A DNA stretch of 64,000 bases from assembly GCA_023334545.1 (NCBI GenBank), contig JAADVB010000048.1, forward strand, positions 29,397 to 93,396, written 5' to 3'. The notes beneath the pieces are model-generated. The model was not told the DNA's origin, did not search any database, and was given only the letters and a program-made list of their open reading frames with translations. Within the stretch, counting starts at the first letter, position 1, and each line of letters starts with the position of its first letter. The stretch is from Salisapilia sapeloensis CBS 127946 (Eukaryota; Protista; Oomycota). Below, piece by piece: positions 1 to 64,000 of this stretch. A program made the translations under genes and the position numbers.

Positions 1-2061
1 TTCGTGAGTCACCAGAAACCTACTAAACAGCCACTACCTGCTGCTACTTCTGAGACAAAGGAACCGAGCAAGAAGAAGAAGAAAAAGAATGACAACAATG
101 CTTCCAAGGCCAAGAGTGACGCCAATGTAGCCAAGTCCAAGACCAAGAACGGGAAACCTGCTCCAGGAGAACCGATTGTAAACCCTCCTTTATCTGAAGT
201 TAAGCTATCCAAGTGGGATGCATTCAAACTGCACAATACGCTACGCCAATCGCTCTATCGCTGCCAGTTTGTATCGCCCACTCCAATCCAGGAGCAAACG
301 ATCCAACCAGCGTTGCTAGACAATAGGGACATTGTCGGTGCAGCTCCTACAGGTTCCGGTAAGACCCTCGCTTTCGGTCTTCCGATCCTCCACCGTCTAT
401 TAGAAGAACGAGAATCGCAAGGAGAAAGCTACACGAGAGAATGCAAAGCGCTCATTCTAACGCCAACAAGAGAACTCGCACTACAGATCCAAAAGCATAT
501 GGAGAGTATGGTACCTGGGAAGGAAATTGGTATCGTCGCCATTGTTGGAGGTATTGCTCTGCCAAAACAGAAGCGACTGCTGAGCTACCGTCCAGAAGTA
601 GTGATCGGAACGCCTGGTCGACTCTGGTCTCAGCTTGAAGACACGGACATTACTCATTTACAAGGTATTGGAGACACGCTCCGCTTCCTCGTAGTCGACG
701 AAGCCGATCGGATGCTTCAGACAGGCTCTTTCCCAGAGGTCCAGAAGATCTTTGACATAGTCAAGAAGAGAGGCAACCGAGCTCTAGCTCCTGATCCGAT
801 CAATCTCTCGGACAATGAAGAGGAGGAAGAAGAATCCGAGGATGAAGAAGCTATGGGAGGTGAAGTGCAAGTGCCTATGCTCAGTGACGTGATGAAAGAA
901 GAGGAAGATGAGGAAGATGAGGAAGAGAGTGAAGAGGAAGAAGAGGAAGAAGAGGAAGAAGAGGTGGAACAAGTCGCTCCAACACCTCGTGTGATCCGTC
1001 AGACGTTCCTCTTCTCCGCCACATTGACTATTCCTGAAAGTGGTCGCTTCCAAGGGAAGAAGAAGAAGCAACGCAATGCCTTGACAGTCTTGGAAAGTGT
1101 CATGAAAAAGGTGGGACTACGTGGTAAGCCTGCTGTCGTGGACCTCAGTGCAGCTGAAGGCACGAAAGCAGTCAAAAAGGACCCATCGCTTTCTTTGCCT
1201 GAAGGTCTAGAGCTATGTGAGCATGAAGTCACGAACGACAGTCGAGATGCGTATCTGTACTACTTCTTAAGCCAGTATCCTGGTCGTACTATTGTCTTTC
1301 TCAACGCTATCCAGCAAGTTCGGAAGCTCGCGTCTTTGCTGCAGCTACTAGATCTCCCGGTCTTGGCTCTTCATGCCGAGATGCAGCAACGACAGCGGTT
1401 GAAAAAATTGGACCAGTTCCGGAGTCAAAAGAACGGTATTCTCATCGCCACAGACGTTGCAGCTCGAGGTCTCGATGTCCCAAGCGTAGACTATGTTGTC
1501 CACTACCACATTGCGCGGTCAGCAGAGGTTTTTGTGCATCGCAGTGGACGTACAGCCCGTGCCGGCACGGACGGACTGAGTCTCTCCCTGGTGTCTCCTG
1601 TCGATAGCAAGTACCATACACAGATCTGCCGCATGCTCCAGCGTCCGACAGGTCTGTCGGAATTCCCATTTGACCATCGGTACATGCCTATGTTGGAAGA
1701 ACGTTTGCGTGTAGCCAAGAAGATCAATGAAAGCGACAATGCCGAGAACAAGACGAAATCAGAGGAGAATTGGTTGCTACAAATGGCTGAAGCAGCGGAC
1801 TTGGAGCTAGACGAGAGCACTCAAAAGGCTTTGAATGCGAAAAAGGCGAATGGGAAGAAACCAGTCGGATCTCATCGTCATGAGCTGAAGCAATTGCTCA
1901 GCCAACCGCTTCGACCGGTTGGGTCGACGAGGAAATTTCGTCCGATTCATGAAGAGATAGGTAAGAATTTGGGGAAGGATGGGGAGTATCGGAAGCGAGA
2001 TGCAGGGGAAGATTTGTCTAGTAAGGGTAAACGATCGTACAAGCGTTTCCGCCGAAGATAA
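1..2061 (+). CDS. DDX24: DEAD-box RNA helicase DDX24/Mak5 (probably 5'-truncated by window edge)
   Basis: Motifs PTPIQ, GAAPTGSGKT, PTRELA, DEAD, FLFSAT, ATDVAARGLD and HRSGRTARAG; acidic insertion between motifs II and III typical of DDX24/Mak5. Frame is open to base 1 and the ORF starts at GTG. Confidence 0.9.
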   Translation, partial: FVSHQKPTKQPLPAATSETKEPSKKKKKKNDNNASKAKSDANVAKSKTKNGKPAPGEPIVNPPLSEVKLSKWDAFKLHNTLRQSLYRCQFVSPTPIQEQTIQPALLDNRDIVGAAPTGSGKTLAFGLPILHRLLEERESQGESYTRECKALILTPTRELALQIQKHMESMVPGKEIGIVAIVGGIALPKQKRLLSYRPEVVIGTPGRLWSQLEDTDITHLQGIGDTLRFLVVDEADRMLQTGSFPEVQKIFDIVKKRGNRALAPDPINLSDNEEEEEESEDEEAMGGEVQVPMLSDVMKEEEDEEDEEESEEEEEEEEEEEVEQVAPTPRVIRQTFLFSATLTIPESGRFQGKKKKQRNALTVLESVMKKVGLRGKPAVVDLSAAEGTKAVKKDPSLSLPEGLELCEHEVTNDSRDAYLYYFLSQYPGRTIVFLNAIQQVRKLASLLQLLDLPVLALHAEMQQRQRLKKLDQFRSQKNGILIATDVAARGLDVPSVDYVVHYHIARSAEVFVHRSGRTARAGTDGLSLSLVSPVDSKYHTQICRMLQRPTGLSEFPFDHRYMPMLEERLRVAKKINESDNAENKTKSEENWLLQMAEAADLELDESTQKALNAKKANGKKPVGSHRHELKQLLSQPLRPVGSTRKFRPIHEEIGKNLGKDGEYRKRDAGEDLSSKGKRSYKRFRRR
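814..965 (+). repeat. GAA/GAG-rich poly-Glu/Asp low-complexity tract within DDX24
   Basis: Repeated gaggaagaa units encoding SDNEEEEEESEDEE...EEEEEEEEEE. Confidence 0.85.
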
Positions 2062-2223
2062 ATAGAATCGATTTTTTTTCCATTTACATTTTAGTCTGTG
2101 CATATTGAGCATGAAAAATTCACTCCGTTGGAAGGTTGGACGTTGTTGCCTTCTAGAAGTTGGTGGCTGTCCCAAGTGGAGTGGCACATGTCTATGTGCC
2201 CTTATTCCTACAAATAAAGCGAA

Positions 2224-2730
2224 ATGGGAAGCAGAGAGCAGGTGTTAATGGAGTCTCACGCGAACGCAAGTGGGCCGACGGGCGACGAGGACGAGGAGAA
2301 TAAAATATACTACGGCTTTGGCGTCTTCATGGGACTGCCGCTTGCGGACTTGAAAGTCATGCGGGATAACTATCTACGAGAACACGCTGCCCACTTGATC
2401 ACGCCGGAGAGCAATGACGGCGCGAACGAGATGGGGGACTACGACCAAGATGACACCAATCAGCTAACTTCTAGTAGCACGTATCAGACATCGTATCCGA
2501 GGCTGCAAGAAAATGGCGAGCGCGAAGCGAATGCATCCACCCCAACTACACAATACACGAGCGACACAAGTCGAGGTGCGTCCTCGGTGCTAGGGAGGAG
2601 AAGGCGTGACGAAGACACGGTCCAAGGCCGTTACTCTACAGCGCAACGCCAGCGGGACGACCATAGTGACGGTACTGACGAAAGCGACGGTTCTGGCAAT
2701 TCCCACTCGATCCATTTCATCTTGCACTAA
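2224..2730 (+). CDS. Hypothetical protein, 168 aa, mostly low complexity
   Basis: ATG-to-TAA ORF with coding-like composition; only ordered-looking part is YYGFGVFMGLPLADLKVMRDNYL. Confidence 0.5.
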   Translation: MGSREQVLMESHANASGPTGDEDEENKIYYGFGVFMGLPLADLKVMRDNYLREHAAHLITPESNDGANEMGDYDQDDTNQLTSSSTYQTSYPRLQENGEREANASTPTTQYTSDTSRGASSVLGRRRRDEDTVQGRYSTAQRQRDDHSDGTDESDGSGNSHSIHFILH

Positions 2731-4352
2731 ATCGCAGTGGGTCGTAGAGAGCATAAGTTAAGAGTCAAGCATGGAGGAAACAGACGGCTAATGGCGGTTG
2801 CGTACTTGCATACCGAATATATTCTTGCGTCTTTGCGTTGCAAATTGTACTTTTTGCGGTCGTCACCCGTCGAGTGCCGATAGGAACCGAGTGGACGGCA
2901 GACAGTTCTCGGCGGAGGAGGTACTTGAACGGTAGGAAAAGGGCGTAGCTTCACATCGACTGTGAAGGATGAACAGAGCCGACTCTCGAGGTACGCAATT
3001 GAGATCACAATCAACGAGGAGATTCTCTAAATCACATCAGATAAAAGAGCACATGTACATATCGCATTATTGCTCTACGAGATGCTCTTCCATCGGCGCT
3101 TCTTTCTTCCGTCGTAAGCATTATTCCTCCCACTCGACTCGTCGATCAAATTGGTAATGAGAAAGGTTAGTGTCACAAGTAGAAGTTGCGAGTTTACCAT
3201 AAGATTGACAGGTACGAGGGAAACAAGGATGTAGTCGAGAAGACAGCAAAGACGGGAATTACACGACATGCTGCTTTTAGGATGCAAGCAGGAAATTCGT
3301 GCGTGGAGACGAAAAAGCGTAACATCACGAGCACGAATTGTCGACAGAAGCGTCAAGGTATCGGTAATCAATTCCAAAAGTGGATCATTTCAATTTCTAT
3401 TTTATAATAGAGTCTTCCCTCGCAAAGATGAACTCCTAATAAATAATATGACGCAACGAATGATCAAAATCGGCCAATTTGAAGTCCATCGTTTTTAAAT
3501 AGATTTTCTAATTCGAGGTAAAAACAATCAAAACTACCTAACATAATAATTGATCTGCAAAAAGTGCAAATTTGATCGATTTAACCACTGTCTTCATAAT
3601 AAAATCCGTCTATCCTAGTAATTTATTGTTTGATGGTCTTCTATACGGGTGTACTATAAGATTTGCCATCATAAATGTTTTTCCATGTTCCCCATGGAAG
3701 AAATCTTGGCTTAAATCTCCACACGATAATCTATCGATCGTTAATTTCTATTGGTCAATATTACGACAGTCTCACAATATAGACCTGGCCGTTACTATTG
3801 CACTACCTTCAAGCATAATAAATTTTCAAACATGATAATTCATTGTATAACGCTTCTTCACGATGATAATCATTTGTGGGAGTTCTGGCTGTATCATCGT
3901 ATCTGAAGTAGTATCTGTAGCCAAGTACAGTACGAATTGCCGGGTACATCGCTTCGGCGGATATATTTCGTCTGGAACTACCTTCTGACCCATCATATTG
4001 ACTCCTACGTCACATACGGTCTACATGGCGCACACGTACAACTCAACAATCAGCATTTCGATATTGACTGCCAGTGCCAGGTATGATAAGGATGTCAAGC
4101 AGTATGGACTGCGAATGCACGGGTCTGACTGTGCACGAGATCCCTCGCGGCTGTTGCAAATCGTTTATGACCATCAAATCTAAACAAAGTGTCGACTAGC
4201 AAGGATGATGCAACAGACGATACATACGAATGGAGATGCCAAAGGTAGCAGCCTCCATCTTTTATCGTCCCTCGAAGCAATTAGCAACGGGACGCTATCA
4301 TCGTCGCCGCAGCCTTTCAATTTGCTTCATCATTTCTAAAAACGCAGCGAGG

Positions 4353-5366
4353 ATGGAAAGACACCAGTGGCAACAACTTGTGGACGCAGCAACAGGCTGG
4401 ACACCTACCGACTATCTTACCTTTCAGGTATACGTCGAAGGTCATCCGGAAACTGTTGGACATATCCTCCCGACTTTTGCCAAGGTTTGTCAACTATAAC
4501 GAGCATGATACCCAACTTTCACTTTACTAAACGATTCTCTGTAGAAACTCAACCAATTCCCACAGCTCTTGGAATGTCGTCCGAACAGCATCGTCTTACG
4601 ACGCGAGTTTGACTCGACTGAAACCCGCACCGAAGCCTTTAACCAGATCATGGACACGCTTCGAAAGCAAGGTGAATTCCCTCGTTGGACCAACGAGACG
4701 TACGCCGCGAAACTCGAGTTTGACTCGGCTCCTCTCTTCTACTACGACCGTGGCGTCGCACCTGACTTTGGTCTGAAAATGTACGGCACCAACCTGAATG
4801 GCTATGTCTGCGACGATACCACTGGTCGGATTACCGGTATCTGGATCGCAAAGCGAAGCATGAGCCGCAGTTCCTGGCCTGGACGACTCGAGCCAATGGT
4901 CGGTGGTGGGTTACCAGCAGACACGGCTCCTCGCGACAGCATGGCACGAGAAGCATATGAAGAAGCTGGACTCAGCCCAGAGTGGGTGAAACCTCGTCTG
5001 AGTGCCTGCGACACGATTACCGCTCTCAAGGATTCAAAGAAGGGGTTAATTAACCAGTCTTCCTTCATCTACGACGTCCAAATGCCACGCGACATGACAC
5101 CAAAGCCAGTGGACGGCGAAGTGGAAAGCTTCTATCTGTGCGCACCAGGTGAGCTGATTTCGCTCTTGGCGCAACGTCCAAACCTTTTCCGGCCGGAAAC
5201 GGCGCTCGTCCTCGTCGACTTTGCCATGAGACACGGACTCCTGTCCTGCCAGGACTTGGACGACTTCACAGAGTTCCGAGATGCTCTGGAGGAGCCCAAG
5301 TCGATTGAAGAGCCGCTCGCTATGCAGAGCAGTCCTACCAGCATTCATCAGCCGCTTGGTCTTTAA
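4353..5366 (+). CDS. Nudix hydrolase, YJR142W / NUDT20-like with DUF4743-type N-terminus (2 exons)
   Basis: Nudix box GGGLP...AREAYEEAGL, IWIAKRS, WPGRLEPMVGGG, PKPVDGEVESF. In-frame 60-nt GT-AG intron 4485-4544 joins an ATG at 4353 to ORF 4569..5366. Confidence 0.85.
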
Positions 5367-5462
5367 TAATTTTGCACCAAGGGTTCCGAGATGAATCAAG
5401 TACATGAACGTGAGTGAAGATTTTCCATTAAATGTCAATGAGAAACTTTTTAAAGTTAATTG

Positions 5463-6876
5463 TTAGTTCATTACATCCCAACGACTCTTTCTTATCCTAG
5501 GTACCTCTCGTTGCGACGCAAGGGAAGCATCATGGATGGTGTGCGTCGCAGCTGGCCGATTTATTGACGGTACCTGCTGATAAGTACAAGGTATCGTCAA
5601 TGGCAACGACTCATCGACTTGTTCCGCTTTTCCAGACAATTTTCGAAAATTTGTCACAAGCTCCTTGGCTCGACTCAGTCGCATGGCCTTTGCATCCTCC
5701 TCAAACGTTTCTTTCGTCGGTGATGTTGTAGTGGAGATTTCGCCTTCGGAGTCGCTCTGTATTGACTGTCATACATATCTTTTCTCGATACCACGTTGGA
5801 TGGAATTGTACGTACGTTACTATAGTCGTCAGTAAGAAGTTTTGGCGCTGGATTTACGTGGGGAGTGACTTTTGTCTTCTTCTCTGATGCCGGATGGAGC
5901 AGCACGTTCGGCGGATCATCTCGTAAGAGACAATAGTACTCGTGTAGCGCACTCGAAGGATCCAGAAATGCAAAAGATGCATTTCCGACCTGACGAACCT
6001 ACAAGAGAACATAAAGCCTGGTTAATACCCACTAATCTCTTCCATATATGCTCGCTCGCAGAATGTATTATTTGACTCGTAGCTTTGGCAAGTTCATTAT
6101 CAGAGTATTAAAGGTTTTGGGCAAGCATGATTATACATGGCTCGACCAGGAGCCAACATAAACTACTTTTATCCGCTTTCAAGCATTTTAATGATAGATA
6201 AGATAGAGCTTACGCGTAGCATGACTTCAAGCTGTGGATGGGATCGCACCCTTTGAGCTGTGGACCAAATGACGTCGTGTTCTTTTGCACTAGACGGCTA
6301 TGATAATATAACGTAAAGATGGATTGAAAGCCTTACATATTGAGAAAATACCGGAGTGATGTTGTTGGGAAGTTTCATGAAAGGAATGTACGCTTCGTGC
6401 TCATCCTGCGAGAGATCTTCATGTACATGCGCATCCTCTGGATACGAATATGCAAAGCGAGTGTCTACATTGGTAGTCTTTTCTTCGACTGGAGGATATT
6501 CTGCCTCATAATCATGATATCGAAGCCAGTGAAGACGAGAAGCGGTTTCCTCATCTACCGCCGAATCGTTTTGGTCAATGAACTGTAGCTTTCGCTTTCG
6601 ACTTTTGTACCGTTTGAATGAATGCTCGTCTTGCAATAGGTTACGAGCATCATAACGGTCCAGCCACAGCGGACTAGTACTCTGGACTTGAGATTGAGAT
6701 TGCCACTCAATCAAATGCATCTCTTGATGCAAATTATACGCCGTTGACGGATCTTGCAAAACAGTACAAGCATAGCCACGAACTCCAGACATTAGTGGAT
6801 GAGTTTCTGCGACCTTATACTGATGTATCGACTCGAATTGACCATGCGTAAGCTGCGTGGTGTCCTCCATAGGCAT
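5463..6876 (-). CDS. SFSWAP: Suppressor-of-white-apricot (SFSWAP)-like splicing regulator: DRY_EERY domain + SURP domain (4 exons)
   Basis: LDRYDARNLL and WLRYHDY (DRY_EERY). Spliced SURP: IWSTAQRVRSHPQLEVMLR|VRQVGNASFAFLDPSSALHEYY. Introns near 6300-6350, at 5999-6213 and a 50-nt one near 5767-5816 restore the frame into ORF 5463..5684. Confidence 0.75.
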
Positions 6877-7050
6877 TGTATTCTAAATCGTCGTCATACG
6901 TTGTCTTGGTGGCTACTTTTCGAATAAGTCGGCTAATAAAGTAAAACAAATGAATAAAATGAGTAATATTGGTACTGATTTACAGACCAACAGAATAGTA
7001 GTCACGTACTTCTACTAGCACCACGGACAGCTCTTCTCTGCGACTTTACC

Positions 7051-9425
7051 ATGGCTAAATCCACTGACAAGCCCTCTGAAGGCATCTCCACGACTCGCCT
7101 CTATGTGCAGAACTTGCCGATATACGTTGACACCGCTAGGCTGCGTGAACACTTTGCAGCTCAAGGCGAAGTCACGGACGCTTGTGTCATCCGGACAAAG
7201 GACGGAAAGACATCTCGACGATTCGGCTTCGTCGGCTTTAAAACACCAGAGCAGGCGAGTCATGCTAAGGACTTTTTCCATCGCTCGTTCTTTGATACGT
7301 GCCGACTCGATGTCAGCTTTGCTAAAGCGCGAGAGTCGAAAGACCTAGGACGTCCATGGAGTAAGCATTCACAATCTAGTACACAGGCATCAGACGCTGC
7401 CGCACCGTCCGATTTAACAGGAATGGACGTACCAGAAGCGTCTAAGGATGACAAGGAAGGCACTAGTAACAGTAAAGAGTTTCATGAGTTTATGGAGACG
7501 ATGCAGGCACGTAGTAAGGCAAAGTTTTGGGCGAACGATGACTCTGGTTTAGCCAAAGACACTGCTCCAGTAAAGGAACAGAAAGACTCGGATGCCGAGT
7601 CTGCAAGTGAAAGTGATGATGAGTACGAAGACTTGGACAAGTCGAAGCAGACTCCTTCGAAGGAGATGAGTGACCTCGATTTCCTCAAGTCCAAGATGAG
7701 TAAGAAAGTAGATAACGAAGAGGAGTCTGCTCCTTCTGATAACGAAGAGCCGAAGGGTACAGCGAAGAGTGAAAAGCAGGTTGAAGAAACACAACCGTCT
7801 ACTCGTCTCTTCGTCCGTAACTTGCCCTTCAGTGCCGTCGAGGAGGACCTCACAACTCTTTTCTCCACGTATGGCCCTGTCACGGAAGTGCATATGCCAC
7901 TGGACGACAGTCGGCGTCGTAAAGGCTTTGCTTTCGTCAACTTCGGCTCGACTGTCGATGCTCAGAACGCACTGAACGGACTAGACGGATCGGACTTTCA
8001 AGGACGCCTGCTCCATGTCATCTACGCTCGAGGTCGTCCGCAGCAGGAAGAGAGTCCAGAGGACGATGAGAATCTTACGTACAAGCAGAAGAAGGAAAAG
8101 GAGCGACAGAAGCAAGCGAACGACCATCGTGGATGGAACGCTTCGTACATTCGAGGCGACGCGACGGTCGGGTCGTTGGCACAGCGCATGGGCGTGGAAA
8201 AAGGTGACATTATGGACCATGAGAAGGGGAACATGGCCGTCAAGTTGGCGATTGGTGAGACGATGCTAGTCAAGGAGAACAAAGACTTTTTCCTCGAGGA
8301 AGGAGTCGATCTGTCGGCAATTGAAGGCGCATTGACGAAGGACAGTCGCAAGGAAAAGCAGAAGATTGATCGTAGCACGACTGTACTACTTGTGAAGAAC
8401 TTGCCACATTCGACGGACGAAGAAGAGTTGGCTCAGCTCTTTCGGAAGTTTGGAGAGCTAGGAAGGTTCCTCCTTCCGCCATCCAAGACACTAGCATTAG
8501 TCGAATACTTGGAACCCTCGGAAGCTCGAAAGGCATTCCGAGCGCTTGCTTACAAAAAGTATCAGCATGTGCCGTTGTACTTGGAGTGGGCACCAACGAA
8601 AGTGTTTACGAAAGCAGCGTCTTCTAGTCGCAAGGGTGTGAAGCAAGTGCAAGACCTGCCGATGGACAAGACGGAAGAGGAGGTCGAGAGTGAAGAAGCT
8701 GGCAACACGATCTTTGTCAAGAACCTCAACTTTAGCACCAAGGAAGATGGGCTAGAGAAGACATTCAAGGGCGTTGGCAAGGTACGCAAGGTGACGGTGG
8801 CGAGACGAAAGGATCCGAAGAGAGGCATGCTCAGCATGGGTTTTGCCTTTGTCGAGTTTGCTACCAAGAAAGATGCTGATCGTGCCGTCCAGACGCTTCA
8901 GAAGACCGTCCTGGATGGTCATGCGCTCGACCTAAGCATCAGTCGGAAGCGTCGACGGGAGGAAGCTGCTACTCCGGGAAGCAGTAAAGAGGCTCAGAAC
9001 AAGATCATCGTTCGAAATGTGGCGTTCGAAGCGACGATCAAGGAGATTCGTGAACTGTTCGGTGCCTTCGGGCAGCTCAAGCGTGTGCGTATGCCCAAGA
9101 AGTTTGACGGCAAGCACCGTGGCTTTGCCTTCGTTGAGTTTTTGACCGAGCAAGAGGCTCAAAACGCCTTCGCGGCGCTAGCTAGTTCCCATCTGTACGG
9201 CCGACACTTGGTGCTCGAGTGGGCTAAGGCAGAGGACGATTTGGACAGTCTTCGTGCCAAGGCGAGCAAGGACTTGGCTGCAATTGCAGGTACTAACACG
9301 TTATGTATACGTCAACGATTGTATTTGCTGTTGGCAGCTTAGGAGTATGTGTGCTAAGGATGTGTGTTATAGATTCCGACCGGAAGCGCGCCAAGGTGGA
9401 TGCAGAAGACGACGACGAGTTCTAG
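7051..9425 (+). CDS. RBM19: Multiple-RRM pre-rRNA processing protein Mrd1/RBM19 (5 RRMs, short terminal exon)
   Basis: Five RRMs with RNP motifs (LYVQNLP...RFGFVGF, LFVRNLP...KGFAFV, LLVKNLP, IFVKNLNF...MGFAFV, IIVRNVAF...RGFAFV); RSKAKFWAND; MAVKLAIGET. Intron from about 9290 to last exon DSDRKRAK...EF*. Confidence 0.92.
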
Positions 9426-9643
9426 GTTAGATGTAATAGATAGGCAACAAGATGGATATGGAACAAGTGAGATCAAAGTGAGGTATTCAGCAAGGAGGAG
9501 GGAGCAGTCCAACCTTTAGACAGTGGAAAGCCACCCGTCCTCCGAGTCTGATCATCTTACTAACTTAAGGCTAGCTTGGCTAATGAAAGAATTGAAAAAA
9601 CAACTTGAGACTTGTCCATCCGCACACTTGGCACTAGAGCAGC

Positions 9644-12157
9644 TTACATGCGACTGCTGTTCGGACGTGCCACCTGACCTTCGTGCTTGATCAGCTCGAG
9701 CTGCTTGAACGTGTAGCTCAATGGGCTTGGGTGCGAAGTTGAAAACTGAGCCACCGTGTGTCCACTATCCGAACGGAGTTTCCACTTGGTCGTCAGAAGA
9801 CCTTCCACACCGACAGGGCCACGTGCGTGGATGCGACCAGTGCTGATGCCGACCTCGGCGCCAAGGCCGAATCGGTATCCGTCGGCGAAACGGTTGCTCG
9901 CGTTGTGGAAGACGCAGGCGCTGTCAATGTTCTGCTGGAACTGCTCCGCAACTTCATCGTTCTCGGTGATAATCACCTCCGTGTGACTGCTGCTGTGTTC
10001 ATTAATGTGGTTGACAGCGGCGTCAACGCCGGAAACGACTTCGACAGTCAGGTCCTTGGTGCCGTATTCCGTCGACATGCCCTCAGCAACGCCTGAAGAT
10101 TCTGTTTCTAAACCCGCTTGGATGGCCTTCGGACCGAGGTGGAGCGTAACACCAGCTTCTTCCAGTCTGTTAAGCAAGATCTTGCCCTTGTCTTCCGTGA
10201 GGAAGTCTTCGTCAATGAGCAACGTCTCGAGGGCATTGCATGCCGCAGGGTAGTCTGTCTTGGCATCAATGGCAAGCTCCGCTGCCTTGTTTAGCTCCGC
10301 CTCGTCGTGAATGTACATGTGGCAGACACCTTCGGCGTGGCCGAGCACCGGGATCCTCGTGTTCTTCTTGATAAAGTCGACCATGGAGCCAGAGCCACGC
10401 GGGATGCAGAGGTCAATGACATCGTCCATGCGCAAAAGATCAGTGATCTCGTCACGAGACTCGACAAGACCGATGATACCCTTGCCAACACGACCCTGTG
10501 TTTCTTCCTCGACAGCCTTCGTGATGAGGTTGTGGAGGAAGGAGTTGCTGTGAAGAGCCTCTTTACCTCCCTTGAGCAACAGTCCGTTGCCACTTCGGAG
10601 AGCCAAGGAAGCGATCTGAGGAAGAGAGTCCGGTCGGCTCTCGAAGATGACGAGGAGAACACCGATGGGTGCAGTCTCTTGGTGGAGCGTAAGACCAGAT
10701 GCCAATTCCGTACGCTTTAGCATTCGGCCGATGGGCTCTTCCTCGTCAGCGATAGTTCGAATACCCTCCGCAAGCGTCTGGAGCTTCGCTTTGCTCAGCT
10801 TCAATCGAGCGAGCAGACCTTCATCCACACGCTGAACTTCAGCAGCTTGGATGTCACGCTTGTTGGCGCGCAAGATCGCGTTGCTCTCCTTCATGAGATC
10901 GTCTGCAATGCGGTACAAGATTTTGCTTCGCTCCTCGGATGTTAGGCGCTGGAGCTGACGTCCAGCATCCCTTGCAGCATTTGCCATGGCTTCTGGCGAC
11001 GTAGAGTCCGTTGTTTGATCTCCGTCGTCTTCGACAAAGAGCGTACCGAGGTTACTTCCATTGATAATAGATGTAATGATGCCGTACTTGAAGCCACTGG
11101 CAATGACGACTGCACCAACGCCACGGTTGATGGCAGATTGGGCGGACTCGATCTTGGAGCCCATACCTCCTCGGCCGACATTGGACTTTTCACCAATCTC
11201 GAACTTGGCTTTGTCAGCGTGGAACGTCGAGATGACCTTGGCACCAGGTTGGTTCGGAGGTTTGTTGTAGAGACCTTCTACGTCCGTGAGGAGTAGAAGC
11301 AAGTCGGCATCCACCTCACCAGCGACGAGAGCAGCCAACGAGTCATTGTCCGTAAAGATCGATCCGTCGGCGCCAGCGCTCACGGCGTCGTTTTCGTTGA
11401 TGATCGGGATGGCGTCGAGTTCCAACAAGTTGTTAAGTGTGTCTCGCATGATGCCACGGTTCTTTGCGGTCTTGAAGTCGGACGCTGTCACGAGCACTTG
11501 ACTACAAGCGACGTCGTACAAGGAGAAGAGCGTCTCGTAGAGCGACATGAGGCCAATCTGACCGGCAGCAGCCATGGCACCCTTCTTCTGCTCCAATGAG
11601 AGCATCTGGTTGTTACCTTGGACGTGCGTCCGGAGCGAGGCCGAAAGCAAGATCTGCTTGCTCAGGCGCTTGCGGCCAATGCCGACAGAGCCACTTGTGA
11701 CGAGCGCTACTTCCTTTCCTTGGCGCTTGAGCATACACATCTGCTCGACCATGGAAGCAATGCGTCCTAGCGCCGGTTCTCCGTTGGTGGACACGACGCT
11801 CGTGCCCATTTTCACGACGATGCGGTTAGCATTCTTTAGATCCTGTCGACCGATAGTGCCGTTGGTGAAGCCTTGTGGGGATCCAGCGGCAGGAGCCATG
11901 TGCATGGCGTTATCTCTGCGATTCCGGGTGATGGTCATTGTGTGTCGATGTAGATGGATGGACTTGGGCGCTTGGAAGCAAATGTGTAAATGGCGCTTCG
12001 AGCGACCAGGATCGCTATGGAAAGGCGTTGACTGAAAGGGACTCGGTGCATGTGATTCGAGAGGATTTTTCTGAACCGTTGTATAGTGACATGCGTCTGT
12101 TGACAGAAAAGTATTGCGTATGAGAGGTCTAAACAGCTGCTGGTATGAAAATTTCAT
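9644..12157 (-). CDS. P5CS: Bifunctional delta-1-pyrroline-5-carboxylate synthase (glutamate 5-kinase + gamma-glutamyl phosphate reductase)
   Basis: RIVVKMGTSVV, LVTSGSVGIG, PIINENDAV, GRGGMGSKI, then GPR motifs IFESRPD, CNALETL, NRFADGYRFGLGAEVGIST. Start codon uncertain (12157 or 11938). Confidence 0.95.
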   Translation of the reverse strand: MKFSYQQLFRPLIRNTFLSTDACHYTTVQKNPLESHAPSPFQSTPFHSDPGRSKRHLHICFQAPKSIHLHRHTMTITRNRRDNAMHMAPAAGSPQGFTNGTIGRQDLKNANRIVVKMGTSVVSTNGEPALGRIASMVEQMCMLKRQGKEVALVTSGSVGIGRKRLSKQILLSASLRTHVQGNNQMLSLEQKKGAMAAAGQIGLMSLYETLFSLYDVACSQVLVTASDFKTAKNRGIMRDTLNNLLELDAIPIINENDAVSAGADGSIFTDNDSLAALVAGEVDADLLLLLTDVEGLYNKPPNQPGAKVISTFHADKAKFEIGEKSNVGRGGMGSKIESAQSAINRGVGAVVIASGFKYGIITSIINGSNLGTLFVEDDGDQTTDSTSPEAMANAARDAGRQLQRLTSEERSKILYRIADDLMKESNAILRANKRDIQAAEVQRVDEGLLARLKLSKAKLQTLAEGIRTIADEEEPIGRMLKRTELASGLTLHQETAPIGVLLVIFESRPDSLPQIASLALRSGNGLLLKGGKEALHSNSFLHNLITKAVEEETQGRVGKGIIGLVESRDEITDLLRMDDVIDLCIPRGSGSMVDFIKKNTRIPVLGHAEGVCHMYIHDEAELNKAAELAIDAKTDYPAACNALETLLIDEDFLTEDKGKILLNRLEEAGVTLHLGPKAIQAGLETESSGVAEGMSTEYGTKDLTVEVVSGVDAAVNHINEHSSSHTEVIITENDEVAEQFQQNIDSACVFHNASNRFADGYRFGLGAEVGISTGRIHARGPVGVEGLLTTKWKLRSDSGHTVAQFSTSHPSPLSYTFKQLELIKHEGQVARPNSSRM

Positions 12158-12952
12158 TTGGGAGCTGTTTAGGAGCTGTTATTTGAGCGAGTTTGCTCCA
12201 GTTTGATGCACGGGTAGAAATTTCTGTCAAGAGAGCTGATGAAACGATGGAGGTAGAGACTAGTGTCCAAGTAAGTTTGCATGCGAGTCGATGGAGTACT
12301 TGCATTCACTATATTTAACTTTCATATGGCTGCATCTGAACACGCAAGTTTTCACACCATCATTAGATCGTGGGTTGGTGGCGTGGATAGAATGTCGGGT
12401 GCTTCGAATCTGACAGGTCGCGAAGTCGTGCATAGCCGCTCTGTCCCAAGTCATGTCTTGAAAGATCCCATCGGTTTCGACGGGGCACATCCAATCTTTA
12501 GATAAGTAACTAGTCGTCTAAATTTTGACGCTCTACACTAGGTGCAGTCATCTCGTCTATCAAGCCACCACATACCTCGATGGGAAGAACGGTAGAAAAG
12601 CGTCAAAAGGCGCCTCTTCTACACGCATACCCGTGATGGTATGAAAATTGAGACAAATGCCATGAAGCAGGTTAAGACCTACTCGAGCAAGCGATGCAGC
12701 GTGTCTGAAACAAGTCAAGCACGCCAGCAACTTCAAAAAAGTTCGTCAGATTTATTTGCACCAATCCTGCATCTTGGCGTCTAGTTTATAGCAAATCAGG
12801 CGTCTGAGATACGAAACATACTCTTGTCAAGCGAAATGGCCGCGCGACCTTCCTGCAACATGAACGCAAGAGCGGAAGAAGATTAATTCTGTACCGAGGT
12901 ACACTGCGCTCTCTAGCTTCGCTGCTTTCTCATTGCTCAAAGACAGAAAGCC

Positions 12953-15476
12953 ATGCGACTCTACTCGTCCATGACGATGCAGCGTGCTGCGAGTGGAGAT
13001 ACCAAGAACGTACAATGTCCTCGAGCTGCGGAAGAAGCAGCTCAGCAGATTCACAAGGCATGCAAGGGTGTTGGCACGGACGAGAAGACGTTGATCAAAG
13101 TGCTAGGTTCCAAGTCGCCTGAAATGCGAGAACTCATTGCTATCCGATATGAACAGCTCTACGAAAAATCTCTACGCGACGTGATGCAGAGTGAGGCATC
13201 GGGAGACTTTGGACGGTTACTGCGACTCATCTCGACGCCATTACCGGAATCCGAAGCACAGATCCTGAAAGACGCTACGGCTGGTCTTGGCACCACAGAG
13301 AGCCTTATCGTGCAGGTAAGACATCCTGTGTTCCGTCCAGAATAGTGCAAATGCTCACATTGGAGTGTAATCAGATACTTGCTGGACGAACAAATGATGA
13401 GATCGACTTGCTCAAAAAGGCGTATTTCAATCTCTACATGAAAGACTTGTCTGTGACGTTAAACTCAGAACTCAGTGGTGACTTTAAAAAGGTCGTCATG
13501 GCCCTCCTACAAGTACGTCTTCCTCCGTCTTCCTCCATCTTCCTTGTATCCTACATTCGTACTGACAAGAGACTCTAGTCACCTCAAGAAGTGTACAACC
13601 CCGAGGTCCACAATGCTGCCAGAGCAGAAGAAGAAGCAGTGAAACTGTATAAAGCAGGACAAGGTCGACTCGGAACGAATGAACCAGTCTTCATCGGTTG
13701 TCTCGTATCTGCGCCACCAGATTTCCTCAAGATGCTCGACTCGGTATACACTGCCAAGTACAAGAACAACATCGCCAAGGCTGTCGACAAGGAGTTTAGT
13801 GGAGATGCACGCAAAGCCCTGTCGTTCTTTGTTCGTTTGCAATTGAACCCGTATCCGACGTTAGCAGAGTTGTTTGAATCGACCATGAAAGGCTTTGGGA
13901 CGGATGAAACTAGTCTCAGTGCCGCTCTCGTACGCTACCAGTCTCTGCTACCAGAGATCAAGAGATCTTACAAACAGCTTTACGAAAAGGAACTTCGAGA
14001 TCGGATTAACGGAGAGACGAGCGGTGACTACCGAAAGCTCTTGTTGGAAATCTGCGATGCGCCGTTGGATCCTGCAATACAGTATCAAACCGACACATCT
14101 TCACCTGGTCAAATCTCGGCACAGGGCCATCATGGCAACAGCGGATATCCCCCATCAGCTCCCTCCAACGTTGCTCCGACAGTGTCACCACCTGGTTATG
14201 GCCCTCCAGGCGCAATGCATCCACAGCACTCTCCTCAGGAAAGTTATATCAAGCAGCAGCAGTCGCAGGCAGGGTCTCAGCCGCCTCCAGCAGCTGCGTA
14301 TGCACAACCACAAGCATCGGCTCCACCGTCCACACCATACCATCAGCCTCCGATGAATGCTCCACAGCATCAGAGTCCAAACTACGCATCCCCGCAGCAT
14401 CCACAGGCACCTGTGGGAGCTTTCCCAGGCTATGGAAACCCTCCACAATACCCGCATGGAACGTCTCCTGGACAGCACTTTAACCATAGCCAGTCACCGC
14501 AACAAGGACATCAACCCACTAATCCATATGACCGAATGATGCAAGCTAAGGATCTAGCTCATGGACATGAACAATCGTCACCCGGGTATAACCCGATGAC
14601 TCACTCTCAAGGCCCAGGATATCCTTTACCACAGTCCCAGCCATCGCAGCAAATGCCCAAGCCAACGACGGCTTTTGACCGAGTGATGCAAGCCAATGAA
14701 TCGTCTCGAGCCTATGAGCAATCATCGCCGGGGTATAGTCCGATGAGCCATTCGCAAGGTCCAGCGTATCCTTCGCCACAGTCTCAGTCACCCGGATATA
14801 ACCACAGCAATAGTGGCGGATATCCTGGTCAACCACCGCAGCATCAACAGAGCTTCCAGCACCAGCAGAGTATGCATCATCAAGGTCCTCCACATCAGCA
14901 TAGTATGCACCAGGCTCCTCCCCACCAGCACAGCATGCACCATCAAGGTCCGCCGCATCAAGCATCCATGAATTATGCTGCGCCGCCGCAGAATATGCCG
15001 GCGCCGTCTGGCTATCCACCGATGCAATCGCCTCCGCAGTACCAAGCTCCTGGACAGCAGTACTCCCATCCGCCACCGCAGCAAGGTTATCCACCTCAGG
15101 CACCACAACAACCATATCTACCAACACAGCCTCCAGGGTAGGTAGACGCTTTTGTTATACTTGTGATTCGTACTAATACTGCACAATTTATAGACAATAT
15201 CCTGCACCAGGCGGGTATCCTCCGCAGCATCCGCAAGGATCTCCGCCGATGCAGCATCCCCAAAGACCTCCTCCAATGCAGCAGCCGTATGGACAGCCGC
15301 AGCAGTATCCTCCTCCCCCGAATGGACCCGCAGGATATCCTGCACCTCCAAATGGACCACCAGGATATCCTCCTCAAGCTCCAATGCAACCACCACCGTA
15401 TGGAGCTCCACCAGGAGCTTATCCATCGCCCCAGAACTATCCGCCACGTGGATATGGCGGCTATCCTGGGATGTAA
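12953..15476 (+). CDS. Annexin (4 repeats) with long C-terminal Pro/Gln/Tyr/Gly-rich tail (4 exons)
   Basis: Four annexin repeats with KGVGTDE, AGLGTTE, GRLGTNE and KGFGTDE sites and SGDF/SGDY motifs. Introns 13316-13374, 13513-13578 and 15138-15193 keep the frame to TAA at 15476. Confidence 0.9.
14518..14810 (+). repeat. 147-bp (49-aa) internal tandem duplication in annexin tail
   Basis: YDRMMQAKDLAHGHEQSSPGYNPMTHSQGPGYP versus FDRVMQANESSRAYEQSSPGYSPMSHSQGPAYP; matching gaccga at 14530 and 14677. Confidence 0.85.
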
Positions 15477-15680
15477 CAAGTCTGGAAGGGTCGAGAGGAT
15501 GATGGACATTTGATTGAAGAGTGGATGGACGAAGAAGATTGGAAGAGATAACAAACAGAACATGACGTTTGATTGGAAAGACTGATGTGACTTGTGATCG
15601 AGAAGAGAATGCTGACAGCAGTCGTTTGTCCTACGACTTTGATTTACGTCGACACAGGTGCGCCTTTTCCTCCGACAAGA

Positions 15681-15696
15681 GCTCATTTCGCAATTG
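15681..15696 (+). promoter_or_regulatory. Oomycete Inr/FPR core promoter element
   Basis: GCTCATTTCGCAATTG matches consensus GCTCATTYYNCAWTTT at 15 of 16 positions, 53 bp upstream of ATG 15734. Confidence 0.75.
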
Positions 15697-15733
15697 GAGG
15701 CCTCGACACCAAAGCACTTTCCTCTTCCTGACC

Positions 15734-16288
15734 ATGCCATCGAAGATGCTTCATGCTTCCCTCTTTAGCCTCTGGGTCGTGGCTTTTCATTCGACGAATG
15801 CGCAGTTTCAAAATCCAAGTTTCCAGTGGCCGCAGCAACAAGAGCAACAACAATGGCCAGCGAACAACTTTCGAAATGAACAACAAGTGCCTAGCACGGA
15901 CAGTGGCAACAATGTCAATTGGAACTTTCCTGCTGTCGGCACGGATGAGGACAATCTAGGCAACGTTGATCCAGAGCAAACGGTGCGAGATGACGGTACC
16001 GAGCAAGACTTTGCTGATGCGACTCTACCCATGTCCGGATCGGTTGGCTCTATGAGTGACTTGATGAGTGATGACATGAGCGGCAGTGCGAATGATATGG
16101 CCATGCCGACCGTGACGGTGCTCATCCCGGACGACTTGATGGTCAGTGGCGCTGGATCCGACTTGGTTTCTGTCGATCGAGTGGACAACGAGGATGAAAA
16201 GAGTGCCGGCACGGAGGAAGGCGATGGAGCTGCGGTTATGGGAGCTAGTCTAGTCGTCGTTGGAGCTGTAGTGCTGGTGTTGATGTAG
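15734..16288 (+). CDS. Secreted, probably GPI-anchored low-complexity surface protein
   Basis: Signal peptide MPSKMLHASLFSLWVVAFHSTNA; Q/N/W-rich then D/S/M-rich body; terminal hydrophobic stretch GAAVMGASLVVVGAVVLVLM* with no cytosolic tail. Confidence 0.7.
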   Translation: MPSKMLHASLFSLWVVAFHSTNAQFQNPSFQWPQQQEQQQWPANNFRNEQQVPSTDSGNNVNWNFPAVGTDEDNLGNVDPEQTVRDDGTEQDFADATLPMSGSVGSMSDLMSDDMSGSANDMAMPTVTVLIPDDLMVSGAGSDLVSVDRVDNEDEKSAGTEEGDGAAVMGASLVVVGAVVLVLM

Positions 16289-16372
16289 TTTGCAAGGTAG
16301 AAGAGAAAGTGTAGCATGAGCGATATAAGAAGCAGTACAAAACACGTTTTCGTTTACTACCAAAGAGTCCAT

Positions 16373-18023
16373 TTACAAGTCGTTGATATCACCTATGATG
16401 GTAACCTGACTTCCTTTGAACAAGGCAGGCATTGCAGCTTCCAACTGGAAAAAATCAATCGTCTAAAGTAAATGAATATTTCAATATAATCTTACCGCAT
16501 TCTTAACTCGCTTTGTGTCGGACGATACTTTTGACTGTTGACGTCGAAGTTCATCGTTAACATCCCCCAACTTCTTTGATGTATCGCTCAGCTTGCTGAT
16601 CTCATCGTTGCATTTCGCTTGCAGCTGATGAAAATTTTCCAGAAGCTGAACATGTCGCCCCAGGTATCCAGGTGAGTTTTTTAAAAAGAGCAGTTGTTGT
16701 AGTCTACGCCCGCTTAGCGTAGTAAGGACACTTTGTACTTCTGCGAGGTAGCTATCTAGCTGTTCAAGGCTTTGATATTCTAGTACTGTCTTGGTGTCTT
16801 GGACCTGGTCCACAGCAACCATGTCCGTCTCATTCAAAATTTCAGCGCGACGCTGCTTGAGGAATGCCTGCAGCTCGAGTAACTCATTTCGAAGTATTGC
16901 TCGAAGGTCTTGTTGCAGCAGCATTGTACTAGCGTCGGTGATGCTACCATTAGATCTAATGGACGAATCCTTCGTAGAAGTTGCGCTCACTTGGAACATT
17001 TGGAGAGTAGGAAAACATTCCGATGGGGCTGATACCTTCGTCTCTGGAGTGACGTAGGAATGGAGATAGGACTGCAGTGCTTCGTAGTACCAAATGGCTT
17101 TTGCAATACTATCACTCGAAAGAGCTCCAGCCACTTCGTTCAGTAATGGTGAAAGAGATTCAGAAGCATTCTGTAGCTCAGATCGTACATCTGTACCCTA
17201 CAACCGTGCCCAACACGATCTCAGTTTCATCGTACACATACTCTCTTGAAGCAGGAAGGTACCTGAATGCCAAAAGTTTCACATTTCTGCTTGTATTGGT
17301 TCTGATAATTCAGTATACGCCGTTGCAACTCCTAGTCAAGTCTCGTCGGATGGGTATTGGAATACGAGTAGTATATGGACATCTGTACGTACTTCCATCT
17401 TTCGTTTAGCATGTCCAATCTGTTTGTCATTCTCATTTATCATAGTCCGAATATGAGGACTATAGGTATAGCACAAGTATATATGAGTCTTTGGATCTAC
17501 AGGTTGACATTGAGAGGATCGTACAGTTCAAATGCCCCATTCCGAATCAGTATCCGTGCAGCTTCCGCAGCAAATAAATTCTTCTTTTCATATCGATGCA
17601 CCAATGCATCCCATTGCCTTGTCAGAGGAGAGGTATACTATACCATTCCAATGAGACTTTATCAACAGTCTCGTGAGCTACAGCATCCATCATACCTGGC
17701 CGAGGAGATTCGTGGCGGCATTGTCCGGCGACTCCAAGAGCGCTTTTAAAACAATATTGCAATCAAAATAGTTCACGTCTTGGACAGTCGGCTTGGCACG
17801 TTTCAACTTTGCTATCTTTTCATGGTCACGAGGCAAAGCTTCATAAAGCTCGCTTAGCGTTTGTCGCAAGTCCTGGTACTCGTCGAACCAGTCTGTAGAC
17901 ACCAAACCTCGCTCGACTAAAGTATCTAGAGAGTCATGAATTTAAGTGAATCTTCTATCATACAATTGCAGACATGTGCAGACCCTGTAGCTCGACATAA
18001 GACAGCTCGATTGACGAAGTCAT
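16373..18023 (-). CDS. CDK5RAP3: CDK5RAP3/C53 (UFMylation / ER-phagy adaptor) homologue, multi-exon
   Basis: Spliced IELSYVELQDTLVERG..DWF, YFDCNIVLKAL, QWDALVHRYEKKNLFAAEAARILIRN, AIWYYEAL, NELLELQAFLKQRRAE; last exon LEAAMPALFKGSQVTIIGDINDL*. Confidence 0.8.
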
Positions 18024-18100
18024 GGCTCGAATGTCGCGTTCGAATCCTTAGCCACTATATGAATCTTGAAGCGACATAGCCGAAATAACTTGATTAAAAT

Positions 18101-19877
18101 ATGGTCAGTTCGCAAATGGACAGAACGTCAGAGACGGACACGATGACCGGCAGTCCGACGAAGCATTCTCCACGTAGGAGCGACACAGAGGATAGTCACT
18201 CGGTACACAGGCAAAACATGGACATGCCCGACTCGGAGAACGCAAATAACGAGATTCGTGAGAGTGTCATCCGGGATATATTCCAACTGCCCGAGCACAC
18301 TACGTTCCACAAAGGTGACGGTTCGCTTTTAAACAGATCGTAGTTCTAAACTGACGAGTATGACTACGTACTGTACTAGACTTTTCATGTGCCATTGCTG
18401 GTACACTAGCGACGCACGGTCGCATGTACCCTACGGACACTTATATCTGCTTTTACTCAAACGTTTTTGGTCGAGAACGAAAAGTATGCTTTCTTGTCAT
18501 CTTCCTACGAAGAGTTAATATTAACGTAGTAGCGTCACTAGATCCTGATTCCGTATGATACCATCAAAGATATTGCCAAGACAACGGCGATGGTCTTCCA
18601 AGGCGCCATTCGGATTTCCACAAACGATAACGAAGAATTTACGTTTACATCGTTCTGGGGAGCGAATCGGGACAAGTGCTATGACACTTTGCAACGGGTC
18701 TTTAGTCCACATACCTCTAGCAGCGCCGTGGAAGATCAGACGGACGATAGTCTAGCTTCTCAGGCTACCGATAGCGACAAGGAAGTTCCAGAGGAAGAGA
18801 AACCGGTCGAGTCACCGAAAGCAGACCAGATACAAGAAACAGCGGAGGAGCCGGTGAAAGATAAACCACAAGACAAGTCAGAAGTAAAGGATGTAGGCTC
18901 TATTGTCTCGGAAGACATTTCCATGACAACAATTCTTGAAACGACATTCCCCATCTCCACCGACGAGTTCATGAAGCGGTTCATCTTGGATGAAGCAACC
19001 TTTGGTTTTGATACTTTTAACAAAAATGTGGGTGCCACGGAAATACAAGTCTCCAAGTGGGAAGCATCCGAAGACGATGACACAAGTATATTATCATTCG
19101 ATGTAGATAAAATGATTGAAGCTAAGCCACGAGAATGGATAGAGAAACGCCGGTCTGTCCAGCTTCGAACGCCGTTGACTGCACCCATTGGTCCAGACTC
19201 CTCTCGCGTGGATTCCGTACGTCCGCATCTTGTACATATCTATTAATTGGAGATGCTAATGGAGATTATAGTTGCAATGCTACAGCCAGCTAGAGCAAAG
19301 TTGCTATACGTTGGAATCCTCTACGAGACTCTGTGACATTCCGTATGGAGATTACTTTAGTGTCGAAGAGCGATGGACTATCTCACCAGACAACACGAAC
19401 CACACTGCTCTCCGGATTGATTTAAAAGTCGTGTTCTCTAAGTCGACGTTTTGGAAGAGTACGATTGAAACACGCGCCGTGTCGGACAATAAGACCAAGT
19501 GGGAGGAATGGAGCAAGATGGCCAAGGATCATCTGAATGCTCCCAACTCGACGATTGAAAAGGCGGCATCGACACAGACGTCGAATAGCCATGATACGAA
19601 AGACAAGAGGACACAAGTGCATGACCGCCGTTCTCGATTGAATGGAGAACGCTCGCAGTCGTCTGTGAGTGAGAAAAGTAGATCGAGAAATAGAAGACGA
19701 GAGCAGCCACAGGTCCACAAAGTGTTTCCGTGGCTACTCGTCCTCATCCTCTCTCTCGTTGTGTTGAGGCTACAGCTATCGCTCGTGCGTATGGAAGAGT
19801 CATTAGCGGAGTCTCGAGATGAGATCCAACTCATGCGAGAGGAGGTGAGTAAGCTGGTGAAGACGTTGCAAGAATGA
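18101..19877 (+). CDS. GRAM + VASt/StART-like sterol transfer protein with C-terminal TM and coiled coil (LAM/Aster/VAD1 type), multi-exon
   Basis: GRAM: DFSCA...HGRMY....ICFYSNVFG, ILIPYDTIKDI. VASt: PLTAPIGPDSS, DIPYGDYFSVEERW, VVFSKSTFWKSTIE. TM FPWLLVLILSLVVLRL. Confidence 0.85.
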
Positions 19878-19901
19878 TGTAGGGAAGACAAATTGAATTG
19901 A

Positions 19902-22883
19902 TTATTTCAAAAGTGTCGTTTGATTCGCTGCTTTTGCTTCTAAATGTGCCAGCACTCGAACAGCATCAAGGTCGGTTTGCCTTCCAATGTCCAGAAACGA
20001 TCGTACCTTCTGGTCCCATTCGATCTTGGTCTTTTCATCCTCCTCATTTTGCCGCTGAGATTCATTCGATAAGAGTTGGATGCACTCCATCTCTTTCTGT
20101 AAGCTATGCAAAAGATCCAGTAGAGACGATAAGTGGTCTGGCTGCAGTGGATTGGATGTCACGATGACGTCCTCTGGTAACTGAGTTTGGAGAGCGTTGC
20201 GTAGGAGAGCAAGGTATGATGAGCTGGTGGATGAGACCGTCAGGATGGCCGACAATGGCCGTACGAATTTTGTGTCGACATGAACGTTCGTCCGCAAGTA
20301 CGGTGGCAAGGAAAATGTCGGTAGGAAGTACGCGAGATTGGATGAAGCTGCCACCAAAAGTAGTTCTTCTCTCTCTAAAGTAAAATGAGAATCACTGAAT
20401 GTAGATATTGTGGATAAGGATAGATACCTGGGTAAATGACATCTGCATGCATCTCAATAGAGCTTTTATTCGTCATGTCTGCAAGTGACAGTTTCGATGT
20501 ACCGATGCATACGCTCCCTGGTTCTTCAGATACATCGACCATATCGATATCTTCGCTCATGCTTTTTAAACTATTCCATCGCAGCCAAACGGACGCTTGA
20601 ATGCTTTTATCCAGTCCTACCAACTTTTCCATGGCAAGCACCTCTGCTTGAATAAAGAACGTTGTGACTTCCATTGGCTTCATCGTTGCTACGATTGCTG
20701 AAACATTTTTTACGCATGTCTTGTCGCCCATCGATACAGCTACATGAGCTCCGCACAGAGCCTTCTCAGACTTGTTACGCACAGCTACTTCCATCTTTAG
20801 AAGATTGGATACTGGATCCCACATGACCACTTTCGAGCTAAAGATTTCTGTCCGGACATTCATTATACTCGCCACTGTTTCTTCTTGAATCTGTTTATCC
20901 TGGTACTTTGCTTTTACAAGAGGAACCAAGTTGCTATCATCTGACTTGATAGAAACGCCAGTGTCCACAGAGAGAAGGCTGCTTGCACTGCTACAATTGC
21001 TAATAACCTGTACAAAAGATTCTTCTACAAGAGTCTTACGTTGGGCCACCATCTTCTCTTTATCACTTGCAACGAGGTCAAGGCGCTGCAACTGTTCAAT
21101 ACCATCCTCTAGTCTCTTCTCCAAAGACTGGACGAACCTTGTCACTTGCTCTTGTGGCGCGTGTTGCAATGCACCGTCCCCTTCCTCATTGACGAGTGTC
21201 TCTTTCTTCTTTCGTTTTACACGTTCGACATACTTCAGTCCAGACTCAGCACATCCATTCTCTGGCTGGGCCTTCCGTTTACGGCTTTGTACTGCTTTAT
21301 CCAGACGTAGTCGGATGCAGGAATACTTTGACTGAGATTGACGAGACATAAGGACGCTGCGTTTCAAAGATCGACATTCGTTCGTAGCGTCCGAGTCGTT
21401 CAGCAACAGTATTTGATTGTAAAATGTAGGTTGTGAAGGCGTGCAGTTGCCCACATAGAAACTGCCGACATTTTTAAATTCTATGTATGAGAATATTACG
21501 ACGAGGATAATCTTGTTTAGTGAGATGCAGGGTACCTTCGAGAATGGTGAAGGTGTAGTTGGTGGAACTGGAGCGGAAGTTGAGCAAAAAGAATGACTTG
21601 GATTCGCCTGTACCTTTAGCTGCTAGGATACACCCTTCCTGTCCGTCCGCTGCTGTATCTTCAACGACTTCCCTAAACAACATAGCTTAATGAGACTTGA
21701 ATGAGATAATACAAGCTGCATAAAGTTGTATACATCAAATTAATGGGAGCTGGAAGAACGACAGAGGCTAATAATATATCAGAACGGTAGGCTGCAATTG
21801 TCTGCGAAGTCGTAGCTATGAACTGGAGTGTTGATGAAGATAGATCTACACGCAAGCCAGTGTTTGATGCGGTATTATACCAGTCGGCATAAATGATGGA
21901 CGGGTTGTACATGGCCGTTGGCTCAAATGACGAGTACGAAAGCTGTCGATATGGCATGCAGTCTACAACAATATGCGTCTGCTCGTTTGATTGGGGCAAG
22001 TAGGAACACGTCATGAGCGTATCAGATGTGTTTGACAGTGAGAAAACTCGCCACAAATGTTCGTTCGAATTGTCGCTAGACCAATGCATAAGATAAATAG
22101 AGTTGGGAGTTTAATATAATGCGATACCTATTGGACGAAAGAACAAAGTGCAGTAGCAGATGAGGGTTGTCACTAGCGGTGGAGCTGACTAGTCGACTGT
22201 CCTCTAGTCGCACCTGTTTATCCTTTATACGTTCCCTATCAACTCGTAGCTCGACATTCTCGCGAACTAAAGTAAAGCTTCCGTGGTCCATTCCATAGAT
22301 GGATATTTGTCTGGGATTCGGTCCACTAAGAACCACAAAAGGTCCATCCAATAGCTTTGCACTTTGCAGGCGAGTGCTCCTCGATACATCTTCATCCACT
22401 GGAATATCAAACATTGGTGCAGCAACCGCGGTTACCAATGTAACGGTGTATAATTTGTTTTTTGCACTAAGAGATGATGAGATGGTCGGTGACAAAGTGT
22501 ATAATTCCAACTGATCCTCCGTTTCGAAAAGTAACAAAAGACGATAGCTGATCAGACATAGTTACTTAGTACACCAAATCACATTCGCATTAGCAAAGAT
22601 ATAGCACCATACAAACTTACATGCCAAGATTATGATCCAAGACAGTTTTGGCTGTCAATAAGCTCGCGTCTTTCGATGGAGATACCGAGTCAGGTGACAA
22701 TGACACTTCTTGCTGCGTTATTTTCTTTGTTTTGGCATCGATGTGAATGGTGTGAATTGACAGGTCTTCTTGTGCATTGTATTGCAGTCGCAATAGATCA
22801 TTATCACACGATACAATCCACTCGCCCATTTCCTGCATTTCGTGTCCAAGTTTTGTTGACAAGTAGTTTTCACACAGATGCAT
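19902..22883 (-). CDS. FANCB-like Fanconi anaemia core complex subunit (multi-exon)
   Basis: Colinear matches to vertebrate FANCB as recalled: IVSCDNDLLRLQ, LSIHTIHIDAKTKKITQ, KLLDGPFVV, central coiled coil, VCIGTSKLSLADM, LRNALQTQLPEDV and C-terminal helix. Exon boundaries only partly resolved. Confidence 0.6.
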
Positions 22884-24869
22884 GTAAATTACGCTGCAAT
22901 AGCAAACTTGTTTTAGCTTGTGGTTATTTTCTCAACCTTTACTGGTAACTTCGCCAACTCGACTGGTTCTAATACCGAAAGCAAATTGTCAGGTCAATAC
23001 GATTTCTCTCGCACTATATTGACTAGAAGAAACCAATTGAGCTGTCAGCGTCAACGCTGAGATTTGTCGCTTCTAATCCAGTAAACGGTCACATCAACTT
23101 TTACGATCGAATGCCATCTCTTTGTGACACGAATGTATTTATCTACATCATCGAAGAGATTGTTTGGCCGATTCATCGTATTGGCTATAGCATTTGGCTG
23201 AGAAAACTAAGGCTTGTACGAAAGCCAGGTCACCGTACTTTGGTTTCTACTTTGTAATTAAAGTGACGATTTGAAAGACAAACTTGTAAATCCTACAACG
23301 CTCAAGTATAATTGATTATCTACTCCGTCACCTAACTCTATATGCACTGATCGTGTATTACACCACCGTCTTGTGCCTTTTCAAGCGACTTTAGATAAAC
23401 AGCTCTATTTATTTGGCCGATCCAAATGCGCCTGCAGATATATCTTTCACTAAGCCTATCATAACCTTAACTGTCCTGTAGCGGTTTTTGTCCCCTGAAC
23501 TATCCAACTCACATCAGGTACTCCCATTCATGCCGTAGATGGCCTAAGCTACCACTAAATACTTCCATGAAAGGTATAAAACTCATATATATGCGGTGCA
23601 ATATCTCCTTCTAGTGATATCACTCGATTGTTTTTGTCTATTATAAGCTCTACTTGCGTTTAATGTACGATTTCATTGAAGTAAATAACGTAGCATGTAG
23701 TAGTGAGGAAGATGGTAGGCTCTGACGACAGGTTCATATCATCGAACAAAGTACTTGCTATCAAAGTGTTGATGACCGTATCTCAGTGTTGACCCAGGTA
23801 CATTAATCGTAGCGTGCAAAAAGGTCTATTCCGGATGGATGGAAACGTACTGAATAGTTATTTCAGCCGACTTTTCTCTACAAGATACCTATTTTGCCCA
23901 TCAAATGATTTATGGCACTCGTCAAAGGCGTGGGCTGATTGCACTTGATGTAATCAATGAAAGATAATTGACATGTGGGCTATGTCATAAGGTTTAAGAC
24001 ACCGTAGTCTGAAAGTCTGGGTTAAAAATACTCTATCTTTGCCTATCAACATATCATCCACTCTGCCTATTTCGTTTGGTCCGGCACTGATGAAATAAAG
24101 ATGATTGAGCATAGCACTAGAATGCCAACCGATCAGTGTACACTTTCGATCCAATGACAAACCACTGTGAACGGCGTCTGCTCAAATAGACACTGTCGAC
24201 TAGGAATATAAAACGGACAACACTGCCAACACATCCACCGGATAATTCTCGTAAATATTCCCGAAACCTTTAAGTCATAGGAGCAGTGGTTGGATTCGAG
24301 ATCGCTTCTGGACCATTAAAAAGTTGGAATGCAACAAGGTAATGGGTGGCAATGACGTTCGCCAACGAATGATCATGATTTCCAATACACTTACATAACG
24401 TATTACGATGAAAGCCCGCTCAGCATCATCTCAAGATGTATTTGCTAATGGCCATCTTCAAAGCCATTCCTCTAGCATTACCATAGTCGTCGGACAATGC
24501 CAGTCAAAGCGCTTCCATCGAAAAACTACTGCACCATCCGATCAAGTATAGCACATTTCCAGGTTGATAGCTCGTATTTAGTTGCTTAAAAATGCATTCG
24601 CACGGAACAAGGTCGTCACGAGGACGTCTAAACGCGGACGTCTCGAGCTGGTAATCTGGTCTCTGCCGTCGTTTCAAGATACTCTAGTATCCACATAAAT
24701 GCAGTTGCGAATGCAAATACCCAAATCAAGTTTAAATAGCGTCTATTTTTAGAACCATTGTAAGATCTGAGTCGCATCAAGAGGCATACTTTATCCAAGT
24801 GAAGCACCAAATGGCTCCGTCCAAAACACAACTGAGCTCCCCATACCTTAGGCACTCTCCCCACCGGCA

Positions 24870-27725
24870 ATGAAGGCAACGGGCTCGGCAGTCGGCGCCA
24901 TCCGCGATGTCGTGCGCCGAAAGAGCGGAAGCATGAACTTCAACAACAGCTTCGGTCTGTTCCGGAACAACTCCAACGGCGGCAGTGGCAGCGGTGGCGA
25001 AGAGGACGACGATCCGTACGACGACGACGAGCCGTACGGTGGTCGCATTCGCGGAAATGAAAAGTCTCGCGATCGATCCGGCTCCCAGTCGGACGTTAGC
25101 CGAGACACGCCATCGCCTGCGCTCACCAGCAGCAGCGTGTATGTGGAGCCGCCAGAGCCCAACCTACCTTCTGGCGGTCTGTGGGAAGCTGCGACTAGGA
25201 ATGTACAGGGCAAGCTACGAGATTTGCTAGACGCCGATCATGAAGTCACTACCTCGCTCGTAAGCCCTTTGCAATACTTTTTTAATGCACAACAAGCCTA
25301 AAACGTTTATGATGATCTGTAGGACGATGATTCGATCGAGTGTGGTGTCTTTCGCTCCAGATCGGCTCTTTACTCGGATAGAACGCTCGTCATTATCGGC
25401 AATAGTGATGGCTCTCCCGCTGGTATGTGGAGTGAAAGTCTGTGCGTACGGTCTGGAAGCCAAGGTGGAGGCATCTTCAAAGGCGCATTTGGAAGTATGC
25501 TGCCGTACTTGGTAAAGGCAAAAGAGGACAAATTTGGTGTCGTCATCTTTGACGACGTCTTCCGAGACTCACGCGAGAACGATGAAATCGACATGGACAG
25601 CGCCATCACTCGCTTTGTCACTGGCTGGCGCAACCACGTCCTCAACTCGCGCGCTACTCACGTCTTCCTCCTCGCCTATGGTGACGGCGGCGACTTGCTT
25701 GTTGAAACCCTGCGGAAACATGTGAAAGAGATGCAGAGGCACATCAGTGGCATCGCGTTTGTCCAATCCACACATCATATATCTCGACAGGACCCCTACC
25801 AGCTTCGAAAGATGCTGGCGCAGTGGGCAATCGCGTACGTGTCGTCGGACGACGTGATCCTCGCTCGTCTCAAGAGTCTCGAAGACGAACATGGTTGCGT
25901 CTGTCTTTCCGCCGGATCCGAATCCTCCGACGTGGACGTTTTGAATAACATCTTAGCGTCCATCTTTGCATCCTTCAAGGCTCGTTGGTCTGGCTTTCGC
26001 GTGAAAAACGTCAAGAACGGGATGGAAAAGAAGTGTTATCTATGTAAAAGTACGTTTTCCATGCGTCGCTGGCGTCGACACTGTCGCACGTGTCAGAACG
26101 CTTGTTGTGACAAGTGTTCGAGCGTCGAGAACACGCGACACGAAGGCCAAGTGCGTCTCTGTCTCACCTGTCGCGCCCTCCCGTCGCTAATCCACTGGTC
26201 TCGACCACGTGCAGTGCGTACAGGTGAGCAAGAGAGCGTCTACAGCTCTTCTGCTCGTCGAGGCAAGATGAGTGTAAACGACTTTGAGCTCGTGACAGTC
26301 ATCGGAAGAGGTGCTTGTGGTAAAGTCTTGCTGGTACAGAAGAAGGCTGGGAGTGATGCTGGTCATTTGTACGCGATGAAAGTGTTAAAGAAGGAGTGGG
26401 TGATGAACAAAGACTTGGTGAACCAGACAATGGCCGAGAGACGTATCCTTCAGGAGGCGTCTCATCCATACATTGTCCAGCTCAAGTACGCTTTCCAGAA
26501 CCAAGACAAGTTGTACATGGTCATGGAGTACTACAGCGGCGGCAGTCTTCGCCACGTGCTGCGTCGTCGAGGTCGCTTTAGCATCAAACGCGCTCGCTTC
26601 TACCTAGGACAAATCCTCTTGGCGATCGGCCACTTACACTCGTTAAACATCTTGTATCGCGATTTGAAGCTAGAAAACATTGTCATCACAGCCGACGGAA
26701 ACGTTGCATGCACGGACTTTGGTCTGTCCAAGGAACAAATGGACGATGAAGAACGCACGAGCTCTTTCGTCGGTACATGCGAATACCTCGCACCAGAGCT
26801 CATTCTTAAAGAAGGGTATGGTCGAGCAGTCGATTGGTGGGCGTTTGGTATCTTGGCGTATGAACTCATCCAAGGCGACTCTCCTTTCCGTCATAACACG
26901 CCAGCGTTGCTCTTTGAGAAGATCCTTAAGGACGATCCGACGTTTAGCGAAAGGTTTACACCGGAAGCAGAGGACTTGATCTCGAATTTGCTCTGTAAAG
27001 ACCCGACGAGACGCCTCGGGTGTGGAGAAGAAGGCGTGGAAGAGATCAAGAGCCATCCGTTCTTTGATGCCGTTGACTGGGACGCCTTGTTGCGGATGGA
27101 GGTGGAAGTCCCGAGACCGCCGCATCGCATGGAAGACGTGACGGATGAAAGCCACTTGGCACGTGCGATCGCCAAGATGCGAGAAGCGAGGGAAGAACTC
27201 ATGCCAGACTCGCCCGTCTCGTTGCCGTCTTCTCCGAGCGAGAATCGCCACTTTGACCGGTTCTCGTACCAGGGAGACGGATGGAATCCAGCTATGATGG
27301 GCATTCCGATGGACGAAGGAAGTGATTATCAGCCAGACACGATAGACGAGGACGAGGAGTACATTCCAGACGAGTTCGATGAACCAGGCACACCACCAGA
27401 GAAGTCGGACTTGATGACGGCAGCAGAGACGGAGCCGACGATCGCCAACCCGGCTCTTATGGAAGTCGCTGGGGACGGAGACGGCGTGCCGCTGTCGCCG
27501 TTGTCACTAGCAAGAGAGAACGCTTCCAAGAACTCGAGTACAAAGCCGATGACGTCGCCATTGCGAGGCCCTTCCAGCAATGCTGCAACCGTGTCTAGTC
27601 AGGAAGAGAGTCCAGCCGTCGGTCATGGCAGTCTGTCGCCTACGACGCCGCATGACATGTACTCGCCCGGTACTCCGGAAGAGACGGAGAATGGGGCGTT
27701 AAAACCGTTGGAAGCGTCCATGTGA
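24870..27725 (+). CDS. Arb2/FAM172-like domain + FYVE-like zinc finger + AGC Ser/Thr kinase (2 exons)
   Basis: Intron 25260-25322 joins ORF 24870 to the frame of ORF 25425. Arb2-like TLVIIGNSDGSPAGMWS..GSMLPYLVKAKEDKFGVVIF..VFLLAYGDGG..IAFVQSTH; 8-ligand zinc finger; kinase GRGACGKV, YAMKVL, YRDLKLEN, DFGLSK, GTCEYLAPE; hydrophobic motif FDRFSY. Confidence 0.85.
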
Positions 27726-27835
27726 TCGCGTGATTGATAAGTGCTGATAAAGTTTTTCATGATTTCATTTTGCATCTTTCATCTCCAACCAAGGACTGCG
27801 TTGCTCCAAATACAAGAAAAAATTGTGCATTCCAT

Positions 27836-30322
27836 CTATCTCCTAATGATTGCTTTACTACGGGTCGGGGCACCGTGACTCTTGCCCTTGACGTTCCCTT
27901 TGCCGCGCTTCGACTTGCTCTTACTAGACACCTTGACGCCTCGAGAACGCGCCTTACGAGCCTCTTCTTTACGGATCTTCTTCTCGCCCATGAGCTCATC
28001 CTTGGCATTCTTGTTCACACGCGCCATCGCCGGCTTCTTACCGTTACGGTAGTCCATACGAGGTCCATCGCCGTCCTCTTCGCCACCCGTATTAACCTTC
28101 TTGTGCTGTCGCTGCTGCCACTTCTTGTACAACTCTCCCGTCTGGTGCTTCTTCTTGACCGCCGCGCCACTCTCGTTGCGACGTTTGATCTTACCAGAGC
28201 TCGAGATCTCACCCACACTCGTTTTGACGTACTTCTTCTTCCGCGTATCCCAGTGGAGCACACGCCGCTTCTTGTTCATTTCAATCGCTTCATCCGGATT
28301 CACATCCAGCACCGCTTCTTCCAAACGAGCTTCATACGAAGCATTCGTCTTTCCACCTTCATTCGCGTTGGCAAGGAAGCCTTCCGTTTCTTCATCGCCA
28401 CGAACGGCACTGATGTAGTTCCCGTCATCCTTGAACGTATCCTTCTTCTCCACCGACTCTTTCGTGGCCAAAAGCTCTTGCTTCACATCTTCTTCCTTTT
28501 CACCTGCAGCAACACGTTTCTTCAGTTGCTTCCGGTCATGCTTGGACAAGAATGCCGCCTTTATCGGTTCTGCGTCTTGCTTGACCTCCACCACTTGCTC
28601 TTGCTTTGCTTCATTCTTGTCTTCCACCTCGGGCATCGGTTCCTCCACTCCATTCGCTTTATTCAGCTCCGTCTGGATGATCTTTTCATGATGCTTCCGC
28701 TTCGTCTGCATCATGACAGCACCAGGAGACGTCTTCTTCGCCGAGTGAGCACCGATACCGACTTCAAAGATCGTTTGAGACGGTCGGAAGGTCTGTAGTG
28801 ATGCAATGTACTGTGCTTTATCTGCCTTATCTGGTGCTTCCAAGTACTCTTTCTTAAACAACGGATGCAACTGCTTCGTGTCCACATCTCGGGCACGTCG
28901 GATGGAGTTCTTGGCCGGATCAGCTCTCGTACGAGCATACATCTTGTGAGCATTCGCCACGACCTTGACAAGAGGTTCCACTTGCGGATGGTGATGGAGA
29001 ATGTACTGCTGCTGCTCGGACTCTTGATCGATCAAGTCATTCGGAAAAGAGCCGTAGTGGACATCCTCCACTTGCATGTCTCGAAGGTGGTATCCTTCGG
29101 TCTTTGCTGGGGAGGAGTCTTCCAATCGACGACCAATGTACAGATGCAAGTCGACCATGAACGGCACTTCATCCGGATCGACAAAGCTAAAGGCCGTACC
29201 GCTTCGTCCAGCACGTGCAGCTCGACCGACACGATGGACGAAGAGCTTGGCAGTGGATGGGAACGAGTAATTGAGGACGTTGTTAAGCAACGGGATATCG
29301 ATACCACGAGCAGCGACATCCGTTACGATGAGCAGCTTGGTCTTTTGGCTACGAAACTTGCCAATGTTGATCTTACGTGACGCTGGATCCATATCACCAT
29401 ACACGCAAGAGCTTTCAATATCATTCGCTTTCAACAGTTCATGCAACAGCTCGACATGATGTCTCGTGGCTGCAAAGATGATCGTCTGGTCGTCCTTTGG
29501 AAGGAACTGTCGGACCAAGTAGACGAATAGCGCTGGCTTATCGTCCGATCGGACGGTGAAGAAGGCCATTTTCAAGTTCTCACTGATCTTGTTCTCGACA
29601 TCGAGACGAATGAGCTCGGGGTCACGAAGTCCAGCACGAGCGAATTGGACCAACGCCTTGGGTAGCGTAGCACTGAACAAGAGCGTTTGTCGACTGGATG
29701 GGACGGTGCTTAGAATCTCCTGAAGCTGTTCGGCGAATCCCATCTCGAACATCCGATCGGCTTCATCGAAGACAAGGTACTCGACACTGGACAAGGAAAA
29801 GTCTGGAATTTCCTGCAAGTGGTGCATGAGTCGACCTGGTGTGGCGACGAGGACGTCTGGATTGGAGGCTAGAGCTTCGAATTGAGCTTCCATGCCGTCA
29901 CCACCGACGATTAGAGACACTTGGACGGAAGTGAACTTTGCCAGTTGCTTTGCAAAACGCAGAGTCTGGACAGCAAGCTCACGCGTTGGAGACAGAATGA
30001 TAGCACGGACACCGACGCGAGTCGAGTGTTCCTTTAGATGCTCCAGCATCGGAATCAAGAAAGCTGCCGTTTTACCCGAACCAGTTCGAGCCATGGCAAC
30101 ACAGTCTCGACCAGACAGGACGATTGGAAGCGTCTTACGCTGGATAGGCGTTGGGACCTTGTAGCCCAAGGCCATGACCGCTCGAAAGACCGGCGGTGTG
30201 AGGCCCATGGACTGAAATCCACCGACGCTCGAGTTCTTACCACTACTTTTGCCATGATGCGCTGCACCAGCCTTGTTATCACCACCTTTCTTGGCGTTCT
30301 TGAGGAAATCGTCACCGGCCAT
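27836..30322 (-). CDS. DDX54: DEAD-box RNA helicase DDX54/Dbp10
   Basis: GGFQSMGL, PTPIQRK, MARTGSGKT, DEAD, LLFSAT, HRVGRAARAG, plus DBP10CT-like WDTRKKKYV...KIKRRNESG...ELYKKW. Confidence 0.93.
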   Translation of the reverse strand: MAGDDFLKNAKKGGDNKAGAAHHGKSSGKNSSVGGFQSMGLTPPVFRAVMALGYKVPTPIQRKTLPIVLSGRDCVAMARTGSGKTAAFLIPMLEHLKEHSTRVGVRAIILSPTRELAVQTLRFAKQLAKFTSVQVSLIVGGDGMEAQFEALASNPDVLVATPGRLMHHLQEIPDFSLSSVEYLVFDEADRMFEMGFAEQLQEILSTVPSSRQTLLFSATLPKALVQFARAGLRDPELIRLDVENKISENLKMAFFTVRSDDKPALFVYLVRQFLPKDDQTIIFAATRHHVELLHELLKANDIESSCVYGDMDPASRKINIGKFRSQKTKLLIVTDVAARGIDIPLLNNVLNYSFPSTAKLFVHRVGRAARAGRSGTAFSFVDPDEVPFMVDLHLYIGRRLEDSSPAKTEGYHLRDMQVEDVHYGSFPNDLIDQESEQQQYILHHHPQVEPLVKVVANAHKMYARTRADPAKNSIRRARDVDTKQLHPLFKKEYLEAPDKADKAQYIASLQTFRPSQTIFEVGIGAHSAKKTSPGAVMMQTKRKHHEKIIQTELNKANGVEEPMPEVEDKNEAKQEQVVEVKQDAEPIKAAFLSKHDRKQLKKRVAAGEKEEDVKQELLATKESVEKKDTFKDDGNYISAVRGDEETEGFLANANEGGKTNASYEARLEEAVLDVNPDEAIEMNKKRRVLHWDTRKKKYVKTSVGEISSSGKIKRRNESGAAVKKKHQTGELYKKWQQRQHKKVNTGGEEDGDGPRMDYRNGKKPAMARVNKNAKDELMGEKKIRKEEARKARSRGVKVSSKSKSKRGKGNVKGKSHGAPTRSKAIIRR

Positions 30323-30364
30323 GACGCTACTGTCCTAGCTTCCTATGTAGTGAATACGGCGTGG

Positions 30365-30426
30365 CCAATAAAGAAGTATCCACTTGTGATTGGCTGGATA
30401 ATACACCCAAATCATATATAACCAAT
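30365..30426. promoter_or_regulatory. Three CCAAT boxes in the DDX54 / RING-gene bidirectional promoter
   Basis: CCAAT 30365-30369, ATTGG 30389-30393 and CCAAT 30422-30426 inside a 158-bp divergent spacer. Confidence 0.55.
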
Positions 30427-30480
30427 CAAATTTATACATCTCGACACACTATTCGCATTAGAGTAGATTACGCGAGAAAC

Positions 30481-31362
30481 ATGTCGATCGGACCGATTAT
30501 CGACGTCTCAGAAGAAGATGAAGGCGAATGGGCGGCTCGACATGAGCAAGAAGACATTGCTGCTGAAGAGGATATTGTAGATATGGCTGAAAACGATACA
30601 AATACAAGCTTGGGCGCTGAGGAGACGCCACAGAGGCATGAAACAGCGATGGAATTAGCTGTATTGGGCGACACTTGTCCTATTTGCCTGCAAGCTTTAA
30701 ACGATCCAGTCATGGTCCAGTCCTGTTATCATGTCTACTGTTTCGAATGCCTAACGACATGGGTGCATGGTCTCGCGTTGCACGGCGTGCACACTCCGAC
30801 CTGCCCAATGTGTAAAGTCTCCTTCACTGGTGTCTACACGGACGTTCGGTCGGAAGCAGACCACAACATCTTTTCCTACGTCGATACCGATAGAAACCAG
30901 CACACTCAGCTACGTGAAAGGCAGCGACAACGAGAGGAAGACTACGGACGTCGCCGACGGTCGATTGTTTATCGCAAATCTCTCCGACTCTGCCGCATTG
31001 GCAGTGCGGAAATCCAGGGGCAAGACAAGCTACCTGCAAAAGTAAAATGTAGAGGAGAGTATGAGGAGTGGCTAGAGAGAGAATTACGTGCTTGCATCGG
31101 CCGAGAGATCGATGTCTCAGTCCTCGTCTCTATCATCCAATGCTGCCTCGACAAAGTGTCCAAGCACCACGTCGAAGAAAGGTACTATGAAATGGAGGAA
31201 GCTTTGCGTCCGTTTCTATATGATGATGCCACCACTTTTGTCCGTGAGACAGCGTTCTTTCTCGGTTCGAGGCTGAATATGCACGCGTATGACGACGTAT
31301 CTGAATACTGCTGCACGGACACTCTCCACTGCTGTGCAGACGTGTGCAGTCACGTAAATTGA
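30481..31362 (+). CDS. TOPORS-like RING E3 ligase
   Basis: C3HC4 RING CPICL...CYHVYCFECL...CPMCK; downstream EWLERELRA and FLYDDATTFVRETAFF...HAYD resemble the TOPORS domain. ATG 30481 preferred over the upstream GTG. Confidence 0.75.
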   Translation: MSIGPIIDVSEEDEGEWAARHEQEDIAAEEDIVDMAENDTNTSLGAEETPQRHETAMELAVLGDTCPICLQALNDPVMVQSCYHVYCFECLTTWVHGLALHGVHTPTCPMCKVSFTGVYTDVRSEADHNIFSYVDTDRNQHTQLRERQRQREEDYGRRRRSIVYRKSLRLCRIGSAEIQGQDKLPAKVKCRGEYEEWLERELRACIGREIDVSVLVSIIQCCLDKVSKHHVEERYYEMEEALRPFLYDDATTFVRETAFFLGSRLNMHAYDDVSEYCCTDTLHCCADVCSHVN

Positions 31363-31390
31363 AGTATAACGAAGAAATTGCTTTTTGGAT

Positions 31391-32486
31391 TTATGCTTTA
31401 CCCAATACGAGGGCTAGCAAAGCCATACGAGTGTACATGCCGTTCTCCATCTGACGAAAGTAGGCAGCACGAGGGTCGGCATCCACCTCCTTTGCGATCT
31501 CATTCACACGAGGGAGAGGATGGAGGATGACCATGGACTCTTTCGCATTCACGATCGTCTCCGGCGTGATGCAGAAACTGTCCTTGACTACGTCGTACTC
31601 GGCCGTCGACTCGAAACGCTCCTTTTGGATGCGAGTGACGTACAAGACGTCACTGTCGTTCACGACAGACTCCAAGTCGGACGTTTCGTACTGCTTGATG
31701 CCTCGTGCGTTGAGTTCATCGACAATGTACGAAGGCATCTTCAGACTTTCAGGAGCAACGTAGTTGATGGTGACGCCGAAGAGAGCCAAGAGACGCGCGA
31801 GCGAGTGCACCGTTCGGCCGTTCTTTAGATCGCCGACCATCGTTACGACTTTACCTTGCAGCGTGTCCAGGTCTCCCACTTCACTGTGGATAGTGTAGAG
31901 GTCCAAGAGCGCTTGCGTCGGGTGCTCACCCACACCGTCGCCAGCATTGAGCACAGGAATGTCCGTCGCCTCGGCAGCTTCAGCAGCGCTGCCTTTAACC
32001 GGATGACGCAGGACGATGGCGTCCGAGTAGCACTGCATGCATCGCATGGTGTCGCTCAAACTCTCCCCTTTCTGCGTACTGGAAGAGCTTTCGTTGACGC
32101 TGACGACGAGCCCTCCGAGACGGAGCATGGCTGCCTGGAAGGAGCAGCTCGTGCGAGTCGACGGCTCATAAAAGACACTTGCGAGTAGCTATCATGATGT
32201 TGTTATTCAACGTCTGAAGACGCATATGGTGTCTTTTAGTGATATTACTTTGCCCTGAAGTAAATCAGAAGCGCCTTGGCTTTTCACCATGGCTTTCATT
32301 TCATCCGCGACATGCACCACGCGTCTACAAATTGTGATCGTTTGAAGGTTATAAAGCGAGTTACGAGATGCAATTTCGTTTGCGACATCGGACGTACTTG
32401 GCACTATCCATGCCGAACTGTTCAATGGAGAGGATGTTCTCCCCAAGCCAACTCCCGGCCGTCGTCTTCGCATCCAATGAAGCCAT
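31391..32486 (-). CDS. Stand-alone aspartate carbamoyltransferase (3 exons)
   Basis: Spliced [68 protein letters not shown]. No fused CPS or DHOase seen. Confidence 0.92.
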
Positions 32487-33494
32487 CTCGTGGTATTTTT
32501 GTTTGTGTCGATCCTGTAAGATTTACCGTTGCAATCGATAGGAATTAGCTTTAAAAAGCGGAAAATTAGCATAAAAGGCAGCGAGATTGTCAAGTGGTAG
32601 GGTCTGCGCTCTATGTGTATCAGATCGAGATCGGGTGTAGTAGGCTATGATATGTCGCTTCCTGGCGCAGTACCCTCGCAGCGTGTTTACAAGAGGGATT
32701 GTGTTGAAAATGGGATCGCCACGTAAGCTTCAAGGATCGGGATAAGATATCGATTCTTTCTACGTAGACGCTTGCTAGAGAGCATGCATACCGACACTCC
32801 AAGGGTGTATACCACACTTGTCAATCTATTGAAGCAGCTGATGCATTTCGCGAGCTCTTCGACGCATCAATCCGAGCTTTTTGATGGCTGGCAAGTCTGA
32901 CGATCCACCCTTTGCACCGTGAAGTTGTAGCCATCAGCTAGACGTGCCCCATCCATGAGATTCATGCCACGCGATGCGCACGCCCGTGGATTCCGCCTCT
33001 AGAGGATTTTAGGAAGAAACTTGGAAAATATATTGACCGTCGACCTCGAGTGAACCTCGAGCAAAAGATTTCAGCAGGATTTCCATCCCTCCTTACTATG
33101 TGTACAGTCACGTAAGCTATACATCCTTCGTTGTACTTGGTTTTTGACTTGCATATGGATACATGTACACCCACTGCGAAAAACCTCACGGTGTCAAGGT
33201 TATTTGTCTCCCGCCTTTTCTCTCGGTTTTAGTATCGAGCGGTTCGAGCCAAACGAAAGGCAAAGCGCGGCGACAATCGGCCCTCCAACCTCCAGACTTG
33301 CCCACGCTTCCGTTCGTCGCACGATCCTGCAGTGAACCCACGACGTGACACTCGGTTCTTACTGTCTTCGCTTTCGACCTTCTCTATCTCGACGCCTTCG
33401 TTTCCACGGCCTGTGTTCCAGCAATCGAGTCAGATCATCTGAACGTGTGTTTTTCGTTTTCAAATAAACATCGCCAAAGAAAAGAAAGAAAACG

Positions 33495-35532
33495 ATGGAC
33501 TCGAATGCCCTCTTTGGCTTTGAGATTGGCAATGGGGATTCACTAGATCTAAATTCACTCGGGCTCTTCGGGAACGCCGAGTCCTCCCCGAACAACGGCG
33601 GCGCGTCCTCCGGAGGACAGGGGGCGAACGCCAATGCCATGCCACTCGATATTGGCGGCGACTCGTTCAACATCTTCTCTGGCCAGAACGAAGAGTTTAC
33701 GTTCGGAGACTCCCCCAACACCAAGACCGATGACGCCAAGCAAGACGATCTACAAAAATACTTGGAGGATGACTCCAAGAGTAAACACGATGCCGCCAAA
33801 TCTGAGGCGCCGAATGCCACCAACGACAATTCGGCCAAAGCTGAAGCATCGGCATCGAATGCCAAGCAAAGTAGCAACTCGGGTATGAATAAACCACCTA
33901 CGTCGGCACCAACACCGACGTCCAATAGTCAGTCGCAACAGCCGAACGCGCGAGCACCGACGCCTACGTCCTCGAACGCATCGTCCGCTCGACCGTCCAT
34001 CTCGACGTCTGCAGCAAACGCATCCACTCGTCCGAGTCAGTCGCAGCAGCCTTCCCAGCGAGCGCAGCAAGAAGCCATGCAACAGCAACAGCAACAGCGG
34101 TATCGGAATATGAATCAACAGCGTCAATCGTACCCGATGAACGTGCCGCAAGGGCAGGCTCAAATGTCCATGGGGATGCCGAATGGGCAGTTCATGCCGC
34201 AGCAAGGTCAGTTCCGACCGCAGTCTTCGTATGAAGAGGAGCTGATGCGTGTCAAGGCCATGGTCCAGCACCACCCGGAGCTCATTCCCCCGCCGATGGA
34301 AGTGCTGCAGATCAGTATGAACTTTGGCGGCGTCCAGCCCAATGCGCAGTACATGCAGCGAGGGCAGATGATGCCGCAAGGGTATCCTCCGAACTACCGC
34401 GGTCCGAATGGATCGATGATGATGCCGCAGAACCCACAAGCTTCTGCTCAAATGCGGTCGATGCAGAATCGGACACCGAGTGGGCAGAGCCAGACGAGTC
34501 AGTCTGGTCGCACGACGTGGCAGTCGGAGAACGATTTGCCACTGCGACGGAAGATGATCGGACGAATGTACGTTTCGTATGCTTGTCTACTCCTATTTGA
34601 CAACAGTATTAATGCGTTTGTGTAGTGTCACGTTGTTGCAACAACGAAAACCGGACGCACCGCAAGAGTGGATCCGAAGGCTGCCGGACATGGCGAGACG
34701 ACTAGAAGATTCCTTATACCGGACGGCGAAAAATCGGGAAGAGTACGGGGACTTCTCATCGCTCAAGACTCGTCTGCAGCATCTAGCTGTGACCATGGGT
34801 GCGCGTGCGAATCACAAGACGAGTGCCGCACCTGTGTCTCGACCCCAAGGCACGCCGCAGCCGAATGCCAGTGCGATGATGGGCGGCATGCCTCCCAACA
34901 TGGGCATGGGCCATCCGCAGATGCCCAACGGCATGTCGCCACAGATGGGAGCTCCGTACGGCAATCGCATGACCCCGCAGATGATGCAGATGATGCAAAA
35001 TCCGCAGATGCGACAACAGCTCAGTCCGGAGCAGATGCAGCAGATGCAGCGAAGGCATGCACAGCAACAGATGCAGATACGACAGGGGCAACAGATGCAG
35101 CAGCAGCAACAACAGCAACAACAACAGCAGCAGCAGCAGCGCAATAGCATGCAGCGATCACAGCAGCGACCTCCATCCAGCCAGCCGCAAGCATCGAACA
35201 CTCAGCGGAACTCGGTGGGGAGCGACCTTGGCGCGGACACGAACAACTTTCTCAACCTGGACCTCTTCGGTGGGGATGACCTGAACGTGGATCCGCACAC
35301 GTCTTTTTTAAACGACATCGGGTCGTCCAACCCGTCTCAAACGTCTGGGAATAAGCGATCCATGCCGGACAGCGGGCAGCAAGGCAACGATATGAAGCGG
35401 TCGAAGAACGACTCGAACGACGGCGGTCGAGGCCAGCAGGCGTCTCCGATGGCGCCGAACCAGCAAGGTTCTGTCCAGAAGGCATCTCCGACAAACGATA
35501 ACTCCAAGTCGGCGCCAGTGAATGCCAAGTAG
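33495..35532 (+). CDS. Gln/Met-rich coactivator-like protein with central KIX (Med15/plant HAC-type) domain (2 exons)
   Basis: WQSENDLPLRRKMIGR|IVTLLQQRKP..LPDMARRLEDSLYRTAKNREEYGDFSSLKTRLQ; intron about 34568-34625. Confidence 0.7.
35095..35139 (+). repeat. CAG/CAA poly-glutamine tract
   Basis: cagcagcagcaacaacagcaacaacaacagcagcagcagcag. Confidence 0.9.
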
Positions 35533-35749
35533 ACACACGCCTTGTGCTCATGGAGAGGACGTTGGAAAGTGTCCTCGTATTAGGAGTCTTACTTTTTTCA
35601 CTTTCGGTGTTGAATATTCCGGGTGCATCTTGGTGCCGTTTTGGATATTTTTACGCAAGTTGTTCCTTTGCTTTGACGTTTAGATGATGATACGACTTGA
35701 ATAGCATGACGAGAGGTATTTGATGGATCAAAACGTTGCTTTCGTTGTA

Positions 35750-36974
35750 TTAAACTAGTGTATCCTCGACTTCTCTTGTCGCTTGTTCGAAGGATGACAG
35801 GTCAATGGATTCTTCCGAATGAGCAGAGTCATCGTGAGCTATCGGTTGCAACGCAGCTTCTCGACGAGTGCGCTCGAGAGCTCGTAGGACAGATCGACCG
35901 AGACTAGCTTTGTAGGTTAGAATCTAGTTTGGAAAGTTATGAGAGTACGAGTACCTTCGAGCGGACGGATCGTCTGCCATGTGCGCGTTTAGTAGCATCC
36001 TTCGTCGATACGCGGTGATTAATACGGGAAACGAGTTGGATAAGTCGCCCAACTTGCCTGCTTGCAAGTCGTCAAACAGCTTCACAACAGGATTCGCATT
36101 ATCATCTTCGCTGTGTGAGGTTTCCGGTCGGTTTCCACCTTGACTACTTGGACGTTCAGGTATCCGAGGTGGCTGAGGTCGATGCTGATGATGGGAAGCT
36201 GGTCGCTTCAAGTGCTTTGGCGCATGCAGCGGTGAGCGTGCTGCGGTATTTAGCTGTGACTTGCGCTGCAGAGGATTCTTACGGGAATCCATCAAGCTAA
36301 TAAATTCATTAAATGTGACTTCGCCGGTGCCATCTCTATCGACTGCAGCAATTAACGTACGGACATCATCTCGACAACGAGCGAGACCGACGGACACGAG
36401 TGGGTCTTCTAACTCATCTAGTCCGACTTCACCCGACCCATCCGTGTCGAGAGAGTCAAACCAGCGGCGAAGTATCGTCATCTTGGTTCGAGCTTCCTTG
36501 AATGATGTGGGCTTGCCATGCTTCCCAAGCCATCGATGCTCGAACCATTTCTGATCCTCGACATTCGTTTGGCCTCGAATCTCATCCTCTTCTGTGTCCG
36601 GATCCTCGCCCTCGGTATCACTTTCCACATCCCACGATGATGTCGCGACAAAAGTACCAGACCTCCTTGGTCGCTGCTGTGGTATTATGGATGACTTTGG
36701 TGGTGTCGTCAATGAATCCTGTCGTAGTCGAGTACAAATGCGCGGCGAGATCTATCGTCACTTTATACGTCAAGTCAAGTAGTTGAATGTAGACATCAAA
36801 ACGTACGATTCGGGAATTTGGAAGAGAGCTCGTATTCTGCTTTGAACGTGGTGAAAGCCACGGCGGTCGATGCTGTATTACACTCCTACCTTCAGCTATA
36901 GACGCCCTAGTGTCAATTTTTGCCGGAACCATATTATGGCTCCGGGGAGACCGTGGTGAAGGTGTGGTAAACAT
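35750..36974 (-). CDS. EF-hand calcium-binding protein (2 EF-hands, 3 exons)
   Basis: DSLDTDGSGEVGLDEL and VDRDGTGEVTFNEF. Short introns join ORF 36618..36974, ORF 35924..36712 and a last exon ending TAA at 35750. Confidence 0.75.
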
Positions 36975-37112
36975 GTACTTGCTAGAGCTGTAAACGCACG
37001 TCTGAGCTCTTCCTCTTACCGCAATTGACTAGTGTAGCAATCATCCCTCACTTCCTTAGGCAAACAAGACAAATCAAATCTATTTATAAATGGTACATTC
37101 CATTTATTATCT

Positions 37113-39134
37113 TCATTCCTCTTTCTCGTCGTCATCCCTCTTCTGCTTGTTCCGCTGTTTGGTCTGTTGAATCTTATGTCGCTTCTTTAAATCATACCCG
37201 GATACAGTGCTGATGCGATGGCGTTGTGGTGGTGCCTTCAACAACTTCTTTCGTTTCTCTCCACTCCGTTTCTTGATCCGAAGCATCCAATCTGGAACGT
37301 CACAACCAGATTGCTTCATCACATTCGCAATCGATCGCAAGTACACCATATCCTCTTCCGTGAAGAATGTCACCGCTTTACCCGTTCGTCCACCTCGACC
37401 TGTTCGACCGATGCGATGGATGTAGCTCACTGCACTCTGAGGAAAGTCATAGTTGATGACCATGTTCACCGCTCGAAAGTCCATACCACGACTCATTAAG
37501 TCAGTACAAATGAGCAGCCAAACTTCTCCCACTCGGAACTTGCGGATCGTGTCGTCTCGCTGTTCTTTGCTCCGATCGGCATGCACCACACCAACACGCA
37601 GTCCGTCATAGATCAGTTCCTGATACAACTGTTTCGCTCGGTCTTTATCTTGGACAAAGAGCAAGCACGGTACCTGCAGTCCTTCCTGAGCTAGCTGTCT
37701 CATGGCGACTAGTTTACCTTCTTCCTTTCCGACGAATAGGAGCTTTTGATCGATAGATGCAGCTCCAGCGTTCTTCTGTCCAATCACGACCTTAATCGGA
37801 TCTCGTAGGACCGATTGAGCCATTTCCTCTACGCCTTCTGGCATCGTTGCACTGAACAAGACGCGCTGGACACTCTTGTTCGTGCAGGCAGCAAGGACTG
37901 TGTCAATCTGCTCCACGAAACCCATCTCGAACAACCGATCGGCCTCATCAAGACACACAATCTCGACACTAGCTAACGATAAAGAAGTGGACTCTAGTAG
38001 ATGCACAAGACGCAGTGGAGTAGCAATGAGAACATCGTGGGAAACCACTTGGTCACTGCTGACTTGTGACGCCAAAGTCGATGAGGTCGCTTTCGACAGT
38101 AGCAGCAAATGGAAGCGACGGCCGGCAGACAGTCGCTTGAATTCGCCATGGATCTGGACTGCGAGCTCTCGCGTCGGGACCATGACGATGCTACGAATAC
38201 CCTGAGGCTTTTCGTCGACGGAGCCAAGGTGGGCGAGCATAGGAATGGCGAATGCAGCTGTCTTACCAGAGCCTGTGGGGGCAACAGCTACTAGGTCTTG
38301 ATGCTGTAGCATGACAGGGATTGCCTGCATCTGCACTGGCGTCGGTTCCTTGTATTCGGACGCTTCGATATTCTTTAGCAGTACGGATTTCATATTTTTA
38401 TAACGCTTCGGAGGAAGCTGCATAGATGAAAAGTCTGCGATAGGCGCAGGAACGTGCGTGTTGTACACTCGAATGCCCATTTGCTTTCGAAAGGTAGCGA
38501 CAGCCTCCTTCTCATTGACTGCCGAATCATCCTCCTGCTTAGCTGTGTCATTCGGTACGGACGAGTCATCTTTTTGGAATAGATGAACATCGTCTTCGTT
38601 GTCGGAATCGTTCTCCTTGGGTTCCTCCATGCTGGAATTGGAGACTTCACTTGTAATCGATTCACTTCGTGTTTTCTTTTTCCCCTTCTTGCTTTTCGTT
38701 TTCTTTTTCCCAGACTTGTCTGCTTTCTCTCCTTCCTTCGATGCAAGCGATTTGGACGCTAGCTGTCGCTCCTCCTCCTCTAATCTTGCCTCCTCTTCAG
38801 CACCTGCACTAAGCTTTCTACGACGTCGTGGGCCACTGCCTTCATGTTTCTTTTTCTTCGGCTTTTTCTCATCCTTGCTCTCCTTTTCATTTCCAGCCCA
38901 GTGGGGAATATGCTCCTCACTCATCGTCCTTTTCCGCTTCCGCTCATGTTTTTCAGGCTTGGATGCAGCAGCATTAAAACCAAAGAAGTCTAGTGGATCA
39001 TGCTTCGACGTTGCAGCTGATGTATTGGCAGTACGACCACCATTTCCTTGCTTAAAGACGCTGACATCCTTTTGAAAACGCTTTTTATCGAATTTCGCAC
39101 CCTGTGTAAGTGCTCCAAAGAATGAACTGGACAT
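37113..39134 (-). CDS. DDX52: DEAD-box RNA helicase DDX52/Rok1
   Basis: EPTPVQMQAIP, APTGSGKT, PTRELA, DEAD, LFSAT, GKEEGKLVAMRQ, YIHRIGRTGRGG. Confidence 0.93.
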   Translation of the reverse strand: MSSSFFGALTQGAKFDKKRFQKDVSVFKQGNGGRTANTSAATSKHDPLDFFGFNAAASKPEKHERKRKRTMSEEHIPHWAGNEKESKDEKKPKKKKHEGSGPRRRRKLSAGAEEEARLEEEERQLASKSLASKEGEKADKSGKKKTKSKKGKKKTRSESITSEVSNSSMEEPKENDSDNEDDVHLFQKDDSSVPNDTAKQEDDSAVNEKEAVATFRKQMGIRVYNTHVPAPIADFSSMQLPPKRYKNMKSVLLKNIEASEYKEPTPVQMQAIPVMLQHQDLVAVAPTGSGKTAAFAIPMLAHLGSVDEKPQGIRSIVMVPTRELAVQIHGEFKRLSAGRRFHLLLLSKATSSTLASQVSSDQVVSHDVLIATPLRLVHLLESTSLSLASVEIVCLDEADRLFEMGFVEQIDTVLAACTNKSVQRVLFSATMPEGVEEMAQSVLRDPIKVVIGQKNAGAASIDQKLLFVGKEEGKLVAMRQLAQEGLQVPCLLFVQDKDRAKQLYQELIYDGLRVGVVHADRSKEQRDDTIRKFRVGEVWLLICTDLMSRGMDFRAVNMVINYDFPQSAVSYIHRIGRTGRGGRTGKAVTFFTEEDMVYLRSIANVMKQSGCDVPDWMLRIKKRSGEKRKKLLKAPPQRHRISTVSGYDLKKRHKIQQTKQRNKQKRDDDEKEE

Positions 39135-39301
39135 GCTGAGGTAAAATTAAGGATATGGGTCACTTGTAATGTAGTTAAACGGTTTAAAGACAAGTCAAGA
39201 AGTCGAATAGACGGAGGAAGAGGTCCAATTCGTCCTGATGCTACTTGTTGTTTTTGTTGGTTGCTAAAATGTGTGGCAATTCATAGAGGCTATGTAGGTT
39301 A

Positions 39302-40985
39302 CTATATCGTTTCTTGATCTACCAGCAAGCGCAGGATTTCCGCTTCTGAATATTCTTTTCCAAGTAGTCGCTTCTCGATTCGTGTCTTGACTTGATCATG
39401 CTTGAAAGTCCAATGTCAGTATATGTTATAGTATAGTAAATACGGATGAGTACCGTTGCCATTGTACGAAGAACTGCTGCTGCTGCTTTCTGAATGGATG
39501 ACTCTGAATGGCACAGGAAGTTGATGATGGTATCAAGCATACCTAGCGTCTGAATAACTTCATTGCTTCCTTCCAAAGATGTGCAAATGTCGGTGAGAGC
39601 TTTTAGTGCTTTGATCGTCTGATCACCATCTTTGCATAAGATAGGGTAAATCCCTGGAGCACACTTAACTCCAAGAACTCGTACAAGCACATGTCTATCA
39701 TGCACCAGTGCACTTGTAAATGCGTCGATACCTCCTGGGGCTTCACAAGCCGAGTTGATTGCAATACTAGCATTTTCCTGCACTGCTGAGTTGTCATAAA
39801 ACATGCATCTAGCTAATGGTGGTGCACCAGAGTTAACTATACGCGGCTTTGCGGATTCGGATGTAGAAAGGTTCATCACCGCTCCGGTAGTCCGACGTAG
39901 CAAGTCGCTTTGTATCCCGTTATCACACTTCACTTTGCCATCTAGTAACTTGGAGATCAATCGAAGACAGATTTCGACACCTTGAAAATAGATTATTTCT
40001 CCTTTTCCTTGGTTATAGATAGCAGCGTTGCCGATGATTTTGATTGCATTCAAAAGTATATCGACTGGGTACAAGACGGGTTTCTGGAGTATCGCCAATA
40101 AAGGCTGGACGACTGGAAGTTTCTCACACATTTGCGCTCCTTCCCGCTTCCTCGTCGTGTTCGCGACAACCTCGAGTACTATTCTCAACTGGTCGCTAGA
40201 GTCGGAACGGGAACCTACATCTTCTGTAATCATAGACGCGAGCTTCTCTAGAGTCCCATGTTGGAGACCAAGAAGGACGGCACCGTCATCTGGGATAATT
40301 AGGTTTTGAAAGATCATGCACGCGGCGATGACAACTTCTTCGTTCTCATCAGAAAGCAATTTTGTTGCTGACTCGATGATTGCTTCCTTCCTCGAGGCTG
40401 TGCTCGTCTCCTACTGGACATTAGTTTCAGGTTTTTGTGATGAAAACAGTTGAGCATACGGGCTCTGCAAGTACGAGAGACGATAAAACCATCGCAGCTC
40501 GGTACCGAATAGCAGGTGATATCGATTCCGTAAGATGAATGCATGATGAAAGAATGCTTCGCTGAATAGCAGTAAACTTCATCTCCTATCATACGATAAC
40601 GTTTTTACATGTGTATCTATTATCAAGTGGAAATAGGCACTACCTGAATGTTTAAGAACTCATACACGTCAATCAAAGCCTGAACTCGGTCATCTTCGCA
40701 GACTTCAAACATTGCTAGAAGCTCTGCATACTTTTCTAGAGCTCTCGAACCGAAAGCTCGTGAAGACTGAAAAGGTAATATTCATTAGATCGAGTCTTCA
40801 TATCTATCAAGTAGATTGGAACGAAAAGACATGGACACCTCTTCTGGATTGTACGAGTCTTTAAATGACGGGTCCGTGTAAGGATGGCGATCGCAAAGGT
40901 GGTCACTATGAACGTCAATAAAGCATGATATGACTGTATTCATCACTTAAACGATCCACTCGTCAACCTACCTGACTCGATGCAT
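39302..40985 (-). CDS. RSPH14: Armadillo-repeat protein, radial spoke head 14 (RSPH14/RTDR1)-like, multi-exon
   Basis: N-terminal RAFGSRALEKYAELL resembles RSPH14 (A.AYG.RALPKL), followed by ARM repeats (IIGNAAIYNQGK, TTGAVMNLSTSESAK). Confidence 0.6.
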
Positions 40986-41378
40986 GGCGAATGTCTGGGC
41001 TTGGACGCAGAAGAACAAGAAAACAAACAAGCGAATTGATGAAAGCATATAAATAGCATTTAATCTTATCTAGGATCTCTCAGAAATGCTCCTTCGTCAA
41101 AAGGAGTTGTAAAACGTCTTTCGATCACAGAGCTACCAACATCGCTGCTGGCAACATATTCAGTCCGCCCGACGCAATAGATATCTTCATCGAGAGTGCA
41201 TAGCAATCTATCTACAGCCTGCATCAACATGAGTACCGAAAGGCACTCTTTGTCTTGACAAGCAAATCCGATTATGATGATCTCTTCGTTGGCTCAGAAT
41301 CATTTCTATCTAATTGGTTGAAAATACATGTATCTTTAACAGATGCGATCTACATTTCAGCACAACTTCAAGAACCAG

Positions 41379-42761
41379 TCATTTGTCTGGAAGCAGCACG
41401 CCCCATTCCCATTCATATTCCCACGCCCATGCATGCCAGTTCCAAGGTCGGTTAGGATCGTTGCTCAATTTGGCAAAATGGCTGTCGTAAAGACTTATGA
41501 GTTCACGCAGTGGCCGCCGTCGAGGCAGATCTGCAATCTTCCATTGAATGATGTCTGATTGCCATGGGATCGGTGCATTCCAGTATTCTTCAATGAGTTT
41601 GTCGAAAAACCTCGATTCTTCAATGGAAACGGGCTGTACAACCGAATGCGCAAGTTGCAAAGCCTGACGAGCTTGTACTCTTTGCTTCCCTTCGTTCTCT
41701 TCTTGTTGCGTCGCTCGATCTAGTTCATCTGCTATCGCACTCGCCCGAGTCGTCCAAGCTTCTATCAATAGTTCCAGAAAAGCGTCAACATCTACCTTGG
41801 GAGAGTTGTTCAGTAATGCGTTCCGAGATATGGTTGCAAGATTCACAGCAGCAGTTTGTAGCTCATTAATAGAATTTGCCGGCCATGCTGCACAGGTGTG
41901 AAGCTCCTGCATGTGGGTCATCCAGAATTCAAAATGCCAGTAGTATGCCAGCGTAGGGTCTCTCTTCATAAACAAATCCGATATAACTTTATTTACAACG
42001 CTTTGGGCGACGCTGAATTGGTAAAACACCACGTCGATCGGATCTGCGTTTCCAGCCTGTCGATGCATCTGCGCAACTTTACACTTGTGAAGGTAGTGGA
42101 CCAAGTGGTAGAATAAAAAGCTCTTCTCTGGTATGTTATAGCTACTGTCTAATCCACAGAGAGAGCCAAAGAGACGAACTCGCGGTTGAGAAGCTGTGAG
42201 CTGGACAGTCATCACGACACTTTGTATTTGTTCGATGGCAGCGCGATGGCTCGATGCGCGTCCAGCGATAAAACGAGCAACACTTTCCGGAAAACTCTCT
42301 TTTAATCCGGCAGATTCCAGAGCTATATTCATTGGAAGAGTATCAGGCTTTGGCGCAGGTATCTTCTGAATACCTTGCTCATAGATGTCCACAATGAGTG
42401 AAAGTAGCAATGTGATGTGCATCCGCTTATCGCTTTTTGTCCCAGCTGAACGATCCGCTTGAACTAAGGACAGCGTTGGTTTATACTGCAGCAATGGATT
42501 GGAAATTGGTCTCCTCCACGCTCGTACCCGTTTACAGCACTGTAGTAACCGCTCTTGCTGGACAATATCCTCTCGCTCGTATGTGACAGAGCCAGGTAGC
42601 TTGTTGCTTCCATTCGTACCATGTAAACACGGTAGGCTCCGGAATAGATTCTTTTCTTTCGTAAAGTGATGTTGAAACTCTTGGCGAGAGCGTTCGAGTG
42701 ATGCCTTCAGCGTAAAATGGCGAGCTTCGGCCTTGGAGCGGGTGATCGAATCGAGGGTCAT
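41379..42761 (-). CDS. Hypothetical helical protein, about 460 aa (3' end uncertain)
   Basis: Long uninterrupted ORF; no family recognised. Confidence 0.6.
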   Translation of the reverse strand: MTLDSITRSKAEARHFTLKASLERSRQEFQHHFTKEKNLFRSLPCLHGTNGSNKLPGSVTYEREDIVQQERLLQCCKRVRAWRRPISNPLLQYKPTLSLVQADRSAGTKSDKRMHITLLLSLIVDIYEQGIQKIPAPKPDTLPMNIALESAGLKESFPESVARFIAGRASSHRAAIEQIQSVVMTVQLTASQPRVRLFGSLCGLDSSYNIPEKSFLFYHLVHYLHKCKVAQMHRQAGNADPIDVVFYQFSVAQSVVNKVISDLFMKRDPTLAYYWHFEFWMTHMQELHTCAAWPANSINELQTAAVNLATISRNALLNNSPKVDVDAFLELLIEAWTTRASAIADELDRATQQEENEGKQRVQARQALQLAHSVVQPVSIEESRFFDKLIEEYWNAPIPWQSDIIQWKIADLPRRRPLRELISLYDSHFAKLSNDPNRPWNWHAWAWEYEWEWGVLLPDK

Positions 42762-42887
42762 GGAAGTAAGTAGAATACGAGAGTTTATAAGAGATTGCTA
42801 CTTTCACGACGATACCTATAAATATCCTACGCCACACAACCATTGTAGAAAAATTCGTTCATAGGATTTCAATGTTGTAGAACGAAT

Positions 42888-44581
42888 TTAATCATCTAAT
42901 TCATCCGCAAAGCCAATACTCAAGATGTCCTGTAACGACTTGTAGGCGTACGAGTACGTATAACCGTCCCGGACGGAAAAGACCAGGTATTCATCATCTG
43001 CATCCGCCAGCTTGGCTTTCACGTGCATGCCATCCTTAAGAGGCCGACCAATGTACGCATCGTCCGTCGCATATGCAATCGGACGACCATCATTTAGCTC
43101 GCCTTGAACGTAGACGCGATCGTCTTCCAAATACACATTGGAGGCTGCTATTCCTCGGTTATCTGGAGCATTCATGTCGCTATAGCTCGTGTCGCACATG
43201 ATTGTTTCAATGAACTTTACATCTCCCTCTCCAGCAGGTCCGCTTTGCTGCTTGATAGATGTTGGGCAAGTACCATGCGGTGTGTGGCCGACGATGAGTC
43301 TCTTGATACCGTTAGAAGCTAGACGCTGAGCAATGGACGGTGGTGTCTGCATCGGCATACCTGAGCTATACAAGTGGCGACCGAGGACAGTGGTCGCTGG
43401 ATACTTGGGAAGAACGTACTCCATCAAGTGATCACCACCGCGAGTACGGTGGTCTTTCGACCATGTCGGTTGCGCGAGCCATTGGTTCAGCTGATCCCGA
43501 TACCAGGCATTAAGTTTGTCGACCCATTCGTTAACATCTTCGTACTGGTCAAATGTACCATCCTTTCGAGGTACCTTACCCAAAGATACATTGGCATGAT
43601 CAATGTCGACGTTCTCATCGTTTTCTACCTTGGAACCGGCAAAGACACCGCCGTGAACAAAGAGCGACTGATGCGTCACGAATGCTAGATTGCCATGCAT
43701 CAAGTATTCATGGATAGCTCCACCAGGCTGCAAGCTTTCCACGTACGACTGTACGACAGTGTCGTCAGATATGTTCGACTGGTCTTTATCCAATCGAGAT
43801 GCGAGCTCTTGCCTTCGTCGTTCAAAGTCACCTGCACTGCCCATGGTGTACCGTAGCATCCACTGTAGCCGATTTACCTTTGTGTTAGATTGTTCGAGCT
43901 CAGAGAAATTCATGTTGGTCGTGTCGATGTCTTTGCCCTGAGCAGTTTTGTCTTTGAGGAATTGCAAAAGCGTGTAGCGACGCTCTGAAGGTACCCATGA
44001 CGGTCCTTCTCTTATTTCTATCATTATGTAAAAACACGAGAGTTAGATGAAGAGAAAGGATGCTTTTGCCTGCTCAAGGTACCTTCGGACATGGTTTCCA
44101 GAGGCATTTCACTGTCATCCAGTTCAGACGTAAGCCTCATCTTGTTCACGTCCCGATTGCCAACGAGTAAGACAACTCGATCTGGGTATCGTTTCTTTAG
44201 TTGAACAAGCTCTTCGTAGCATCTACATCTCGATTTAAATGGAAATACACAAAAATAATAGTACAACTAAATGTACTTCAAAGTTGCTGGCCCTTTGTCT
44301 CCACCATCTCCACCAAAGATAAGCATCGTATCATCATTTGCAAAGTCAAGACGTCTCGTATCCTTCTCTTGCGGCACGGACGCGAGAGTCTCCGGCCCGT
44401 TCAGTTTAATACAGTTGGACGAATGCTTGGCTAGATTACGAACGTAATTCCAATTGCCTTCCCAATCCGTAAGATAACAAACTCGACGTAAAGAGCTCAT
44501 TGGAGATGTAGTATAAAGTTGCTGGTAAGTAAATGCAAGAAGGAGTATCCCGACTGCGATTCCGACCGAACGAATTGACAT
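42888..44581 (-). CDS. Calcineurin-like metallophosphoesterase (3 exons)
   Basis: Motif order LTDWEGN, GGDGGDKG, LVGNRD, FVHGG, VGHTPHG; hydrophobic N-terminus. Confidence 0.8.
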
Positions 44582-44740
44582 GGCCGTTGTCTGTGATGGT
44601 GTCTATTCTCCACAGAATGCCATTGATGTATTTAAAACAAGACATTTCATTGTATCCATAATATTAATAAGTAAATTTCGTGTCCCGAAAACGTCGGTTT
44701 GCTTGTCAACGTGAAGGAGTACTATCTCTTCGACTGCGTC

Positions 44741-45777
44741 ATGATCCAAGACGCTTCTCCCATTGTACAAGCCTTTCTAGGCACCTTGTTCACATGGGGC
44801 CTTACAGCTGCCGGAGCTGCACTCGTCTTCTTGCTGGACACCACCAATCGTGATGCTAGTCAGAAGATACTTGATGCCATGCTCGGGTTTGCTGGAGGGG
44901 TCATGCTAGCTGCATCCTATTGGAGTCTATTGGCTCCGGCAATTGAAATTGCAGAGGAATCGGATTTGTACGGTCCGGACGGCCGATGGGCGTTTCTCCC
45001 AGCAGCTATTGGCTTCGGACTTGGCGCTGCAGCTATCTTTGGCACGGAGCAAGTGCTGCCATGGCTCGAAGGGAGTTCATCCAACGAGTATGATGCAAGG
45101 AAAAAAGATGACGATTATAATGGTGGAGTGGAAGCAATGCGGTCATCCGTCGGAGCTGACCCGTTGGCCAGCTATGGCGTCACCAATCGAAACACGAGCA
45201 GGTAGCAAAGCTCTATTTGCATATTCTATTCCTTCTCTGACGTTTCTGATTATAGCTACCGACGAGTCTTGTTGTTGGTCATTGCAATTACGCTGCACAA
45301 CTTCCCAGAAGGCTTGGCAGTTGGTGTTGGCTTCGGTGGCGTGGGGCAAAGTGCCAGTGCCAGCTTTTCCAACGCTGTGAATCTGGCGATTGGCATTGGC
45401 TTGCAAAACTTTCCTGAAGGCTTAGCTGTGTCTATGCCTCTAAAGCGGGAAGGCATGTCTTCCTTCAATGCGTTCATGTGGGGACAGCTTAGTGGGATTG
45501 TCGAGCCACTTGGTGGGGTATGAACTTCACGTTACTCCGTCGAAAGACCATTTTTAACACTTGCGTCTTGTATCTGTAGCTGATCGGAGCAGGAGCTGTC
45601 ATGTACGTCCAGCCGATACTACCTTATGCACTGTCATTCGCTGCAGGAGCCATGGTTTACGTAGTCGTCGACGATCTTGTGCCAGAGGCGAACCAAAGTG
45701 GTAATCAAAAGCTTGCGTCGTTGGGTACCGTCGTCGGATTTATCGTCATGATGAGCATGGACGTCGCATTAGGATAA
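44741..45777 (+). CDS. ZIP11: ZIP11/GufA-type zinc transporter (3 exons)
   Basis: [66 protein letters not shown]. Confidence 0.9.
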
Positions 45778-45885
45778 AGCCGTCCTGTGTAGTGTTAGCG
45801 TCCAATGTGTAGAAGAGTGCAGACAATGTAGATCACAACATGTAGGACAGCACATGCTTGAAGTGCGAAGGCAATATATTTCTAC

Positions 45886-47373
45886 TTACATTCGTTGGTA
45901 GTTGGTTTCGCTTTTGGGTGAACCGCCTTGTGCCTCATCCTCAATATCGTCTACATACTCATCTTCATAAGACGAATCTGCGTCTTGAAATCGTACCTTG
46001 TAGCAAATGTAGATGGCGCCCAAGACGCACGCTATCACCATGGAAACGATCACTAGAACGAATGAATCGTTAGAGGTGGCGCCTTTATCGTCAGTAGACT
46101 CCAAATAACTTTGCTCGGTTTTAACGTCGACAAGTGATGTCTTTGTCGAATTCGTATTACCATCACAGATTGCTGGAGCGATTCCGATCCGTTCATTCTC
46201 TTCGTCGTAAAGGATGTTGTGGTTTCTCATGGCACTTGCACCGAGAATGGTAGTCTCAGCTTGGTCACTGAAAAAGATGGCGCCTTCATACACGTGTGTT
46301 CCGACGTGGTACATGTACGCATCTGGTCCCATGCAGAGCCCAACCCGATGGCGAAATCGAAAGCACACGCGTGGTAACTTGGTGATCTCTTCTTCGGTTA
46401 GATGGAAAAGCTCGCCACTAACGGGCACAAGTGTGCTGCTACCAAGTTCGATTCGCCATGCCTCTGTGAACGGAGCCTTTGCAGCCTTTGGAAGGTAGAC
46501 ATACGTCGTTCCGCTATCCAACACGCATCCTTTACTTGGATTAAGAAGACTGCCATAAGTGCCTACTTCTGTGTTACCAATGTGAATAGATTCGAGATAG
46601 ACTGACCAGTACTGGTTGTTCATGATTCGAAGAGGAGTGAACATGAAGTCTTCAAGATTCACTTTCGTATTGACGCCGCCAAAGGTAAGGAATCCACCAT
46701 CGATGGCGAGACAATGTGAAAATACACGCTTGTCGATTGCTCTGTTCGCGTAGAACTGTGAAAGTATCGAGTCTGGATGTCGAGACAGTCCTATTATTCC
46801 ATCAGTAGGTTGCTTGACGAACAGCGAGCTCTGCTTATTGATACATCCAAACTCGATCCGTGACTTTAGTGCCTCACCGTCTCCAGGTAGCTTGATATCA
46901 TCAGCCATTTTAATTGCTTCCCACGCGTCACCCTGGACGTACTCTTGATTATAACGACATTTGCCATCAACGCACTCAGAGCATTGCTCCTGCATAGCGT
47001 TCAAAAAGTCACATTGAATGATCGTGGTATTGGTAGTGGGAACGAACGGGGGATGCAAGTGTCCGCTGCCACAGCTCCTACATCCTTGACATATAAAAGC
47101 AGTCTTCCCGCTCCCCGTGTCTAATATCAGTTCCCGAGGCTGATCGCCAACAGTAACATGGACGGAGTACGTGCCATCTCCAACATGGATGGCACTCTCA
47201 ACCATATGAGCTGGCCGTGGACGAGGACGTCGATTAATCGCCTGCTTCCAGCACCTCTCATCAGCTCCAGGATTACCATCGCAGCTATTCGTGACAGCAC
47301 CTCGATCACCTCCAGCACAATTATCATGGAAAAGAAGGAAGAGTAGGCTAATAATTCTAAACGACGTTGCCAT
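45886..47373 (-). CDS. Membrane-anchored A1 aspartyl protease, plasmepsin V / ASP5-like
   Basis: Signal peptide MATSFRIISLLFLLF; DTG and DSG catalytic motifs; CQGCRSCG Cys insert; ILGASAM; C-terminal TM FVLVIVSMVIACVLGAIYICY. Confidence 0.85.
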   Translation of the reverse strand: MATSFRIISLLFLLFHDNCAGGDRGAVTNSCDGNPGADERCWKQAINRRPRPRPAHMVESAIHVGDGTYSVHVTVGDQPRELILDTGSGKTAFICQGCRSCGSGHLHPPFVPTTNTTIIQCDFLNAMQEQCSECVDGKCRYNQEYVQGDAWEAIKMADDIKLPGDGEALKSRIEFGCINKQSSLFVKQPTDGIIGLSRHPDSILSQFYANRAIDKRVFSHCLAIDGGFLTFGGVNTKVNLEDFMFTPLRIMNNQYWSVYLESIHIGNTEVGTYGSLLNPSKGCVLDSGTTYVYLPKAAKAPFTEAWRIELGSSTLVPVSGELFHLTEEEITKLPRVCFRFRHRVGLCMGPDAYMYHVGTHVYEGAIFFSDQAETTILGASAMRNHNILYDEENERIGIAPAICDGNTNSTKTSLVDVKTEQSYLESTDDKGATSNDSFVLVIVSMVIACVLGAIYICYKVRFQDADSSYEDEYVDDIEDEAQGGSPKSETNYQRM

Positions 47374-47600
47374 CGTTATCCAATACAACCTCAAGAGCCT
47401 CTTCGCTTATGTAGAGACTCGTCATGTGGTCACTGCGTGACTCTCCACAGCAACTTTAATCTAGACGAAACTTGTAACGAAGACCCTACCATAACAATCT
47501 CAAAACCAAGGACAAAAGACATGGAAATGGACAATCAAAATGCATCCCTGGGATTTTAACTTACACGGTATTCGTCCTAACACTGAGCGGGAAACTGCTA

Positions 47601-50600
47601 CTAGTTATCCTTGTGTTCACTCTCGTTTTCCATATCAGCAATCCGGACACGACGCCCGGAGCTCTGTTCCTGCTGCTGCAACTTGCGTAATTCCTCCGCG
47701 AGCTCCATCTCGAGCAACGGCACGATTTCATCAAATGTCGGTCGATGCAACGGGTCTTCGTGCCAGCAACGAGTCATAATCTTACCAAATAATCCAGGAC
47801 AGTCCACCGGAATCTCCGGCCGTCGGCCAGCGATGACAGCCTCCGCCACGGCAAGCACGCTGCCAGGAATGTCCACGTACGGCACTTTACACGTCAGCAA
47901 CTGCCAGCAGATGATGCCAAAGCTGTACACGTCGACTTTCACCGAGTACTCGGACATGGTTTCCTCTTCCTTGAGTACTTCCGGCGCTGCCCAGCACGCA
48001 CTCCCGATGTTCGTCGTCATCTGCAGCGTCGAGTTCTCACCTGGGAAGAAGCCGGCGCGACGATACGCCGCACTATCTGTCTGGAAAAGTCTTGACTCGC
48101 CAAAGTCTGCGAGCTTGAGGTTCTCTCGTTCCTTATCAAAGATGCAGTTCAAAGGCTTGAGATCTCGATGGATGATCGGGACAGCTAGATTATGCAAGAA
48201 ACGCATGCCCAACGCTATCATGTGGGCGTACCGCAAGACACGTCCGTAGGAAAGAGAAGAGGACGCGTCGAGTAGATCCTGGAGAGTGCCTCCACCCAGG
48301 TATTCCGATACAATGTACAGGTTACTGCCGCTCGTGTAGCAGCCGTAGGTCGTCATGACGTAGCGATGTATAAGTTTAGATGACAAGTAAGCTTCTTCCT
48401 TCATCCGATCAAGACACTCGAACTGCGTGTTCTTGAAGGTCTTGACCGCTACTTCGACTGTACGTGGCGTGTGCGTGTTATCCACGCCGCCTCGATGCCA
48501 CAGAGCTTTTAAGACGACGGCGAACGTACCTTCGCCTAGAATCTGCACCGGATCCTCAAACTCGATACTGTTCGGATCAATGGCTTTCAACGACAGACCA
48601 AAGTCAAACGCTCGACGACATCGAATGAAGTTCGTGAGGGTGATGACGGCTGTGCCGACGCCAAGTACGTCAAAGATGCACTGGAGGGTGAAGTAGACTT
48701 CCGACGGCGCGAGTCCGTTCGGTGGCGTCTGGAGGACCGTGAGCAAGATGAGACTGCCCCAGCAAACGACAAAGAGGAAAAGGTAGCTCTGTGCCACTTT
48801 GTTCAAGCGACCTGTCGCGGACATGGGGTATGCCTCGCCAATGGATCGCTTAAAGCGCAAGTAAAAGACGAAGTTGAATCCAAACGCCAGGAGAGGATAG
48901 TACACGTAGAGAATGAGCCTGCAGGTAGGGTAGAGGCACGGCTGAAAACTGTCACTATCCGACTCATCCACTGCGTCGTTCGAGCGGTAGCCGACGAGAG
49001 ACAGCGTGATGGAAGCGATGAGCGACAGCATCATGACGTTTAGCGAGTAGGAACGATATCGTCGTTTGGCCGAGTGTGAATCCATGAGCACATCAGCGTA
49101 GGACACGACGGACCGATATAGATTGAATGCAAAGGCACACGTGAAGGAGATTTGGCCAAAGTTGAAAAAGCACTCGGACATGCAGAAAAACAAGTAGGCC
49201 AGATTGTCCACGTCTTGCGATACGAATTGGACACGAACAAGCGCGGTGACCCAATAACCGCATTGGACGCAGCTCAAGTCCAGTACGAACGGAAGGGAGT
49301 ACGTTCGAAAAGACCGAAAGCAGACGTGGAGGAGGATGACGATTAGTGATAGCCACAAGGATATACCCATCAACAGACAGTGCGTGTACGTATACACTAT
49401 CTGACTGAATGTACTGTAGTCTTCTCCGTCCTCTCCAGCGACATGGATGATCGGATCTAACGATCCACTCGGGTCGAAGTCACTTGTGTCGCCAACAGAA
49501 CCACCTTGACTACCAAGACCAGCAAAGGATGCAGACCTGGATTGAGACGCACTAGTAACGGATTCGGCTTTGTCCGGAGTCGTCATGTCACTGCCAGACG
49601 AATCTGCGGATCCGGTGAACGAGGCCAAGTCACTGCCAGCTTCGACCGACGCCATGGACTCGTCGGATCCTTCCAGGATCGTTGGACCGACGTAATCAGA
49701 ATCTAGCACGCCAGGCCTGTTTCCTTTTCCAATTGAAGGCAGTTGTACAGACGAAGATCCCGATCCAGAGTCCGAGAGCAACTCCATAGGTTCCTCCAGA
49801 GTGGACTGGGAAAAGTCCGGGACAGACTCCATACTCGCTGACCCGGCGGCCGAATCTGAGTCGTTATCTGCCACGATGATCTGCGCCTCGCCACTCTTTT
49901 GGAAATGGACACCCATGCTCGCAGTCCAGACAGCGGCTGCTAATAGACCTGCGAGGAGGAAAACGGACGAGATGGAGAACGCGATAATCTTTCGTCGTGT
50001 ACGAGCTATCTGTTTGTACCTTTCCAAACTACGCGAACGCATAGCTTGCAATGTGATTCGACTTTGTAGTCGCCGTCGAGTCCGTTCTTCGTCATTAGAC
50101 GACTCGGACGGTTGACGACCCACCTCTGCCTCACCTTCCAAAATCTCGAAGCGAGCAGTTGGACATGTCCGATCGCTTTCGTCTGCATCATCCGTACTCG
50201 TACGTCTCGATCGTAAGCCGAATTTGTTCATAAATCGAAAGGCAGATCCCAGAGAAGTATGCGCTTCGTCCAATCCACGCGTATATGGATTGCCAGTATC
50301 TTGATCCGAGCCAGTGTACAGCGGCGTACGGCCAGGAGTATCTGAAAGATGATTCGTGGTCGAACTTCGAGGATTGTGAACTAGAGACGAATAGTACGAC
50401 TCGAGGACACTACGCACACGCATGTCTGGGTCATCCTCCGCCTCTGTATAGCCCCGCAAATTCTTACTCTTGCCTATCGTCGACGGGATACTAACAACTC
50501 GCTGCCACCATCGAGAGCTACTGTGATGGGAGCTACGCTCCGAGGACGACGTCCGGTCGCTAGACGGCGGCGGTGGCAGCCCACCATCACTGTTCGTGTA

Positions 50601-50684
50601 GTTCGTGTTGCTCGTAACGTTTTGCGAATCACACTCCGAGATGTAGTCCGTCGGAGCTGACCGCTCGCTATCGTCCTTACGCAT
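47601..50684 (-). CDS. GPCR-like 7TM + tyrosine-kinase-like (TKL) kinase fusion with an extra N-terminal TM
   Basis: One N-terminal TM, Ser-rich spacer, seven hydrophobic helices (TM6 FVVCW), then LGEGTFAVV, VAVK, HRDLKPLN, DFG, WAAPE, DVYSFG, RPTF. Confidence 0.85.
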   Translation of the reverse strand: MRKDDSERSAPTDYISECDSQNVTSNTNYTNSDGGLPPPPSSDRTSSSERSSHHSSSRWWQRVVSIPSTIGKSKNLRGYTEAEDDPDMRVRSVLESYYSSLVHNPRSSTTNHLSDTPGRTPLYTGSDQDTGNPYTRGLDEAHTSLGSAFRFMNKFGLRSRRTSTDDADESDRTCPTARFEILEGEAEVGRQPSESSNDEERTRRRLQSRITLQAMRSRSLERYKQIARTRRKIIAFSISSVFLLAGLLAAAVWTASMGVHFQKSGEAQIIVADNDSDSAAGSASMESVPDFSQSTLEEPMELLSDSGSGSSSVQLPSIGKGNRPGVLDSDYVGPTILEGSDESMASVEAGSDLASFTGSADSSGSDMTTPDKAESVTSASQSRSASFAGLGSQGGSVGDTSDFDPSGSLDPIIHVAGEDGEDYSTFSQIVYTYTHCLLMGISLWLSLIVILLHVCFRSFRTYSLPFVLDLSCVQCGYWVTALVRVQFVSQDVDNLAYLFFCMSECFFNFGQISFTCAFAFNLYRSVVSYADVLMDSHSAKRRYRSYSLNVMMLSLIASITLSLVGYRSNDAVDESDSDSFQPCLYPTCRLILYVYYPLLAFGFNFVFYLRFKRSIGEAYPMSATGRLNKVAQSYLFLFVVCWGSLILLTVLQTPPNGLAPSEVYFTLQCIFDVLGVGTAVITLTNFIRCRRAFDFGLSLKAIDPNSIEFEDPVQILGEGTFAVVLKALWHRGGVDNTHTPRTVEVAVKTFKNTQFECLDRMKEEAYLSSKLIHRYVMTTYGCYTSGSNLYIVSEYLGGGTLQDLLDASSSLSYGRVLRYAHMIALGMRFLHNLAVPIIHRDLKPLNCIFDKERENLKLADFGESRLFQTDSAAYRRAGFFPGENSTLQMTTNIGSACWAAPEVLKEEETMSEYSVKVDVYSFGIICWQLLTCKVPYVDIPGSVLAVAEAVIAGRRPEIPVDCPGLFGKIMTRCWHEDPLHRPTFDEIVPLLEMELAEELRKLQQQEQSSGRRVRIADMENESEHKDN

Positions 50685-51465
50685 CGAGGGCTGCGTATCG
50701 CCGGCCAGGGCATTCGAACGTCGCGGCGAGGAAGCCGCGTGGATCGACGTGGGTGCTATGGGAGCCGCTTGGCGAATCGAAAAAGTCTAGGAGCGAAGTC
50801 GAGGCCGACGGCGTCGAGAATGTGTGCAGCCTACGGACCGAAAGTTACGGTTCAAACACCAGCCTCGTTTCTATCGCGGCTTTGTGGATGCATACTTTGT
50901 ATGCATAAAACATTTTGCTATGCTGCGATTGGGTTACAAGTCAAAACAAGTAGGATTCTATGGACATAAATGTGTAGATGCATATACGAGTCGAAGGTGT
51001 TCAACATGAAAAGCTACATGTTCGTCTACTACCAAACGGATCTACTATGGAGGTGTCGCCACGCAGATGTGAAGATGAAGCAGGGACGCGGTAACGTCTC
51101 TGTAAATACAAATGGGTATCAGGCATGTTTATGTAGTGCTCATCCTTTTATGCACCGCGCCCAAAATCCGAATCGGCACTCCAGTATGGACATTGGCAAC
51201 CTTCATGGCCAAAATTTTTGTGGCAGACTCCTTTGCACTATCCAGTTCCTATTCGTGGTCTCTACCCAAGGTCAAGTACCTCCGGCGTCTTGTGGCTTCA
51301 AAATCACTTGCTCCTTTCCCGAATATATCTAGAGCTTTGCTTCTACTCTAGCTCAGGATTTCCTACAGCTTGCGTATGATTCTACAAAAGAGAGTGAAAA
51401 TATCCAAAACTCTTTCGTCCTCCGCCTCTTCCAACTTCAGATTATCAAGTCGTGCATAAGCTGCC

Positions 51466-53602
51466 ATGGCGAATGCTACTGTGCGCACGCCTCTGCTGGA
51501 CAAGTCAGTAAAGGATGTAGAGGCTGGTGCTGGTAGTAGCATCTCCATGTGGGATCTCCGCGTCTTGCTCACACCTTGTACGTATCAATGAGTGGACATT
51601 CATGCGCATCTTTGCTAATTCACATCCAAATGACAGACTTTTGGCCGGAAACATGGGCTCTGGTATATCTTATGCATACAAAATGATAAAAGCATCTATG
51701 AACAGTGTATAGTAGCGAATTCGCGTCTTTGTGTCCTTCAGCTGCATGGCCCTTTCCAGGGGAGCTCGAATCGTCGCACCTTTATACCTCAAAGAAGCCA
51801 CGAACGCACTCTCGACAAGTCAGCTCACAGTGCTGCCCATATTTTCCATCGCCATGTACTGCTGTAGGTACATTCTGTATTTAATTGACGACTACGATTC
51901 TAAACCCCTTGGCTAGTGGCCATGTTTGCATTCTCGTTTGCAAAGCAGTGCCAGCAATATTTGTACATGGTTGTCAAGCAACATGCATATCAAAATGTTG
52001 CGTCCAAGGTGCGTGTTTCTCCTGCAAAAGGATCCAGGTACACGACTTACAGTTGTATGTAGGTGTTTGAGCATCTCCACAATCTATCGATCAATTACCA
52101 CTTGAGCAAGAAAACAGGCAAAGTCATGCGGTGTCTAGACCGTGGATCGGCCAGTACGGACAACATCGTCAACGTCCTTTGTTTCCGACTGCTCCCGACA
52201 ATTGTCGAGCTCATCGTTGTTTCCATCGTGTTCATCTTTTCGTTTGAAGAAGAGCTTCTAAGTATCGTTTGCTTAACAGGCGTGTCGCTCTATGTCGTGA
52301 CGACAGCACTAGGAACACGTATCCGTCTACGCTACAAGAAGCAGTCGAATGATCATGACAACAAAGCGAGCGAAAGAGCAGTGGATTCTCTAACAAACTT
52401 TGAAACAGTCAAGTACTTTTGTACGGAAGAGTATGAGCTCAATCGATACATGCGTAGCATCAATCTTTTTCAATCCAGTCAACTCGCTACTCGAGCCATG
52501 GTGAACGTCATCGTCACGACGCAACAGTTCATTCAACAATCCTGTCTTGCACTCTCTCTCCTCATCTGTGCACGTAATGTCTTTAATGGAGCGATGACGC
52601 CAGGTGACTTTGTTGCCGTCTCCGCCTACATTGCCAACATCTTCAAACCACTCGACTCTCTCGGGGCAATCTACAACACGATCGTGCAATCGTTTGTGGA
52701 TATGGAAAGTCTAGTGGAGTTACTACAGGTTCAACCGGAAATCACGGATGCTCCGAATGCCAAGGATTTGTCCGTGAACTCCAAAGCCAGTTCGATTGAG
52801 TTTGATCAAGTGAGTTTCCATTATCCTTCTCAGAATCCTTCCAGCGGATTGAAGAAGGTTTCCTTTACGGTACCTACGGGACACACGGTCGCAATCGTCG
52901 GTCCAACTGGATCAGGCAAAACGACTACAAGTCGACTATTGTTCCGTTTCTATGATGTATTGCAAGGTCGTATACTGATCAACGGACAGAACATTCTAAA
53001 TGTCAAGCAAAAGTCTTTGCGCAAGAACATTGCTGTTGTGCCTCAAGACACAGTCATGTTCAACGATTCGATCCGGTATAATTTAACGTATGGGCGTCCG
53101 AATTGCCCAGATGAAGAGATGGTAGCAGCAGTGAAAGCAGCTAACTTGTATGACCTCATCCAAACGCTTCCGAACGGCTTTGAAACCGAGATTGGTGAGC
53201 GAGGATTGAAACTGAGTGGAGGTGAAAAGCAGCGGATGGCAATTGCTCGATTGGTCCTAAAGAACCCAAGTATCGTGGTCTTGGACGAAGCGACAAGTTC
53301 CTTGGATACAGTGACAGAGAGGAGTATCCACCAAGCGCTTGATCAAGTGTGTGCAGGTCGGACAACACTAATCATAGCTCATCGGTTATCCACCGTTCGA
53401 CATGCGGATAAGATTTTGGTGTTAAAGAATGGGGTCATCGTGGAAAGTGGTGACCATGATACGCTGGTGAAAGAGGAAGGAGGTTTGTCCGTTGATACGA
53501 ATGGTATGTGATTGAGACTAAGGTTACCATGTGATAGAATACTGGAGCTTGTGGAGACAGCAGGCACAGACCGGTGAAGATACGCCTGAGCTGACAGCGT
53601 AA
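51466..53602 (+). CDS. ABCB half-transporter, ABCB6/HMT1/ATM1 family (multi-exon)
   Basis: FEHLHNLSINYHLSKKTG, DSLTNFETVKYF, Walker A GPTGSGKT, signature LSGGEKQR, LDEATSSLD, IAHRLST. Confidence 0.9.
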
Positions 53603-55313
53603 GGGCTGGGGATGATTCGAATGTTGTAGATGCAGAGCATGTTATTACATTCCGATTGTGATGCTACAAATGAACGAGATGGTAATAGACGATCGAAAGC
53701 CTTTCTCGTTTCTAATTACGACAAGTGTACTTTATGAAAGGATGGACAGACGGATGTGACCAATGTGTTTACTTCGGACAGTCTATACTGGCTACTTGGG
53801 TACATGAGATCGTAAAATCTATGAATCGTCGCCCGCTCTCGACGTAGCCGTGACAGTATCTTTAACCATGTACCCTTTGCAGCTTTTCAAGATAGCATCT
53901 GATAAATCGTCTATTCAACGCTTTTCGATACCGCTATGCATCACCCGAGCGTTTTCTAGTAGACCATGTATTCATCAGGGCAGAATTGGGGGATAGGCAG
54001 GTGTACATTGCGTACATCCTCTATAGTTGTTTCATATCCAAAGTATCACCCACAATGCCTGCTATTGAAAATCGTCGTGGAAATAAGCGTCTAAGATTCA
54101 TCGAACGTACCTTTACTTTATATGCAAGTATAAATGCAAAAGAACGGCACCGTATCACTGGACAAAATGTAAAATCTACGACCAGGTCGACGCTTGGAAA
54201 CCTGGCCATTCGCTTAGATAATTGCACTGGCTTCTCAGGATATTTCCAAAAGCGGGTGCAGGATGACAAAAAGGGCACTATTTCCCACCTTGCCTACAAC
54301 CTACCGAAAGGCACGCCCTTCCTACGAATCATCCTAACGTGAGCTTTGTCTTCAGGCATAGTAAACGTGAAGAGCTGTATAAGATGCTTGCTTAAAAAGC
54401 CTCTGGTGAGTATGATTGTGCCAAGTCGAATGGAGTGGCGACCTGTTGAAGTTTGGTCGAAAGTGGCTTCAAATTGCGAGCAAATGATACCAAGGCGAAG
54501 ATCACAACCCATGGAGTTTAAAAGTAGAAAACATATATGAAGAGGTTGGATATTAGTCAAAGCTTCATACTTGCTCTGTCACTAACACAGCCTGTGCGCG
54601 CGATCGTCATCGCGGTTTCGGGCGCGGCCTAGTAATCGTGATGTCCCACGAATGAGTCTTGAACGATGTCCATCCTCGTCTTGCATGATAGTGATGCGAT
54701 CGAGACATGACGGTCGCATGGTTGTCGTTACCAAGAGAGGGAACAGGAAGAGATAGGTAACTAAATACAGTTCGAACCTTGTCTGAGGACTACACGTCGA
54801 TTCCTATCAACTTTCTTCTAATCGACCCAAGTTACCATTGCAAGAAACAAGTCTATCAAACAGTTTCAACATGTCTTTCGCTCTTGCATTTCGCCTTGAC
54901 GATAGATCCTAGCAGATGAGTGAGTCGAATGCGGGGATTTGCCACATCGATTTGACTACTCGTGGGACCGAAAAGATCATTAGTACCAAGCCCTCGATCT
55001 CGCTTGGTCACAACTTTTGACAGTTCGTCCCCCGTTTTGTCGAAAAGAGGCCAAAAGCCCTGTACCACAAGCGGACGACACGACGCGATACCAACGCACA
55101 TCGCCACTCGACATCCGCAGATACACACAAACGGTCGACCAGTGAAGCACTTGTACGGCTAGACGCCATTTCTCCCCTCCTATCCTCGTCGAACAAGTGA
55201 CTCGCGTCGCTACTCCTTCTCAAAGAACAATTTTCGGTACGTCCTCCGTCCATCGAATCTTATCATAAGGGTGGAAAGTACTCAGACTATATTTAGGCAG
55301 CAAAGAAAACAGA

Positions 55314-56684
55314 ATGTCTAGACGTCAGCTTAAAAACACGAGCATGGGTAGCAACGAAGTGCTGACGATCGACCAGCTTCGCCACCAGGATGACTGGGTC
55401 CTCGACACGGAGCGCTATCGATGCCACGTCTGCACGAGAAACTTCACCCGCTTCCGTCGCAAGCATCACTGCCGAAAGTGTGGAGAGGTCGTCTGCGGTA
55501 ACTGTACGCTCAAGAAGGAGGCCGAGCTCCCTGTCATCGGACGCTCCCTCGTACGTGTCTGCATGTCCTGCATCCTCTCGCACTCGAACAACCCACCGCC
55601 GCCGGCCGCCCCCGTCGCCACGGTATCCACGGACTCGCAGTCGCCAGCCCACGCCGACGAACAGGCGCCCCCGGCGCAGCATTGGGATGCCAAGAACTTC
55701 CAGTCGCCCACGGGCAACTCGGACAACGATTCCAACTATGGCAAAGACTTTGGTCAATCCGACTTTGAGTACAAGCTTGATTTCAACTGGGACCACCCAT
55801 GGCCGAAGCCGCCGGTCGTCCCGGACGAGCAGGAGCGATTGGAAGTGCTCCGGACGTTTGACATCATGGACACGCCGAATGAAGACGTGTTCGACATTAT
55901 CTGTGATCTAGCATCGAATGCGCTCAAGAGCCCCATCGCCGCCGTCTCGCTCTTGGACGAAGATCGTGAGTGGTTCAAAGCTAGCGTTGGCCTCGCACAA
56001 AATGAAGTCCCTCGCTCCGTGTCTTTCTGTGCTCATGCGATTATGAGCAAAGAGCCCATGGTCGTAATGGACACGTTGCAGGACAAGCGTTTTGCCAAGA
56101 ACCCGCTAGTCACGGGTGCTGCCAAGATCCGGTTCTACGCCGGTGCACCGATCTGTACACCGTCTGGCCACTTACTCGGCACGGTGTTCGTGTTCGACAC
56201 GCAGCCACGTACTACGTGCGACATTGCGACGCTCGAAAAGCTGAGCAACGTTGCCATGAAGAACTTGGAAGACCGTAAGAATGCCGTCAATGCGCCGGAT
56301 GAAGACGCAGGTGAAGCGCATCAGACGGAAGCTGCCAATGGGCATGCGCAGGAAGGCCAGTCGTCGTCTGCCAATGGTCTTGGCGACGGACAGAGCTCGG
56401 CAGGATGGAACATGGCTAACCATGTCGTGGACTCGAGTGTCATGCAGGCGGCGGAGACGCAGGAATTGGTCGCGGCCAACATGGGCGATGGTCAGGTGAC
56501 CGCCGGCCCCAAGATGGAGACGATGCTGATGGACTTGCTGTGTCGTACGACAGAGACGCAGCAGCAGCTGGCGACCCAGCAGGGCGCCATGTTCCAGACA
56601 CTAGGACAGCACACGGCGGACATTGACCGCCTTGCAACTGCAATTACGCGCATGGAGGCTAAGTTGGACACCATGTCCGAATAA
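55314..56684 (+). CDS. FYVE zinc finger + GAF domain protein
   Basis: WVLD, RRKHHCR and RVC FYVE signature; GAF EQERLEVL..DT..FD..SLLD..WFKA..SFCAHAI..NPLV..RFYAGAP. Confidence 0.92.
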   Translation: MSRRQLKNTSMGSNEVLTIDQLRHQDDWVLDTERYRCHVCTRNFTRFRRKHHCRKCGEVVCGNCTLKKEAELPVIGRSLVRVCMSCILSHSNNPPPPAAPVATVSTDSQSPAHADEQAPPAQHWDAKNFQSPTGNSDNDSNYGKDFGQSDFEYKLDFNWDHPWPKPPVVPDEQERLEVLRTFDIMDTPNEDVFDIICDLASNALKSPIAAVSLLDEDREWFKASVGLAQNEVPRSVSFCAHAIMSKEPMVVMDTLQDKRFAKNPLVTGAAKIRFYAGAPICTPSGHLLGTVFVFDTQPRTTCDIATLEKLSNVAMKNLEDRKNAVNAPDEDAGEAHQTEAANGHAQEGQSSSANGLGDGQSSAGWNMANHVVDSSVMQAAETQELVAANMGDGQVTAGPKMETMLMDLLCRTTETQQQLATQQGAMFQTLGQHTADIDRLATAITRMEAKLDTMSE

Positions 56685-56974
56685 AGAAAGAGGCTTCTCA
56701 ACCTTTGTGGCTTCGTCTCTTGGAAGAAGTGCGTCGTCTGTAGTTGTATAAAGTGTGCGGTGTGGCCTGGATAGAGGGATTCGCTTTTTTTCATTCCGTT
56801 TTTACTCTTTCTCTTTCGTTTCGAATGCAACTTGGAGATCACGTTCTTTCGTTTTGTTTGTCTTTTCTTTCGTCTTCGTCTTGATAGGTTGTGCGTCGGT
56901 TGCTTGAAGATGTAACGCATATACAGAGTAAATACGGTAGATTGTGTCATAACGTACTGAATCGCATCAGGAAG

Positions 56975-59900
56975 ATGGCGATGAATGGGCGGATGAAGGA
57001 GTATCGGTACTACTTGAGTAGTAGTGTAAATGCAAACATCCTCATACGCCTCTCCCTCGTGGAGCTATCACCGCCAGATATGGATGGCAAAGGTGCTCCA
57101 AAAACGATTGAAGAGCTTACGCAGCCGGTGCAGTCGCTACGACTTGCGGCGAACCAAACGGACCACTTGCGCAATACATCTCTGAGTGAGATCTTTGTGA
57201 CAGCACAGATCTTCTCCGATGGACTAGCTCTCCATCCGATGCTCATCAGGTACGTTATTCATTCGACATACAGATAGGAACGTATCTCATCTACTCTATC
57301 TCTAGTTCCCAAGCTCCTTATAAATGCAGTGAAACAACCATCTACTGGAAAGATGAGTGGCTAAACTTTCCTGTTCGATATCGAGATCTATCACGTCGAT
57401 CTGTCGTCGCGCTTACGATTTGGGGAGTCGGTTGGGTCCCGCTCGCAGGCACCACTCTCCCATTCTTCTCCAAGCACGGCCTCCTCCGAGACGGTTTACA
57501 GTGTCTCCGATTGTGGGATGGCGTAGAAGCCGACCCGTCTAGCACAGACTCGACGACACCGTTTGAAGTGGATGATGAATGGTCCTACGACGAGTCCTAT
57601 CGACTCGACAAACTTCGTGAAAAGTACGAACGGAAGCAGATTCCGAGGAACGAGTGGATGGATGGCGTCACCGACCGTCGTATCGGCCGTATCCGAAGGG
57701 GAAGTGAGCCTCCAGGAAAAGGCGAAGCCTACGCTCCCTTCTGTACATACCGTCAAGACCCGTTGTTATGGCTGGAGCTACCGTACTTTGGCGACACGGT
57801 CGTGTACGAAGAAGAGCCTTACTCCCAACGCACACTCTCATCCTACAATAGCGAGCCAGGTCAGAAACGGCAGACTGCGTACGGCAGCTCGTCGTCCCTT
57901 TCGACTTCGACCAACGCGATGCAGGTAGGTCACTCGGACGAGCCAACTCCATCCACGCCCACTCCCCTAGTAACTGCTCGATCGGCACCAAAGGACTCTC
58001 AAGAAAGCAGCAAGTCAAAGCCTCTTATCTGTGTGTGGGATCCAGAGCTAAACGAAGACAATCCGGCTGAACGCAAGTACCGGAAACTGGCTCGAGACAT
58101 TTTACGTGGGTCCATCGATCCGAACCTCAAGCCGAGTCGAGATGAGAAAGCAAAGATTGAGACGCTGTTGGCGACACCAACTGACATTCTCAGGAACGAA
58201 GACAAGGATCTATTGTGGAAGTTCCGATACACATTGACGGATAATAAGAAGGCTGTGATCAAATTCCTTCTCAGTGTCGATTGGAAGGAAGAACCGGAGG
58301 TGAACCAGACGACCGAGTTGTTGCAACAATGGTGTGAAATCGACATTGCAGATGCCTTGCGACTGCTCGGTCGAGAGAAAGAATTCAAGCATGAAGCTGT
58401 GCGTAACTTTGCCGTGTCCACCTTGTCGAAAGCATCGAACGACGAGCTGCTTGACTTTTTACTTCAGCTCGTGCAGGCGTTGCGGTATGAAAAGCCTGGG
58501 AGCGTGGCCTCGAACGCTAACTCGCGTCCGATGAATGGAGGTGACGAGCCGAGTGGAGATGAGCCTGTGTGGCAGGACCAACTCGGACCTCTTGCTCGTT
58601 TTTTGATCCAACGGTCCAGTACGAACTTCCAAATGGCCAACTACGTCTACTGGTATCTTAAGGTAGAATCGCAGGACTTCCAGCGAGACGAGTCGGTCTT
58701 TCGACTGGTGCTGGATCGGATGCTGGAAGAGCTTCGATCAGACGAAGAGAAGAAACCTATTTACGACATGCTCATGGCTCAACGCGAGTTCCTTGAAAGG
58801 CTGCTGGCGTTCCATAACAAGGCTAGAGAAGACAAGGGGAAGAAGGATAAGAAGGAGGAGAAGCTCAAGCAGTACTTGAAGCAGTTTCCATGGGGCAAGA
58901 ATGTTATCATCCGCCTGCCACTCGATCCGACGGTCCACCTGAGTGGCATCGTCGCGTCTTCTGCCAAAATGTTTAAGAGTGCCATGTACCCCGCTGTTAT
59001 TCAGTTCCAGACCGTCCAGCCGCCACAGGAGGCTGCACAGGATGAAGAAGCTGCTCGAGAACCGAACACGAATTCGAGTCAACATGGTAATCCTCTGTCC
59101 CAGTCGACGCTGTTTAACATGAACGAGTCAGCGCTGTTGCGAGAGTCACTGTCATCTAGGATGATCCACTATTTGAATAGAGAGAAGGAAGGACCTCCGT
59201 ACAAGGTCATGGTGAAGAATGGAGATGACCTTCGACAGGATCAATTGATCATGCAAATGTTCATTCTGATGGATCGTTTGCTTAAGAAAGTGAATTTGGA
59301 TCTACAGCTCACACCCTATCGTATCCTTGCGACTGGTACGAATGACGGTATGATGGAGTTTGTCCAGCACTCGTTCCCCATGTCGTACGTTGTGGAGAAA
59401 TTCCCACAGCCACAAGTACTCAACTTCTTACGAAAGCATAATCCAGACGCTAGTAGCCGTGATAACGTTTCCACTGAAGCTATGAACACGTACGTCAAGT
59501 CGACTGCAGGCTACTGTGTCGTGACGTACCTCTTGGGTATCGGTGACCGGCATCTTGATAACTTGATGATGAAGTCGGACGGACACTTGTTCCATATCGA
59601 CTTTGGCTTCATCTTTGGTGCAGACCCGAAGCCGTATCCGCCACCTTTCCGACTGACGAGGGAAATGGTAGAGGGTATGGGTGGCGTTGACAGTGAGCAC
59701 TATCTCAAGTTCATCACGTACTGCTGTCAGGCGTACAATTGGTTGCGTAAGAGTGCTGATTTGATCTTGAACTTGCTGAGCTTGATGGCAGATGCTGGCA
59801 TTGAAGAGCTGTCGACGGACCCGAAGACGACGTTGCAAAAGGTGCAGGAGCGATTTAGGCTGGACTTAACAGATGAGCAGGCAGAACACTTTTTCCTAAG

Positions 59901-59979
59901 TCTCATCTACGACAGTTCGACGGCCAAGGCCCCTGTGCTCATGGATATGCTGCATAAATTAGCGACGAACTTGAAGTAA
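56975..59979 (+). CDS. VPS34: Class III phosphatidylinositol 3-kinase Vps34 (2 exons)
   Basis: C2 exon (VTAQIFSDG), ENPAERKYRKL, helical domain LLQLVQALRYE, KNGDDLRQD, YLLGIGDRHLDN, HIDFGFIFG, DPKPYPPP; intron about 57251-57305. Confidence 0.95.
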
Positions 59980-60078
59980 GTACCGACTGGGAGATCATGT
60001 AGTTTGCGCGTGAATACATGTTCGTTTTACGGTAGAGTCGAGATTGTTTATATTCTTCTTTCTTGCTGCATCGTACGA

Positions 60079-60918
60079 CTACGACCGAAACGCCTTTTGA
60101 TTGCTCAAGATAGCAGTGTTCGCCTCACGAAAGTCCTCGTACACTTGGAAACTTTCAGTAGATGATGAATAGGGGCTGTGACTATAGTACTCTTGCGCTC
60201 GATGATCGATGATCTGGTTCAGTCTTAGCGGCCGTCGTAGACCTTTTGAGGGACCTACTTGATCGCACAAAGGACTCTTTCCTGGTGATTGCATGGGTTT
60301 AAAAGAAGATCTAGACTTGAACTTTCCAGTACTTGAAGACAGTTTTTTCGACTTTGGTCTTGCCGACGGCGGCGAAATCTGAGGAAACGCTGAAGAGCTA
60401 GATACTGGCAAGGTGGAACCTTTTGGAAATCGATTCTGAAGCATATTTTGGACATTGATGGCAGCACATATATGCTCCAATTCCTTTTTGTAGCTTGGAG
60501 CGTGAAGTTTTTCAATAGCTTCTGGTACATTGCCCAAATTCTCTACCAAGGCACAATATGCAATCGACTCCGAGATAAACGGCACTCCTGCTCTGATGCG
60601 AGCTATACAGCGGTACAACGTAGATCTAGACTCGAACAGATCACAACCGATATCGAGCATTTGCTGCCAGTGACTAACTGTAGAAAGCTCATCTGTCATA
60701 TAGCCGATACGATGGTATTTCTCCATCATCTTAGCTTGATGTATTTGTACACTGTCATCAATTTCACGACAGCCTTCGTTTTGGGAACTTGCATGTCGAC
60801 TTACAGAGCGAGTTCGTGTACTCGTCGATGATGGATATGTGCATTTCCGAAGGCGAAGTTGCAATTGCCTCAGCTTATCCAAAGCTTCCATTTTTCTTAA
60901 TTCAAAGGTGCTTTGCAC
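60079..60918 (-). CDS. Hypothetical protein with UBA-like helical segment (5' end unresolved)
   Basis: 279-codon ORF; ISESIAYCALVENLGNVPEAIEKL resembles a UBA-like triple helix. Confidence 0.45.
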   Translation of the reverse strand: MQSTFELRKMEALDKLRQLQLRLRKCTYPSSTSTRTRSVSRHASSQNEGCREIDDSVQIHQAKMMEKYHRIGYMTDELSTVSHWQQMLDIGCDLFESRSTLYRCIARIRAGVPFISESIAYCALVENLGNVPEAIEKLHAPSYKKELEHICAAINVQNMLQNRFPKGSTLPVSSSSAFPQISPPSARPKSKKLSSSTGKFKSRSSFKPMQSPGKSPLCDQVGPSKGLRRPLRLNQIIDHRAQEYYSHSPYSSSTESFQVYEDFREANTAILSNQKAFRS

Positions 60919-61256
60919 TCCAGTTTAGCTGTCTGGCAATACAAGTGTACTGTGTCGATGCTGGCAAAACTGCAAGTAAGATTTTCATGACTATCTATTT
61001 CGTTCCGACTTCATGTTCTGGTCTGTTCATGTCATCTGAACGGCTTCATGCTCTGATCCACCACATTCACCTCTTCTAAGACCTTGAAGGGCAAGTCATA
61101 GTACTTATTCCTTGAGGGTACAGATCAAGACAGATTGATAAAACACGTTTGAATTTCTCGTAAGTATATCACTCCGTTGAATATCCAACTTTTACAAGCA
61201 TGGATACAAATTTAGCTGCTACACTTTTAGTTTTAACCTGGAGAAGACAACAATCG

Positions 61257-62693
61257 CTATTCCTGGATGAGAGGCTTGTATTCTTTATAATTTCTTCTTG
61301 AATACGATTGATGGCGGAAAATCGATATGAAGGCTGCAGTAACGGCTACATTGCACAATGCCCAGTTGATATAAAGCTGTAACTCAGGATGTAAACCCGA
61401 TGCACCACACCACCATGCCAATGCAGCTCCAACTGCCTGGAACCCCTTATAGGCCCCAGCAAGTACGGCACAAAAGGAAGGGTTTCGCTGTCCAATAAAG
61501 CCCATGTACCAATAGATCCAAACTTGGCAGACAGCATCTGCGCAACCGTACAGCAAAAACGCAAGGAATGGCCCGACGAACATATTAAAGTGCTCGAAGA
61601 CATCGATATTTAACCGCGTTCCGTTCGAGATGCTAAGAGCATGCACTTGAAGGAACCAAGCTAGCACCCATATTATATTAGAGAAGATGGCGACACTAGT
61701 CAAGGAGAATTTGGCGGCCATCAACTCCCCATCCTGTTGTGCATTGTGCATTGTAGTAAATGAATCGAGCCAACTCCCCATAACACTTGCAGTAACAGTT
61801 TGGGAAAACCAATAAAAGGCGCTGGCAAGTCCAGACGTGCGTGAATTGAAGACGCTCACATTGAAAAGCGAATGATATGTATAGAACCAGTTGCTATAGA
61901 AGAAGATTGGAACTAAGCAAATGAGCTCCATCGCCTCTGCGGACATCACGAATGATACGAATCGATTGCGAAGAAGAATGGCTGATTCTACGAAGGAAGG
62001 GCTTTCTGTTATGCTCGGGGTATTTCCCCTTAGACGTGTTTGGGACACCACAAACGTTCCGTCGCTTTTTAGGACACGCGTGGGTGGGGCAATTTGAAAG
62101 ATTGCTACGATCGCCCCGATGCTCATCAATATGAGGAATGCAGTATACATTCCACTGGAAGCATAGGCTTGGTTGACATTGTTTTCAAAATTCATCATAA
62201 AGCTCAGCAGCCCTCCACACATCCCACCGAGATTAAATACAATCCAGAACGTGCTTAAATATCTGCCCTGATTCGTCTCGGTTGCGTAGCTCATAATCAT
62301 CTGACCTTGGGCCGTCCAAAGAAAGCCTGCGGAAACACCGAGCACGACGCAGCCGCCATAATAAATTGGCAATTGGAAGAAGGCTGCAACGGTGAGGTTC
62401 CATAATGCTACACCGTACCATATATATCCTATGGACCCAAAGATCAGAGCGGAGCGCACGTCGGTAATGTGCGTCAGCATGCTTGCAGCAATGCCGCTTG
62501 AACTCGCCAAGAAGATGTAAATAATAGCATTCCCCCGATATGCTAGCGTTGGGTCATCCAGACCACTCGCAAACGAGCTCAGAGCATTGAACATCCCAGG
62601 ACAACAAAAACATATTACAGACACAGCCAAGATTTGCCCATATGCACCTACAAATCGGTCATGTCCATGCTCAGACTCGATCACTGCGTTCAT
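61257..62693 (-). CDS. UNC-93-like MFS membrane protein
   Basis: FCCPGMFNALS, GVSAGFLWTAQG, GRYLSTFW, YSNWFYTY, YKGFQAVGAALAW; multi-TM. Confidence 0.88.
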   Translation of the reverse strand: MNAVIESEHGHDRFVGAYGQILAVSVICFCCPGMFNALSSFASGLDDPTLAYRGNAIIYIFLASSSGIAASMLTHITDVRSALIFGSIGYIWYGVALWNLTVAAFFQLPIYYGGCVVLGVSAGFLWTAQGQMIMSYATETNQGRYLSTFWIVFNLGGMCGGLLSFMMNFENNVNQAYASSGMYTAFLILMSIGAIVAIFQIAPPTRVLKSDGTFVVSQTRLRGNTPSITESPSFVESAILLRNRFVSFVMSAEAMELICLVPIFFYSNWFYTYHSLFNVSVFNSRTSGLASAFYWFSQTVTASVMGSWLDSFTTMHNAQQDGELMAAKFSLTSVAIFSNIIWVLAWFLQVHALSISNGTRLNIDVFEHFNMFVGPFLAFLLYGCADAVCQVWIYWYMGFIGQRNPSFCAVLAGAYKGFQAVGAALAWWCGASGLHPELQLYINWALCNVAVTAAFISIFRHQSYSRRNYKEYKPLIQE

Positions 62694-63392
62694 GCTCGTA
62701 TCTGTTGTTTCAGGTTAGTGTGGTGTGGAGTAAATACATTGTATCATATCTGTGTATAACTTCACTCTGATACTCGCAGGATCTACTACGACTTCTCGCA
62801 TTACAAAGAATATTTCTGCATTTCTTGCTAACGCTGTTACTGAATGCTGAACAGAATCGTGTGCCGGTGTTTTGCCACCAGAATACAAGAAATCAACATT
62901 AGATTATTTGCCGATAACTTGCAAGCTACGTCGACATATCCAGTCGATCAGCGAAGGGTCCTAACACAGTAGTTCAATAGGCAATGTGCATCCGCCTAGA
63001 AACGCATTATACTGTATTAAGCATACTGGCACACGAATTATGTGCATTCTAGTAATGAAAATGCAGATCTAGTTTGTTTCTAATTGTGATTGCCTTCACC
63101 ATTGAATGCAATCCAAGTCCATCTCACGGTCCTAACGGAGCGTTTATGATCACCCGCAACGATGACCAAATAGAGTGCAAGGAAACAAGTTGGTTGCGTT
63201 TTTTGTCTTACAATCCAATGTTTGAGTACAGCAAATCTAGTATGTAGTATTCGAAGACGTATATTGTACATCTTGCAACATTTCGGTTTGCCTTACAAGT
63301 ATTTTTATATTAAGCAATTTCTATGTCTTGTGATCAAATTTGCTCTAAGTAGATGACAACCGCGAATCCGTGCTTTATGAACTTGTGCGACC

Positions 63393-64000
63393 TCATTTGA
63401 TGCAGCCGGTACACCCTCGGCCAAGACAAAAACTGGCGTGAACTGCGGCATGGTCGGAAACTGAATAACCACCAAAAGTGTCAGTGATAATCCCTCCTCC
63501 CAATAGACACGAGTTTTGATCTTTGCGGGCCAAAATGTAGTCCAGCTTCGAACCAATGGGTCTTTTTCCGTACGAACCACCAATATACGTAGGTCCTCCA
63601 GCACCAGCAGCCGTGAGGGACTGGTATAACTTTATTGGCGTTTTACGACCATTATGCTTATACTCCCCACGTAAGTACCTAATTGATCCTTCCTCAGGTG
63701 GAGCATTTAGATCTCCAGTCATAAAGACAGCGTCCTTGCTTGAACAAATATCCTTCAGGCGATCGGCGACCAAAACGGAGGATTCGAGATGACGACGATT
63801 AATGTCATAGTGAGTGTTGAGGAGGCAAACGACCGATCCGCTTCCAATATCCAAAAAACGAGCAACCGTTGCTACGCGACGGTATTCAAGTCCCCATCCG
63901 TTGGAGCCCAAAGACTCCGGCGTGTCACTCTGTAAATTGCAAGGTTTCCATGTCAATAATGAGTATACGCACTGAAAGTAGTAAGGAAGCTTACCAAAGC
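63393..64000 (-). CDS. Endonuclease/exonuclease/phosphatase (EEP) domain protein, 3' part (5' end outside window)
   Basis: LNTHYD, MTGDLNA, KLDYIL and SDH motifs. Confidence 0.8.
   Translation of the reverse strand, partial: FGKLPYYFQCVYSLLTWKPCNLQSDTPESLGSNGWGLEYRRVATVARFLDIGSGSVVCLLNTHYDINRRHLESSVLVADRLKDICSSKDAVFMTGDLNAPPEEGSIRYLRGEYKHNGRKTPIKLYQSLTAAGAGGPTYIGGSYGKRPIGSKLDYILARKDQNSCLLGGGIITDTFGGYSVSDHAAVHASFCLGRGCTGCIK

Follow-up and report, generated by a model that had tools for sequence, protein, structure and literature searches.

An oomycete Arb2-FYVE-AGC kinase gene in Salisapilia sapeloensis: a predicted orthologue of PITG_07055 with a predicted pseudo-hydrolase domain

AGC kinases that carry an Arb2 domain, alone or together with a FYVE finger, were described as a new combination in Phytophthora infestans by Judelson & Ah-Fong (2010), who also mention an association of Arb2 with chromatin and siRNA (PMC3019232). 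Ru et al. (2023) reported a family of FYVE-containing kinases, PsZFPK1-5, in Phytophthora sojae and knocked out PsZFPK1, whose localisation is cytoplasmic irrespective of the FYVE domain, whose GFP signal is strongest in the nucleus, as is that of the empty GFP control, making it indistinguishable from free GFP, and in which phosphorylation of the T-loop matters (PMC10381902). Arb2-type domains are also found in FAM172A, which binds AGO2 and, like Hda1 and Clr3, homodimerises via this domain (PMC10205598); in HDACs it is described as inactive, resembling an alpha/beta-hydrolase and serving protein interaction (PMC11878206).

The window, by which we mean the whole stretch of 64,000 nucleotides from Salisapilia sapeloensis CBS 127946 analysed here, contains a gene for a 930-aa protein in two exons (24870-25259 + 25323-27725, forward strand) that is an ordinary member of this family. 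The original prediction had proposed a new architecture and possibly a new system, but the fusion has already been published for oomycetes (PMC3019232, PMC10381902) and is present in public annotation, where oomycete orthologues carry PF22749 + PF01363 + PF00069. By sequence, the locus is a member of the oomycete Arb2-(FYVE)-AGC kinase family, whose Ser/Thr kinases are AKT/SGK/RSK-like, and the orthologue of Phytophthora infestans PITG_07055. The explanation that we prefer for the whole protein, with a probability of about 0.72, is that of an AGC kinase equipped, like its orthologue, with a regulatory module made of a non-enzymatic Arb2-like domain and a degenerate FYVE finger.

Orthologues and paralogues among the oomycetes

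In the tree the window protein falls in a 12-row clade with 100/98 support, which the sequence of PITG_07055 (Table S1, PMC3019232) matches and whose sister is the PsZFPK1-type clade. The same architecture is observed in Phytophthora, Peronospora, Peronosclerospora, Lagenidium, Pythium, Aphanomyces and Albugo; it is conserved from Saprolegniales to Peronosporales, with full-length orthologues in at least seven genera. PITG_07055 (902 aa, AGC/AKT) and the orthologues compared with the window protein (P. rubi PR002_g13416, Peronospora effusa, Lagenidium giganteum N0F65_001435, Pythium oligandrum Poli38472_003916, Aphanomyces and Albugo laibachii F0WN57) share with it the N-terminal motifs, the Arb2-like and FYVE-like domains, the AGC kinase, the T-loop and the hydrophobic motif. 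Overall identity of the orthologues to the window protein is 61-75 %, and the kinase domain of Peronospora effusa is 86 % identical (tree alignment). Apart from the elbow, they differ in the acidic, Ser/Pro-rich C-terminal tail (27270..27722, +), little conservation being seen past the hydrophobic motif in the orthologue alignment. For some of the orthologues the databases contain split or truncated models, e.g. Phytophthora entries of 461-677 aa, and several orthologues have been auto-annotated as "ribosomal protein S6 kinase alpha-5". The 2010 table lists PITG_07055 with no accessory domains (PMC3019232), and our literature search on PITG_07055 returned nothing.

Divergent orthologues were also recovered from marine metagenomes (ocean samples, one TARA sample). 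These branch below the saprolegnialean/peronosporalean split in the midpoint-rooted tree, which, if that rooting holds, would suggest that the Arb2-FYVE-kinase fusion predates the split.

Other family members resemble the window protein without being its orthologues. PITG_01365 (FYVE, ARB2) and PITG_06776 (ARB2, C2, FYVE) belong to the same, oomycete-restricted architecture class but are paralogues from other clades, with the elbows GYSYGG and IVHENAG and, in the case of PITG_06776, an extra C2 domain. PsZFPK1 is likewise an AGC kinase that contains a FYVE domain, degenerate in its core, and an N-terminal region resembling Arb2, but it reads RRIPCS where the window protein has RRHCRT, and its hydrophobic-motif site carries an Ala where the window protein keeps F-D-R-F-S-Y. 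These motifs, together with the tree, rule out PITG_01365 or PsZFPK1 as the orthologue, and the knockout, as well as the other functional data for the family, come from a paralogue.

The Arb2-like domain

The first 228 residues encoded by exon 2 (25323..26006, +) form an Arb2/FAM172A-like domain of the alpha/beta-hydrolase fold. In a Pfam search in which each exon was examined separately, Arb2 (PF22749) reached 37.7 bits with exon 2 and 43 bits with the isolated domain (cut-off 26.8); its best stretch spans profile positions 174-257 of 260. Metazoan FAM172A-like proteins were matched by hhalign with a probability of 99.8 % (E 1.1e-28, 207 aligned columns, about 27 % identity to their profiles) and by hmmsearch at E 1e-12 to 1e-19, and in the ESM Atlas the closest clusters are Arb2/FAM172. 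Over these 207 columns the two share the motifs AG.W..L, GS.LPY, the GG that ends the elbow, S.H and SAG. The predicted structure (pTM 0.79) has 5ikk (Clr3) and 5j8j (Hda1) as its top Foldseek matches, and VIA superposition gave Z scores of 16.6 (6z6f_A, 481-700), 16.4 (5ikk, 459-680) and 15.8 (5j8j), so that the Arb2 assignment of the original prediction is upheld by profile and fold alike. The Arb2 domains of the class II HDACs Hda1 (5J8J, 6Z6F) and Clr3 (5IKK), its best structural matches over 190-200 residues, are also inactive and alpha/beta-hydrolase-like, and serve protein interaction and dimerisation, but they are only 7-12 % identical to the window domain and are placed C-terminally in a deacetylase rather than N-terminally in a kinase. 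It is by fold comparison only that the domain is tied to Hda1/Clr3; a sequence-profile search against PDB chains gave nothing meaningful, the best match being TBC1D23 at E 0.7.

The nucleophile elbow reads A-Y-G-D-G-G (25674..25691, +), and the column-for-column alignment with AHSYGG confirms the initial observation that Gly stands here in the place of the FAM172A Ser. Among orthologues the elbow follows [AGVCT]-Y-[RGS]-[DE]-G-G, with Gly at the decisive position in the window protein and in Aphanomyces and Arg in most Peronosporales. FAM172A-like proteins, which are free-standing, keep HG after beta-3, A-H-S-x-G-G, T-D-S-V-H and S-A-G-x-x-x-H-E, whereas the window protein has GNSDG, AYGDGG, QSTH and SAGSESSD at the corresponding places. 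At the three scored positions it reads G-Q-S, as against S-D-H in 55 free-standing representatives, and S-D-H was found in none of the members of the window clade. Since HG, Asp and His are replaced as well as the elbow Ser, i.e. all four conserved positions, the domain is, as far as can be read from its residues, a pseudo-hydrolase relative to the conserved, putatively catalytic triad of FAM172A-like proteins. A literature search on a FAM172A/Arb2 hydrolase found nothing. Asp121 of AYGDGG was considered as a nucleophile in a shifted register and rejected, since either D or E may occupy this position and both the HMM and hhalign pair Asp121 with the Tyr of AHSYGG.

A different part of the domain has been kept with great care. 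The segment PAGMWSESLCVRSGSQGGGIFKGAFGSMLPY (exon-2 residues 32-62, 25416..25508, +) consists largely of columns that are invariant in the orthologue alignments, about 25 positions from Aphanomyces to Phytophthora, and it includes an 8-residue Gly-rich insert that falls in a gap of the FAM172A-like proteins in hhalign. One may therefore consider that the Arb2-like domain senses a ligand or partner, or has some non-canonical activity, and that a pocket around W..LC.R.G..GGGI..G.GSMLPY gates the kinase. His151, after beta-6, is kept as well, and the generic fold matches include the alpha/beta-hydrolase receptors KAI2, D14L and GID1. These receptor matches are, however, generic for the superfamily, with true esterases scoring equally, and the segment is modelled poorly (pLDDT <50), the pocket and its ligand both being putative. 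We regard this explanation as unlikely.

The finger, the kinase and their proposed regulation

Exon-2 residues 234-286 (26022..26180, +) form a FYVE-type zinc finger with four CxxC pairs (C238/C241, C254/C257, C262/C265 and C280/C283), all eight cysteines being invariant in orthologues. Its Pfam score on exon 2 (PF01363, 27.5 bits) is just below the cut-off of 27.8; many orthologues are annotated with PF01363 in precomputed databases. The core aligns to EEA1 without gaps, with the cysteine pairs at FYVE spacing, and the best solved matches are the FYVE domains of RUFY1, EEA1, WDFY3 and Hrs (E 6e-4 to 1e-2). Of the canonical PI3P-binding motifs (WxxD, R(R/K)HHCR and RVC, as given in PMC10381902), the window protein has N-V-K-N at the place of WxxD, R-L-C for RVC, and W-R-R-H-C-R (26070-26087) as its core, in which the first Arg is changed to Trp and the first His to Arg. 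Thus the FYVE-like finger and the AGC kinase of the original prediction are both present, but the membrane recruitment that it proposed is doubtful if driven by PI3P, because the finger lacks WxxD and has WRRHCR in place of R(R/K)HHCR. The variant core W-R-R-H-C-R-T-C is nevertheless invariant across oomycetes, and the finger is therefore, by this conservation, clearly functional; it might bind a phosphoinositide or another ligand.

Taken with the Gly-rich insert and the FAM172A-type domain stripped of its catalytic residues, WRRHCRTC might be seen as part of a sensor for a small ligand, a lipid other than PI3P, or a chromatin or Argonaute partner, which would gate an AGC kinase downstream of PDK1/TOR. 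This is a long shot, but if it were true it would mean an oomycete-specific coupling of nutrient signalling to another pathway.

The AGC kinase catalytic domain (exon-2 residues 320-581, 26280..27065, +; Pkinase Pfam E 9.8e-66) contains GRGACGKV, AMK, YRDLKLEN and DFG, and its GxGxxG, VAIK-type Lys, alpha-C Glu, YRDLKLEN and DFG are invariant among orthologues. With all catalytic residues kept it appears to be active. The T-loop, SSFVGTCEYLAPE, is a conserved PDK1-type site with its acceptor Ser at 26763-26765, and the hydrophobic motif reads F-D-R-F-S-Y (27252..27269, +), with H, F, F and S invariant among orthologues and a conserved turn-motif-like DSPVSLPSSPS upstream. The closest solved kinases, each at about E 1e-80, are the N-terminal domain of RSK2, MSK1, AKT1/2 and S6K1. 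An AGC kinase with T-loop and hydrophobic-motif sites is likewise joined to an N-terminal module of the type that binds phosphoinositides in mammalian SGK3 (PX-kinase) and AKT (PH-kinase), but the window protein differs from them in having a finger without the PI3P signature and an additional dead hydrolase-fold domain of 230 aa.

In the preferred explanation, the kinase would be switched on as other AGC kinases are, by phosphorylation of the T-loop and the hydrophobic motif, the inputs being PDK1 and TOR-type. Together, the degenerate finger and the dead hydrolase-fold domain would act as a non-enzymatic module for protein interaction, dimerisation or regulation, by analogy with the Arb2 domains of Hda1, Clr3 and FAM172A. 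A role as a hydrolase or as a PI3P-driven membrane anchor is unlikely for them.

The name Arb2 comes from one yeast protein rather than from an Argonaute-binding surface shown for the fold. The original prediction envisaged an Akt/SGK-like kinase that is recruited to membranes and, through binding of Argonaute or of chromatin silencing factors by its Arb2 domain, connects lipid (PI3P) signalling to small-RNA control. The N-terminal domain is indeed a true homologue of FAM172A-like proteins, and the binding of AGO2 by FAM172A (PMC10205598), like the link with chromatin and siRNA that Judelson & Ah-Fong mention (PMC3019232), speaks for such a role. Against it are the roughly 27 % identity and the loss of the conserved FAM172A residues, the finger without WxxD and without one His of the PI3P motif, a paralogue, PsZFPK1, that is cytoplasmic with or without its FYVE domain, and the arrangement of FAM172A in which the NLS is split, which is not seen in the window protein. 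Argonaute binding cannot be inferred from a domain that is 27 %-identical, catalytically stripped and of a generic alpha/beta fold, and nothing ties the window gene to Argonaute or small RNA; the proposed link is unsupported and we consider it very improbable.

Chromatin might also be the direct target, if the Arb2-like domain bound histones, as has been reported for Hda1, and brought an RSK/MSK-type kinase to nucleosomes. That Hda1 and Clr3 are the best structural matches, that MSK1 is among the closest solved kinases, that orthologues bear the S6 kinase alpha-5 label, and that the GFP-tagged paralogue gives its strongest signal in the nucleus would all be in keeping with an MSK-like role, but MSK1 has the same score as AKT, S6K and RSK, the nuclear signal of the paralogue is that of free GFP (PMC10381902), and both an NLS and a histone-binding surface are hypothetical in the window protein. 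We find it hardly probable.

Gene structure and implications

The coordinates predicted initially are exact, with the start ATG at 24870 and the stop codon at 27723-27725. Exon 1 (24870..25259, +) encodes a low-complexity N-terminal region of 130 aa in which the Pfam search found no family, although orthologue N-termini align with it end to end, up to the splice junction, and share the motifs IRDVVRRKS and YVEPPEP..GGL.EAA..NVQGK...HEVTTS. A 63-nt GT..AG intron in phase 0 (25260..25322, +) separates it from exon 2 (25323..27725, +), a single open frame of 800 aa and a stop which, by Pfam, encodes all three domains as well as the C-terminal tail; the junction, HEVTTS|DD, agrees with the orthologues. 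One study provided three runs whose contigs match the window at 100 % identity and skip the intron exactly, joining 25259 to 25323; these contigs start at 24838-24843 and span the whole coding region. The RNA type of these runs is the tool's guess, and the removal of the intron argues for RNA and hence for expression of the gene. In a relative of about 97 % identity, 37 of the 40 listed differences are at codon position 3, and the window gene is therefore under purifying selection.

The spliced contigs bear out the prediction of three domains in one spliced frame as a single transcript, and contradict separate transcripts. A read-through artefact, in which the N-terminal domain and the kinase would belong to two separate genes or transcripts joined in the gene model, has only the split or truncated database models of orthologues in its favour and is almost certainly wrong, given three domains in one uninterrupted exon, a single contig in each of the three runs that covers 24840-27900 without the intron, and full-length orthologues in the genera counted above.

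What this analysis adds to the known architecture is minor: the FAM172A residues are lost at all four positions, the clade has an invariant Gly-rich insert of its own, and marine metagenomes contain divergent orthologues. It changes little for the field, as the architecture has been in the kinome literature since 2010, is represented in Pfam/UniProt, and was the subject of a paralogue knockout in 2023. There is a descriptive gain in that the PITG_07055 clade also bears Arb2-like and FYVE-like modules, which were unlisted in 2010. A clear domain map may be of use to those who work on oomycete-specific kinases, which are under discussion as targets for fungicides.

A single spliced gene

The original prediction placed three domains in one spliced frame, and the plus strand at 24870-27725 indeed holds a single gene of two exons. 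Exon 1 (24870-25259) comprises 130 codons and in phase 0 gives way to a 63-nt GT..AG intron (25260-25322). Exon 2 (25323-27725) reads open without a break for 800 codons up to its stop and carries the Arb2-like domain, the FYVE finger and the kinase. The predicted full protein is 930 amino acids long; the exons were searched as separate sequences. Three runs of a single study (X1-X3) gave contigs that are 100 % identical to the window, begin at 24838-24843, about 30 nt 5' of the kinase-gene ATG, join 25259 directly to 25323 and span the whole coding region. This precise removal of the GT..AG intron argues for their being cDNA, the RNA origin of the runs being itself a guess by the tool. Since they extend past the kinase gene into a convergent DEAD-box helicase gene, they show the co-linearity of exon 1, N-terminal domain, finger and kinase but do not define the 3' end of the transcript.

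Translated exon 1 aligns over its full length with the N-termini of orthologues (IRDVVRRKS, YVEPPEP..GGL.EAA..NVQGK and HEVTTS/DD, the slash marking the junction), and the alignment stops exactly at the splice junction. A second organism, about 97 % identical, has 40 listed differences, 37 of them at codon position 3, which indicates that both exons are under purifying selection.

The stop codons of the kinase gene and of this helicase gene (window 27726-30322; ORF 27836-30322, minus strand, 828 amino acids) lie 111 nt apart, and because X1-X3 run through both genes, the 3' ends of the two transcripts are suggested to overlap or abut. Near the N-terminus, exon 1 has a conserved basic motif, (V/A)VRRKS (24900-24930), also found in most aligned orthologues, that looks like a basophilic-kinase phosphorylation site (RRxS). 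The conserved kinase subdomains at 26481-26735 match short pieces of other, better-covered contigs from these runs, which probably stem from other AGC kinases that the same organism expresses, paralogues of this one.

An Arb2/FAM172-type domain that has lost its hydrolase-typical residues

Several lines of evidence concur in making the N-terminal domain, as predicted, a member of Arb2/FAM172 in the alpha/beta-hydrolase superfamily. Arb2 (PF22749) scores 37.7 bits on exon 2 and, when the domain is taken by itself, 43 bits (Pfam cut-off 26.8). A profile of the window domain and 12 orthologues found 549 proteins among 1.84 billion representatives (E <= 1e-3), the named free-standing ones being metazoan "FAM172A-like" or "Arb2 domain-containing" proteins (coral, hagfish, Capitella, Hydractinia), and comparison with a profile of 16 FAM172A-like proteins gave 99.8 % probability (E 1.1e-28, 207 columns). 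A sequence-only search against PDB chains had no match. The model built from the 13-sequence alignment is a beta-alpha-beta sandwich (pLDDT 73.6, pTM 0.79), for which Foldseek ranks the Arb2 domains of Clr3 (5ikk) and Hda1 (5j8j) first; VIA gave Z-scores of 16.6 for Hda1 (6z6f_A residues 481-700), 16.4 for Clr3 (residues 459-680) and 15.8 for 5j8j, with true esterases and lipases close behind at about 15.

Two further matches concern the fold and family more widely. Row 5 of the ESM Atlas results is an Arb2-family cluster mostly labelled bacterial (Planctomycetota); bacterial Arb2-type domains would be surprising, since the family takes its name from silencing factors of eukaryotes. At Foldseek rank 26 stands a Tetrahymena doublet-microtubule inner protein (PDB 8g2z chain 3D; TM 0.54, 243 columns), which appears to be a structural protein with the alpha/beta-hydrolase fold, possibly a further non-enzymatic use of it.

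The elbow was predicted to lack the catalytic serine, and it aligns as AYGDGG against AHSYGG in FAM172A-like proteins. Other hydrolase-typical positions are lost as well: QSTH stands for DSVH, SAGSESSD for SAGTNQHE and IGNSDG for IHGSG. Among the aligned representatives, Ser-Asp-His occupies the three scored positions in 55 free-standing proteins; members of the window clade show R/G-Q-S there, none of them retaining Ser-Asp-His, and the paralogous kinases are likewise without the complete set. With every hydrolase-typical position conserved in FAM172A-like proteins replaced, the domain is, judging by sequence, a pseudo-hydrolase. The papers searched do not say whether FAM172A is itself an enzyme; for HDACs, the Arb2 domain is described as a protein-interaction domain that resembles alpha/beta-hydrolases but is inactive (PMC11878206). 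Unlike FAM172A-like proteins, the window clade carries an 8-residue Gly-rich insert (GGGIFKGA), within a clade-specific invariant stretch, PAG.WS..LC.RSG..GGGI..G.LGSMLPY (25416-25508, inside the Arb2-like domain), modelled with low confidence (pLDDT below 50). That the insert serves as a ligand sensor is possible but unsupported.

The finger and the kinase

FYVE (PF01363) scores 27.5 bits on exon 2, just under the Pfam cut-off of 27.8. The predicted FYVE-like finger has four invariant CxxC pairs, and among solved structures it is closest to the FYVE domains of RUFY1, EEA1, WDFY3 and Hrs (E 6e-4 to 3e-3). Aligned without gaps to EEA1, it reads WRRHCR in place of the core RRHHCR, NVKN at the WxxD site and RLC instead of RVC; the variant core is invariant in all orthologues aligned. 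It reads as a FYVE-type finger, and its PI3P signature is incomplete.

The call of an AGC kinase was borne out as well (Pkinase, E 1e-65), with every catalytic motif intact and invariant. The T-loop is SSFVGTCEYLAPE, and C-terminal to the catalytic core lies the hydrophobic motif FDRFSY, with a turn-motif-like DSPVSLPSSPS ahead of it. Among solved kinases it comes nearest to RSK2 (N-terminal domain), MSK1, AKT1/2 and S6K1, each near E 1e-80; these comparisons assign the kinase to the AKT/SGK/RSK/S6K cluster, where it has no clear one-to-one animal counterpart.

An oomycete kinase family already described

The same three domains occur at 61-75 % identity in Phytophthora, Peronospora, Peronosclerospora, Lagenidium, Pythium, Aphanomyces and Albugo, and all named Arb2-kinase matches are oomycetes. 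Arb2 and FYVE already figure among the accessory domains that Judelson and Ah-Fong (2010; PMC3019232) listed for AGC kinases in P. infestans. These authors count PITG_01365 among "novel domain combinations" (FYVE drawn in Figure 2; FYVE and ARB2 in Table S1) and describe PITG_06776 (ARB2, C2 and FYVE in Table S1) as the only known kind of Arb2-bearing kinase, kept in other oomycetes; for PITG_07055 (AGC/AKT, 902 aa) Table S1 lists no accessory domains. Because PITG_07055 matches the window clade in both its kinase and its N-terminal sequence, we assign the window gene as its orthologue and as a paralogue of the other two.

P. sojae has five FYVE+kinase proteins, of which PsZFPK1 has been characterised (Ru et al. 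2023, PMC10381902). Its knockout lowers growth, oospore production and virulence; it needs each of its N-terminal region (residues 2-321), FYVE and kinase domain, its T-loop T602 is important, and it is cytoplasmic irrespective of FYVE. PsZFPK1 has the FYVE core RRIPCS and Ala at the hydrophobic-motif site, whereas the window protein has RRHCRT and FDRFSY. In the kinase-domain tree the RRIPCS clade is sister to the window clade (support 100/98 for the latter), and its representatives (P0066, and P0081 of the same clade) also have an Arb2-like N-domain. Two divergent orthologues from ocean metagenomes, one of them a TARA sample, fall below the Aphanomyces/Peronosporales split in this tree, which has midpoint rooting only.

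Such divergent orthologues (L001 4001-6346 and L003/L004) keep the three domains, at 49-51 % identity in the N-terminal part, and the organisms that encode them are possibly early-diverging marine oomycetes. Arb2-like domains also stand in other contexts in further oomycete proteins (P0049, P0111 and P0160 of Aphanomyces), for example in 2,041-aa proteins named "PH domain-containing" by their source, with two such domains, and in 1,248-aa kinases with one mid-protein. It suggests that oomycetes have reused the module repeatedly.

The gene thus encodes an expressed, conserved AGC kinase that is catalytically competent by its motifs and has both the PDK1-type and the hydrophobic-motif site. Ahead of the kinase come a dead domain of FAM172A/Arb2 type and a zinc finger lacking the PI3P signature. 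The kinase would be switched on like other AGC kinases, and the N-terminal module is probably a non-enzymatic unit for interaction, dimerisation or regulation, by analogy to Hda1, Clr3 and FAM172A and given the domain-deletion results for PsZFPK1. The proposed link from this kinase to Argonaute or small RNAs is possible but unsupported, as is a role as a chromatin kinase. The observation of a three-domain gene is confirmed. The evidence does not support reading it as a new system: the Arb2-FYVE-AGC architecture is already known in oomycetes, both from publication (PMC3019232) and from the precomputed annotation of the orthologues (PF22749, PF01363 and PF00069).
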